From Hydrolagus colliei (lineage: Eukaryota): DNA of 64,000 bases. Position 1 is the stretch's first letter. Every line of letters starts with the position of its first letter. Shown piece after piece: positions 1-64,000 of this stretch. The translations under genes and the position numbers were made by a program. The notes beneath the pieces are model-generated. The model did no database searches and was not told where the DNA came from. It saw only the letters and a list, made by a program, of their open reading frames with translations. The DNA lies in assembly GCA_035084275.1 (NCBI GenBank), contig CM068750.1, positions 9,672,001 to 9,736,000 of the forward strand, read 5' to 3'.

Positions 1-1964
1 CGTAATTCTCTTCTAGATCACAAACCAGATCTATACTGGGTTTCAGCATTGTTTAACACCCTTTCAGTATTGAATCAACACTATACGAATATAGAATAAA
101 TGGGATATTAATATAGAACTATTACTTCTGAGTTGAAAGCAATTAGTTCCCTTTGATTTCAAGCCCAAGACGTTTCATCCAGTGGCCTTGCTGGGAACTG
201 ACAAAACTCATTCAACCATAAGATTAATTCTTTTTGCAACTATAAATTGATTTCTAAAACGTTGCCTGGTTTGGTGTTTATACCTAAAATATTCAGCTCA
301 GTTGTGAGCATATACAACTAAAGTACATATACATTAGCTCTTTCATATTAACATTCTCTGATAAATCACAATTTCTGATGTAAAACAACTTTTACACACA
401 CCATCCCATAGATAAACTTTTAAAAATGCTGACAACAGCATGTTTTTTTATAGCAACCAACCAAATAGTCTCAGAGTAAAGTACTATAACAGCAAAGCAA
501 TCAATAATGTGTGACTCATTGACTTTTCAATATTTCATACAAGGTTGCACAGAAGATCTATCCCCCCCCCCCACACACAATTGCTGTAGTCACGCCCTAA
601 CATAATACTGTACAACAGTCCTGGGTGGTTGATATATGAACTGTGAATCTGCAAACGGGATCCAACAACAAATTATCTAAAAGAAATTCTGGTTGGTTGT
701 ATAAAAAAGTTAACCAGTCACTTAAAAACAGAATACCCATACATCAGCACACACCAAAAAAGTTTCATGTTTAGCTTTATCAGTTCTGTACTCTTAAATC
801 CCAGTGTAAGCAATTCTGCTAGATCTAGGCTTAATAATAATCCTTCCATTTGCTACAATGCCTTATTATATTGAGATGTCCCAAAGTACTTCATAGAATA
901 TACTCCACAGTGGAATAACTGTATATTTTATGGGTAAAATCCACAGCCAATTGTGCACAACAGTATCCCACAACCAGTCGTGAATTGAGTAACCAAGTTA
1001 TTATTATTATGTTTTTTCCTCCATGCACACAATTGGATTCTGTTTGCCAGGGTCTGGACACCCAGCGTCCACCTACATATCAAAGCCACAATGCAGATAA
1101 ACATACATGCCACATAATGCACAAAACCAAACATCTGAGAATAGGTATGAAGAATTGGAAGAGATAAGGAAGAGAACTCTTACATTCTGATGTGCAATAG
1201 AATGCAAGCAGACCAACTCAAGATTGTACACCAAATATAACCAAATATAACACCAAATATATCATGCCAGTCTGCTTGGTCTGATGGGTATTCAAGCTAA
1301 CATGTGTGTCTCCTTTCCTGTTGTATATCATATGTTTTCCCACTCCCCAGTATCCAATTAAACTGGCATATATCCAGACACCTGCTCAATGTTTGCCTGT
1401 TTAATTGAATAATCAAGGCTAAGAAAAAATATCTGTCAAGAAGCCACACAACTAGCTTTCCCCTACAAATACAACGCATAGAAAATATCCCAATGTCCCC
1501 ATCTGTGCAAGCAGTAGACTAATAGAAGAGGGATGAAGTCAATCTTATCTGATTCACCACTTCATATTCTGATGAGAGAAAAAGGATCTTAATTATTCTC
1601 TAAGCAAAAATAAGATTAGCCACATAATAATTCCCATATAGTTCTAGCTCAATACCTGACAGTCTCCTTCTTTCTTGCCCCCACCCCCACCAAAAAAAGT
1701 TCATCACCTCTGTGATCAGATTGCCTTGGTCCCGCATTGGTGTAGCTCTGGATATATATTAACAACTCAATGTTTCAAAGTACTGTATATGTCCACAAAT
1801 ACTCTTCGCTATGAATTTTCCAGACAAGTAAATATTCTGGGACTCAATTTAGATTAGACTGGACCATTCTGAAAATAGAAGATATTTTTAAGCTGCATTC
1901 TTGAAGCTGCACTCTCCAATAAATGTTCTTTTTTGACTTTAAAGTTTGTGGGGAAAACCTGGAA

Positions 1965-2060
1965 ACCAGTTTGCACACAGCAATGTCCCACAAACAGATA
2001 TGGAGTGAGTGACCAATTTTATTTTGGGTGATCGCTGGTCAGGACACCAGTAGAAACTAA
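1965..2060 (-). mobile_element. Degenerate Deu-type SINE fragment
   Basis: ttgcacacagcaatgtcccacaaacag is the reverse complement of the body motif seen at about 3500 and 5810. Confidence 0.6.
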
Positions 2061-2147
2061 AAGGTTTTAGTAATGCTCATTATTCAATGCCACCACCCAC
2101 CCTCATTTACCTCAAGTGCAATGCAACTAATAGATACCAAGAATCTT

Positions 2148-2290
2148 AAACAAAACACAAAATACTACAGATGCTGGGAATCTGAAACAAAAAAAGAAGT
2201 TGCTGGGGAAATTCAGCACGTCAGGCAGCATCCATGGAGAGAGGAAAAAGAGTCAACGTTTCGGGTCTACAACCCTTCGTCAGAACTGGA
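2148..2290. mobile_element. Chondrichthyan-type interspersed repeat (Penelope-like terminal fragment)
   Basis: cagatgctgggaatctgaaacaaaa...tcagcacgtcaggcagcatccatggagagag...aacgtttcgggt...cccttcgtcagaactgga resembles a very common shark repeat (from recall). Confidence 0.6.
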
Positions 2291-2969
2291 CTCAGTCAAT
2301 CTTATTTGTCTCAAAAATCAATATCAAACCTCAGAAATGAAGAATGACCTTTTTTAGATACTGTATGACTACTGATAATCATAACCATTGCCAAACATGA
2401 GTCACTACCTTCAAAAGTGGAGCAGTAAGTTTTTTTTTGATTTGCAGGGTTATTTGCACAATAAATTTGCATAATAGTTGCTGCGCACACAAAAGATCTG
2501 CAGAAGAATAAAGAATTGGATCTTTTCAAAATGATAATTATATATCTATTTAATTCAACTGACAATGGATTGAACAAAGATAAGGGTTTTTTCACTGAGT
2601 TTGAACAGTTTTTTTTATTATTCTCTTTCGTAAATGTTAAGCTAACTGAGGCAATCTTTGTTATTACTAATGCCCCACCATGAAAGGTCATTGCAGTAAA
2701 ATTAAACACAGCTCAGAAGAATGGGGTGCTGCTTAATGCACCACTTAGCATTGCATTCCAAAGTGTTCTCAAACCAGACTTAAAGCTCATTGAATAAACA
2801 GAGGATATCCTTCAGCAACCTGTTGAATAAGAAAACGATGTTAACGAGTGACCTGATCTCACAACTGTTGACTGCTGAGGTCACAATTGAGTTCTGAAGG
2901 TCAGAAGTTGGAAATTTTTCATACTCAATGAATCCCTAAGGGATTTTGAATCATCATAGATCTGAGCTT

Positions 2970-3332
2970 TTCATAGTAACAGTTTTAGGCAGGCATATTC
3001 ATCCATCTAGCTACCCATCCAACATCCTAAAAGATCCACTCAACACATTTATCTTATCATACAATGACCCTGATTCCTTTTTATTTCTAAAAACTTGTCT
3101 AGTTCCTTTTTGAATCCCTTTAGAGTTCCTGTTCCACCACCACTGACATTAGTTTGTACCACAAGCATAATATCCTTTTACTAAAAATGTTTCTATTGCA
3201 TTTCCTATTTGCCTTGTTGTGCTTCTTTTAAAACTATGTCCCATTGTTACTGAATTCTCTAATATGGCAAACAAATGTATCTTTATCTAAATGTTCCAAA
3301 CCCTTCACAATTTTGAACATCTTTATCATCTT
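2970..3332 (-). mobile_element. Degenerate CR1 LINE 3' fragment, abutting the SINE at 3337
   Basis: tctagttcctttttgaa...ccaccac...ctatgtcccattgtt...cccttcacaattttgaacatctttatca, typical of the reverse strand of the CR1 ORF2 C-terminus. Confidence 0.55.
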
Positions 3333-3336
3333 TGTC

Positions 3337-3645
3337 GGAGTCCCCTGTAGCTCAGTAATTAGAGCACTCGCCTCGCAAGCGATAGGCCTGGATTTGATTC
3401 CAATCAGGCAAAACCTTGGGCAAGTTTCCTAACTCCACATGCCTGATAATAATCTCTCAAGAAACAAAATCAATAATAAGTCAGTCATTTCAATCCATGA
3501 CTGTTTGTGGGACACTGCTATGCGCAAATGGCTGCTGCGTTTCGCCCACAAAACATACATCAATTCACTTTGCAGCATATTCTTTGAAGCGATTTGTGGC
3601 ATCTAGAAGGCGTGAAAAGCGTTATATCAAATGCAAGGATTATTA
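3337..3645 (+). mobile_element. tRNA-derived SINE (Deu-type body, L2-like tail)
   Basis: Head GGAGTCCCCTGTAGCTCAGT with A box and degenerate B box GATTTGATTCC; body tgtgggacactgctatgcgcaaatggctgc; tail tatatcaaatgcaaggattatta. Confidence 0.85.
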
Positions 3646-5514
3646 ACTTCATTAGGAGAGAAGTGATTTGAAGGGTTGCAAATTATGTCACCCTTAGTCT
3701 TTTCAAGACAGAAATGTCCAAGGGTGGAGGAAATTAGGTGTTCCGCCAACATGAAAGGCTCTATACCAAATGTAACGATTATTATTATCTCTCTGTGATT
3801 TGTAAGGATATTCTAATTTGATATTCGAAGTAGAATCCCTGAGACTGTAATTCAATGTTTAAAATGTTAAACATGTATTAAACAGGATTCAAAATGCACA
3901 ATAAGTAATCTGCATGGAATTTACCAACAATCAACATGAAGCACAAACTATCTAAAGGCTCTCTAACATTTGCAGCAGTAATTATGTTAGTAAGTGTGTT
4001 CTAAGAATTGGATTACCTAATTATTTAAAACAAACATGTGTGTGTCTTTAACAACATCTTCATGAGGATTGCCAATGCATTAAACTTGAGATGAAGTAGA
4101 AACGGGCCAAGGGCTAACCATTCTTAGGATTCATTGCCCTTATTGTTTAAAGTGACAATGTAAGAATAGTTCCTACAGTGCATAATAACTGTTGGAAAAG
4201 TATCATCCAATTTGGAAAATAAGGCATTTTAAATGTTAAAAAAGATGGCTTTCAAGTATCACCACATGTGGCTGGCCTTTCAGAATCTTTTTGTCATTTC
4301 TGGGGCTATAAATGGAGCCAAAGAATGCTGGGAACTGATGCTCATATCAAAACATTATTTTGCCAGATACATTTCAGAAACATCTTGAAAACTGTATCTC
4401 TGAATAGGAATGTGTTTTCTTTTTTTAAAAAAAATCAGTTGCATCTATCGTATTTAAGAAAAAAACAAGGAGAATATTTTTTCCATAAAAGCTGAAAATT
4501 TTACCAAATTACCATTTAAAAATAAGAAAAATATCTGATGCTTTTAAGCGCTACATGAATTGATCAGATGTTTGATCAGATACAGTTTATATCAAGCAGC
4601 AACATCTGAAAGCTGTTTTACTCATGAGAAAGGTGCAGATAATTACTTTAAGGTGAAAACATACAATGGATAACTGCACAAAATAAAAAAAATCCATCAT
4701 ACTGTAACAGATAAATCATTCTGGATTAGATTAAAACAAATTGTAACCCCATTTGCGTCAGATGCCATCTACTACCATAGGAACTAGTTGGAATAGGGTT
4801 AAGTTTCTCTATAAATAAAACCCAGGAGAAGGTCTGTATATTTGTAATGACTTCAAAAGCACCCAAGACAAAGACTGATCATCTCTGTCAAAAATATGCG
4901 CATAAATTAAAAAGGGTCACTGGAATTAATAGGAATGTGTGTGAGGATTACAAAAGCTATAAAAGTGCCACGATCATTCCTGACAAATTGTGTCACCTAC
5001 ATTTATTTACAGTTTCAGATGAAAATACTACATGTTATGGGATTTTAGAGGAAAGGCAGTTTCTGAATAATATATTTGAGCCGGTCAAAAAATGATGCCC
5101 CAAAATCCTGAAGAATATCTGAAACTGGATAAGAATTTGAAAAAAACATGTCCCTGAATTTTTTTAAAAAAAGCTCATGTTCAACAAAACTGATTTTTCA
5201 ATCACACCCAAAGGACCTGTGTGATCTCATTTTGAAACAAGTGTGACTGCTACAAATTATCATATACAGTACCACAGTACAGAAAAAGGACATGTCCACA
5301 TGCTTTGTGGTTCCCTGGGGCTTTTTATTTGCACAGATAGCAGGGAAATGAATTAGCAAATATGTTTAGTGATAGAGCATATTGCTCTTTTTTTCACCCT
5401 CTTAGTATTTGTAGTTTGCAAAACCACCACATAACACCCAGCATAAAAATATGGTTAAGCATTTCTAATGCTTAATATTAAGCATTACAGCTAAAACTGA
5501 AACACTAATTGTCC

Positions 5515-5584
5515 ATCGCCTTGGGACGTCCTCCCAACGTGAAACCCGCTATACAGATGTAATTTTGTTGTTGTTATTGTTGTT
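5515..5584 (+). mobile_element. L2-like 3' tail fragment with (TTG)n
   Basis: gccttgggacgtcctcccaacgtgaaacccgctatacagatgtaattttgttgttg; related tails at about 10215, 13418 and 38515. Confidence 0.65.
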
Positions 5585-5804
5585 AAAACACAAAACCACA
5601 GAAAGATAAATCATTTTATATCTTTTTAAGGCTTGCCCACTAATGGTGGGATGGGTGGGTCAGGAGGACGTGGAACAGGCTGGAGCCTCCTGACACTATG
5701 CAACTGTAATTTTGTTGTTGTTGTTAGCTTTCCTGCTCTCCTTCCCCCTGCCCCGACCCCTCCCGTTGCCATTTTTTCCACCCCCCATTTCCCTTAATCC
5801 CACT

Positions 5805-6020
5805 TCCATGATTGTTTGTGCGACACTGCTGTGTGCAATTTGGCTGCCACGTTTCACCCACAAATACACAGTCAATTTTCCGACTCTTTTTCGTCCTGCC
5901 CCGACCCCTCACCCTTGCTCTTGTCCCTAACTAACTGTACAGTACCTTGGGACGTCATTTTGATGTGAAAGGCGCTATATAAATGTAAGTTTTTATTGAT
6001 TAATTGATTGATTGATTGAT
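5805..6020 (+). mobile_element. SINE 3' half (Deu-type body) with L2-like tail and (ATTG)n
   Basis: tgtttgtgcgacactgctgtgtgcaatttggctgcc body; cttgggacgtc...gtgaaaggcgctatataaatgtaag tail. Confidence 0.75.
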
Positions 6021-9000
6021 CTCCCCTACTTTTGGTAATTATTTCACTCAATTGGGTTTCTCACCTTCATATCATTAGTGCATTTCCAACCAAGAAGCTC
6101 AGACTAGAAGCCTACGTCCAACATGCACCAATACAGTCTACGACAGAGGCCTTGGTTGAAGATATGTGTTCTGACTTCCCTTTTGCAAGACTAGCAAAGC
6201 TCTAGAAGCTACATGCAGAGAAGCATACCAATCTTCTAACACCACCAAAACAGTTATTCTCTAAAAAGATTAACATTTATAAAATATATTTTGCTTATTA
6301 TTTTCATTTTATGCTCATCGAAGTAATGGCCATTGGAATATTTTGTTTCACCATTTTGCTCCCAGTTCAACCCTGGGTGGTCTACAGGTTGTATAGCGGA
6401 TGAATCTTCTCTGCACTGAAATCATTTATTTCTTTCAAACTTTTATTTATGTATACAAAATGCCACTGCAGTGCTCCAAAGGGTCCTAACATACACTGTA
6501 TGCTAAAGTTAATATCAAAGGCATTATTAGTTAATTGGTGCATTTAATACTTCATTAATATTAAGAAATATTCAGTAAAGGCAAATAAAGTGCAGAGGCC
6601 TAATAATCTAAACTGGACACAAAGCTTCTAAATCTTGGTGCAATTGCTTATTGCTTGTTAAATTAGACTTTGATAATAAAAATATAATAACGTGCACTTG
6701 ACACAGAACCTATAATATTGAAATATCTCAAAGTACTCTAATGGCAATTGATGTCAAGTATAGTAACTATGTGTATTCATAGGCAAATGTTTTGGCAAAG
6801 GAAGTTCAAACAGACTTGGAGCTATCGGGCTCGAAGGAACAAATTACTTTTTAGTGTCTAATGTTCTTTGTGGACAGTTGTTTCCCCCAATGACATGTGC
6901 CATGAATGAGAATTTGTTTGTACCATACTATGAAATGAGCCCCTAATGAGAGCACAGCCTGACACTGAAGTCTATGTATTGTACAATCTAGAGAATACAC
7001 ATATAGTATGCCCTTATATTACAATTGCTATATTTCTGTAAGCATAATAATAGGTATGAAGCCTTCAAAATGTAGGCATCAATGGGCAAAATTAATTGCA
7101 ACAATTGTGTGCACAAAGGAGTGATTCTGGTATGTAATTTTCCATTCTTGTAAATGTTGCATGCACGTTTTTAAGCACAATGAATGTCGACAAGCAGAGT
7201 TTCTGAGAATGTTCACAGCATAGCAGAAAAACTTGACAATAAACCCCTCAAAATGTTTCTGGTGGCTCATGTCATTACTACATTACTAGAAATGATTCAC
7301 TGCAGACGGGCAAGGTGGTGTTGCTCCTCTGTCCATTGCCATTTCAAGAATAATAACTCATATTGTGCATCAAGGAACCATGCTAGGTCACATTGAACCA
7401 CAGCTCCAAGGATGTTTCAGAAGAAATACCCACATTGTTGCACATTGGCTTCCCTCTTCAATGGTTCGTTCGCTTTCTCTTAAAAAGAAACCTTTTCCTC
7501 CCATAAGATATAGATTCTACAGTACTCAAATAAAATCCATCCACACAAATTATTATATTTGTTCAAAGCTAGAATCGTAATTTAAATTTGCTTAAGAGCA
7601 TTAAAAAAAACTTAGTATTGCTGTTCTGTCATTCTGTTCTGCTCCACTTTCATGACAGGTTCCAAATGGATTGTTAAAAGAAGGCTCATTGCACAGTATT
7701 GCTTTCAGCTGTTGTTTTGATTTTGTTACTTAGATCATTTCTATAATTTCAATGGTTATTTCCCCAATTAACCCACACTTTTATGCCTTAAAAAGTTAAC
7801 CTGAACCACTGAGGGAGGAATCATGGTATATCTGTAACTGTTTCTGATTTAAACAAATAAGGAGAGCATCTAGCTTATAATTTCACTAGGAAATGACATT
7901 TAAATAAGGTTATTACTTGGCTCAATCAAACAAATATATTTGCATTATTTAATACACTAGATGTCCTCTGGCAATTGAACAATTATTCTGCAGTTACTGT
8001 ACTATTTATTGCTTTATTTTTTCCTTTTTGAAATATCATAGCCTATTTAATACATTTGCCTCTATTGATAAAATAACACAGTGCCTAGGTTTAAGTGTAA
8101 TTTCAAATTGTCCAACTAGTAGTAATGTAAACACAGACAATCTCTGAACTAAGGTCCAGGCTGTCGTGTAGGTTGCTGTGTAGCCTGTGTCTTTTAAACA
8201 TGAATATTCAGCCTTTTGTCAGGTTTTAATAGCATCATGTAATTAAACTTTGATGAAAGAGTAATTATTTTTGTGTGTGCTCGTGGACAGAAGAGTCCAC
8301 AGAGAAGACCATTTCACGTTATAAAATAATGCTATACAGTTGGGACTAGCCTACACTCATCAGAGAAAGCAAAAACCTGGGGAGCTTTAGAAATGAGACA
8401 ATGGCAAATGTGGCTTGTAAATTGAATAACAGTATTCCTTTCATCTGTTTACATCCAATTATGTCTCTTGATACCCTTCAGTACTTTAGTTTGTTTTTAT
8501 CTACAGAGAAGCTCAAAGATTGCTGAATTAGATTCACATAACAGTGTCACAAACATGGTGTGTGCCATGTCAGGTGGATGCACAGGGCAATCAAAGAATA
8601 CAGTTCGTCCAGCATCAAGTCCCTCGTGAAGGCACAACTGGATTCAGTGACTATTATCAGTTATTGATGATCGCTAATAAGGCTGAACTGTTGAGAATTG
8701 TAATTTTCCCACCAGTTTTAAACAAGCAATATTGGGAATCTCTCTACAAATATTTCCAGTAAAATTATACAGAATCCGCAATGAAAATAAAACGGGAATG
8801 CATTGTTTTGTGTTATGAAAAAACATAGTGTAATTACTTTACAAACCAATAGTATTTTGTACTCTGCAGATAAACCTACCAGTATTATTCATCTTTGCAG
8901 CCATACTATTTCTTATCAATGCACTTAACTAAATGCAAACAAATGGGTCATTCTGCTCTGTAGAAAATTCACTTAAATGTACTACTGGTAAATGTAGAAC

Positions 9001-10129
9001 AGCCCAGCAAACAGCAATGAATTTGCAACATTTACCAAACCCAGCAGAATAAACCCTACATAATTTATTTCATTCACAAAAGAAGGTGGATACTTTTACC
9101 AGTCAGTTTTATATGTTCTGAAATATTTAACAAAATTAAGATTTGGGTTCAGTGGCATAAACAAATGATCTGTGTGCAAAGTAAAGTTTATAAAAACTGC
9201 TGCACAAAGTGTTCTTGTTATGGAGATGGAAAAAAAAAGTCCCATTTCCAAGAGACAAAAAAATGCCATGTGAAAAATGCCCTGTCCGGATAAATACTAT
9301 TTTCCTACATGTACAAACAGGAATTATTGTCTCTAAATATTTTAAGGAAACCAACAAAAAATTGGGGCATTGGTTCATCCTACTCCAACCATTGGGCATT
9401 CCTGGCATAGACCATTTAATCAATAGTCCAGACTTCTCAATCTGCTATATGAAGGAAGCTGTAAAATGAATAAGTATAATCCATGGGAGATTTTAACGAA
9501 GAAAGATAAAGTTGAATTTAGAAAAAGTAGATTATAAACTGGATTAAAAGATTATTCACAAATTTTACTTTTAATCCCAGTTTTTTTTACTATCATTCCT
9601 GACAACAGCTGCTTGATACCTAAATCTCTTTCAATCACACAAGAAGGTCAATCTTACCTGAGTAACAATAATTTTTTTTGAATAAGATGAATGTTGTTCA
9701 TTCAACAGAAGGTGTACTTATTGCAGAACTAGACGTCCGGATAGATTTCCCTCCCACCCAGATGGATCATTCCATTGCTGCATGCTCCACCTAGCAGCCC
9801 ATCTGAGAACTGATCAAATAACCCCCAAAAGCAGTAGGCAGACAAGAGTGTCAGACAAAGCTACAACTCTGAACAAAACAGCTTGGCTGGGAAGCAGGCA
9901 TTCAGCAGGTGAAAGGCTGAATTCAAATCAGTACATGTTCATTTTAAAATAATATATGAAATACACTAAATATTTACGTACATTTTGTGGTAGTTCTAAA
10001 AGTTCTAAAATATATTTTCCCCTACAACATTTACATCTTAACATTACACTGTATGTATATTTGTAAACACACCAGTAAACTAATCATCATTCCTCATGTT
10101 CGAACAATGATCTGCTTCGAACAATGACC

Positions 10130-10379
10130 CTCCTCTTCTACCATGCCATCGGTCCTCTCTTCGCTCTACCCACTCCAATCCTGCACCCAGCTCGGGTCCA
10201 AACCATTGACTGTCCAGCACCTTGGGACATCTTCCCAAAGTGAAAGGCATAAATATACAGTCAATTCACTTTACAGTATATTCTGTGAAGTGCTTTGATA
10301 TGTCGATAAGATGTGAAAAGCACTATATCAAATGCAAGGATTATTATTATAATACAAATGTAATTTTTTGTTGTTGTTG
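10130..10379 (+). mobile_element. L2-like 3' end with a nested SINE tail (about 10250-10350)
   Basis: Host cagcaccttgggacatcttcccaaagtgaaaggca...atacaaatgtaattttttgttgttg is split by cagtcaattcactttacag...aaatgcaaggattattatta. Confidence 0.7.
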
Positions 10380-13324
10380 CTTTGTGTCAATTATTATTTT
10401 CTTTTTGATATTTCCATATGGAAGGTGTTAATGTTTCACTATATTCACAAATAATGGCAAAACATATACCTTTATGATCTGGAATTACTTTACATTAAAA
10501 AAGCATCAAAGTACACTTCATCATACATTTTGCACAGGTTCATTCTGATCCATACATTCCACATGTTTCCATTATTCCATCTTGAGTATCTTATGAATTT
10601 ATTTGTATTTTATCGTTCACAAATAATTTGTACATTAATCTAGTTATATGTACATCCATGAATGATACCACTGTTGGTATCAAGAACAGTAAATAATAAA
10701 TAAGGCACAAAATTTATGCAGTCAATATATTGCTGTTGGAAGCAGAGTTGGAGTCAGACTTTTTTTTCTTAATTCAACCAATATAAATTTCATTGTACTA
10801 GCAGATCTGCTACAGAAACGGCAAATATTTACAACGGTGAAAATACAAAACACAAAAGATTAATATTTCCTTACAGAGTGGTGAACAGCTGATTAAAGAT
10901 ATCACGTGTAGTTACATCCAATAAATTGAAATATGCTTTTTTTCATTTCTACAATGTACAATTGAAACAAAGCTTTGGTTTTTCCATATGCTTTCTCTTT
11001 AAGTATCCATCGACAGAACAGAAACAATCTTGTGCATCATTGCCTTTTTCACCAATTACATAACTTTGAGTTGCCGATACACAATTCATTAAATACGCCT
11101 CAAGCATTATTTTCACTTTCAGCCTTTTCTTTCAAAATAAAAATCAAACATTTATGAAGAATTATAATTCATTTCCCCATCCTCTTTGCCTTTTCAAAAC
11201 TGATTTGTTCAGATCAGTTGTGCTTCTGAATAATTTTAGTTGATAAGAAAGTATTGATTTGGAAATGATTTGGAAGAATAATTATTTGGCCTTGCCTCTT
11301 AAGGATATTGCCTTCTTCGGTATACCATTGGTTCAAGCCTACATTACTTGTTATATGTTAATATGTACAAACTATTGGTTTTTATCATGGAAATACTTGC
11401 AGTGGCAGAAAGTTCTAAGGTTCAATTCAATTGAAAATCATTCAAAGTGTATTACGCTTCGTATAGAAATACTATATAATAGACTAGGATGTTAGCTGGT
11501 GATTAGCTCTGGAATTGTGAAGTGGAAAAGTGGAATCTCTTCCACATAGCTGATTCTGGCAAATATAGCTAAGGTATAGTAGCAATTAATACAGATACTA
11601 AAGTTTATTTATTGTGAGCATGGTCAGGGGTTAATATTTTACAGTTTTCATTCACATTGATTCTGTTCATAGTAAATACCATCCTACCATCTTATCCAGT
11701 CTAGAGAGCAATCTGTGTATTTACACTAAGTCAAGGTAGGTTTTGAAGTACATACATATTTTGAAAGACTGGCATTTTACAATTTAGTGAAGATAGAACT
11801 TTAACATCAAATATGAGATCAAGTGAAGAACCCCCTTTGGAGATCTTCTGGTAGAGAATATAGAATACCTACATTAAATTAATACAGAATTCAGGTAGCA
11901 TCCATTTTCAGGGATATGAGCAAGCAAAGATAAAGCACTGCTTCTATCTTGAGTAGATTACTTTTATGGGTAAGTGCATTTTCCCTTTTATAACTGCAGA
12001 ATTGTAGATTTAAGGATTAGCCAATGTGGGAGAAAACTTAGGAATTATATCTACCCATTAAATGATACCCATCCTCATTTTCAATGCCAAGTTTTTTTGC
12101 TTCCATTATTGTGCTATATATTTTTTAATCATTGATTTTATTAGTTATTCTGCACTTCATGCAAAATAAACTATGAGTACTGCAGAACATTCAGCAATTC
12201 CACATGTGCTAACTACTCCCAACTAAATCCCATAGCTAAGAATTACTAGTTCTGTCATGTCATGACATACAAGGCATTATCTAATGTTATGACATCCTCC
12301 ATGAATCCTTGACAATAAAGGTATAGTGAACACCACCAGTGCAAGAAATAAACACCCATCTGCCTGTCCAGGACAGGCAAAAATATGCTGGGACAGACAC
12401 AGATTTATTGTAACCCTGTCCCCAAGGCACATATGTCAGAACCTCATTATTTAACTTAAGATCATGTCACAAAGAACACGATAAAGACTACTACAGCAGA
12501 GTTTGACTCAAATGTGATTTGAGAAGGCAACAATTTGGCCTGTTGTGAAACTATTTGAGATGTCTTTGTATTTGAAAGCATTTTGATTGCTATTTAGGCA
12601 GGTAGAATTTAATTCAAATAAGCGATTGCTTCCCCATACCTGTCCTAGACAGAGGTATGCTATTCCCTATGATTTCTCTCATTTACACCCTGTCAGCTTT
12701 TAACATTTGAAATTTAAGCTTTTCTATCTCTTCAATCCACTTTTCTTGAACCTTAATTGCTTCTTACTCTTGGTGCAGTTTTATCATTACCGAGTGCTTC
12801 GCTATTTAAAGTGTGATGCAAGACAACAGCTTTGGTGATTACCAAAGTAAGGAAGTACTTACTTGAGTAAGGAAAGCAAAATGCAGCTTACGTATATTGA
12901 AATGGATGTGCCTAGCAAGTGCCGCTTATGAAGTTCCAGCTGCAAGCAACTTTTCAAATGGCCAAAAAGAAACAACAAGCGGGACACTTTTCATTCATTT
13001 GAAAAGAAGGGGACATAACAGCCATGGTTCCTGCTGCTCCTCAAAGCTATTCACCCCCACCCAGACAACCACACACAGAGAAAGTGTTTATGTGTTAATG
13101 ACAGCAAGTGAGGATAGGATGAGGACCGGCTGTGAGAATGACAGTTGAGCAAGGTGTGTGTACGTATCCCTGAAACTGTAGCTAAGCAAACACCAAGAGA
13201 GACAAAATTAAGTTTCAGCAAAGTTGTAGGTTCTGAAGGAGCTGTTGGATGGTTATGAGTTAAATATATAACATTCTATCCATCACTTCTCATGAGTATC
13301 CAGGTTACCCTAGCAAAAATATTA

Positions 13325-13478
13325 TCTTTTTTCGACCATGCCTTCAGGCACCATCCTATCTCTCTGTCCTCCCTGCACACCCCTCCCCCATGCTTGGATT
13401 CTGGCCCCTGAATGTTCAGCACCTTGGGTATCCTCCCGATGTGAAAAGCACCTACAAATGTAGTATTGTTGTTGTTGT
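13325..13478 (+). mobile_element. L2-like LINE 3' end with (TTG)n tail
   Basis: ttcgaccatgccttc...cagcaccttgggtatcctcccgatgtgaaaagcacctacaaatgtagtattgttgttgttg. Confidence 0.65.
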
Positions 13479-14579
13479 ATCCTATGGTCTCTCTGGTAAT
13501 AGTATATTAGGAAAAAGTAGCCTTCTCTGCACACAGAACTTTACCTTTATTGTCTCCCTTACATTGGTCTTGAGATGCTTTCATTCTTATACATTTTGGA
13601 TGTTCATTTATTATTCATTGTCTGTTGCAGGTCATTCTCAGCAACTTTTTTTGGCGTACAGTATATGGGGCTGCTCTTTGAACCCAATGAAGCACTATCA
13701 CTTAGGTTACCCTGTTTGGACACATGTACCTTAATTTCTATGAATAAGCAGGGCAGAGCCTGATTGGTTTTACCTGTACAATTTAATTTCGAGCTCTTGA
13801 GATGCCCCCTAGCATTGAGGGCCTATATAAATGAAAATTGTTGTACAAACAATATTAAAATGCTATGAACCTGGACACTCATGAAACATAAACCATTGTA
13901 ACATTTATGCAAGTTAGAAAATATTTTAGTGCTATGCTTTTGTCACTAACATGTTAGTTTCTCTTCCTTCATATAAATATGTTCAGTTGTCAGTATATGT
14001 AACATATGGCAAAGCACTGAAATATAATAACCTAATTACATTTGATGTATGTTTTCAGTTCCAAAGGAGTTTAATTGTTAAACCTCAGAATATATATTTT
14101 ATTAAAATTTGCTACTAAACAATTTGTCTGTGGGAACTTGCTTGTTGTTTTATAAACAGTTTTTTTCTCATTACTTTATAATCTTAATTTAAATGGGATT
14201 GCATTGTAGCAACATTGTTGCAAAGTGTTTAATGCAGCAATATTGTAGCATAGAATTGTTTTGATTGACAATGAACTGGCAACTGTTATTCTGTACTGTA
14301 CTATTATAATTATTAAACATGAATATGAAAAAATATCCTTTTGAATGAAAGTTCAGTGCATTTTATTATTCAGTAGTCTTAAATGTGTTAATTTTACAGT
14401 GCAGTCATGAAGTCTTATGTCTATGCATTAAGGCCCTTTTGGTAATAAGTATGAACAAACCACTCAAATTTATCACTCAGCTGATTTTCCACAGTCCCTG
14501 ATGGCAATTTATCATCGAAAGCAAATTAAGTCATTCAATGGTAAGTAATGGCAAGTTAGACGAAAGTGTGCAAATCTGG

Positions 14580-15010
14580 AGAGTGGATGAACCGTGAGCT
14601 GGAATCGTGTCTTTCACATCGAGGAGCAGTTTTAATTCAGCCTAGACTGAAGGCATGAAAGTTTCCTATATAGTGGTAATGGCCCTATGCAAAATGTATT
14701 TGTGCAGTTTCAACTCAATTCTTAGGAATTGTACCTTGAGCAAAAATTTTCTCGAAATTAGCATTAAATTGGTAACCTCTCTCAGAGAGACTGAGAGATG
14801 GCAGGAGTGGAAATGGAAATGTTCAATAGAGATGCTCCTTTTAATGTTGGAGTTTACGAAAATTGCTGGGTAGTATTCAATGAACTTTACCCTGCATCTA
14901 GCCTGTGCCTTAACTGACCTGGGAGTGATTGATGATGACACTGGGTGCAAAAATGTTACATTGTTCCATTCCCCATCATTGACATCCTTCACCCTGATGA
15001 GCACAAAAAT
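14580..15010 (+). mobile_element. Ancient LF-SINE-like element
   Basis: Collinear motifs ctttcacatc, ttcagcctag, ggccctatgcaaaatg, aaattagcattaaattggtaacc, gacctgggagtg and ccctgatgagcac resemble the LF-SINE group as recalled; highly diverged. Confidence 0.5.
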
Positions 15011-16202
15011 TCATCCTTAAAAAAAAATTGAGTAATCATGCAAATGATTTCCACCTTAACAAATGGAAATGAACCACTTGGCTTTTGTTAACGATCATGG
15101 TTCATGGCACTCAAGAAGCAATGTGGGGGAAAAATAAGCCTTCAAAGCAATGTTTCACAGATATAAGAACAGTTATATCTTTAGACAAATGTTTGGCCAC
15201 AAAACAATAACTTTAGGTACTGAAATAGGGATACTACATGACTTTAAAAAAAAGTGAAGTGTTCACATTACCAGGGATGCTGTGCAATATAAACAGTTGA
15301 ATTATCTTATCAGGGCAACATTATTAAAGGTAGCCTATAAAGATTTACAAAGGAAGCCTGAGGGTGGAAATGTGCCACCTAGGAAAAAATGACAGATGCT
15401 GAATAGAGAGTGACACTAATTTTAACAATGTGAGGGAGAAGCAAGCATCATCCTTGGATTGCAGATGATTTGTAATATTTTGTGATATCATATTGTTCAC
15501 TGCATACAAATGTCAACCACAGGTAATTTTGGATTGGCATGATTTTATACAGCATATTGTAACAGATGCATAATATTCAATATCCACTTGTAGCTGTATC
15601 TTCAAAGAACTTATCGCCATATCTGAGGAGAAGGAAGGTGAGCCAAAGAATCTGAGGGAAAAGAAGGAATGCAATCCTCCAGCATCAGAAATCAAACCAT
15701 TGTAGACTATAACCTAGCCAGGTAAAGGAATGTCGGACTTTAATTACATTAAGGATTATTCTGTGTACCTCTTCATAAAAATATGAGGGCACATGAGCTA
15801 TTGAAATTAGGAGTTCTCCCTTTAACATTCCCAACGCAAGGCATGAGACCAAACCACAAATATTATGAATGGCCTACAGACCTTCTTTTAGCAATGTTCA
15901 TGGATTTGTGCATATCAAATGCTACTGATAGTTGTGCATTCCTCAAGCAAAGCCCTTCTACAAAGGAATTCTACTCTGATGTGCAGTACATAGAAATAGA
16001 TCATGTCAAACCAAAGTTCCTGTGGCTCAGTGTTGTACACACCTCGTATCAGAATTCAATATTTACATGTCATGTTTGTGAATAAATGTAAACTGACATG
16101 GCACCATTGGATGTGCAAATAGCTAATGGCTAATTATACCACTTGCCACCTGTATCATTTATCTACATAGATCATGAATGTTTTCTTCAGAGTACTTTAG
16201 AG

Positions 16203-16577
16203 ATAATAATAATAATAATCCTTGCACTTGATGTAACCCCTCATCATTCTTCTAGACATCTCAAAGTGCTTCATAGAATATATTGCAAAGGGAATTGACT
16301 GTATGTTTTGTGGGTGAAATGTGGCAATGTTCCACAAACAGTCATGACCACTTAAGTGACCACTTTTTTGTTAAATGTATAATTTGTTTTTAAGGAATTA
16401 TTTACCCCAAAAAAAGCAATGCGCCAATTGACTAACAACCGGGTTCCTAGTTACTGCAAGATAAACAGAGTCATGTGGAGTAAGGAAACATGCCCAACAT
16501 TTCGCCCTTCCAGGGAAGCAAATCCAGGTCCTCTTTCTTGCAAGGCAAGTGCTCCAACCATTATGCTACAGGACTCC
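16203..16577 (-). mobile_element. Near full-length copy of the same tRNA-derived SINE
   Basis: Reverse complement begins GGAGTCCTGTAGCATAATGGTTGGAGCACTTGCCTTGCAAG and ends caagtgcaaggATTATTATTATT; collinear with 3337-3645. Confidence 0.85.
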
Positions 16578-19134
16578 ACAGATGGCGAATCTGAAGGGAA
16601 TGGAGCGCACCCTTGAACACCACTGCTGGTGTGACAATTCATTGCAGTGAATCCTTCAGTAAACTTTACTCATCAATGAACCACAAATCATTGTTTAGAG
16701 TATTATATCAAACAGATATGGTACCTTTGCAATATTGCAGAAGCTAATTTTTTAAAATAAATAACCTTTCTCACTGAAAGCTTATGCATCACTTCCCTGC
16801 TCAATCTCTTTCTGTTCAAAACTGGAAACCAACAACCTCTTCACAATTAAGAAAAGTAAATGAAAACCATGTGCTGCAACATGACCCTATGTCCTTACTT
16901 TCCGTTTTCAGAGTATTCTTACATATGTGTTGTGCTCTTATCCCTTGGGTCCTGAATTTCTTAATATATGCATGTATAGTGTGACCTCTCTTGTGTAAAC
17001 TAATTTGTCTAAAAATGTTGTTTAAAAATTGTACTTTAGTTCAAGTTTAATTTGTTAGTTAATCTTCGTACTAAACCTATCAATGTGACAATATCATTCA
17101 TGGGTTTTAAAATGTCATACATTTGCTTGCACTGCATTGAGATTGCATTATATTTAAAGAAAATAAATAGTTTTGAAATTCACCATAATTCAGCCAATGT
17201 ATGAAATATATTACTCTAAGAGTGCAAAACTTTAAATCAAATCTCACTTTATGACATATGTTTATAACCATCTTCCCAACAACACAAAATGCAGAATATA
17301 ACATTAGTCAGATCTTCTAATAATTGGAGAGATTGGTGTTTAGTCATCATAATATAATGCACTATATTATGACATGTATATTCATGACATGTATATTAAT
17401 CTATGGATGGAAAATGTTTACTTGTTAATTTCAATGGATATTTTATTGCTGTCAATGAACACATGTCACTGCAGGCTACAGATGTTGTAACCTTTATATA
17501 GTCAACAAATGGAAGATATAAAATTCATAAATTGGGTCACTTTTAACGTTATTTTGAATCATGTTTGAATCACATCTAATATTTTACCAACAGAGATATT
17601 ACTGTAAGTCATTAATATGTAGGAATCTCATATCACAAACCTGCACAACCTATGTGAACAGAGACAGGGCTGTTTCCAATTGAAGTCCAAGCTTGGTCAG
17701 AATAGACTGCTGAAATCTTGACATTTTCTTCACTCACTCTATTAACAGCAGAGATGGCAATCGAGTGTTCAGTTCGCTATTACATGTGAAATAATGATTA
17801 CTTCTAATATTTATTTCAAGGCGCTTACAAATGAGCCATACTTGTATATTTGAATATGCCAGTATTGAATATTGTACCGTGAAATTATATATTAATTAAA
17901 TGGAACATTTGATCATAGGCTTCCAGAAAGATTCCAATTCACGATAATGTACATTTGATTTAATATATGAATAATGCTTGCTGGTAAACCCAATCTGGGA
18001 ATGTTCATGGATGACCTCCTAATCAACACAGTAAAAAGTATTGTATATCACAGGTACCCAGCTTTTTTTTAAAATCACAACATGTGGATTGATTGGTTGA
18101 AATATATTAATTTAACTGATTGTGTTGGGCTGTGTATAAAAATTCTAAATCAAAAATAATTACTATGTACCACTGTACACTTCAACAACAATGCTTGTGA
18201 GATTACAAAGAGTCCAACTCTTTTTCTGATATTGTACTTTTATATTCCAGCCCGATTTTATTGCACAATTCTCATTGTCCATTGTGAAAAATAACCTAAT
18301 TTGGATTTAATGTGTGTAGAGTTGCTACACTTGCACATTCACCATTATGCTCTAGCTGGCAAATGCAGACCTTATTGCCCGTACAATACACCAGAGAGCT
18401 GTCTGCAGCATTATTTACTCGTTAAAACTTTTTTTTGAGAACATTTCCAGAGTGGACACCAAATTGATTCTCACCGCCTGCATTCATACCGCACTTTTCT
18501 GGCAAAACCAGCTCCTCAAGGTGGTTTCAACGGCTGTCTCCAGTGTGATTAACGGTCAGATTGTGGACCTTAAACCTGATTTATATTGCATTTTTAGCAT
18601 TGTTTCTGCGCCAGTTTGTATCCAATTGATACGGAAAGCACAGTATAAATAGAGCATAATAAAATAAATGAGTTCGCATGAAGGACACAATAAGGACATA
18701 AACATAGAGGCGTACAAACACAGACTCCCACACAGCTGACAGGTATATGGACACAGCCACCAGCACAAAGAGAGACATGCACAGACAAAAGACAGATACA
18801 GTTACATGGACAAAGAACAGGGAAGAAAGGAGGAACGAAGACGCACAAAAAAGGCAGCACAAGACACCTGTCATCAATAAGTTAGCGTTTCATCTGTGAT
18901 GGTGGAACTGACTGTCAGTGGACGGGATAGCCAGAACACTGTCAGAAAATTATGGACAAACGCAGGTGCTGTGCTGTGTTGGTGCCTATAACCAGGGACC
19001 ACTCGCGCACACACACACACATACACACACCACTGCACAGACACGCGGCATTAAATCAACGTGCATTTCCCAGCCACACATCAGGGCGACTCTGTCTGCA
19101 AAGTGTGTGTGCGTTGTTTGCTTTGCAGGTAAAC

Positions 19135-19470
19135 TTGCCCCGCCCTCCCCAACAACAACAACAACAAAAATACACTATTACCTGCTCGGGGCGGGCGGGC
19201 GGGCAACTTAAGAGATGGGCGTTATATATATTTTTAATATATATATATATCTACTGTATATAAAATCCACTCGCACTCGCCCTGTCACCGGGGCCGGTTG
19301 GTCTGGGTCACCCAGAGCCTCCTCGCCGCTCCCCGGGGAGACGGAGATGGCGACTGCTTCCCCCCCACCTCCCTCCACTCCCCGGCCCTCCCCGGGAATC
19401 CCCCGAGACCCCCCCGGCGCCTCGTGGTGACTCCCGGGCGGGGCACTCGGTACACGTGCATCTCACTCAC
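19135..19470. promoter_or_regulatory. Distal GC-rich CpG island about 11 kb upstream of the MEIS2 ATG
   Basis: GGGGCGGGCGGGCGGG GC boxes, AGATGGCG (YY1-like), CACGTG E-box, dense CpG. Confidence 0.65.
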
Positions 19471-20771
19471 TTCCCTCTGCTCAGCTCATTAATCTGGTCA
19501 CATTTCACCCCAGGTGTTTATTAACAGAAATACCGATTCGCTTGGATTCCACCCCCCCCCCCCCCCCACACACACACACACAGACACTTTTTTTTATTTT
19601 AAAAATCGTATTTGTTTTTTTCTTGGTCGCTACAATAAGTGAGAAAATACATTTGTTTTACTGAAATATTTTTTTGGGGAAATACAACGACCGCAGTAAG
19701 TGGACAGTGTGAGGTACCATCACTTAACCCCTCAGCATATACACACACACACACACACACGCCCGATAATACACTAATTGTGATTAAGAACATAATTTGT
19801 GGATTGAGAACATAAAACCCTTATCAGACTGAAACTGGTCGGAGGAATAAGTACACACAGGTTCTCTAGACAAGATGTGGTGATAATAAAGTGCTCCCGA
19901 TATATTAGGTTTAAAAGTACTGGGTGCAAATAAATGCCATTGTCACACTTCAGTGGAAGTGAAGGCTCGCCCTTTTTGCAGTGGCTGGCGGTGGATGTGC
20001 TTACTTCATTCACCAAGAATTGACGAATTTAGTTTCGGAGTCTCTCTGGAGGATCACACAATCCTGCTCCTTCCCTGTATTTAATTGTTAATTCATCTGA
20101 TCCTATTTCGAATGCCTTGTCAGATGCGCTAAACGACCAGTAATATTTGGTGGTGGTGGGGGGGGGGGGGACCACTTGCTACTTATTGAAACCCCCATGC
20201 GAATATTAGTCTACTTTATTTAACCAGGAAACGCTTATCCTCTGTCAATTTATCATAACTGTTAGGGTGTGTGTGTGTGCACACGCGATAATGTATTCAC
20301 TAATTTTATACCGATAGAAAAACGGGGGGTAAAACTTACTGCAATCCATAGCCAGTTGTTTAGTTGGAAATAATAAGGGATTAGATAAGGAGCATTAAAA
20401 TATTACACCACGGTGGATGAAAGAAGATCGAAACGCAAAGGGCGTGTGTTTGTAATAAGACAGGACAGGCTATTTAGTCTATTGCACCTTGGTGCTGTGC
20501 AGCCCACACTGTAATACACACACACGCACACACATCTCATTCAACCAGCAGCTGGACTCGCACTTGTGAAACAAGGTTCAGGAATGGTTTATCACATCAG
20601 GTTCACGAGAAGGCGACTTGACTGGCAGGGGGCACCCCTCGTCAAAAAATAATACAATTTGCCACAAACTCTCTGGTTTTTTTTTTTCCGCTTTAATTAA
20701 CACAAACCAATATAATTCTCATACACTTACAATAAGCACGGTCTCTTGTTTTGTTATTAGCTGTCATGGCT

Positions 20772-20802
<31 letters not shown>

Positions 20803-23800
20803 CGGGGGGTGTTGATCGAAATTTCTTGTTCCATTTGTAAACATTGTTACTTGTGTCCGACTGTTTAATTGGAGAATAAATTGGAAAAATAGCGATTTTT
20901 TTTTACGTATCAAGCGCACTCAAGCCGAATGGGCAATAATGTTTCTCTTGAATTTATATTCGTCTAACGAAACTTCTATCGCGGCGGATGCAGCGCATTC
21001 TTCCTTTAATCGTTGGTACCTACGCAGAACTGAAGAGCAGTTGATGTCTCTGTTTTTTTTCACAAACCGCGGCGCCTTAACACACTTGCAAAGTTGCATA
21101 AATGTCAAGGGAACGTAACAAAGTTTGTAGAGAACAGCCATTGGGGGGGGGGTGTGGGGGGTGGGGGGGGGGAGGGAATCTACCAACGAATTACTTACTG
21201 TACATGATTAAACTGGTAGATGTTGTTAAGCAACTAACATTTTCAGTGTTGCGAGGCTTGTTGTAGCGTTGATTTCATTCGGTTCGTGCGCATTTTCAGT
21301 TTGTTGAACTAAAGGAAAATCAGGGAAAGCAACAGAAGTTTGGGTGAACGGTCGAACATACCTAGAGATTGACTTGCGCAGTTTTTTTGAATTCAATCAA
21401 TAATTAAATCAATATTAAATGTCGATCTGTAATTGAAAAATGTCCATCGATCAAAATATCTCAAAGGGGTGGGGGGGGGGGGGGGGAAAGGACCAACAAA
21501 ATTAGAATATCAAGCATTTGACTTACTGATTTCTAAAATTTATTTCGATATTTTATCCTGCATTGTATGCTGTACATGAAGTACTGTATGATGCATCTTG
21601 CTGTTTTTTGGGGGCGGGGGGGGAACGGCGACGACGACACTTTGGACAATTGAATCAATCGATACAGTTACCGTTCATGGATCGGTTTGTTCGAATTGAT
21701 CCTCACTGAGGTTACAGATTAAATGTTATCTGTGTTTTGCTTATGTAATATTAAAGAGCAAACAAAAAAAAAGGTGATGGGATTTTCCGGAAGATCATTA
21801 CTGATGGGTTCGTGTCTGTGAAAGGGTGGGGTGGGGCGGATCGTTTTCAAACCCGCTTGGCTAAGATGAATAGCGTTGGACAGGACAGTCGCAAGAAGGT
21901 CATTGCTATTAACTTAAGTACAGCATCCGAACTCCACTTAAACTTACCCAATTACACCTAATGATCTGCAGGGGAAAAACTCGCCCGTGACCTGACCTTC
22001 ACAACACAACAGTTCATACATACAGCGCCTTGTGGTTCAGTCAACAACCGCGCATTCCTTCGTATTATTCCTTTTAATGATTTCTTTTCGTGTTGTGTTT
22101 TTTCCTCCTCTGTCGGAAAGTGGAATACTGTATTTCCCCCTTTAAAGGGAGGGTTTTCCAGGTAGAACAAGAGCTCCCGACCTATCGCTTGCTGCCATGT
22201 CTTTCGTTTATACCCTGGGAATGGTAGTTATTCTCCTGGTTTAGATTACCTAGAGAAAAGGGGACACAAATCTGTTTTATAAAGACAGTTTACTTGTAAC
22301 CACACAAATATACAGATTTTTAAAAAAAAAACACTGAATGCAAAATGTATATGAAAATGAAATCTCCAATGACAATTCTCCAAATGGTATCAGGTATTTC
22401 TGCATCATTGTAAAATAGTGATTGATTCTGCACTCTGAATACCATGTCTAATTAAATTTACTTTAATCACCTCCCAACTTTATGAAAACGATGAAGGAAA
22501 TGAAAACACAACGCTGTGCAGTTTATAGATAAATGTCAGCCTTTTCAGTTCACTCAAATCTACCATTTTGGGGGGGAAATTCGACATTTGGGGATGATTT
22601 CCCACGCTTTGTGTGTAATATTTTAGTCAAGTGATATTCAATTGCTCAAAGTCACATTAACGACTAAATGGGAGTTAACAAGTGAATAATTATAATTAAT
22701 GCAAAATTAATTTTCATCGGTGCTTGGAAAGATCAAGCAATCCCAACACTAGCCATCCTTGTGAGTTCGCCTAACAGTATAAATGCAACATAATCCAAAA
22801 TGAGCCATGAACAAGCTGCCTGGCCCAGAATAATGGAAGGAGTGCAAGGAATGTTAGCCAACAATCATTCTCCTAAAATGCTCCATTTCCAACTCTCTCT
22901 CACAGATATATATGCACAACATCAGCACGGCTTTTTTTTAAATCGTTTTTTTCCCCTCTCCCATGCATTATCTGCACGGTTGAGTGTGTGAAGCGAGAGA
23001 CTAATTATTCGCTACTGTGAATAAAATCGCGAAAAGCTGCATCTTTAACATCCCGCCTCTTCAGGGGAGTCTCCACACAGAAAGGGGAGAGAGAAAGCGG
23101 GAGACAATCAGAGATTGCTCCTTGCTTTAACAAAACAGCCAAGGGTAACTACGTTCATCACGCACCCAATGTGGGTTACAATTTTTGGGGGGAAACAAAG
23201 TTGCATTTCATTATGTCAACCCATCTAGCCTAAAAAATCGCGTAAAAAAAAACTTTATTGAAAAATAATGCACGGTACACTGATAAGTACAATAACAGAA
23301 AGGAATCACAAAACGACTATACTAATATGTCAATGTGACCATTGTACTGCAGTAAATTAGTGTTCTTTTTGGATGGGATTAAATAAAAGGTTATATCCAC
23401 AAAATATCGAAAGACTGGAATTTATTACTGGACTATTATAACAAAAAAGTCTATAAAGATTTGCCCATTGCTTTGTTACACTGCGCACTAATTGCCTTTT
23501 CAAATTAACCTGGTTTGGTGGTTCTAATCCTGGGATAATTGCAATGGAAACACGTTTTAATGACACTCATTAAATGATTCCACTACTTATAAACAAGATG
23601 AGCCGGTGTTTAAGAAGCACAGAAGCATAGTCTATTAACATCTAAAATAACTACCTCGATCCACAATTTTGATTTTCTGTTTACTTTATTCTGGTTAATG
23701 TAATTACATTTTTCAAAAATCGTCGTCTTGCTTTTCTCTCGTGTAGGTAAGCGTGGGGTAGATATAAAATAATTCACACAAGGGGACAAAATGGTTTTCT

Positions 23801-24798
23801 TTATTAATATGAATTTGCTATGAACGGTGTTCGAGCTACAAATAAAATTCAACATAGTGTATGTTCGAAAACGGGTTAATCCTTATTAATCACGCTTCTT
23901 CAAACTGTTATATATATATATATGTAATCGCATGTGTGAAGATGCTTGTTCTGGACGATACACAGTCTTCTATTTTTTTTACCAACAGCAGCAGTGATTA
24001 AGAAGTTATCGGCAGTGACCTCCAAATTCCTAGCCCATAATCTCCTTTAAAAGCATCTTTAAAACCATGCGGCGCTCCAAATCATTTTTTTAGGCATCTT
24101 CTAGGAATGCGCTAAAAAGGAAATAAACACCAGCAATCGCTTCTGATAATTTAGCGGATAACCAGCCACGTCTGACCTCCTAAACAAAACATATTAACCT
24201 GGAAATCTATTAATTTCGTGAGATTAAACCTGTTTGAAGACAATGATTGCGCAGAAATGACCAAGTTCTTGTACTCCCCCATTCTGGACACACATTCTAT
24301 ATGTCCATTTCAAAACTTTACTTTCCATAATGAAATCGACGCGATCTCCTTTAAAACCTGATAATGTTGGACGCGGCAATATCAAAAGATGTTTTTGAGG
24401 GGCTGGAAATAGATTATGTTACCACAATTTAATCTGCTCGTTTAAAAATTGACTGCTGACCTCGACTATTTGGCAAATAAACTTTGCATAGATACACAGT
24501 TCTGGATGGTATGCCTCAGAAATACAATATTTATAAGCAACTGGATTGCTACAACCAACCCCGCCAGATAGCGCTAAAGGGCTGTCTAAGAGATGCTTTC
24601 AAATTAACTTCTCTCCGACCAGGCAGAACATCTGCAGAAAGTTCGCGTGGCTTCTTTCTTTTATATATGAGAGCGAGATTGTGGTGGAATATATAGGTAT
24701 TCGGATACGTTTGATAACAGTGTATGGAAGGATTTACAGGTAACTATGTTAAACACGACGTCGCCAGCAAAGACTACCTCCAGGCTGTATTTATACAG

Positions 24799-24815
24799 GG
24801 GTCAGGAAAAGTTCA
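24799..24815 (+). promoter_or_regulatory. DR5 retinoic-acid response element candidate GGGTCA-ggaaa-AGTTCA
   Basis: Perfect RGKTCA-N5-RGKTCA, about 5.6 kb upstream of the MEIS2 ATG. Confidence 0.55.
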
Positions 24816-27800
24816 ACATAAATCGGGCTTCAACTATTTTCCCCCTTTTGGGGGGAAGTGAAGGGAGGGTTCTGTGAAAATAAGTGTACAATATGTAAAT
24901 CGAAAATTTACGATAATTAAATTCTGATATAGAAAAAACGAACCGTTGGCAAAATAGATACTAAACTAAGTCATTATTCGGTTTAAAAAAAAGCACATCG
25001 TATCTCAAAATCACAAAACTAAAAGTGGGCTGATAAACTTTTAATACCACTGTTTGTGAACCATTTACGTAAACCGAAGAAACAGAAATAAATATACAAA
25101 CAAACTGAGAATACAAAAAAACCCCAAATTAAACAAATATATTTTCGCCTCGGGGAATTCAAACTCGGTTGTTAAAATACGGTTGCGATTGTTTCAAAAT
25201 TGTTACAATGGCATTTATTATCTCCCATGTTATGCATTCGTACCGTATGTTGTCTTTCTCCATCACTCCGTAGTAAGTTCTAATTATCTTTATTTTAAAA
25301 CGTCTTTTAACATTTAATCTTTTTACATTTGTGTTCATTATACCTTAAGTTTTGACTTAAGTTTCAGGTGTTTACTAATTTCGTCTTCGTTTTGACTATA
25401 AACATTATTGCGAAAAAAAAGCTATTTTATTTATACATTGTCTGCACTCGTTACCAAAAGTTTAAACCGAAAAAAACTGATGTCAAAAGTTAGTTGTATT
25501 GGCTTTTCTTTATGGCGAGAGAACATTAAATAATATTTAAAAGCTGTTAATATTGTTAAATACTTGAATCAACGCACGATTAAAGTATCGTAAACATGAG
25601 CATATCTTCTAACAAAAGATTCTGTATTAGTGAATTAGGATGTAGCCACAGCGCTTCACATATATATGTATATATATATTTTTTAAAAAGTACCTCCACT
25701 GTTGGAAATAGCACACATATTGAAGAGGGCGAGGCTCGTCGCTGGCCGTTTTGCTAGTGAATTTAAGGAAGTTTTGATACATTTACCATTTCGTTGTGTG
25801 CACTTGTAGTTCCGACAACAACGGGATCCTCAGCCCTCTGATTGTCTTAGTAGTGTTTTTCTTGAAACAGATACTGAACTCTTAATGAATCTCAACACAG
25901 CTGGACTACTCAGACTGAACACTGATAGCTCTAACCCGAAGTTGACCCCAATTTGACACCAGAAGATGAAATTTTACCGGCTGTTAAAGCAATCTTCGGC
26001 CAGTCCCTACTATCTGCTTGTTGATGGAGATGCACTCCATAACCGGACACAGATTTGCATTGTTTGAACAGAGCTATTTGATTCCAGTCTTTTTATTGAA
26101 ACCTCATAATAAAAGGCCGCATTTTGGTATCAAATCTTCAAAGAGAAAAAGACACTTCTGTGGCTAAGTACAAACCGCAATCTTGAAAACATTTGTTTTT
26201 TTTCTCTTCCCCCCCACCCCCCCACCTCCCGACCCCCCACCCCCTCAAAAAAAATTGTTTAAATGAAACAGATCAAGCGTTTTCTTCGAGAGAAAGCAAT
26301 TCAAAGTTTTGTAAGAAACGTAAGTTTTAATATATTCGGGATTAAGTTGTTACAAAAAAACTAGCTGGATGGCAAGAATTAATCTGCTATCGCCGTCAAA
26401 CGTTAATGATATCAAGCGAGGCACGTTGCAGAAATGCAATTCAAGAGCTAAAAGCCTGTATTTGAATTCTATTATTTTACAGCCACCCATTGTGAATCTT
26501 TAGAAAAAAAACGTGAGACCTCTTTTAACTTTAAAGTAGTTCCGTATTGTGTAAGAAATCAACTGAAAACGTTTCGAGTTTATTTATATCAACTAACTAT
26601 TCTTCATGGAATAAGGAGGAACACAGTCTTTCAACATGAATGACGCCTTATAATAAATACAAATCCTTTGTTTTACAATAATATGAGCCACCCCTTTCTT
26701 TTGGAAAACAAACTTTTTGTGCCTCGACACGAAAACTAAATGTGAATCTAGTGTCACGTTAGATATTAGCATCTAGTTAATTTTAGACCTATATTATTAA
26801 TACGTTTATTATTTCCGGGGAGATTAACATATGAAATTTGCCGATATATAAGATCAAATACCTTGCAATGTAACTCCATGGATATTTATTATATGCCTTT
26901 ACAGATTTATCCACACACTGTTTGAATATTTAATTCGCGATCTTATGTTTAAGAGGCAAACATATTCAAACATTATGCAATTTATAATGCCATCATAGAA
27001 ATGGTTAACTGATATGGGACAATACGGCAGCCAACCCCATTTACAAAAAATGAGTCGGAACAAATGCATTTTCAATAGTCACCGATGACTGTCACACAAC
27101 ATTTACTTTTATTTATCACTTCAAAAGCTCCTACTCATCGCTGTTACAAGCACATCGGTTCAGTGCTTTATAAAGGTTTGCAATTTGCGAACGTTTGTCC
27201 CCCAGTTTCGAGTTCCCAACAGGAACCCTTATTGCCACTGTCCATGAGGTGAATATTCACGGGCGGCTCGAATTAAACCCCCGGTTCCATTATAGTGTGT
27301 CACCGCGAAGCTACGTTTACACGCTATACATCTACCTTCCCCTGCGTTGGGTAGTCAGTTACATTAGACGCAAATTAAAACAGATTAATAATGTTTAGCT
27401 GCACGATTAGGCAGGGCCATGACAACTTTACAGTTTGTACTTTCTTTTTGGAAATAAACGCCTGTCTTGTTAGTGAAACACACTTACCACGAAGGACTCG
27501 GGTTTACTTACCGTTCTGTGTAGGACAAGTCAAGTCGCCGGTATAGTATACCAGAAGAATGCTTAGCTGAAGACCGTCTTGCAAAGCTGCTGGATCTTCA
27601 TTAGCTGTAAGCCTCAGTTTTCTCTTTAAAGAGGAGTGGGGAGGGGGAGGGGGGGAACAATGCGTAAAAGTATTTGAGAGCGAATTTTCGATGTTGTCCT
27701 AGATTGTCAACAGTCCCTGGTATGTTCAGGCAAGAGCATGTTGGAATGCCCACTGGCGCTTGTCAAACGCTGCACTATCTTACTTTTTTATGTGAGGGGT

Positions 27801-28939
27801 GTTTTCCCAAACATCATTGTTGTTATGATGTCTCGTTTAATCAAACTGTTTAATTGCAGTGGTTATCACTATCATCGTCCTCTTAATCATTCATTTTTTT
27901 TTGCTTTATTGACCTTTGAAGCTGCAATGTTATTATGTCCCCATGTCCGTTTAAAAAAAAGTGCACATTTCTTTCTGTCTGGCTTGACAAAGTCGTGATT
28001 CATGTTTAATTTTGGAAATCAAATATCCTCTAGACAATGTATTTTGCCATTTTGTGAAACCATCGATATATGATGTCACATGCACAAAAGCGTGCATGTC
28101 CATTGATGAAGCCAGATATTAAACGGGGTAGTCTGCTTTGGCCTTTGTGCGCAAGGGACCATGAACGAGAGGGGGGAGAAAAAAGACAAAACTGCTACAA
28201 TCGATGGGTCGACCATTGCTCCGCCCCTTAACTTCTAGCATCCCCTGTGATTGATGATCGGATGAAGCTATGATAATTGACTGCCATGATGTACGGCTGG
28301 GTGCATGAATTTGGATCCAGCCAAAGGATTGGATGAGACACACAAAATTACTTTCCCTGCAAAGCTCTCTTTTTTTTTGGAAAAGTTCATTTGCGCTTAA
28401 GGGGGTGCGGGAACCACACTTAATTTGCTAAATAACCCCCAGTGCAATTAGGAGGACCATTATCAGGAATTACTGTGATAATGCCTTGGTGTACACTAGA
28501 AACAACAACAAAGAGAGGAAAGGTAAACTCCCGACAGCAAACTCGTAGACTGAATGACTGAAAGCAAAGACAATTTTGAAGCCTGTTGAACTTCAGCCAC
28601 ATCATTGAATTCTGTAAAAAAAACACCAACATTACCTTTCTGAAGTAATCATTCCCCAAATAGAATCACTGACCGGTTTCATACACACAATTAACTAATA
28701 AACTATGTACCTGATCTTATTATTTTTCAAACGGGTTGGTCAAACAAAAAGTATTTTGATTAGTTTATGTTACATTTCATGGTGGGGAACAAAAATACCC
28801 ACAAGAATAAAGACTGGTTTAAGACAGAACGCTCTAGCAACGTACTGTAATACAATTCTTACCTTAACTGACTGACAAGTTTTAAGGGGGAGAGAGAGAG
28901 AAAAAAACCTAAATATCAACAACTTTTTTTTTGTTACAC

Positions 28940-29215
28940 GAGAGAAAAAGAAGAGTGAGTGAGTGAGAGAAAGAGAGTGGTAATAAAATAAGAGAGACTG
29001 TGAATCTTGTTAGAATAAGATGAAAAAAAACTGATTGATTTAGAGATGTGTTTTATAAGCTGATTTTTTTTTCGCACACAGAGGGAGGGAGGGAGGGAAT
29101 GAAGGAGGGAGGCAATGAAGAAGTGAAGGAGGGAGGGAGGAGATGTTAGGTAGATAGGTATGTAGGTGGGTGGGTGGGTGAGTGAGTTAGTTAGGTGAGT
29201 GAGTGAGTGAGCGAG
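28940..29215 (+). repeat. Purine-rich compound microsatellites (GAGT)n, (GGGA)n, (GGGT)n
   Basis: Directly visible immediately upstream of the promoter block. Confidence 0.85.
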
Positions 29216-29489
29216 TGTTTTTTTTTGGCTTCCCCCATAACTTGCAGCAGTCCGACTGCATACTCTGCATATCAGAGCCTGGCTGGCGTACGACTGGCTA
29301 TGGCCACCACTACTTCCGGGTTCCGTCATTCTCCCGCCGCCGCCGCTCAGCGCTGCCAGCGCATTATTACTGACAACACACTCATTCTGTAACCAACCAA
29401 CCTCCCAACCTGCCACCTCCTCAATACTCACTGACAGCCACTTATTCAAACAAACAAAAAAAAACTACGAAAAAGAGAAGCCGAATCTG

Positions 29490-29860
29490 CTGCTTTTTTT
29501 TTTCTCTCTCCCTTTTTCTTTTTCTCTTTCCTGCCCCCTTTCCCCCACCCCCACCCCCACCCCACCAACCACCCAACTCCTTCTTCTCCTTCTTCTTGTG
29601 TGTGCGTGTGTGTGTGTCTGTGTTTGGGTGCGTGCGTGTGTGTGTGTGTTTTGTTTTAAAAAGGGGGAAAAAAAAACACTCCTGCGTGAAACGTTTGTTT
29701 TTCCTTCTCTTCTCCCCCCCCCCACCCCCCCCCCTTCCTCCCCCACCCCCCCTACTCCCCCTCCCCCCCAACCCCCCCCACCACCGTTTCCCATCGCTTC
29801 TGTTTTTTTTAAAACAGTTTTTAATTTTTTTTACCCAAAAAAAACAACCAAAAAAAAGCT
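29490..29860 (+). repeat. Low-complexity block: pyrimidine tracts, C-runs, (TG)n
   Basis: Directly visible; source of the spurious poly-Pro and poly-Gly ORFs. Confidence 0.85.
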
Positions 29861-29932
29861 AGCGGTCCAAAGGCAAGTCGGAGTTTTGCAACGGCAGACC
29901 ATCATTCATTCAATACCTTGACAACCCTACTT

Positions 29933-29942
29933 TGATTGACAG
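29933..29942 (+). promoter_or_regulatory. PBX-MEIS/PREP decamer TGATTGACAG, overlapping E-box CAGCTG
   Basis: Exact match to the established PBX-MEIS/PREP consensus. Confidence 0.7.
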
Positions 29943-29960
29943 CTGGAGTGGCAAAAAGCC

Positions 29961-30011
29961 ATGAGAGACGACAGTTTTGTTACAAGCCGGCTGTTGACGG
30001 GCCGATCATAA
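29961..30011 (+). other. Candidate upstream ORF, 16 aa MRDDSFVTSRLLTGRS*
   Basis: gccATGa start (G at -3), open to TAA at 30009-30011, upstream of the main ATG. Confidence 0.5.
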
Positions 30012-30045
30012 CCTTCAGTAATCTTTTTTTTTGGCTTGACATTTT

Positions 30046-30087
30046 TTCTTCTTCTTCTTCTTCTTCTTCTGCTGCTGCTGCTGCTGT
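30046..30087 (+). repeat. Compound trinucleotide repeat (TTC)n(TGC)n in the putative 5' UTR
   Basis: ttcttcttc...ttctgctgctgctgctgctg directly before the gap. Confidence 0.9.
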
Positions 30088-30110
30088 TGGAAAGAAAGGA
30101 AAAAAAAAGA

Positions 30111-30261
30111 NNNNNNNNNNNNNNNNNNNNNNNNNNNNNNNNNNNNNNNNNNNNNNNNNNNNNNNNNNNNNNNNNNNNNNNNNNNNNNNNNNNNNNNNNN
30201 NNNNNNNNNNNNNNNNNNNNNNNNNNNNNNNNNNNNNNNNNNNNNNNNNNNNNNNNNNNNN
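30111..30261. other. Assembly gap (N run) within the MEIS2 5' region
   Basis: 151 N. Confidence 1.
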
Positions 30262-30443
30262 GTGAGAAAGACAAAAAAAAGACAAACTCCCCTTGGCCCC
30301 CGCTTTTAAACTGCGATAGTGGAGAGGATAGCAGAAGTCGGAAACTGTATTGGAAAAAAAAGGGATCTCGTTGAACCACTACTAACTGGACTGGGGAATT
30401 TTTTACACAGAAGACACATCCACGAGTATAGGAGCGCAGACTG

Positions 30444-30455
30444 ATGGCGCAGAGG
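30444..30455 (+). CDS. MEIS2: MEIS2 coding exon 1 (MAQR)
   Basis: ATG GCG CAG AGG followed by donor GTAGG at 30456; typical 12-nt first coding exon of MEIS1/2; phase 0 into exon 2. Confidence 0.93.
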
Positions 30456-30717
30456 GTAGGTTTTTCTTAATCTTGCAACACTCACCTATCGGATAATCCT
30501 CTCTCTATCTGTGGGCCTGCCCGATTCCTCTGATGTAGTAATGATGGCGGCCCATATATATATATATATATTATTATTTTTGTAAAAAAAACACTGTTTT
30601 AATAGCAAAAGTATAATGTGCACCAGCATGTTCTCCTGTGTTCTCCCTCTGTGCTCTGCTTTCTCGCAAGTCTGCTGTGTTCTTTTTTTTTAAAAAATGC
30701 CCTTAATTCTGTTGCAT

Positions 30718-30767
30718 TTCTCTCTCTTTCTCTGTCTCTCATTCTCTCTCTCTCTCTCTCTCTCTCT
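30718..30767 (+). repeat. (CT)n tract in the exon 2 polypyrimidine region
   Basis: Directly visible. Confidence 0.9.
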
Positions 30768-30793
30768 GATCTTTTACGGTTGCTTTTCTTTGA

Positions 30794-31030
<237 letters not shown>

Positions 31031-32039
31031 TAGGTCATAAAATATATGGAAGTAAAAACCCCCCTCTCACACACAACAACACTTTCTGACACACCACTCG
31101 GCAAGAGACAAAACGAAGAGAAAGAAGGGAGTGGGGAGGTTTGAGGGGTTGAGGGTGGTGGTGGTGGGGGTGAAGAAGAAGAAGAAAACAAAACAACAGC
31201 AACTTCGAGCTTACAAACAAATCAGAGAAAATCCCAAACAAACAAAAAATGGAAAGTTCAGGAGGAATAGGAAAGTGTCTTATGTGTTTCGAAAACTTTT
31301 AATGTTGTGAACTTCGTATCAATATTTTCAGCGCGGACACACATACATACACACGTATATATATATATACATACACACACATTCACACTGTATTAGCTGG
31401 AAGTAGTGGAAGGAAGATTGCTTTTTTTTACACACCTCTAGTGTTATATATTTTAATTTCCCCCCAAACGTTTTATGGTTATAGTTTTGTGGAGTGACCG
31501 GAAGCTGGGAGTTTTTTTTGTGGGGGGGGGGGGGGGGGGGGTATTTAAAAACCACACTGTTTCTGTTGTTGTTAAGTTATATTTTACTTCAAAATGGCTG
31601 CTGCTTTTGTTGCTTAAGTTGAAGGTGAACAACTTGTATGGAGAAAAAAAAAGCTTCTTTTTTTATATATGTTATAAAAAAAGAAATCCCGCACTTCCAA
31701 AGTACTGCCTAGCGGTGCTTTGTTGTGAAAGGCCGATTCTGCTGTTCTCATTTGCTTAAAAGTGCGTTTTGTTTTAGGGGTGGTAGTTAGGGTGGGGGGT
31801 CAACCAGAGGTATGGGGAGCACATAAAGCTCTTTATAATGTCAGGGGAACCAGCCAGCACTTAGTTTGTTTCATTTTTAAAAATCTCTTCCCCCCCCCCC
31901 CCCCCGCCCACTCCCCCACTACCCCCAAACCCAACTCAACCACACCATTCTAGACAATTACACACAGATAGATTCAAGGGATTCTTGTACTTCAACACTG
32001 AAACAATTTGACCGAAATCATCCTCGTCTTGTGTTGCAG

Positions 32040-32181
32040 GCATCCTTTATTTCCTCTCTTAGCTTTGGTGTTTGAGAAATGCGAGTTAGCGACCTGCACT
32101 CCCCGGGAACCCGGCGTAGCAGGCGGCGACGTGTGCTCGTCTGACTCGTTTAACGAGGACATAGCAGTATTCGCAAAGCAG
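32040..32181 (+). CDS. MEIS2: MEIS2 coding exon 3 ([47 protein letters not shown]; MEINOX/HM1)
   Basis: Acceptor gtgttgcAG, donor GT at 32182; 142 nt; canonical HPLFPLL motif of the PBX-interaction domain. Confidence 0.98.
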
Positions 32182-32579
32182 GTCTATCATTTCATCTTAT
32201 TCCTTGCAAACCCAGAAAACAAAATGCTTTGTTAGGCTTTGTTTTCTTCTTAAAAAAGAAAAAAACAAATGATACAATGCTTTGTAGCACTCAATTGCAA
32301 CGACTGTGTTACGCCAGTGTAAACCTAATGTTGAGGTGTCTGCTTGTGAAACGCTCAGTGATTTTTTTGGTTAAAGTATGTTAATAAACGTGTCAAATTA
32401 CAAGTAATTACTTATCATTTATGCACTAATTGTATTGTACGCTCTTTATTCATAAGCCTGCTTTGCCCTATTGGAGAGACTTCAGTTTTTTAAAAATATT
32501 TTTAAAAAGTCCAAAAGCATTGAGTTTTACCAACTCTGAATACATTCCGTTCAAACTAATCTATTTAACTTCTTGTTAG

Positions 32580-32630
32580 GTTCGGGCAGAAAAACCATTA
32601 TTTTCTTCAAACCCAGAGTTGGATAACTTG
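32580..32630 (+). CDS. MEIS2: MEIS2 coding exon 4 (VRAEKPLFSSNPELDNL)
   Basis: Not in the ORF track; read directly. Acceptor tcttgttAG, 51 nt, donor GTAAGG at 32631. Confidence 0.97.
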
Positions 32631-33532
32631 GTAAGGATATTGCGAATTTTATGATTTCTAGATTTATTGACGATTAGTTATTTAGAGAGAGAGAAAAAAT
32701 AAATGGACTTGGCTTGCAGTACATAGAGCGCACGTGGTTGAAGCTAGTGCAGAGCACAGACCCACTCGCTGTGACTTTTAGACCCACTGTTTTTTATTTG
32801 TATTTAAATCATTGGAATCTCAGAACAACCGCACTTCCCCCCCCCCCCCCCCCCCTTCTCCCTCTCTCTCTCCCTCGCTCGGCTCTGTAAAGTGTTGCTG
32901 TGAAGTGTACACAGAAAAGCTTGTAGCGTGAAGGGCTTGCATTGCTGACCGCTCCTCAGCCGCGGGAGGCTGGGAGGGAGGGAGGGAGGGAGGTGGGGGT
33001 AGGGGGGTGGGTGGGCGGGTGCGTGGGTTTAGGAAACAACTGCTTAGCGAGAGAGGCACTTCAACATTCCCCGCACTTTCGACACGATTATTTTGCTAAT
33101 TTAGACGATTTAAATTTTAAAAGATCCCAAAGCCGATTTCAAAGGCCCTTTGAAGAGATTTCGCATTCGTCTGGAGCGCTCCCCCTTGTTATTCCGACGT
33201 TAGGCTCTCTTTGTAATAAAGCGAGCCTTTATGGATGGAGATAGTGCATATTTTTTTCCCCCACAAAAAGTTAACTTTTTGCTCACAATCAAAATGCAAA
33301 TGCAGTTTTACTCCACGCAGATAGAACCGTAAAGTCATTTTATATATATGTGTGTGTATATATATTAAAAAAAACACTTTGCCGATTATAAGCGCTCTGC
33401 TATGTTGTAAGGTATATTTTCCCCATGTCAAATTCTTTCACTGATGAGAGTATTGGATGCTAGTTGAAGGCTTTGGGATACGCGATTTATATTTTCTCTT
33501 TATCGTAACTAATATATCTTATTAACTTGCAG

Positions 33533-33583
33533 ATGATCCAAGCTATACAAGTATTACGGTTTCATCTTTTGGAGTTAGAAAAG
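33533..33583 (+). CDS. MEIS2: MEIS2 coding exon 5 (MIQAIQVLRFHLLELEK; HM2)
   Basis: Acceptor aacttgcAG, 51 nt, donor GTAAAA at 33584. Confidence 0.97.
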
Positions 33584-34377
33584 GTAAAACGCCAAGTTTT
33601 TTTTCCCCCCCAAAAAAATTGCCTTCTCTATTCAGTCCTTTTTGCGATGCCCCTAAAACGTATTATACTGTGGAAGCGCACAATTCATTTCAGTGATTGT
33701 ACAATTTGATATGAATGATGCTTGCTTAAGGTGATTGCAGATCGCGAAACTCAAACCCACAGCGTGTGTATGTGTAGTAGTCTGAGGAAATATTGCAAAA
33801 TGTAAAGTGACAGCAATGCTAGTCTTTTCTGAGCGCGTCTTGATTTTTTCCCCCCGAAGTAAAACCGAAATCACAGAATCCATGGACAGGTTAATTACCT
33901 TGTCTTTGTACTTTTATGTTTTTTTTTAAAAAAAGGATCTTGTCCTTTTAATACCATAAGACGTTTAGTTTGTATGTGTCCAGCTTTAAGTTTTACAGAT
34001 CGCGATTTTTTTTTCTTTGAAATGTATGCGAGTTTGAACATTCATTCACGTTACAGTGTTGCGTAAAACCATTTGCATAGTCAAAATTGAAGTGTTTAAT
34101 GACTTCAAGGCGAACAAACGCCTCACTGGTTTACAAATAATGTGTGGAGTAAAAGATCGCAAATACCTTTCCATCGTGTTTGTTTACCGTTCAGAATCAG
34201 GAAACGTGAATTTAATAAACCAGTAAAATCGGGTTAAACATCGAGAGCAAATATTAATAACGCGACATTTTAGGCTGCTTTACTGTAGCTGCGATCATAC
34301 TGTATTGGGATGCGTGTCTCAAATTTGTTTCCTTAAATGCAAAACACTCCAGGTTTCAGCTATCATAACCGATATGA

Positions 34378-34863
<486 letters not shown>

Positions 34864-34903
34864 TGACGCCTCGGATTGTTTTACCTGTTGTGGTCGATGC
34901 TGT

Positions 34904-34972
34904 TGTGTGTGTGTGAGTGTATGTATGTGTGAGTGTGTATGTATGTGTGAGTGTGTGTGTGTGTGTCTGTGT
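34904..34972 (+). repeat. Imperfect (TG)n microsatellite downstream of exon 6
   Basis: Directly visible. Confidence 0.9.
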
Positions 34973-37900
34973 TTTGCACTGTGTGTTACTTTTCGCTGGT
35001 AGTTACTTTTTCTTGTGGTCAGTCTTGGAAAGTTTCGCCGTTGTTGTCAGATTAATCTATTTTAAAACGTTTATAAGGCCTGTGAGGCTGATGTGATCGC
35101 TATATAACTTTTTGGATTGCAACTCTACTTGACGTACTGATTCCCTCCCCGTGTTGTATTTATTACCGACTCCGCGAATCGCTTTGCCGATGCTACAGCA
35201 ATAACTGGCAATGGGCGTTCAGGTTGTTGGGAGTTAGTAGGTTTAGTACGGTTATGTAATTAGTGGCCACACACGCAAAACAAAATGCGTATTTTGGCAT
35301 TGGACGGTTTGCTACCATATCTATTCTTGTGGAAAGGCATTGGCAGCCGCATATATAAAAACAATCACTTTACGCTCTTTCTGGCGAAGGTTGTGTTCAG
35401 TTGCGGCAGAAAAGAAAATAAAAGATTGTTTTTAAAGCATTTATTTGCACGTGCTGTGAAATGTTTGGTGGTACCAGTGCTCGTGTTGTTTCATTAGTCA
35501 GACTGATCAATATCTGGCCATGTGTTAAGATGCCTGGATGAAATTGACATACTCGCCACAGGATTGTCAGTGATTTGCTTTAATGATACTGTAAAGTTAA
35601 CCGAAGTATGCAGTTGGTTTTGATGATGGTTTTGCATAAATGAGCTATGATTTGATGGGTCTTTTGAAAGAGATACGCCGCGTTTAGTGCCTGCCTGTGC
35701 GCTGTTGAGCTGAGCTGGTGGTTCAAAGTTGGAAAGAAAGGCATTGGGCTTTTTAAATGTGTCTAGGCTGGACTCGAGAGTCAGATCACAGTGCGCGTTT
35801 AATATCGCCCAAGTGTAAGAAAACATTTACAGTGGATATGTATCAGGAGAATGACAACTGAAGGTGTAGAGGGATAGAACTGATAGGTGCATTTAACATG
35901 CTAAACCAGTGTATACTCCCAAGAGGATTAAGAAACTGCAGGATTTTCTGGAATCTCTCCCAGCTACATTTGAAGGGTTACCTGGGGAAGAGCTATAGGT
36001 GTGGAAAATACATTACGGCACTTAGAAACCCCTCGGTCACAGGGGAGGCTGCAGCGTAGGATCCAGTTCTGAAATGCACCAATATCTTGTAACACAAAGA
36101 ATTACAATGTCGTGTCATTTAAAATGACCGCAATAGACATTTTTTTTTGCCTCACTGATAATAGCAACAATAGATTTGGAGACTTGATTGGCACGGGAAA
36201 ACAAAACAAGCACACAATGAGAGCTAAGTATACACTTAGATTTTAAAAAAAATGCTTTTGTATAAATCATGTTTGCAAAATTAGCTTAAATTCTTGTTTT
36301 TTTCTGTTTGAAAAAATATGTCTCTATTTGGTGTAGGGGCAAATATTGAAAAAAGAAAGTCGTGCTAATTCTTCACTATCTGTATAAAATGAATTTGCTC
36401 TATCTTAAATAAGAACAGATTTACTTTCATGTTGATGTGTAGAAATGAAGCATACTAGTGTTTATACAGAGGAGATTAGATAAACTAGCCTGTTTAGGTT
36501 ACTGGCAGATGGCAGATGCTATAGTCAATTTACTGTGTTCCATTAAAAAATTCTAATTTACACACTGTAATGGGATGAGGTTGGGAGGTTAACATTTTGA
36601 TAATATGATAACTGTAGTTTTAGTTACAGTAGTGCAACATTCTGAACACAAAACAGACCAAATATAACAACCCATTTATCTCACACCCGTTAGGGTTTAC
36701 CACTTCATTAAGTATTATAATTTAGAGCCTTTATTTCCTGGTGATTTCAACTATGAAAATTTTTACATCAAACCCCCTGCCATTTGTTTTCAAAGGGGCA
36801 TTAATTTGAGCAACCAGAACACCAGCAGGGAGATCCAGAGATGTATGAAAAATATTCACAACTATGCTTAGTATTTTGTTAATAGCGCTCTGGTTATGCA
36901 TTTTACTTTTTCATTAAAATTCTGTTGATATATACTCTTGTGACTTTTACTATTTGAATTCAGTTATGTTGTGGTCAAGGTGATGTTCCACTTGCTCATA
37001 TATTGTATTAAAATTCCTCGTGGTTGCTTGCAGCAGATTAGTTTCTGCCAGGAGTCTAGTAGGTAGGAACAGAGGAAGCAGAACTTGGAAGAAAGGGGCT
37101 AGATAATCTGGTGGAAAGATAAAGGTAAAGGAAAGTAAACAATGAAAATCTGTTGTTTTCAGTACATTTGTTGGTAATTTCTTGTGACCTTTTGGTCACA
37201 GAAAGGAACACTCCATGTTCTGAGTGATAGTTGAATATGGTAATTTATTTAGTTTCACTCTTCAGGTCTATTTTTTCTTTGCTTTGATATGCATTTTTAA
37301 TACATAACCCAAGGCTAAATCTCAATTGGTGAAAGTTAGTACATTGATGATGAAGAACTATTTCAAAGGATTTGAGACAGCATGCAGTCTTCCCTGTTTA
37401 CCTGGTGTGTAGCCATTCTCCTCCATGGATGTACTGTATTGTTTTATTTGCACATGAAATGGTTGGAGTGTTTGAACTGATTTAGGTCTTGAATAGTACC
37501 AAATGAAAGGAAATGTGTTTTAATTTGTTGTGAGCTAGGATTGCCTTCATTATGGAAGTGACAGATCTGTGACAGCTGCTTGACACCCAGAAAGCACACA
37601 CCTCTCCTTGCCTATTCAGTGGTGTCAATCTGCCACATGGGGAGAGAGATACAACTGCTTGATGACTACTAAATCCTTATGAAGATATTTTGTGCAGGGA
37701 TGGGGTATATCTACATATGGCTATATAGCTCCATGAATATAGTGTTATTTCGCAGATCTAGGACAGATTTTCAATGCCCTTTAATCTGTGAAGTTGCACT
37801 CAGCTTTCATTCATTTATTCACAATTTCAAGTGGCATTTGCATTTTAGTATCATTTGCATTGCTTTTTTAAATAGTCTTCAAAATATAAAACTATCTACA

Positions 37901-38511
37901 ATCCAGTATTAATGTATTTCCAGTCTATTTCTTTAAGCACCTTTGTTTGTAAGTGAGGTGCAAAAATACTTTTCCAAAGATTTGAAGCAGCTTCAAGAGA
38001 GATTTATATACAATCATAATTTTCCCTTCTTGTTCCACACAAAAGCTTTTTATTTCTTGAATTAAGCATAAATGTTTGACCCGCACTACAAAACAACTTC
38101 TAGCATGTTTCCAGATTGCTTTGTTTTCAATCAACCTACAATCAATCTATACTGGAGAAGGTAGTTCAAATATATTAATTCACAATCTCCTTAATGACTA
38201 CATTTCTTTAATTTCAATCAAGGATCAATCTTATGTGCAATCATCAATTGCTAAAAATTGCTCACGCCATAATTTCTGGCTGCAATGCACACACATAAAA
38301 TCAGGTCAGACTTTAATATGTGCACAACAGAGTTTTATGCACTACTCACACACTATGGATCCTTCTTGATCAACATAGTATCTTGGATTTGCATCACCAA
38401 AACAACTGTTCATAACTCTAATTTTCTGTTCTCACATAGTGCAAACTCTCATTCTGTGAGTGGCTTGAGAAAGGTACACAACTATGCAGTTTTGGCCAAA
38501 ACACTGATTGT

Positions 38512-38578
38512 CAAGCACCTTGGGATGTCTTTCCGACGTGAAAGACGCTGTACAAATGTAAATTGATTGTTGTTGTTG
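38512..38578 (+). mobile_element. L2-like 3' tail fragment
   Basis: agcaccttgggatgtctttccgacgtgaaagacgctgtacaaatgtaaattgattgttgttgttg. Confidence 0.65.
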
Positions 38579-39523
38579 GCACTTTCTACTTGAGAAACAA
38601 CTCAAGCAGAATTTTTCCAACCGTTTCTTTTAAAACATTCTCCCACCAGAGTAGTACTGTATCAAGTTCAATAGGAAATATATTGTGTGGGCAACCATTT
38701 TCAATATTTGTATTCCATTTTCATAACTACTTTTTAAAAATCACTAGTATGTGTTTTCCAACATCATCTCTGAGCAACCGTGTGTAAGTGAATCCTGCTT
38801 TGCTTGTAGGATATGCAGCTGCGGCCCATTGAAATAGTACATGTCGAAAGCAAGTGATAGTGTTGGTGGTAACATGGATCGCATGAATTGTTTCATAACT
38901 GTGCACTGACTTTATGTGCTCATTAATGAATTTCACTTCTGAACTATGCTGGAGTGTCTATTGGTCCAACTGTATGGACGTACCGACAATTAACCTAGAT
39001 GAATGTGTAAATTAGGGAAACTTTTTTTTAAATGCCTTTAGTAGGCTTAGCAGATGGGCAACAATTCATATCAACCTTCTCTTTTATTAATACTTTAAAT
39101 TGCAACCATAGAATATAGATCATCCACCAATATGAACACTTGGTATTGTGCTAATCTTTTTAAGCAAGTCTTTATCATTGTCAATTTATTTTGCCTTCTG
39201 AATAAATGCACTGTTCAATTAAATATCTTTTAATATTTAATCATAACATTAATTAATTATGGTTTAATAACAAAAAACATTTCAATGAATTTGAGTAAAT
39301 TTTATCAACAAGAATTCAAAATATTTTGGAATGCTTCCACATGTAAGCTGCTCTGTGCCATTTACCCTCAGCTGGGCAAATGAGATTGTTTGGGTCTGCA
39401 GACTCATCCATAATAGCACTGGATGCCATTCCAAAAATAGGTGGCCCTAGTTGTGATTCAGCTGCAATGAGCTGGACAGTGTCTGTATTTTCCAAGATTA
39501 AATCAATTGCAATATTATGCGGC

Positions 39524-39537
39524 GCTCCATCTGGTGG
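39524..39537 (-). promoter_or_regulatory. CTCF-like motif CCACCAGATGGAGC
   Basis: Reverse complement of gctccatctggtgg; one mismatch to the CTCF core consensus, with retained CpGs beside it. Confidence 0.45.
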
Positions 39538-40553
39538 CCTGGCTAAGGAGTGACAAAATTCACCCAACAAGAGACTGTTCAAATGACGGGGGCCCTAATA
39601 CTTGAACTCGTAGTCAACCGATTGGGAATCAGCTGCTTGCTCTGTGGTGCCTTATTTGAAGCACTGATTTATATTTAGCTGTATAGGGATATCACAATAT
39701 GATTTTTATAACTGTATAATAAATCATCTAAAAAATGGCACATTATATTGATTATTGGGAAACATTCAAAATATGTTGCTTCTTCCATTCTTTTCAATGG
39801 AAACACAACCAACATTTGTCCAATCAAATACCTTCATCTTAATTTTTGTTATTACTCTTCAGTTAGGATGATATTTCAGGTTATCGTTAGCACAATGAGG
39901 GAAAATGGATAGAAAGATTCTTAAGCATGTGCAATAGAAAATATTCTAATAATGTGCTTCATTGTAATCTAATTAGAACTGTCTTCACTGGAGTAAAAAT
40001 CCTCTTGAAAAGTCCAGTGTCCAACTGTCCAATAATTTCATCCCACTTCTGTCAGAATGCACATTTTCCTAGTTTGAAAACATTTACAAAACATTTTAAA
40101 CAGCCAAATGTTGACTAACATTTGTATCATGTACAATTCAGATTTTTTCAACATATATGATTTGTTTGGCATGAAGTCATCTGTTGCATGGTAATAATCC
40201 TTTGAACGTTTGCGTGCAAATGTTTTCCAAGTTATACTGCCTTGCCCTCTGACAGAGATACCAATGGCAGGGATAGAAATAGCAAGCTTGCCTGGCTGTT
40301 CTGTTGCTTGTGAAATGACAGAATGGAAGAAAAATAGCTGCAGGAGCCACGTTTAAGGAAAGCATATTGCTTTAGCTATTAGTGTCCTATGCCAGCAGCT
40401 GCCTATATTGTGACTGAATTAGAGTTGCCAGTAGTTTTAAGCTATGGGAGTTAGATTTAGGCTTTCCGTAAACTTTAGTCTCCTCTCTGTACCATAAACA
40501 AAGAAGAACAAAAATGGTATACTTGAGCTCTGAAAGTAATAGGTTTTATAGTA

Positions 40554-41294
40554 CAGTAGAAGCCCGTTTATCCGTGACTTGATGAACTGGCACTTCCATA
40601 TAACTGGCACTCCTTAAAAAAAAGGCCCCATTCGATAAACCGGAAGGTATCCGGAACAATAGCGGTGGAGCATTTGTAAATGCATAAATAATAACATAAT
40701 AACAGAATATTGTATTGGTACTTATTGTTAAAACTACTCTCTTGCACTTCTCACCTTTGCTGGTAGATACTGCGCTTGAAGCCATGATGCTGTGGTTGAG
40801 GTTTATAGTCCAGCGATTCTTTTTAAAATGGAGCACGCCAAGCTGGTTAAAAAAACGGAGCGCGACTTTAAAGCCATACTAGTGGCAAGCCGGTAACGCT
40901 AGCCAATAACCCACATTGTTGCGTAGGTGCAGTATTTCGGTTTGCCACTAGTAGAGTCTAGGGCTATCGGCTTGCAGCTAGTAAAGTCGCGTGACTTTAA
41001 AATCACGCTGCCATTTTGTTTACCCGCTTGGCGTCCATCATTTTTTTTTAATCGCTGGACTGTAAACCTCAATCAGTAAAGGTGAGAAGCACAAGAGAGT
41101 AGTTTTAACAATAAGTACCAATACAATGTTCTGTTATCATCTGTTATTATTTAGTCTGGTGTTTATGGTGTGTGTTAAAAGAACTTAAATTCTTTTGTGG
41201 TGGGTTTTCGGCCGCAGGCCGCTCGAATATCCGACAGGCGCTTTAACCAGCATTGGCCAGGTCCCGCGGGTGCCGGATAAACGGGCTTTTACTG
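40554..41294. mobile_element. Non-autonomous Tigger/pogo-type DNA transposon (MITE), 741 bp
   Basis: 21-bp TIRs CAGTAGAAGCCCGTTTATCCG (40554-40574) and CGGATAAACGGGCTTTTACTG (41274-41294), one mismatch; TA on both flanks; long internal inverted repeat; CpG-rich relative to flanks. Confidence 0.92.
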
Positions 41295-42466
41295 TATATC
41301 ACCCTACTGTAAGTCGTAAGTACTGTACTTTTTCTGTTCACCTCCCTGATCAATAAGAGAAACCTAATGAGTCACTCATAAAGGAAAGTTAGCAAAGAGT
41401 TATACTACCTGGCACAAGTATGTGTTTGTAATGAAATGTAAATGAATGATGGAAGTAGGTAGGGCTTGTACCCATATTTGAATTATTGTAGATGGCCAGG
41501 TGCTTTATTGCAAATTAGTTCATAGTTAAATGTAATGCCCTTGGGATAGGGTGGCTGGTCAAAAGCAGAATGTTATAGAAAATGTAGTTTATGCTCTCTA
41601 ACGCAAACTACAAAGTCCAAGTCAGTCCAGACTGTACAGCAGTTAGGTGGTTGCAGTTTTAGTGTAAGGCAAAGCCGATTGTAGTCAAGACATATAGCAG
41701 AAATGTTTTATTGTCAACAAATAATGTTCTTGTAGGAAATAAACTTGTTTGATCCAGTAATAGTGTTTCAATGCATTTGGATCCATCAAATGCTCAGAAA
41801 TCCCTCATTTGCGACTTTACATTGGGACCATGTAACAGAATAAGTATCAAAAGTAGAAAATACTTTTTGTAGAGGTTTTTCAGATTGTCAGACTGTACGT
41901 TAGACAGGATTCATACTTGGTGACTTTTTAACCTTTTGTGCCTCTGAAGCTAAGAACTGCCAATGTGAAGTTTTATTTATTGGGTGACAAAAATGTTGCT
42001 ATTCATTATTCCATACGGTTTAAATTAGAATTGATTTATACATTAAATCTTATCTGCAGTGGTCTTGAACTGTAAAAGCAGTCAGTAAGTTAAACTCGGA
42101 TCAAACATTTTGAAGACAATTTAAATTACTGCGCTGGAGTTTTAAATATATTTTAGCTTTGCTTGGTAAATTTCAATTGTATTTTAAATAATGTAAGGAC
42201 TCCTATTGCCCCGCCTCCCATTTTAAGGTAAATAAAGCTAATAGATGGTTGGCAGTGAGTTACTTGGAAATAATTCTATCAAACATTTCTGACAATGATA
42301 CAAACCATGAAAGGAAAACTGGAGCAGTGTTTGGATTCAATTGATTTACTGCCCTAAACTCATTTGCAAACTAATTGATATGCTTTACGATATGCAGGAT
42401 ATAGCTCTTCTGTTTTAAATAGCTGCCTTTAAAAATAGTCACTACAGTTTGTAGAAAAAAACCCTC

Positions 42467-42530
42467 CGTGAAACATTTTGAGATGTTTCAATGCAATGAA
42501 GCATTATATCAAATGCAAGGATTATTATTA
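42467..42530 (+). mobile_element. SINE tail fragment
   Basis: tatatcaaatgcaaggattattatta matches the tails at about 3623 and 10324. Confidence 0.65.
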
Positions 42531-45500
42531 AAGCTTGTTTTTTTTAATACAGTCTTATCCTTATGTGATGAGTTCTTTGAATATAGTAGAGGCAAAGTGA
42601 TGCAGGTAAAGGGTAATAAAGATGACTGTTCTCCAACCTTTGCATGAATGTGGCATATCTGATCGGTACGAGAGTAGTGTGGTTTTAATTACTACAGATT
42701 ACTGTATACCCATAAGATATTAGTAATTAAGCAGTACACTACCATTAAGTCAAATAAGCACAACGTATGTATTATGAGTTATTTGATAATGAATCATTAT
42801 GAGCCTAGAAAGGATTAGAGACAAGACACTTTATATTATTTAATTACATGTTGGGATATTGGTTTCAAGTGTAATTTTCTTCTTTTATCCGTAAATTCTG
42901 CATGATTATAATAGCTGCAGAAGTCTTATGTGTTACTTTCTCTGCTGCTTAGCTGAACACTTTATTGGTAGGGTGACTTTGGAATATATTTATTATTATC
43001 ACTATGGTTTACACAAAAGGCATAACTGTGTTGTATGGATTTGGTGTATGTGAAGATCAGTATTTTATCCTTTGCACCATATTTCTGTGGAATGTATATA
43101 TAGTATCTAAAGGAATAATGTTGTATCAAACAAGGATTTAGTTTAGTGATAACACACATCTTCAATTTTAAGATAAGATTTCCTATAGTATTACCTGAGT
43201 ACTGCAGATATATTGGAGAGCACATTTACAATACTATGGCATAGGACACCCTATTTGAACAAAAAATAGTGGGTATTCCTGGTTCAGTCTCATAATGGAA
43301 TCATTGAATGATCTAGGTCTCATATTGACAGAAATAGCTTTCTTTCAAAAACTGCAATAGGTAAAAATGTTTACATTTCCCACCAAGAAGGATTCACTGC
43401 ATTGACAGAAGACTAACATATCAGGGTCTCTACATGCACTTTGGTCTCTCTCTATCTCTTCTCCCCTTCCCCCCCCACCCACCCGACACCACCCCCCACC
43501 TCCCATTTTCCCCTAGATTTAGCAAAACTCATTGACAGGGCTTGAATCAATTTCTAGCTTCCAAGTGAGAAAACCGTGGCAAAATTATGTTTGCCCTGGA
43601 AGACAGTGTGTGTAAATGAGAAAGACTGTATAGTGGCAAAGTGTTCTCCTGTGGCCCTGCTAGTACAAGCTTTCCCCATATTGTCTCATGCTTTTATGTT
43701 AATTACAAGTTGCATTATCAGCTGTGAGTCTGTAGACCAGCAAATAGAAAATATTGCCCCAAGAGACCCAGCATCTTGTATCTATTTTCACTTTCCTACT
43801 ATTGTGCTGCGTTCAGTCTATAGCCTTTCTCTCTTTTACCCTGCCTTTTAAATCAATTAGGAATGAGCTAGGAGGTTACTTTTTTTTTGCCACTTGATTA
43901 AATAAGCTACTGGGAATTTTTACATGTCAACTATATGCCCTTGCGTTGTATGCCACGCACATTATCAAGAGATCTAATGCTATCTAGTTTGGTAGGGAAA
44001 GAAGAATTGGTGTACAGTTTATAGTGGTTTACAGTGCAGGTCAGACTGATGTTTGAAGTTTCCCATTTTGAAATGATATTCGTATAAAAATTAGTATTTT
44101 CAGCTACAAGAAGTAATGTAATTGTTAGTAATTTTGCCCTGATTGCGGTAAAAGTGTGAAAGATAAGGATTGCATCACGAAAGAAAAAAACATATGCTAA
44201 CATTTGCCGTAGAACATAGGAAAGGTGTTAGTGACTAATTAATGTAATTTTCATATCAGTGTTATAGAGCTTGTAGCTATAGACAACTTAGAATAGCTTG
44301 CAGTGCATAATGTGAACCTCGTTTTACATGTTCTTCAAAAACCGTCATCTAGGTGAACGTGTTGCATTTATCTTGGTTTCTATGGGAAGGTTCTAGGTTC
44401 TTGTTGTTACTGAACTAAATTCACGCAGAGCTATTGTTTCTTCTCTTATTCATTTAATTCTTTTAGCTCTTTATCTGATTACCATCCGGCAAACAGCTGA
44501 CGCTAAGAGGCTGCAGTAGGCTGAAGAGCCCCTGCCTACTGTTTGCCTTCAGCTTGAAGCTATTTGAGTGGTTTCCCAGCTTAGAGATAAAAAGCAATGC
44601 TCATAGGCACAAACCGTCCATAATCCAGGCAGCTGAGAAGTTACTGCATCTCTGAATTTTCCACTGCTCAGTTTTTATTTTAACGTCAGCAGTAATTACT
44701 GTATTAAAGCTTTTCTAGTCTGAACAACCTTCGTTCTCCACCAATTCAAGGCATTTCATCTGTTTCTAATTTTTCATCTTCAGCTGCACAATGGTAAAAT
44801 TGGTGATTTAATGTAATTTGCCTGTTTTTCTGTACTTATTTGTAAACATTTTTATTATATTTTACCGGTATTTTGATTTCATAGAAATAGAAAACACATG
44901 TTTTTGTGAGTTGGTCAGCTATAGTCATTGTACATATTTATCTTTAGATCACAATATTGACACGTCAGAATACTTCAGAGTCCACTTGGTTACTTTCTAT
45001 CGGCTTTTGCTATTGTGACTATGTGCAGGTGTCAAGTACCACATATCTAGCCCAAAGCCTGATCTGTTTCACGTGTTCCTTTACTTTTCTGTGAGAGGAA
45101 ATTCCATTTCTTCCCTCCCTTCATGTGGTGCTGATAAAGCTCTTCCTGTACAGTAGAAATTCTGTTTTCCTTTTAGTAGTGGCAGGGAATTGGGAATGAC
45201 CAGGAAGGGGGAGGAGGACCAGGAGGAGAATACATACTGCAATGCAGCAGAAAGTCATAACTTTCGTTCTTAATATTTATTTGTTTGACAGCAAACTTTT
45301 TAACTTCCCTCTCAAGGGGTAAAGGAGAACCCAAGGAAGTAAAAATATATATGCATTTTCTTTAACCATGTATTTTGATACTAGCTATGTCTTTAGTGCT
45401 ACTGTACATAGATACTTTATGATCTATGCAAAGTTTTACTAAGACAATTTATCTTATAAGAAATCTGAAGTCTTTAACTCTTAGTCTACCATTGGTTAGT

Positions 45501-45702
45501 TATCAGCGCACTTTGATTTTCCTTAAACAACCAAATGTTTTTCTCCCAGGAAAATAATCTGGGAAGAAAAGCAATGGTGTATGCAGATGATCCGACACGG
45601 TATATTTGTACATCGCTAATATGTTGCTCCTTGTTTTCTATGTTTTTCATTTATTTCTGGAACATTCACTGGAATCTCCTTGGGGGGGGGTCTTCACATT
45701 AG

Positions 45703-45915
<213 letters not shown>

Positions 45916-48900
45916 TAAGAGGGTGGGTGCATAATCAAATAAAAGCTGGTAATCAAAACAAAACTTAGAAAAAAAACAGCGACGCAAGTTGTATGAAGGA
46001 AATTATCTGGTAATTAATATGGATACACTGGTAACAGGTTAACAGGTTAAGTAACAAGTGCTGCTACTGACCTTGGTCTTTTAATATGAATAATGTTTTT
46101 TCTGGACAGTATAAATAAACCTGATCCAGTCAGGTGTCAGAGGTCACAGTGTGCTGCAAATTTTCTGAGATTTATCCACTTTTCAGCAAAGGGCAGCTGT
46201 ATATTTTGCACAATGAACAGTGAATGTAATTTGTCACGTAAATGATCAAGTATTAGGAGTACTGCTGTTGTGACAATGGAAGCAGACTTTTATATGACCA
46301 TAGCACTACATACACAGGAAAACTGTGGTTTTAATTTATTAGTAATATTAGTCTGTAAACGGAGGGAAAAAAACATTAATCTTATTGATATTTAAGGTTG
46401 TTGTGCATTTTTTTTGGTGTCATTTCTATAGCTCCTGAAAAGTAAATCTTTGAGAAGTATTGATCATTTTGCATGCATAAGTTCAAGCGACCTGCAATTT
46501 GTTGAGCACTTATTGACTATCTTCTGGGTTGAGTGCAGTGTTTTTAGAAGATGTCACAGATCATATTTTAATATGAAGACCTAGTGGATTATTAGTTACA
46601 CGAGAGACACAAAAGAGTAAATTGAATTTTGCTAGTAATAGGAAGAAATAAAATATTTGATGGAGACAACAGAAAGTGAAGCTGATTAAATGGTGTAATG
46701 AGGCCATCTTCCACAGAGCTGTTTTCTGAGAGGCTTGCTTTGACCTTTCGCTTTGCTCAGGAGCCTGATGCTTCATTTTTCACATTCTTGCAATTACGTT
46801 AACGCTTGAAGCATTTTGACTCCAAGTCTGCTCGCCACGCCAGGCATAACTCAGGACTGTGAGTTTTACCCTTATGCAGTTTCATTAACAGGTCGCTCGG
46901 GTCCCAGCTGAAATTCAAAACTGTCTTGTTGCATTGGGTTTACTGAGTTATGGTGGCAAGATACAGACTGGAGCATAGAGGAGATAGCCCTGGGGTTTTT
47001 AACTCTGCGTGTGTGTGTGTGTGTATATGTGGAACCAACTGCTCCGCTGTACAGAGGTGTTCAGCTTTTTTTAAAAAAGGATATTTCCATAAAACATAGC
47101 TCTTAAATCAGTCACAGTTTGTTTAAAGAAGTTCATTATGTGAGTCAAAGTCATCATTACAGTTTTTGTTTTGCTTACATTTGGGATGCAGCAAGAAGCT
47201 TAAATATACACTACTTCTGTCTGCATGTCTATGAGAGGAAATATGTGAGGGCATCGTATAACCAGAAATTAGTTTCACAAAGTATTGTTTGGTCTGCCTC
47301 AAAGAAGTGCCAATTTTTTTCAAGGAGAAAAAAAACACAAACAAGATTAGGAGCAATGGAGTGGTGGTAAAGCACTTTTGTGTACAAGGCTTAACCACTT
47401 TTTCAAACATTAAAAATAACCTTTTCAAATGTAAAAAAATCAATGTAGATTTGAAATAGTTCTCAGAAGTTTATATTCTTTAAAACATTGACTATGTCGG
47501 ACAGAGACGAATACAGGTATGAAACAATCGTAGTCTCTAAAATATGATTAATATAATACTATTTCAGTAATCATTTGGATTTTCACTTGATTTTGCACAG
47601 GGTAACTTGCTTTCTTCCCCATTGAGAGCTTTAGAGCGAACGATGAGGCATAGATTGAAGGACAGTAAACAGTTATCCAATTTTCAGGATCAAATGTAAA
47701 AGAAGTTGCAAAGTAATAATCTTTTTTTTTAAAGTATCACCCTAGTTTTAATCTTGTTACCAATGCATTTATTTCTGTAGTAAATGTAAATAGTGAGCCT
47801 GTGGGACACAGTGATTTCCATAATGCTGGAATTGGAAGGAGTGAGAAGAATGTGGCCCATAGAGAGAATAAAGTGATTTGAAAATGGAAATAGAAGGATT
47901 CCTGAAGATTTATGCTCAATTGCCTTTGGTTTCATAGAACATCTATATTAGAGCTCCTCCTCCCACCCCCCACTATTCCCGTAGTAGGTGGAGTGAAGTT
48001 CATTATAAGGGTAGGTTTGTTCCATGTGTTAAAATGTATTTTTCAAGTTCGAAAGAAATCACTTCCAATTTTTATGTGTGTGTAAGGTATAAACCACATC
48101 TTTCTCACAAGCGCTCAGCATGTCTAGGGGCCCTGGAACTTTGTTTATTCATTCAAGAGAGAATTTGAAATTCACACGAGAGGTATCAAAATTGCTAAAT
48201 CTAATGGTAACCAACCAGAATAACAGAACAGGAATTTAAATACTGTTTTACATAATTACATTGTTATTAAAGGGCTTTGATATTGTTTCAATTAAATGAT
48301 CACTGTATATTTATTTTCTTTCCACTTTTCTGAGACACTCTGGGAATGCTAAAATTGTTTTACATCAGTATAATTTGTTCAAGAATAATAGCTTGCAGGA
48401 AACAAGTGTTTATTCTTTTAAACAGATGAAATAAGGAAGATTTCATTTTGAAAAATTGCATATTAATTTATGAATAGAGTAGAGGTGTTTTCCACATTAC
48501 CCATTTGCTGCAGGAAATACTTTTATATCAATCTTGATCACATCTTGAGCTTTCTATTTCTAGTCAAATAAATCATTTTTTTTAATTTCAAGGCAAATTA
48601 TGTAATCACAAGATGTACAGTAGTTATTAGTTTTTAATATGTTACTTGACTGACATACTACAACACGAAACATTAAATACATTAAGCATATCAGAGTTTT
48701 GGATTTTGTTTATTTGCCAAATTCAACGTGCCAATTTAGCCAAAAAGTAAGATGGAAAAACTGGCTTCATCATCAGCTATGCATGAAAGAAAAATTGAAG
48801 TTGACAGGTATGCTGTAAGATTGTTGTACAGGGACATTTTTCTCAATTCATTTTTGTTAGGGCATTTTGTACACTTTGCAGCAATTGAACAATTCTCTTA

Positions 48901-50059
48901 CTGAGAATTCCCTGTAATACAGGACTTCCATGTGAAGGTCTGATGAATCCAGTCTGGAACCATTGCACATCAAAGTGACATGTCCTTCAATGGCTCATAT
49001 CAGATGCATTCAAAATACAGTATAAGTAAATTTACAAAATCAAGTCAACAGACCTTCTATAAACCTATTGGGACTGTCAAAATTTTAAATACAGCATCTT
49101 TACCATTTTAGGTTTTATTGCTTTCCTCTCTCCCCAGCTCTTCTGTTCTGGATAGGTTTACAAGGGAGCTATCTACTGTAAATGTGCCATGAGCACTGAC
49201 CAATTGAACCTGGACATCAAGTTGGAATACCTTTGGTGTCTTAGCCAAATAAAGCTGAGTCTTTTCTAAGATTAAGAAGAGAACTTTGTATAGGACTTTC
49301 AGCTCACATTATCCTACAAATGATACAGCACTGGATCAAATGTGAGGATTATTACTATTTAGTAGTTTGAACTGGGACAATACAGTAGTTAGGTTTGGAT
49401 GTTTTGGGTTCCAACTAGAGAAAGTATCCTTTGTACAGGAAATCTAAACAAAAAATCGGAATTGAACAGACAGTATATTACAGTCAGGTTTTCATGCATT
49501 TTATTGATTTCATTGGTTTGAATGTGGGTCAGAGATTGATGGACCAGTTTTAGTCTCAACAAACTGAATTTTTAAAGCAAAACTGTTTTGTTCATTTGCA
49601 GACAGCACATGAAGATTCCATAGCAGTGGAAATTCATTGTGACATGTTTAATAGACAAAAACAAGCAATACAAATTGAATTGAGTAATAACTTTTATCTC
49701 AGTATTCTTTTTTCTAAAGGTCTCGGAGACCTCCTTCTATAGTTGCAAGGGCCTCCAATATCCTACCAATGTGATCACTGTTAATGTGAGAATCTGTCTA
49801 CTGAATCAGTATACAATGCTGTGATTATGGGTGATGATGCACAACAAACCCAATTCTACACCTCATCAAATGTCCGTAGACTTGCATTTCCAGTAGGAAT
49901 TACTTAAACCAGTCAACACCAGGAACCTCGATTAACTTTGTTCACAATTTTGCCAGTCACCAACAGTTACAGCGATTGCTTCTATCATTGCCTTGTTTTG
50001 TCCTAATAACTAAATACACTAAGCTTGTCAGCAAAGATTGGCAGGCTGTGGAGGGCATC

Positions 50060-50265
50060 TCAGCTAAGCCAAATTCTGTTCTCATTCAATGTCTGCCCAC
50101 CTGGACTTTCCAGCATGGATCATTGGATAACAATTGGGAGTGGCAAGCACCCCCCCACCACCACCACCTCTCTCCCTTGCTCTGAATTCCTCAGGCTAAT
50201 TGTTCTGCCCCAACCACTAGCCATTTTGAGATCAGATTACTCAGGACAAACTGGTGACTTTCAGT
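50060..50265 (-). mobile_element. Diverged AmnSINE2-like copy
   Basis: Shares ttccag..ggatcattggata..gggagtgg, ggctaattgt and ttgagatcagattactcag, in order, with 54840-54970. Confidence 0.5.
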
Positions 50266-50789
50266 TTATTGTAATTCAGTGTTAGTTAGAGTGGCACTTT
50301 TGATGCCATTGGCAAACACAAGTCACATTCACTTTGGCCCAAGATGATGGAAAAGTGAATCCGAGTTTTCAGATTTTTAAATTGTATTCCCCTAAGCAGC
50401 TGAACCTTTAATTTATTGATCTCTGCCTCAATTTTAAAATGTATTTATTATTTTCCTCCCCCATGTCTTCTCGGTCAGAAGGGCAGGTAGATAACCTCCT
50501 CCCAGATCTTTGCCAATACAGCTCTCAATCCATCTGCTAGATATGCAAGAGTAGCCCAGGGCGAAATGGCCTCTGAATTGTGTGCCGCCTTTCCTGTGAG
50601 GAAACCAAATGGCCTGGTGTTTCTTCTGATGGCTCAGTTGTAAACTGAATGTTAACCTGTCCTTCACAATGTTGTGAAACGGGACATTTAGAAAAGTGGT
50701 GTGCTGCTTCACATTGTCCCAGGATGCGCTCCTGTGAAAGTACTCAGCCCTTCCCAATCTTGAATTTAACCTATGTACACACAGTGACA

Positions 50790-50990
50790 CTTTCTACAAT
50801 GGCCCTGAACAGTGATCAGGAGTGAGAACTTTCACTTATTCCCTCTCATCTTAGTCTAACAATATTCAGGCCAATTGAAGCAGCCTTGCAACTGCCTTAA
50901 TTGAGATTGGTTAATTTAACGAGTCCAAACCAAGACCCAAAATGTTTCTTGCTTGTGCAGCTCCCTGCCATATCAGGTAGCATATTTGGC
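50790..50990 (-). mobile_element. Diverged AmnSINE2-like copy
   Basis: gtgatcaggagtg, ggccaattgaagcagcc and ttgagattggttaa are collinear with 54860-54965. Confidence 0.45.
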
Positions 50991-53900
50991 CGCAGAGTTT
51001 GAAGGTCTTAAATGAAATTGCCTGTCCAACGCATGCATTGATTTTTTAATTTACAATCTACACCCACAGGAGATTTGCATCAGGCATTCCCTACTAACCC
51101 ATAAGGCTAGTAGATTAGATCCGGATGTAGATTTCTTGGCATCGAGCCCTAAACCAAACCAAATGGCAGAGGTGGGGGGTGTTTGTTTTAATCAGAATTT
51201 TGATCAGAGTAAATAGCTGCCTATTGTTCATGCTTCCCCAATCATACTGATTATGCTAGAAGTTTGCTACAAAAGTGAAATAAATCAGAATAAACAGGTT
51301 TCAGTGTTCTAAAAGTCAAATTCAGTTGTAGAATACATCTAATCATACTGATGTTCTGTATATTATTGGCATTTCCTACAGTGGCAGCCTATGTTTTAAA
51401 CAGTGGTATTCAGAAAAGGAGTTCCATATATTACTTCAAGTCGTAACAGGCCTTCCCAGCAAGAAAATGGTTTGGGGGGTGGGGCAGGGCAGAGGGTTAT
51501 GGTGAAAGCTGAGAGTGGGACTCTGAAGAGAAGGAGACTTTCATTATCCCATTAGCATAAGAGAGGTTAAATTATTCATGACATGATCCTATGGGGAAAA
51601 GTAAAGTTAATGCATGTAGTTTTTAACTCTCTTCCTTTCTGCTGCGAGAGTGAACCAATGCTGGATTCAGCATGCAGCCGTTTACTGAAAGCTCTAGTGG
51701 CATGTTAGGAGCAGTTGTGCAATGAACACACTGAGATTCATCTCTAAGCACTGCTCTCAACAGAAACCATCTGGAAAAGTTCCAAAAGGTGATTAAACAA
51801 ATTGATCAGCATTAGTTGCTGTGTCACATGTCCAAAATTGTGGATTAAAAAAAAACATCTGACCTGGGCCAAACTGCAAACGTCATCCTTTTGGAGTGTT
51901 CAGATACATCCATGCCATCTTTGTAACCGTATGGCCTATAATCACGAACAGGTTGTGTAAATGGCCTTCTCAGTAGCACTGTCTGTTCCCATGGTACAGC
52001 ACACGTCATATTAACTAGGTCAGTCTTAAGTTACTAGACAGAGGGAAAAAATTACCAAAATTATTCTTACAACAGGCACAGGGAATTTATGCTAAAGGGA
52101 AATGAAGTGCAGTTGGAAAAAAATTTCTGGCAGCTAAAAGAGAGCCATACTAAAATATGTTTGATGCGGCTTGCAACTTGAATATACAACTAGGAGATAA
52201 TTTTTAAGTGCCATTCCTGGAGGTTAAAAGTAGAAGTGGTTTTGCCTCCTGTTTGAGGGAAAACATACATATTTGTGGAATATTGAGTCAAGATAACAGG
52301 CGAGTGGGACAAGGTCAAGACCATGGTTCAAATATACTGAATAACTGCTTTAACCGAGCATGCAATATGATTAAACGAGAGGCAGTGGAATTTATGTTTG
52401 GTAATAGATTATTCTGATGCATATTTTTGAAATGTTTAGTTGAGTGACAGTGAACTGCATTGAAAGTTAACTGAAAAACATTTATGGCTGCTGGCAATAT
52501 AACTTTTGCAGTAAAGCCAACACTTAGGAAGCAGGTCTGATATCACAGCATGATGCCAGCAAATTTAGAACTTGTGTCCTCTTAGATAACAGCTAAATGA
52601 ATCGAATTTACTTCAGAATTAGACTTACACTTGTATCGTGAACAACCAGCCTTCTCATGTCATGGTGGGGCTCCGTTATCCTTCATTAGGGATGAGAAAC
52701 ACAATTCATTCAAGGAAACACCTGCAGGCTGACTTTAAACCCAGCCTGACCACTCCATTGCTGCCTTTATGGTGCGTGTATCTGGGAATTAGCATTGGCA
52801 GCAAAGCTCACTGTGACTTTAGTTTTAATGTACTGTATAATCCAAAAAGGCGTTAAGTCAGCACACAAGATACATTTTGGGAGAATGAACTGGCCTTCTT
52901 AAATACAAATGGTCAGACTAGTTATTTATATTTTTAGAAATTTGACAAATAGGCTGAGTTCCAATACCATGTTTTTTTGGTTGCTTGATAGATAAATTCG
53001 GTCTTCTGCAAAGGAAAAGTCATCTTTGCCATCTTCTACTAGGTCAGTTGTTTTATACCCACCAGTGTGATGATAATGCATGCAAAGACCAGAAATAATT
53101 TGTAGCACATTTCTAATTGTTCAAGGTACTTAATTTTTCATAGATTTAGAACTTGATTGCTTAAATTTTGCAAAGAAGTAAAACAAGTCTGCTGCATGTT
53201 CTTCCTAATCAAACTTTTCGTGTGACTTTTAGTTTAAACTTTTTCTTTAATGCCTTTGTGGAAAAATATGTTAAAAAAAATTATTGATTTCAAAAGTTAA
53301 ATGTTTGCTTTTGTGTTTAAACTTGTTTGCATGTGTTCGTGGTACAAACCTTGCATGTGTCAGTCTGAGGAGTGAATTGCGGTCCACAGAAAAGAGCAAT
53401 TAATGGCCTCATGTTTATCAATGTGCAAAAACAAATCTACAGTTTTGTAATGTGTGAACAGCTTTCATCTTGGCTACAGTTTGGATTCTAAAGTGTTAAA
53501 TAGTCTAAGAATAAACAGTCAGAGAGACTGGTATTGTAGATTCAGACAAAATGTAAGATGTGATCCTGTTTTAATTTCTCCTAATTTCTGCCTTATTTTC
53601 TCTTATTTAACAAAGTTTTCTCATTATGAACCTTTATAATCTCTTCAAAGTCTTAAAGCATAATATGATTTGTGCAAAATTTCTTTCATGTCATCCAATG
53701 TTCTTGGATTTACTTTCACTGTTACATGATGAATGGTATGAAAGTATGGTTTCCCACTCAAGATTAAAATAATTAGGAGTCCAACTCTTACCTGGGAGGT
53801 AAATGTTTCTGACTCGCAGCAAGCAGCAGATTTTGAAAGTGAAAACTAAACTGAAGCAGTCTAACTGCTTATTTTACACACAGCTTCTCCTCCCCCAACA

Positions 53901-54639
53901 CTCCTTTTTCTCACACACAACACGCTGCTAAGCTGATGTGGATCCCTATGACCACAGCCAAACATAAACACATTTGACTTCAGTCCAGTTAATATGCCCA
54001 AACAATTTCTGGTTCACTAATTTTCAAGCCTACATGATGCATTCGCTGGTTTAAACAATCTGAATGGTAGCAGATCACACGCTGTCCTCATTTATTTGGC
54101 CTACAGACGAGGCTTTCCTCTGAACGTAAAGGGTAATTCTGAATTTAGAATGTTATTAATTTAATTGACTACCACAGAAACAATATTATTATAAAACTAT
54201 TGTCTGCACTAGCAAAAATAGTTATGAGTTGCTGTGCTTTTAATGCTCAAAGAGAAATGTTAAATTATTATTTGTTATGTGTCCTTTAAAATGAATATAA
54301 AACTGATATTGAGAGCCTTTTACTAGGTTATTATTAGAAAGATTGGGACTGAGGTTACAGATATGAATCTGTAATTATGAATCTGTAACTACATTGCAGT
54401 TTGGTGTCCTTGCAAAATGAGCTCTTCTGCTTGGTTTAACAATATAACAGTCTGAAAGATTGTAATCAAAGTGCTTTGGATTTTTACTATTTCTGAGCAA
54501 GATGTTATTAATTGTGCTACAGCACAAAGTAAATCATTTTTTCTAAAGAACTCCAATTGAGTGTCAAGAGCACCATTTTGACAATTTCCTTCAGTTACAT
54601 ACTGACAGAATCATTTTCATTCCACGCTCTCTAATTTTT

Positions 54640-55050
54640 CCCCCTCCTCCCTTGAAGGCATTGGGCGACTGTGCTAGGGTACGGTATCACAGGCATCGAT
54701 CATCCGTCAATATCACATCAAAGTAACCATGCTTAATGTGTGAGCCTGGATAGTGAGTGTCACCAGACTATGCAACTATGGGCTGATTCACAGCCAAACC
54801 ATTTCATGTCATCGCTTAACATTGAGACGCATGTACATGTTCCATTATGGGTCACTGGATAATGATCGGGAGTGGTAGCCTTAGATGATTTCCCCCCACC
54901 TCGGCCAGGCACATTGAAGCCAATTGTAGCACCTCTATTTTCATCCCGGTTGAGATGAGCTAACTCAGCACCAACAGAGCTTTGAACCGGAGACCTTCCT
55001 GACCTTTGCGGCTTAGTTTCAGATTGGGTACTTGTTTTACCAACGGTGTG
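54640..55050 (-). mobile_element. Ancient tRNA-SINE, AmnSINE2-like, near full length
   Basis: Minus strand caggaaggtctccggttcaaa...gtgctgagttagctcatctcaaccggg...ctacaattggcttcaatgtgcctgg...ctcccgatcattatccagtgaccc matches the recalled AmnSINE2 consensus; related copies are present in this window. Confidence 0.65.
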
Positions 55051-56469
55051 GTGGGGGTGGGTAGCGGAGAGTGCAGCCAGCATTATTTAAAATTTAAAAT
55101 TAACTGGAAGTTTTGCTGAAAAACAATTGTGGTGCTTAATGAAACACAATATTTTAAAAATAAAAATGTATTCATGCCCTTTTCTAATGTGACATTAAAA
55201 ATATATATTAAACAGCAAATGCAAAAGAGATCTTTGGCAGCAGAATGGATGTTTGGCAACTCCAGCAGTTTAAAAAGTTTATTCACATTCCTTTCCATGC
55301 ATGATCTGTGCATAAGTGCACAGTTTTGAGATCTTATTCATTTGTGGATTTTGTCAGTGACTGCATTCAAGTTAGGCAAATTGGAGTTTCTATCCATAAG
55401 CCAATATCCCTTGTCATATGTCCTTTACAAAATCTTAAGAAATGCCCTTGATGGAGACTGTATGAAAATAATATGCAAACAGACAAACTTTAAAAGAAAC
55501 AACTAAATTGGAAACATATAAGTTGCATGCAAGTGAAAATTGGTCTCTGTTTGATCTGATGCACTAGCATGAGAGTGACTTTAGGAGGATGTACAGTATC
55601 ATGTTTTAGTTCAGATAACAAAGGTGGAAGGGACACGGCTACGTGATCTGCGGAGCCAACTGCTTAAATGTTAACATAAATCCTTTCATTCAAAGGAGGT
55701 GCTGAAAGAACTAATAGGGACAAAATATGCGCTCAATTCTTTATTGTTAGGCTAAGCAAAGGTTAGAAGTAGGCCCAAAAATCACAGGAAAAGTAAAAGG
55801 AACGTGGCTGGACAGTTCCAGTTTGGCAGGAGCATCAACTGGGTTGATGGGTATACAGGTAAAGTTTGACCAAACATTTTTACACAAGATAACAATTGTC
55901 CTTACTGTGAGTTTTTCCACAAACACTCAAAACTAATAGATAATCTGATTAATTTCACTCTGCCGATGTATTGGTAACATCCAAGAAAGGAAATTGGCTT
56001 AATCACTATGTATCAGGAGACCATTTCATTTCTGAATGGAAATTGTAAGATCCGAGCTAAAAGTGACAACCTTTCAAATGAAATTGTATCACCACAAACA
56101 GTACAATAACCAAGAATGTTTTGATGAGTAAATATTCAGCAGGTACTCTTACGACACCTATCAACATTTTTCACAATTGATATTAACAATCAACATATCA
56201 ATTTTGCTGTTTCGTTGGACAATGAGAAGGCCTTTGACAGAATTGAGTGACGGCACCTGGTTAATGTGGTGGGAGGATTTTGCTATCTCCAGTGAGTCAG
56301 AACAATATATGCATCTTCCCTTTGCATTGGTGCTGCCAAAATGCAACATCGCTACTCTGGGGAAGCTGTATTGGGGTGGTAAACATTGTTTCCATTATGT
56401 TTTGGAATGGCACTCAAAGCTTTAGCTATTGCTATTAGGCATCCAGAATTTAGGACTATATACCTTCTA

Positions 56470-56673
56470 CAGCAGAGGGTGGTAAGAATGTAGAATTCAC
56501 TGCCAGAAATTGTGATTGAGAAATTAGTATAAATGTAATTAAGAGAAGACTTGATGCATACACAAGGGAGAAGTGAACAAGTGCGGCAACGAGGGGTGAG
56601 GGCTTGCATGCAGTACAAACACCGGCATGGGCTAGTTGGTCCAAATGGACTTTTTCTGTGCTGTATCACTATG
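56470..56673 (+). mobile_element. CR1 LINE 3' end
   Basis: cagagggtggtaagaatgtagaattcactgcca (QRVVRM*NSLP, CR1 ORF2 C-terminal motif) plus tail aaacaccggcatgggctagttggtccaaatggactttttctgtgctgta. Confidence 0.75.
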
Positions 56674-58384
56674 GAACCCTACATGTTAATGACATTTTGG
56701 TCATGTTCCAAAACCTGAAAAACATTGCTCACAGCTTTGCCATTAGTGTAGGATTTTTGACTGATATCTAAATAGAAATTGAACTGTGCGAAATCTGAAG
56801 CCCTCTCCCTGAACACGAGGAATCATCAGGAGGGCATTGAGAGATAAAATACATTAGGGACCCTCAAGGGAATGATGTGCTTCAGTATTCTGTTGGTCAC
56901 CAATTTATGGATATCAATCTAAGTATCCTATTGATTGATATTTGTCGGGACCTAATGTTATATGCTTCTTTCCTGAAGAAGGTCAGTGCTGTTAAAATGA
57001 ATGCAGTAAACACCCCCAAATATAATGTACTCCATTAGAATGTTGATTTGCTTATGGTTTGACTAGGCTGTGAGCCTCGACATTAAATTGTGGGAAAAAA
57101 ATCAAATATGTCTACAGAAGACTGGCCAGCTCACATTAAAAAGCAGTCAGTCCAAGTGTGCTTAATACAAAATGGCCTACCTTTGGATCATTCAATTGTT
57201 GCCAACAACACTTGATGTCAATGACAACCTCATTGTCAACATGTTGGCTTCTCAGTGGTTGCACCCAGTATAGAGCTGATTTTATTGGCCCCCAACCCCC
57301 AGGCTCTTACAATATGATGCTCAACTAAATTATCTATTTTCCATGTTTCCATATTAAAATAGAAAGAAAATTGGTATGGGAAGGTAACTTTCAGAGGATT
57401 AATCTGGTTAAATTGCAGAGGGATCAAACCAGGTGCTTAAGAGTGTTTAATTTCACATTTTTTAAAGAAATTCTTGAAAAGTGCTTGTGAAGAAAACAAT
57501 CTTTTGAAAATAAATGGAGAGGAGCCATTCCTTGTTCTTTTCTATCCGTATCTCCTTTCTCTCTCTTTCCCCTTTATATATCTACAGTATAAAGTGTAAC
57601 ACTAACCAATATGTTCATGTATGTCAAGTGGGAAACCAGCACAGAGAGAGGGAGCAAAGTTTAAATTCAGAGGTGGAGCAAAAACTGAGTTGCAGTTTGG
57701 GGAGTTCATTATGTCGCATAATTGGGATGGCAGATAATCAGGGCACAGATAAATGTACAATAACATAACTTATTAAGGATAATTTATTACATTAATAAAA
57801 TAGCCTTCCCCCAGTCCTACATATTGAGAGGTGCCATCAATAAATCAACATTTAGTAATCAGTAAGCATTTCAAGTAGCTTGAACCATGCTTCAGCATTT
57901 CTATAACAATGTGCTCATTGTGCTGGGCTGGACATTGGAAATAATGGACATACATAGCCTTTGCTGGGCAGTAAATTGTATTTTGGTTTGTTCATAAAGC
58001 TTGTCAGCCAGGCTGAGATTTGAGCATAGCTGGAATAATTTTCACAACGGTGTTCCACTGCAGATTATCAAGGTCTGCTTGATATAACCGTTTTCCGTTC
58101 TTTTAACTATCATCTACCCTGTTTTTAGCTATCAAAGAACAGTATGCTAATCTCTGGAGATTCTAACACAAGATATTTGAAATGCATAATTAATAGCTGT
58201 ATAACATTTATGAGTATCAAATGTCTGCATTTTAGTTATAGAAACTGTGAAAGACTGTTTTCAAAATCTGCACAAAAAGACTTATAAATGGAATTTTCTC
58301 TTCATTCACAATGCATTGAGGCAGAACTCTAGCCAGGCTATAATTGCAGTTAACAAAATAGTCTGAACCATTGTTTAAATCAGT

Positions 58385-58432
58385 GGAACAGGCTCGATGG
58401 GCTGAATGGCCTCATCCTGTTCCTGTTTTCCT
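58385..58432 (+). mobile_element. CR1-type tail fragment
   Basis: ggaacaggctcgatgggctgaatggcctcatcctgttcct. Confidence 0.6.
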
Positions 58433-58868
58433 GCAGTTTGAGTAATTCCATCTGAGCTAAATTAGGTTTACCTCCACGATGGTGAAAATTTAATATTCAA
58501 AAACTTACATCATATCAGACCCAGCAGAATGTTAAATAATTAATAGGAAATTACAGTACCCATCACTGTAACTAATGGATGACCTCAAAGGAAAAATGTT
58601 TGCATAATTAACTAACAGCGGCAAACTTTTAAACAAGGCACTTCGACCGATTTAGTCCCAATTTGCCAGAGAAACTTTGAAAAGAAATTTAAATTAGCAA
58701 AAAATTATATTGCTTCAATTATACTGGTTTGCAAAATTTTACAGTGTTTTTAATCCTGACCACTGAACATTAAACCTAAGGAGGGTACTACATAACAGAA
58801 GTTGTTGTATGCAATCCAGGGTACAGTCTGTAGACAATTGGGTGCCTGCTCGAGACATCTGTGAATGC

Positions 58869-58882
58869 TGACCTTTTGACCT
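58869..58882 (-). promoter_or_regulatory. DR2 nuclear-receptor element candidate AGGTCA-aa-AGGTCA
   Basis: + strand reads TGACCTttTGACCT; two perfect half-sites in intron 7. Confidence 0.5.
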
Positions 58883-60037
58883 GCAAAGAATGCTCTGGAG
58901 GTGGGGGAATGTAACTACCCTCTATGGCCTGGAGGAGATTGAAAAGTATCCACGAGGATACACAAGAATTCATTAAAATTTTCTTTAACTATTGAATGTC
59001 GACACAATTCAAGAGACTTTTTAAAAAACATAATATCACCCATTCCATTTCCAAATGATTCCCATTGTTAATTTCGAGTGATAAGTTAAGGATCCTTTAA
59101 GTGAAAGGCTAGAGTTCAGGAGATGGCTAGGGTGAGAGGTGAACCATATGACAGGGATTACTGCAAATTTTGGGCACCTGCTTTTCTGTCTGCAGTATTG
59201 TCCTTCTCTCCACTCAACCAAATCTGCAGAATTTCAAAGTTATTCTAGAGCTACATACAAGTTAAAACGTGCACACATTTGCACTAAATAGTTCCCGTTC
59301 TTCGGGGAATTTGAATTCCAACTCAACATGACTGGGTCATTATCAATTGCGTTCAAGGTTATTTGTTATAGCTGCTGTGAGTGTTACCTTTGTGAACTCT
59401 TACATATGATGTCCTTTGACACAGCCTATGAACATTCAGAGAGCATGGTTTCACTGTCAGTTGATGTCTTTTGCCACTTGCCCTACTATTTGATTTCATC
59501 TCACAATGTTGATGTGGATGAAGAGAGCAGAAGCTACTCTTCATAAATGATATTCTAAGTTAAAAGCAGTGTACTAGAAGAAATTGGGCATCAGGTATTC
59601 ACTCCCAAGGGGAATGATAGGTGAAGGGCCTTAACAAGGCACAGGCAACTCTTTCCTGGTGCTCCAGTGCCCTTGTATGCTTGAGCACCGATTTCTGTGC
59701 TAGTTGGGTCCCCTGAGGTCTGGTTGAGCTCCAAGTCGATCAGGGAATGCAGCTGTGTAAAATAAAATGTAGTTTGTAAGAAGCACTCTTCATGTTGGTT
59801 CTGACTCACAGAAGCAGCTGCATACTGACTTTGTATCTGACAGCACAAAGGACAGTGATATAGAAAAGCAAGTAGGCAAGCAAAGAGACAAAAGCAGTGA
59901 TCAGCTAACACAGCTCCACACAGCCTGACTAATTTATGAGAAAAAAACTGTGCTGTTCACTGGATCAGCACTCTAAGGAGGCAGGTGGAATAGTAGGAAG
60001 TTTTCATTGACTCTCCTGAGCAAATGGGGAAGCCACT

Positions 60038-60169
60038 NNNNNNNNNNNNNNNNNNNNNNNNNNNNNNNNNNNNNNNNNNNNNNNNNNNNNNNNNNNNNNN
60101 NNNNNNNNNNNNNNNNNNNNNNNNNNNNNNNNNNNNNNNNNNNNNNNNNNNNNNNNNNNNNNNNNNNNN
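60038..60169. other. Assembly gap (N run) in intron 7
   Basis: 132 N. Confidence 1.
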
Positions 60170-61987
60170 CAGTTACAGCCTAGGTGCTGTGAGGATCATT
60201 TTGGCTTCTTGTAATGAGGAACTGAGGGAGTTTCCTCATGAATGGTTTGGGAATTTGCATTAGTCTGTTTCAAGCTGTGTAGCATCAGTGCTGGTGATTT
60301 AACCTCTCATTCACAAATTTATATTTGATAAATTATCAAATCTATATGATTTACACAAATTCCAGCATTCAATGGATTGAAACAATTAATACCACAATCA
60401 TCAGTGCCATGAGAAAAAGACTTAACCTTCCTGCAGTCCTTTTCTGTGGGCTTAGGACTGATTGGTTTCAAGCTGGACAAACCTCTATTGTACAATTCTA
60501 GGGTCAGGGACCTGCCTGTTAAAGAAACAGTAATTTGAACACAGCCTGTAAACGTTTCATCTGTAATTTCCATAATGGTGAATTTCAAGGAGGGTTGAGG
60601 GGGTTATGGGAGATGAATTAGGTTTTTAGTGAGCTCATTAGGAAGCCAAACAGAGTTTAGACAGCAAGGCAGTGAACGTAGCTGTAATCAGTTCTGCTCG
60701 CTTTGTTCCCTGCCTTCGGGACATTTTTGAAAACTTCATGCCAGGGACTGATGAGAATATGCTGAGAGAGCCTGGAATCTGGAATCTGATGGTTGACTTG
60801 TTGATTTGTAAACCCTTAATTCATTATTTCTCCAATTTAATCCTTTATTTCTTCAAAGAAATTACACGATTAATAAGCCTTCATATCTATTTACACGATT
60901 GCTCTGTAATTCTATTCCAAAGTAATTTCAGTCATTTTAAAATGATAACTTGCTCACATAAGCCTATGACAACCAATTGTCGACTAATTAGTGATTTTTT
61001 TTGTACATTTTAACTGCATTTCATCACTGACTAAACATTTAACTGGCGTGTTATAGCTGAAAATTAATGCTGATTCACAGCTAGCATTATAGATGGGAGA
61101 CTAACTTAAGCTGACTTTTTTTTCCTTCTTCAGAATGCCCAGTTTTGTGGTTTTCAGGAATTTTGTTCTTTAGGAAAATGTATGCATTTTGCTCTGCTAA
61201 TTTTCATGCTCATTTCAATTAATTTAACATGACCCAGATTTCCTTCCTTGGGCTTAGTCTGACTAATTAGGAGTAACACCTAGAATAAAGCATATTTAAA
61301 AACACTGGAGAAATGTAGATCTAAGTAGGTTGCAAACTAAAGTGAGGTATCAAATGACAAAACCAATATTCAGCGGAAGTACCTGATACTGCAAGTATCT
61401 GCTCTGGAGTTTACCTGCTTTAAAGGGTTGTCTCCCTATTTAGAATCCTGGAGCTGTAGTTGAATGCTGCATGAACAATGGCATCTTTGAGGCACAGCAC
61501 CTAGATAACCTCTGGGGCCAATTAGTATAATTTTTGTAGAATTGGCAGGATTGTTCACTTCTCTCAGAAAGGAATGGGGTGGAGTTGTCAAAGAAACACA
61601 AACTGTGAAATCCCTGTTTTGAGCCTGGGCCTTTATTAGGTACTGATCTATGTCAGAGAATTTTGAGACATCAAGAGCTATTATTGTGGCATAACCCCTC
61701 CTCTGTAATTTTAAGCTGACACAATATGTATACAATATTACAAACTTTTAGATTGCTCATTTCGGAATAGCCTTCAGCTAGTGAAGAATGCTTGTCATAC
61801 TGTAAATAGGATGCATTACATTGATCTTACGCTACCTATTCATGCAGCTACAGTATGTAGAATTTTGTTTATTAAAAAAATCTAAATCCTTCAGGTCAAG
61901 GCACTTGTAAAATAAATAAAGGATGCACGTTTGACAGAAACAAGTCCCACACTATTTTCTTACAAGGACAAGTCGGGACACAGAGTA

Positions 61988-62080
61988 ACATAGGAAATTA
62001 GGAACAAGAGCAGGCTATTTAGTCCATCGAGCTGGTTCCACCAGTTTATTAGATGTTGACAGATTTTTAATCTCAATGCC
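61988..62080 (-). mobile_element. CR1-type tail fragment
   Basis: acataggaaattaggaacaagagcaggctatttagtccatcgagctggttcc is reverse-similar to 58385-58432. Confidence 0.6.
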
Positions 62081-63309
62081 TCGCCCGTTTGCCTGGAAGT
62101 ATTGTTTTTGATTTGCATTGCTGGTGTTAGACTGGTTATATTAGTCAGATACTTGATTGTATATACATGCTGAATAAAACGTTTTCAAGTATTGTGACTG
62201 CACAAGTGCTTGTTTCAAAGCAGCCCCCTCCCTCCAGCCGATGGTGCTTTACTATTTGAAGGATAGTAGAATGATAAAAACATGTGATCAGTTGTACCTA
62301 CTAACATTTTATTGGTCAATTGAGGGGATCACAGGTAGCTGAATAGCTGAGTTGATGTATTACATGACATTACTTAGCTTCCTTGTGCTTGACTGTAGTT
62401 GACACAATGCTATTGTACAGTATTCAGATTTTTATGCTGCGTTTGCAACTTCTGCACTAAATCCTATAATGGGCATATACAGGTTTGTAGTGAATTAGAT
62501 AGATTATGAAAAGCATTGTGCTTTGTTTTGTGGTCAGCCAGGTGTCTTGACAAATGCAGAAACCCATCACCACGCTTAAGAGTATCCAAACCAAGCTGAG
62601 ATTTTCATGAACCCCACCTATACATGGAAATTCCAAAGATATTTGTTGGAATGGAATGCGCACTCTCTCCTTGGTGGGGATGCATCCTGCTTACCTAATT
62701 CTGAAACATAGTAGATGATAGATAGCCATAGTTAGCAAGAGCCAGGACTTGGGGATCCCAGAGTGTGCATCGGGGTACCGTTGGAATCTAACCTGCTAAA
62801 ACTGCATATTTTTTTCATTGGGAGTCCCTGCCTGACCAGGTTTCTCACTGCTTGTCCTTCAAGGACCATCCTACTTGTTAGGGATTTGGCTTGCAAGACT
62901 AACGAGCTGAGTGGGAAGAATCTCTGCCCACCCCCCTCCAGTAACTGGTCTGCCCTTCCGAGGGCTGCTGATGAGCCAGCTTGGCTGTCTGTTATCAGCA
63001 GGGCCCTTGACCCACGTGACTCAGTAACTGGACCACTGAGACTGTCACAGAGAGCAGCCTTGATTCTGTCATTCCTTTGCCAAACACGTCAACTTGTAGC
63101 CAGTTCAGCTCCAAGAGGACCCCACTTACTCCACCCGCCCCCAGATGGATAGTCACCATATGTATGTGTACGTATGTATATGTGTGTGTGCGTATGTATA
63201 TATAATATACATACACACATACATATGCTATTCATAATATTTCACAATATTTGCTCAACCAAGTAGTAAAGTAGCCCCTCTGCCATGTGACACCCCACAT
63301 TCTCAGTAC

Positions 63310-63485
63310 CTTTGATGGCCAAGCTTCAGTTTCTGTGTCCCTGTGTCCTTTCTGACTTAAAGTCCCTTTCAAATCCTACAACGTCAAACATGCCTACAGT
63401 CACTTCTCACTTGTTTGGAGCCCCTGTAAGGTACTCTGCAACATTACCACTATGAAGGACGCTATATTAAATGCAAATTGTTGTC
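63310..63485 (+). mobile_element. Degenerate L2-like 3' end
   Basis: ccaagcttcag...cctgtaaggtac...tgaaggacgctatattaaatgcaaattgttgt. Confidence 0.45.
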
Positions 63486-63594
63486 ATTCTGCATATGTGA
63501 GGCTAAATAGAGACTGTCACAATGTTATTGCGGACATCACAACATATATATCATTTTTGTTATAGTCACAACTGAACCCGATTCTATATATAGA

Positions 63595-63680
63595 CACGCC
63601 TTCCAGTTGGGTTCTTGGATAGGGACCAGGAGCAGGAACCCAGATTTCTCTCCTCCCTCCCCAACACTCCATCTCCCGAA
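63595..63680 (-). mobile_element. AmnSINE2-like fragment
   Basis: ttccagttgggttcttggatagggaccaggagcaggaaccc..atttctctcctccct resembles the same body segment. Confidence 0.45.
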
Positions 63681-64000
63681 ACCGGGTACTTGTTCCAGCA
63701 TTCTTATTATCATACATGTAGAAATAATTCGACTGATTTAAGACAACTATAGTTTTGTCCTGATTTATATAGCTCAGTTCAACACCAGCATCTAATTAGT
63801 GAACTGATGAGGATGAGAATTTAATAATATACTGCTGTTTATCAAGGTAGCATCAATTCTAACTGTCTGGGGCGCAGGCTTATCAACACACTAGATTTTT
63901 CTCCTGGTTGAAATAAGTACCCTGATTGTAATCAATTAAGTGTTTATTCTGGACATTTTGTTAATCACCAATTATGGACAGTAAGTTCAGCGCTTGTGAT

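What the first reader, a model, noticed from the sequence alone, without database searches (positions are those of the whole stretch)
29961..30011. Candidate conserved-peptide uORF (MRDDSFVTSRLLTGRS*) in the MEIS2 leader
Seen: a 16-codon ORF starting 18 nt after the PBX-MEIS decamer. Its gccATG has a purine at -3, unlike the main start (ctgATGG, C at -3), and no other ATG is visible between it and the main ATG (gap excepted). My unverified recollection is that the human MEIS2 leader has an ORF of equal length ending ...LLTGRS*. If so, start, stop, frame and C-terminal residues have been kept since early gnathostomes, suggesting a translational dosage control or micropeptide for a haploinsufficient transcription factor. 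This is the best candidate for an undescribed mechanism here.
Basis: partly seen in the sequence, partly recalled or inferred. Interest (0 to 1): 0.7.

Follow-up and report, generated by a model that had tools for sequence, protein, structure and literature searches.

The report
Known ancient uORF in MEIS2 leader
A short reading frame in front of the developmental gene MEIS2 matches one already catalogued in humans, so it is real and very old, but it likely works by being translated rather than through its peptide, and it is not a new mechanism.

Summary
The 16-codon ORF at 29961-30011 is there as described. It is the orthologue of a catalogued human Ribo-seq uORF of MEIS2, c15riboseqorf11: same 51-nt length, 11 of 16 residues identical, including the last six. 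A human MEIS2 conserved-peptide uORF was also already listed and tested, wild type against frameshift, and is not among the eight of 17 with peptide-dependent repression. That it is this ORF is inferred, because the supplement was unreadable. Against a functional peptide: PhyloCSF is negative (-10 primates, -25 mammals), no mass-spectrometry study supports it, and four of five replacements are non-conservative single-base steps, as random change would give. For it: the differences avoid the C-terminal six codons (p about 0.04), and that catalogue required Ka/Ks below 0.5. Best reading: a likely sequence-independent, reinitiation-type uORF inside a leader conserved at nucleotide level. One small new point: a frame labelled 'young, de novo' in the human table is intact in a distant jawed vertebrate.

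The parts
29961..30011 (+). uORF2, the finding: 16 codons plus TAA; orthologue of human c15riboseqorf11; start context G at -3, A at +4; stop lies 432 nt before the main ATG
29300..29392 (+). uORF1: 30 codons, strong start context (G at -3, G at +4); first 10 residues equal those of human c15norep17 (37 codons), tail and length differ
29300..29463 (.). Leader block with 0 differences over 164 nt in a contig from run X1 (organism A); covers all codon positions of uORF1 and 71 nt of non-coding sequence after its stop
   Evidence: table 8; RNA status of the run is only guessed
29313..29319 (.). ETS-type site inside the conserved start of uORF1; promoter-like (motif recalled)
29933..29942 (+). PBX-MEIS/PREP-type decamer, only copy in the window, overlapped at its 3' end by an E-box; candidate DNA-level site (motif names recalled)
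29371..30041 (+). Five MEIS-type TGACA half-sites across the leader (29371, 29432, 29919, 29937, 30037); 1.9 expected, p about 0.04
30111..30261 (.). N run of 151 bases in the leader; could hide further ATGs
30444..30455 (+). Main start and coding part of exon 1 (4 codons, then a splice donor); C at -3, G at +4
30800..31030 (+). MEIS2 coding exon 2
32040..32181 (+). MEIS2 coding exon 3, matches Pfam PF16493 (Meis_PKNOX_N)

Best explanation
This is an ancient AUG uORF of the MEIS2 leader, orthologous to a catalogued human Ribo-seq uORF, that likely dampens MEIS2 translation by being translated, without needing its peptide sequence. Shown: the frame, its orthology and its listing as translated in human. 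Inferred from established scanning rules: part of the scanning 43S complexes start at this moderately good AUG and stop after 16 codons; being short and 432 nt from the main start, the frame would allow some reinitiation, while other ribosomes leak past. Output at the weak main AUG would be lowered and tunable. Also inferred: most of the residue identity is a by-product of nucleotide-level constraint on a leader block that carries TALE-factor sites.
For: Human orthologue of identical length in a Ribo-seq catalogue, with PhyloCSF -10.45 (primates) and -25.44 (mammals) and 0 MS studies. All 5 replaced residues (positions 2, 3, 6, 9, 10: R/K, D/H, F/S, S/C, R/G) are single-base neighbours of the window's codons; their mean BLOSUM62 is -0.8, against -0.67 for random single-base missense changes (49% of random sets of five score as low) and +0.16 for substitution-weighted ones (12% as low). 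MEIS2 is one of 17 human conserved-peptide uORFs tested and is not among the eight named as sequence-dependent repressors. uORF1 is an internal control: ten identical residues, yet different length and tail and PhyloCSF -92.78, inside a block with 0 differences over 164 nt, third positions and non-coding bases included. The leader is poor in ATG, 2 against 6.3 expected, p about 0.05, so the two it keeps stand out. No unusual RNA fold in 9 of 9 segments, z -1.1 to +1.6.
Against: Repression by this uORF is not shown: the 2020 assay compared wild type with frameshift only. ORF survival between two species is weak evidence of selection on the frame: with 5-10 substitutions it survives by chance 48-23% of the time. 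All five differences fall in residues 2-10 and none in 11-16 (p 0.042), the pattern of stalling peptides. The 2020 pipeline kept only uORFs with Ka/Ks below 0.5 and q below 0.05, which points to peptide-level constraint if its MEIS2 entry is this frame. The BLOSUM test rests on five changes and does not exclude selection (p 0.12). PhyloCSF on 16 codons has little power (my judgement). Synonymous changes could not be counted. Translation in this organism was not shown.
Confidence: 0.55

Rival explanations
1. The block is conserved as a DNA element (autoregulatory TALE/HOX-type sites in an exon-1 enhancer or alternative promoter). The ORF is a tolerated passenger that ribosomes translate with no selected effect.
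For: Unique decamer 18 nt upstream and five TGACA half-sites, p about 0.04; a HOX-like hexamer overlaps the stop codon at 30006 (motif recalled and imperfect); four CpGs inside the ORF; negative PhyloCSF; frame survival needs no selection at low substitution counts; the upstream block is invariant regardless of codon position. PMC9456764 questions the translational reading of hyperconserved leaders (start of abstract only).
Against: An AUG in fair context that is translated in human would normally cost main-ORF output, and ATGs are otherwise scarce in this leader. No binding or enhancer data were seen for this element.
Confidence: 0.25
2. The C-terminal LLTGRS-stop acts in the ribosome exit tunnel and stalls or slows termination, perhaps only in certain cells or with a certain signal, blocking scanning to the main AUG.
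For: Last six residues and stop position identical with human, differences confined to residues 2-10 (p 0.042); the 2020 study chose test cases for well-conserved C-termini after a Ka/Ks filter, and allows that negatives may act only under certain conditions.
Against: No frameshift effect in HEK293T, by elimination from the named positives (figure not seen; identity of the tested uORF inferred); negative PhyloCSF; non-conservative replacements at four of five changed residues.
Confidence: 0.12
3. Promoter choice switches the uORF in or out: a start site 3' of 30011 would give a short, uORF-free leader, so control is by transcript isoform.
For: Promoter-type motifs occur both near 29313 and later (CCAAT at 30349; motifs recalled). 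Compatible with the best explanation.
Against: No start-site data were obtained; the human catalogue shows translation at and upstream of this frame.
Confidence: 0.05
4. The 16-residue product is a stable micropeptide that acts in trans.
For: 11 of 16 residues shared with human.
Against: 0 MS studies and negative PhyloCSF; replacements look random.
Confidence: 0.03

Closest known systems
Human MEIS2 uORF c15riboseqorf11 (chr15:37099872-37099922, minus strand), row 2182 of supplementary file 2 of Sandmann et al. 2023, PMC10032668
   Same: Same gene leader, 51 nt, 16 codons, 11 of 16 residues and the last six identical; same order behind an upstream uORF.
   Different: Five residues differ; spacing from the upstream uORF start is 661 nt here and 536 in human. 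The table labels the human frame 'primatomorpha - young' and 'de_novo_ORF', which does not fit an intact copy in this genome; I did not read how those labels are defined.
MEIS2 CPuORF of the ESUCA catalogue (Takahashi et al. 2020, PMC7530721)
   Same: A human MEIS2 uORF called peptide-conserved, chosen for a well-conserved C-terminus and assayed against a frameshift.
   Different: Its sequence is in a supplement I could not read, so identity with this ORF is inferred. It showed no sequence-dependent repression, by elimination.
Sequence-dependent stalling uORFs (PTP4A1, AZIN1 as described in PMC7530721; AMD1 MAGDIS and fungal arginine attenuator recalled)
   Same: Short AUG uORF with C-terminal conservation upstream of a regulated gene.
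   Different: Their defining frameshift sensitivity was not seen for MEIS2, and no ligand is known.
Hyperconserved vertebrate 5' leaders of developmental genes (bioRxiv 10.1101/2020.06.29.165878; disputed in PMC9456764)
   Same: Blocks of near-invariant sequence in the leader of a developmental transcription factor; DNA-level and RNA-level readings compete.
   Different: I saw only search listings and abstract openings; whether MEIS2 is in those sets was not established (one search found no such paper holding all three terms).

Membership tests
AUG-initiated uORF | ATG and in-frame stop 5' of the main start | tested here: met
AUG-initiated uORF | Lies inside the mature transcript | tested here: inconclusive
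   Human orthologue is listed as an exonic uORF, with another translated uORF further 5'. For this organism no run on record as RNA was found; one contig of a run only guessed to be RNA covers 29300-29463.
AUG-initiated uORF | Translated (ribosome footprints) | tested here: inconclusive
   Listed in a human Ribo-seq catalogue; raw footprints not seen; nothing for this organism.
Orthologue of human c15riboseqorf11 | Same gene, position, length and sequence similarity beyond chance | tested here: met
   (p about 6e-9); host gene matches PF16493
Conserved-peptide uORF (ESUCA sense) | Peptide conserved across at least two other orders | tested here: inconclusive
   Only one pair compared here (this genome and human); the published MEIS2 entry passed, identity inferred.
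Conserved-peptide uORF (ESUCA sense) | Ka/Ks below 0.5 | not testable with these tools
   No orthologous DNA for the ORF was at hand. Published signals conflict: ESUCA filter passed (identity inferred) against negative PhyloCSF.
Sequence-dependent (stalling) uORF | Frameshift relieves repression | not testable with these tools
   Published test of a human MEIS2 CPuORF was negative in HEK293T, by elimination.
Sequence-dependent (stalling) uORF | C-terminal residues preferentially conserved | tested here: met
   6 of 6 last residues identical, 5 of 9 differ in residues 2-10; p 0.042. Weak, and also expected from a nucleotide motif.
Functional micropeptide | Coding-like evolution and detected product | tested here: not met
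   PhyloCSF negative and 0 MS studies in the published row; replacements fit random missense.
Structured RNA leader element | Fold more stable than shuffles | tested here: not met
   9 of 9 segments with z between -1.11 and +1.62; no covariation test possible.
TALE-bound promoter/enhancer element | Occupied by PBX-MEIS/PREP and active in cis on transcription | not testable with these tools
   Motifs present and mildly enriched; no binding data seen.

The most novel reading that the evidence does not exclude
The invariant LLTGRS-stop is a condition-dependent ribosome-arrest signal kept since the jawed-vertebrate ancestor. It sets MEIS2 dose only in neural, cardiac or limb cells or under a signal such as retinoic acid, which a HEK293T assay would miss, and it shares its bases with a MEIS autoregulatory DNA element, coupling transcriptional and translational feedback in one 80-base block.
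Probability: 0.1. Interest if true: 0.6.

Novelty: already known. Interest (0 to 1): 0.22.

Why it matters
MEIS2 is dosage-sensitive in humans (recalled), so a translated uORF this old is a sensible place to look for non-coding variants and for ways to raise MEIS2 output. The frame itself is catalogued and a peptide-dependent effect has probably been tested without result, so this is confirmation, not discovery. The modest addition is evolutionary: an ORF labelled young and de novo in a widely used human table is intact, with the same length and ending, in a distant jawed vertebrate, a concrete warning about age calls on very short ORFs.

Tried and rejected
Paralogue comparison failed. Own-genome searches found no second copy of the leader or of exon 2. 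The two other exon-3 hits are PKNOX-like (name recalled) and their upstream 19.8 kb matched the leader only in simple repeats among the 40 best rows printed. A second MEIS-like gene on C3 has a 200-N run 5' of its matching exon and no exon 2 or 3 match in 19.8 kb. Sequencing runs: no RNA holder listed; this is no evidence on expression. In one search, 4 of 24 listed runs were laid on the upstream leader: one (X1) gave one informative contig, two (X7, X9) showed only simple-repeat pieces among those listed, one (X4) nothing. No read or contig data were obtained over the uORF itself, so its codon-position pattern in relatives stays open. RNA structure: nothing unusual. N-terminal extension in frame with the main ATG: closed by a stop five codons upstream. 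Literature: the six-residue C-terminal motif is in 0 main texts but in one supplement; MEIS2 with uORF terms gave 7 and 8 papers, of which one is a uORF study. The supplement of PMC7530721 was too large to read; it holds the tested uORF's sequence and Ka/Ks. The letters under the N run 30111-30261 are unknown; a further ATG there is not excluded. Earlier findings of the scan: none relevant.

Full report
Observation. The ORF is as described: ATG at 29961, 16 sense codons, TAA ending at 30011 on the + strand. A 10-base PBX-MEIS-type site (name recalled) ends 18 nt before it and is the only copy in the window. The main start is at 30444, followed after four codons by a splice donor; exon 3 matches Pfam PF16493. 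The uORF start has G at -3; the main start has C at -3 and G at +4. Between 29300 and the main start there are only two ATGs outside the 151-base N run, at 29300 and 29961, against 6.3 expected from a first-order model (p about 0.05). Length alone means nothing: 41% of 2,532 ATG-ORFs in the window reach 16 codons.

The genome. G000 has 1.0 billion bases. It carries linked alpha- and beta-like haemoglobin exons. The beta-like exon is about half identical to its best solved relative (36 of 74 residues by my count) and has a four-residue gap. That fits a jawed vertebrate far from mammals, birds and teleosts, and probably a cartilaginous fish (inference; the organisms of the PDB entries are recalled, not shown). 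So 'kept since early gnathostomes' is plausible, and 'far older than primates' is safe.

The human orthologue is catalogued. In supplementary file 2 of Sandmann et al. 2023 (PMC10032668; I saw two rows and the search listing, not the text), row 2182 is c15riboseqorf11, a MEIS2 uORF of 51 nt and 16 codons. It shares 11 of 16 residues with the window's ORF, including the last six; chance identity of 10 of 15 after Met is about 6e-9. The row gives PhyloCSF -10.45 in primates and -25.44 in mammals, 0 MS studies, and the labels 'primatomorpha - young' and 'de_novo_ORF'. Row 2183, c15norep17, is a second MEIS2 uORF 536 nt further upstream. Its first ten residues equal those of the window's ORF at 29300-29392, though it is 37 codons against 30 and its tail differs (PhyloCSF -92.78). 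So both uORFs, their order and roughly their spacing are shared, and some human transcripts start upstream of both. I saw 2 of the 5 MEIS2 occurrences in that file.

The peptide question has probably been tested. Takahashi et al. 2020 (PMC7530721; I read the abstract, ten passages, the first of two parts of the genome-wide results section and the Methods) list MEIS2 among 17 human conserved-peptide uORFs assayed as wild type against frameshift in HEK293T cells. The eight positives are named (PTP4A1, MKKS, SLC6A8, FAM13B, MIEF1, KAT6A, LRRC8B, TMEM184C); MEIS2 is not one, so it belongs to the nine without a sequence-dependent effect. The figure and the supplement were not seen. That the tested uORF is this one is my inference: test cases were chosen for well-conserved C-termini, and of the two MEIS2 uORFs I saw only this one keeps its C-terminus. 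The same paper counts against my reading in two ways: its entries passed Ka/Ks below 0.5 at q below 0.05, and it notes that negatives may act only under certain conditions.

Peptide or nucleotides? The five replacements (R/K, D/H, F/S, S/C, R/G at residues 2, 3, 6, 9, 10) are each one base away from the window's codon. Four are non-conservative. Their mean BLOSUM62 of -0.8 sits at the middle of random single-base missense sets (49% as low) and in the lower tail of substitution-weighted sets (12% as low); five changes cannot settle it. All five fall before residue 11 (p 0.042), which fits a stalling peptide but also a nucleotide motif around the stop. One random substitution breaks the frame with probability 0.137, so with 5-10 substitutions it survives by chance 48-23% of the time: retention between two species does not prove selection on the frame. 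The leader also shows conservation that ignores codon position: a 165-nt contig of run X1 matches 29300-29463 without a difference, across uORF1 and 71 bases beyond its stop. X1 is of organism A, whose best listed runs hold only about a fifth of the sampled words of the leader; how close a relative it is I do not know. The leader has five TGACA half-sites against 1.9 expected (p about 0.04), an ETS-type site inside uORF1's conserved start, and no unusually stable fold in 9 of 9 segments. I could not count synonymous changes in the uORF, because no orthologous DNA for it was obtained and the paralogue's 5' end was not found in the assembly.

Mechanism. Shown: frame, context, orthology, and listing as translated in human. 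Inferred from established scanning rules (recalled): a share of scanning complexes starts at this AUG, terminates after 16 codons, and either leaves or resumes scanning over 432 nt to reinitiate at a main AUG with a weak -3 position; others leak past. The net effect would be lower, adjustable MEIS2 output that depends on the presence and length of the frame, not on its residues (0.55). Rivals: a passenger frame in a DNA element (0.25), a condition-dependent stalling peptide (0.12), control by promoter choice (0.05), a trans-acting micropeptide (0.03). No experiment I saw tests the ATG itself.

Novelty. Already known as an element. Searches for MEIS2 with uORF terms gave 7, 2 and 8 papers, one of them a uORF study; judging by the listings none is devoted to this uORF's function, within a library that lacks most subscription journals. 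The earlier notes of this scan hold nothing on it. What this window adds is an intact copy in a distant vertebrate, which conflicts with the 'young, de novo' label, and the shared two-uORF layout. Interest 0.22.

Noticed in passing
window 29300-29392: A second uORF with a strong start context whose first ten residues match human c15norep17; it overlaps an ETS-type site, so its conserved start may be promoter DNA rather than peptide.
   Followed up: partly
window 29300-29463: Zero differences over 164 nt in a contig of run X1 (organism A); the contig begins at the uORF1 ATG, which says nothing firm about a start site.
   Followed up: partly
PMC10032668 supplementary file 2, row 2182, against window 29961-30011: The human frame is labelled young and de novo although an equal-length, 11-of-16 identical frame is intact in this genome; short ORFs may be mis-aged in that table.
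   Followed up: partly
G000:C3:110489116-110489187 (-), loci L016, L018, L019: A second MEIS-like gene whose 5' exons were not found; a 200-N run lies directly 5' of the matching exon. No third MEIS gene was found.
   Followed up: partly
G000:C6:76780825-76780932 (-) and G000:C37:5077103-5077207 (-): Two PKNOX/PREP-like genes (name recalled from the sequence pattern).
   Followed up: no
G000:C25:3330977-3339920, loci L022, L023: Linked alpha- and beta-like haemoglobin exons without a close solved relative; the beta-like exon has a four-residue gap.
   Followed up: partly
window 30539-30551: A YY1-like motif (recalled, seen by eye) in intron 1 close to the first exon.
   Followed up: no
window 30111-30261 and 60038-60169: Two N runs, of 151 and 132 bases; the first lies in the leader between the uORF and the main start.
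   Followed up: no
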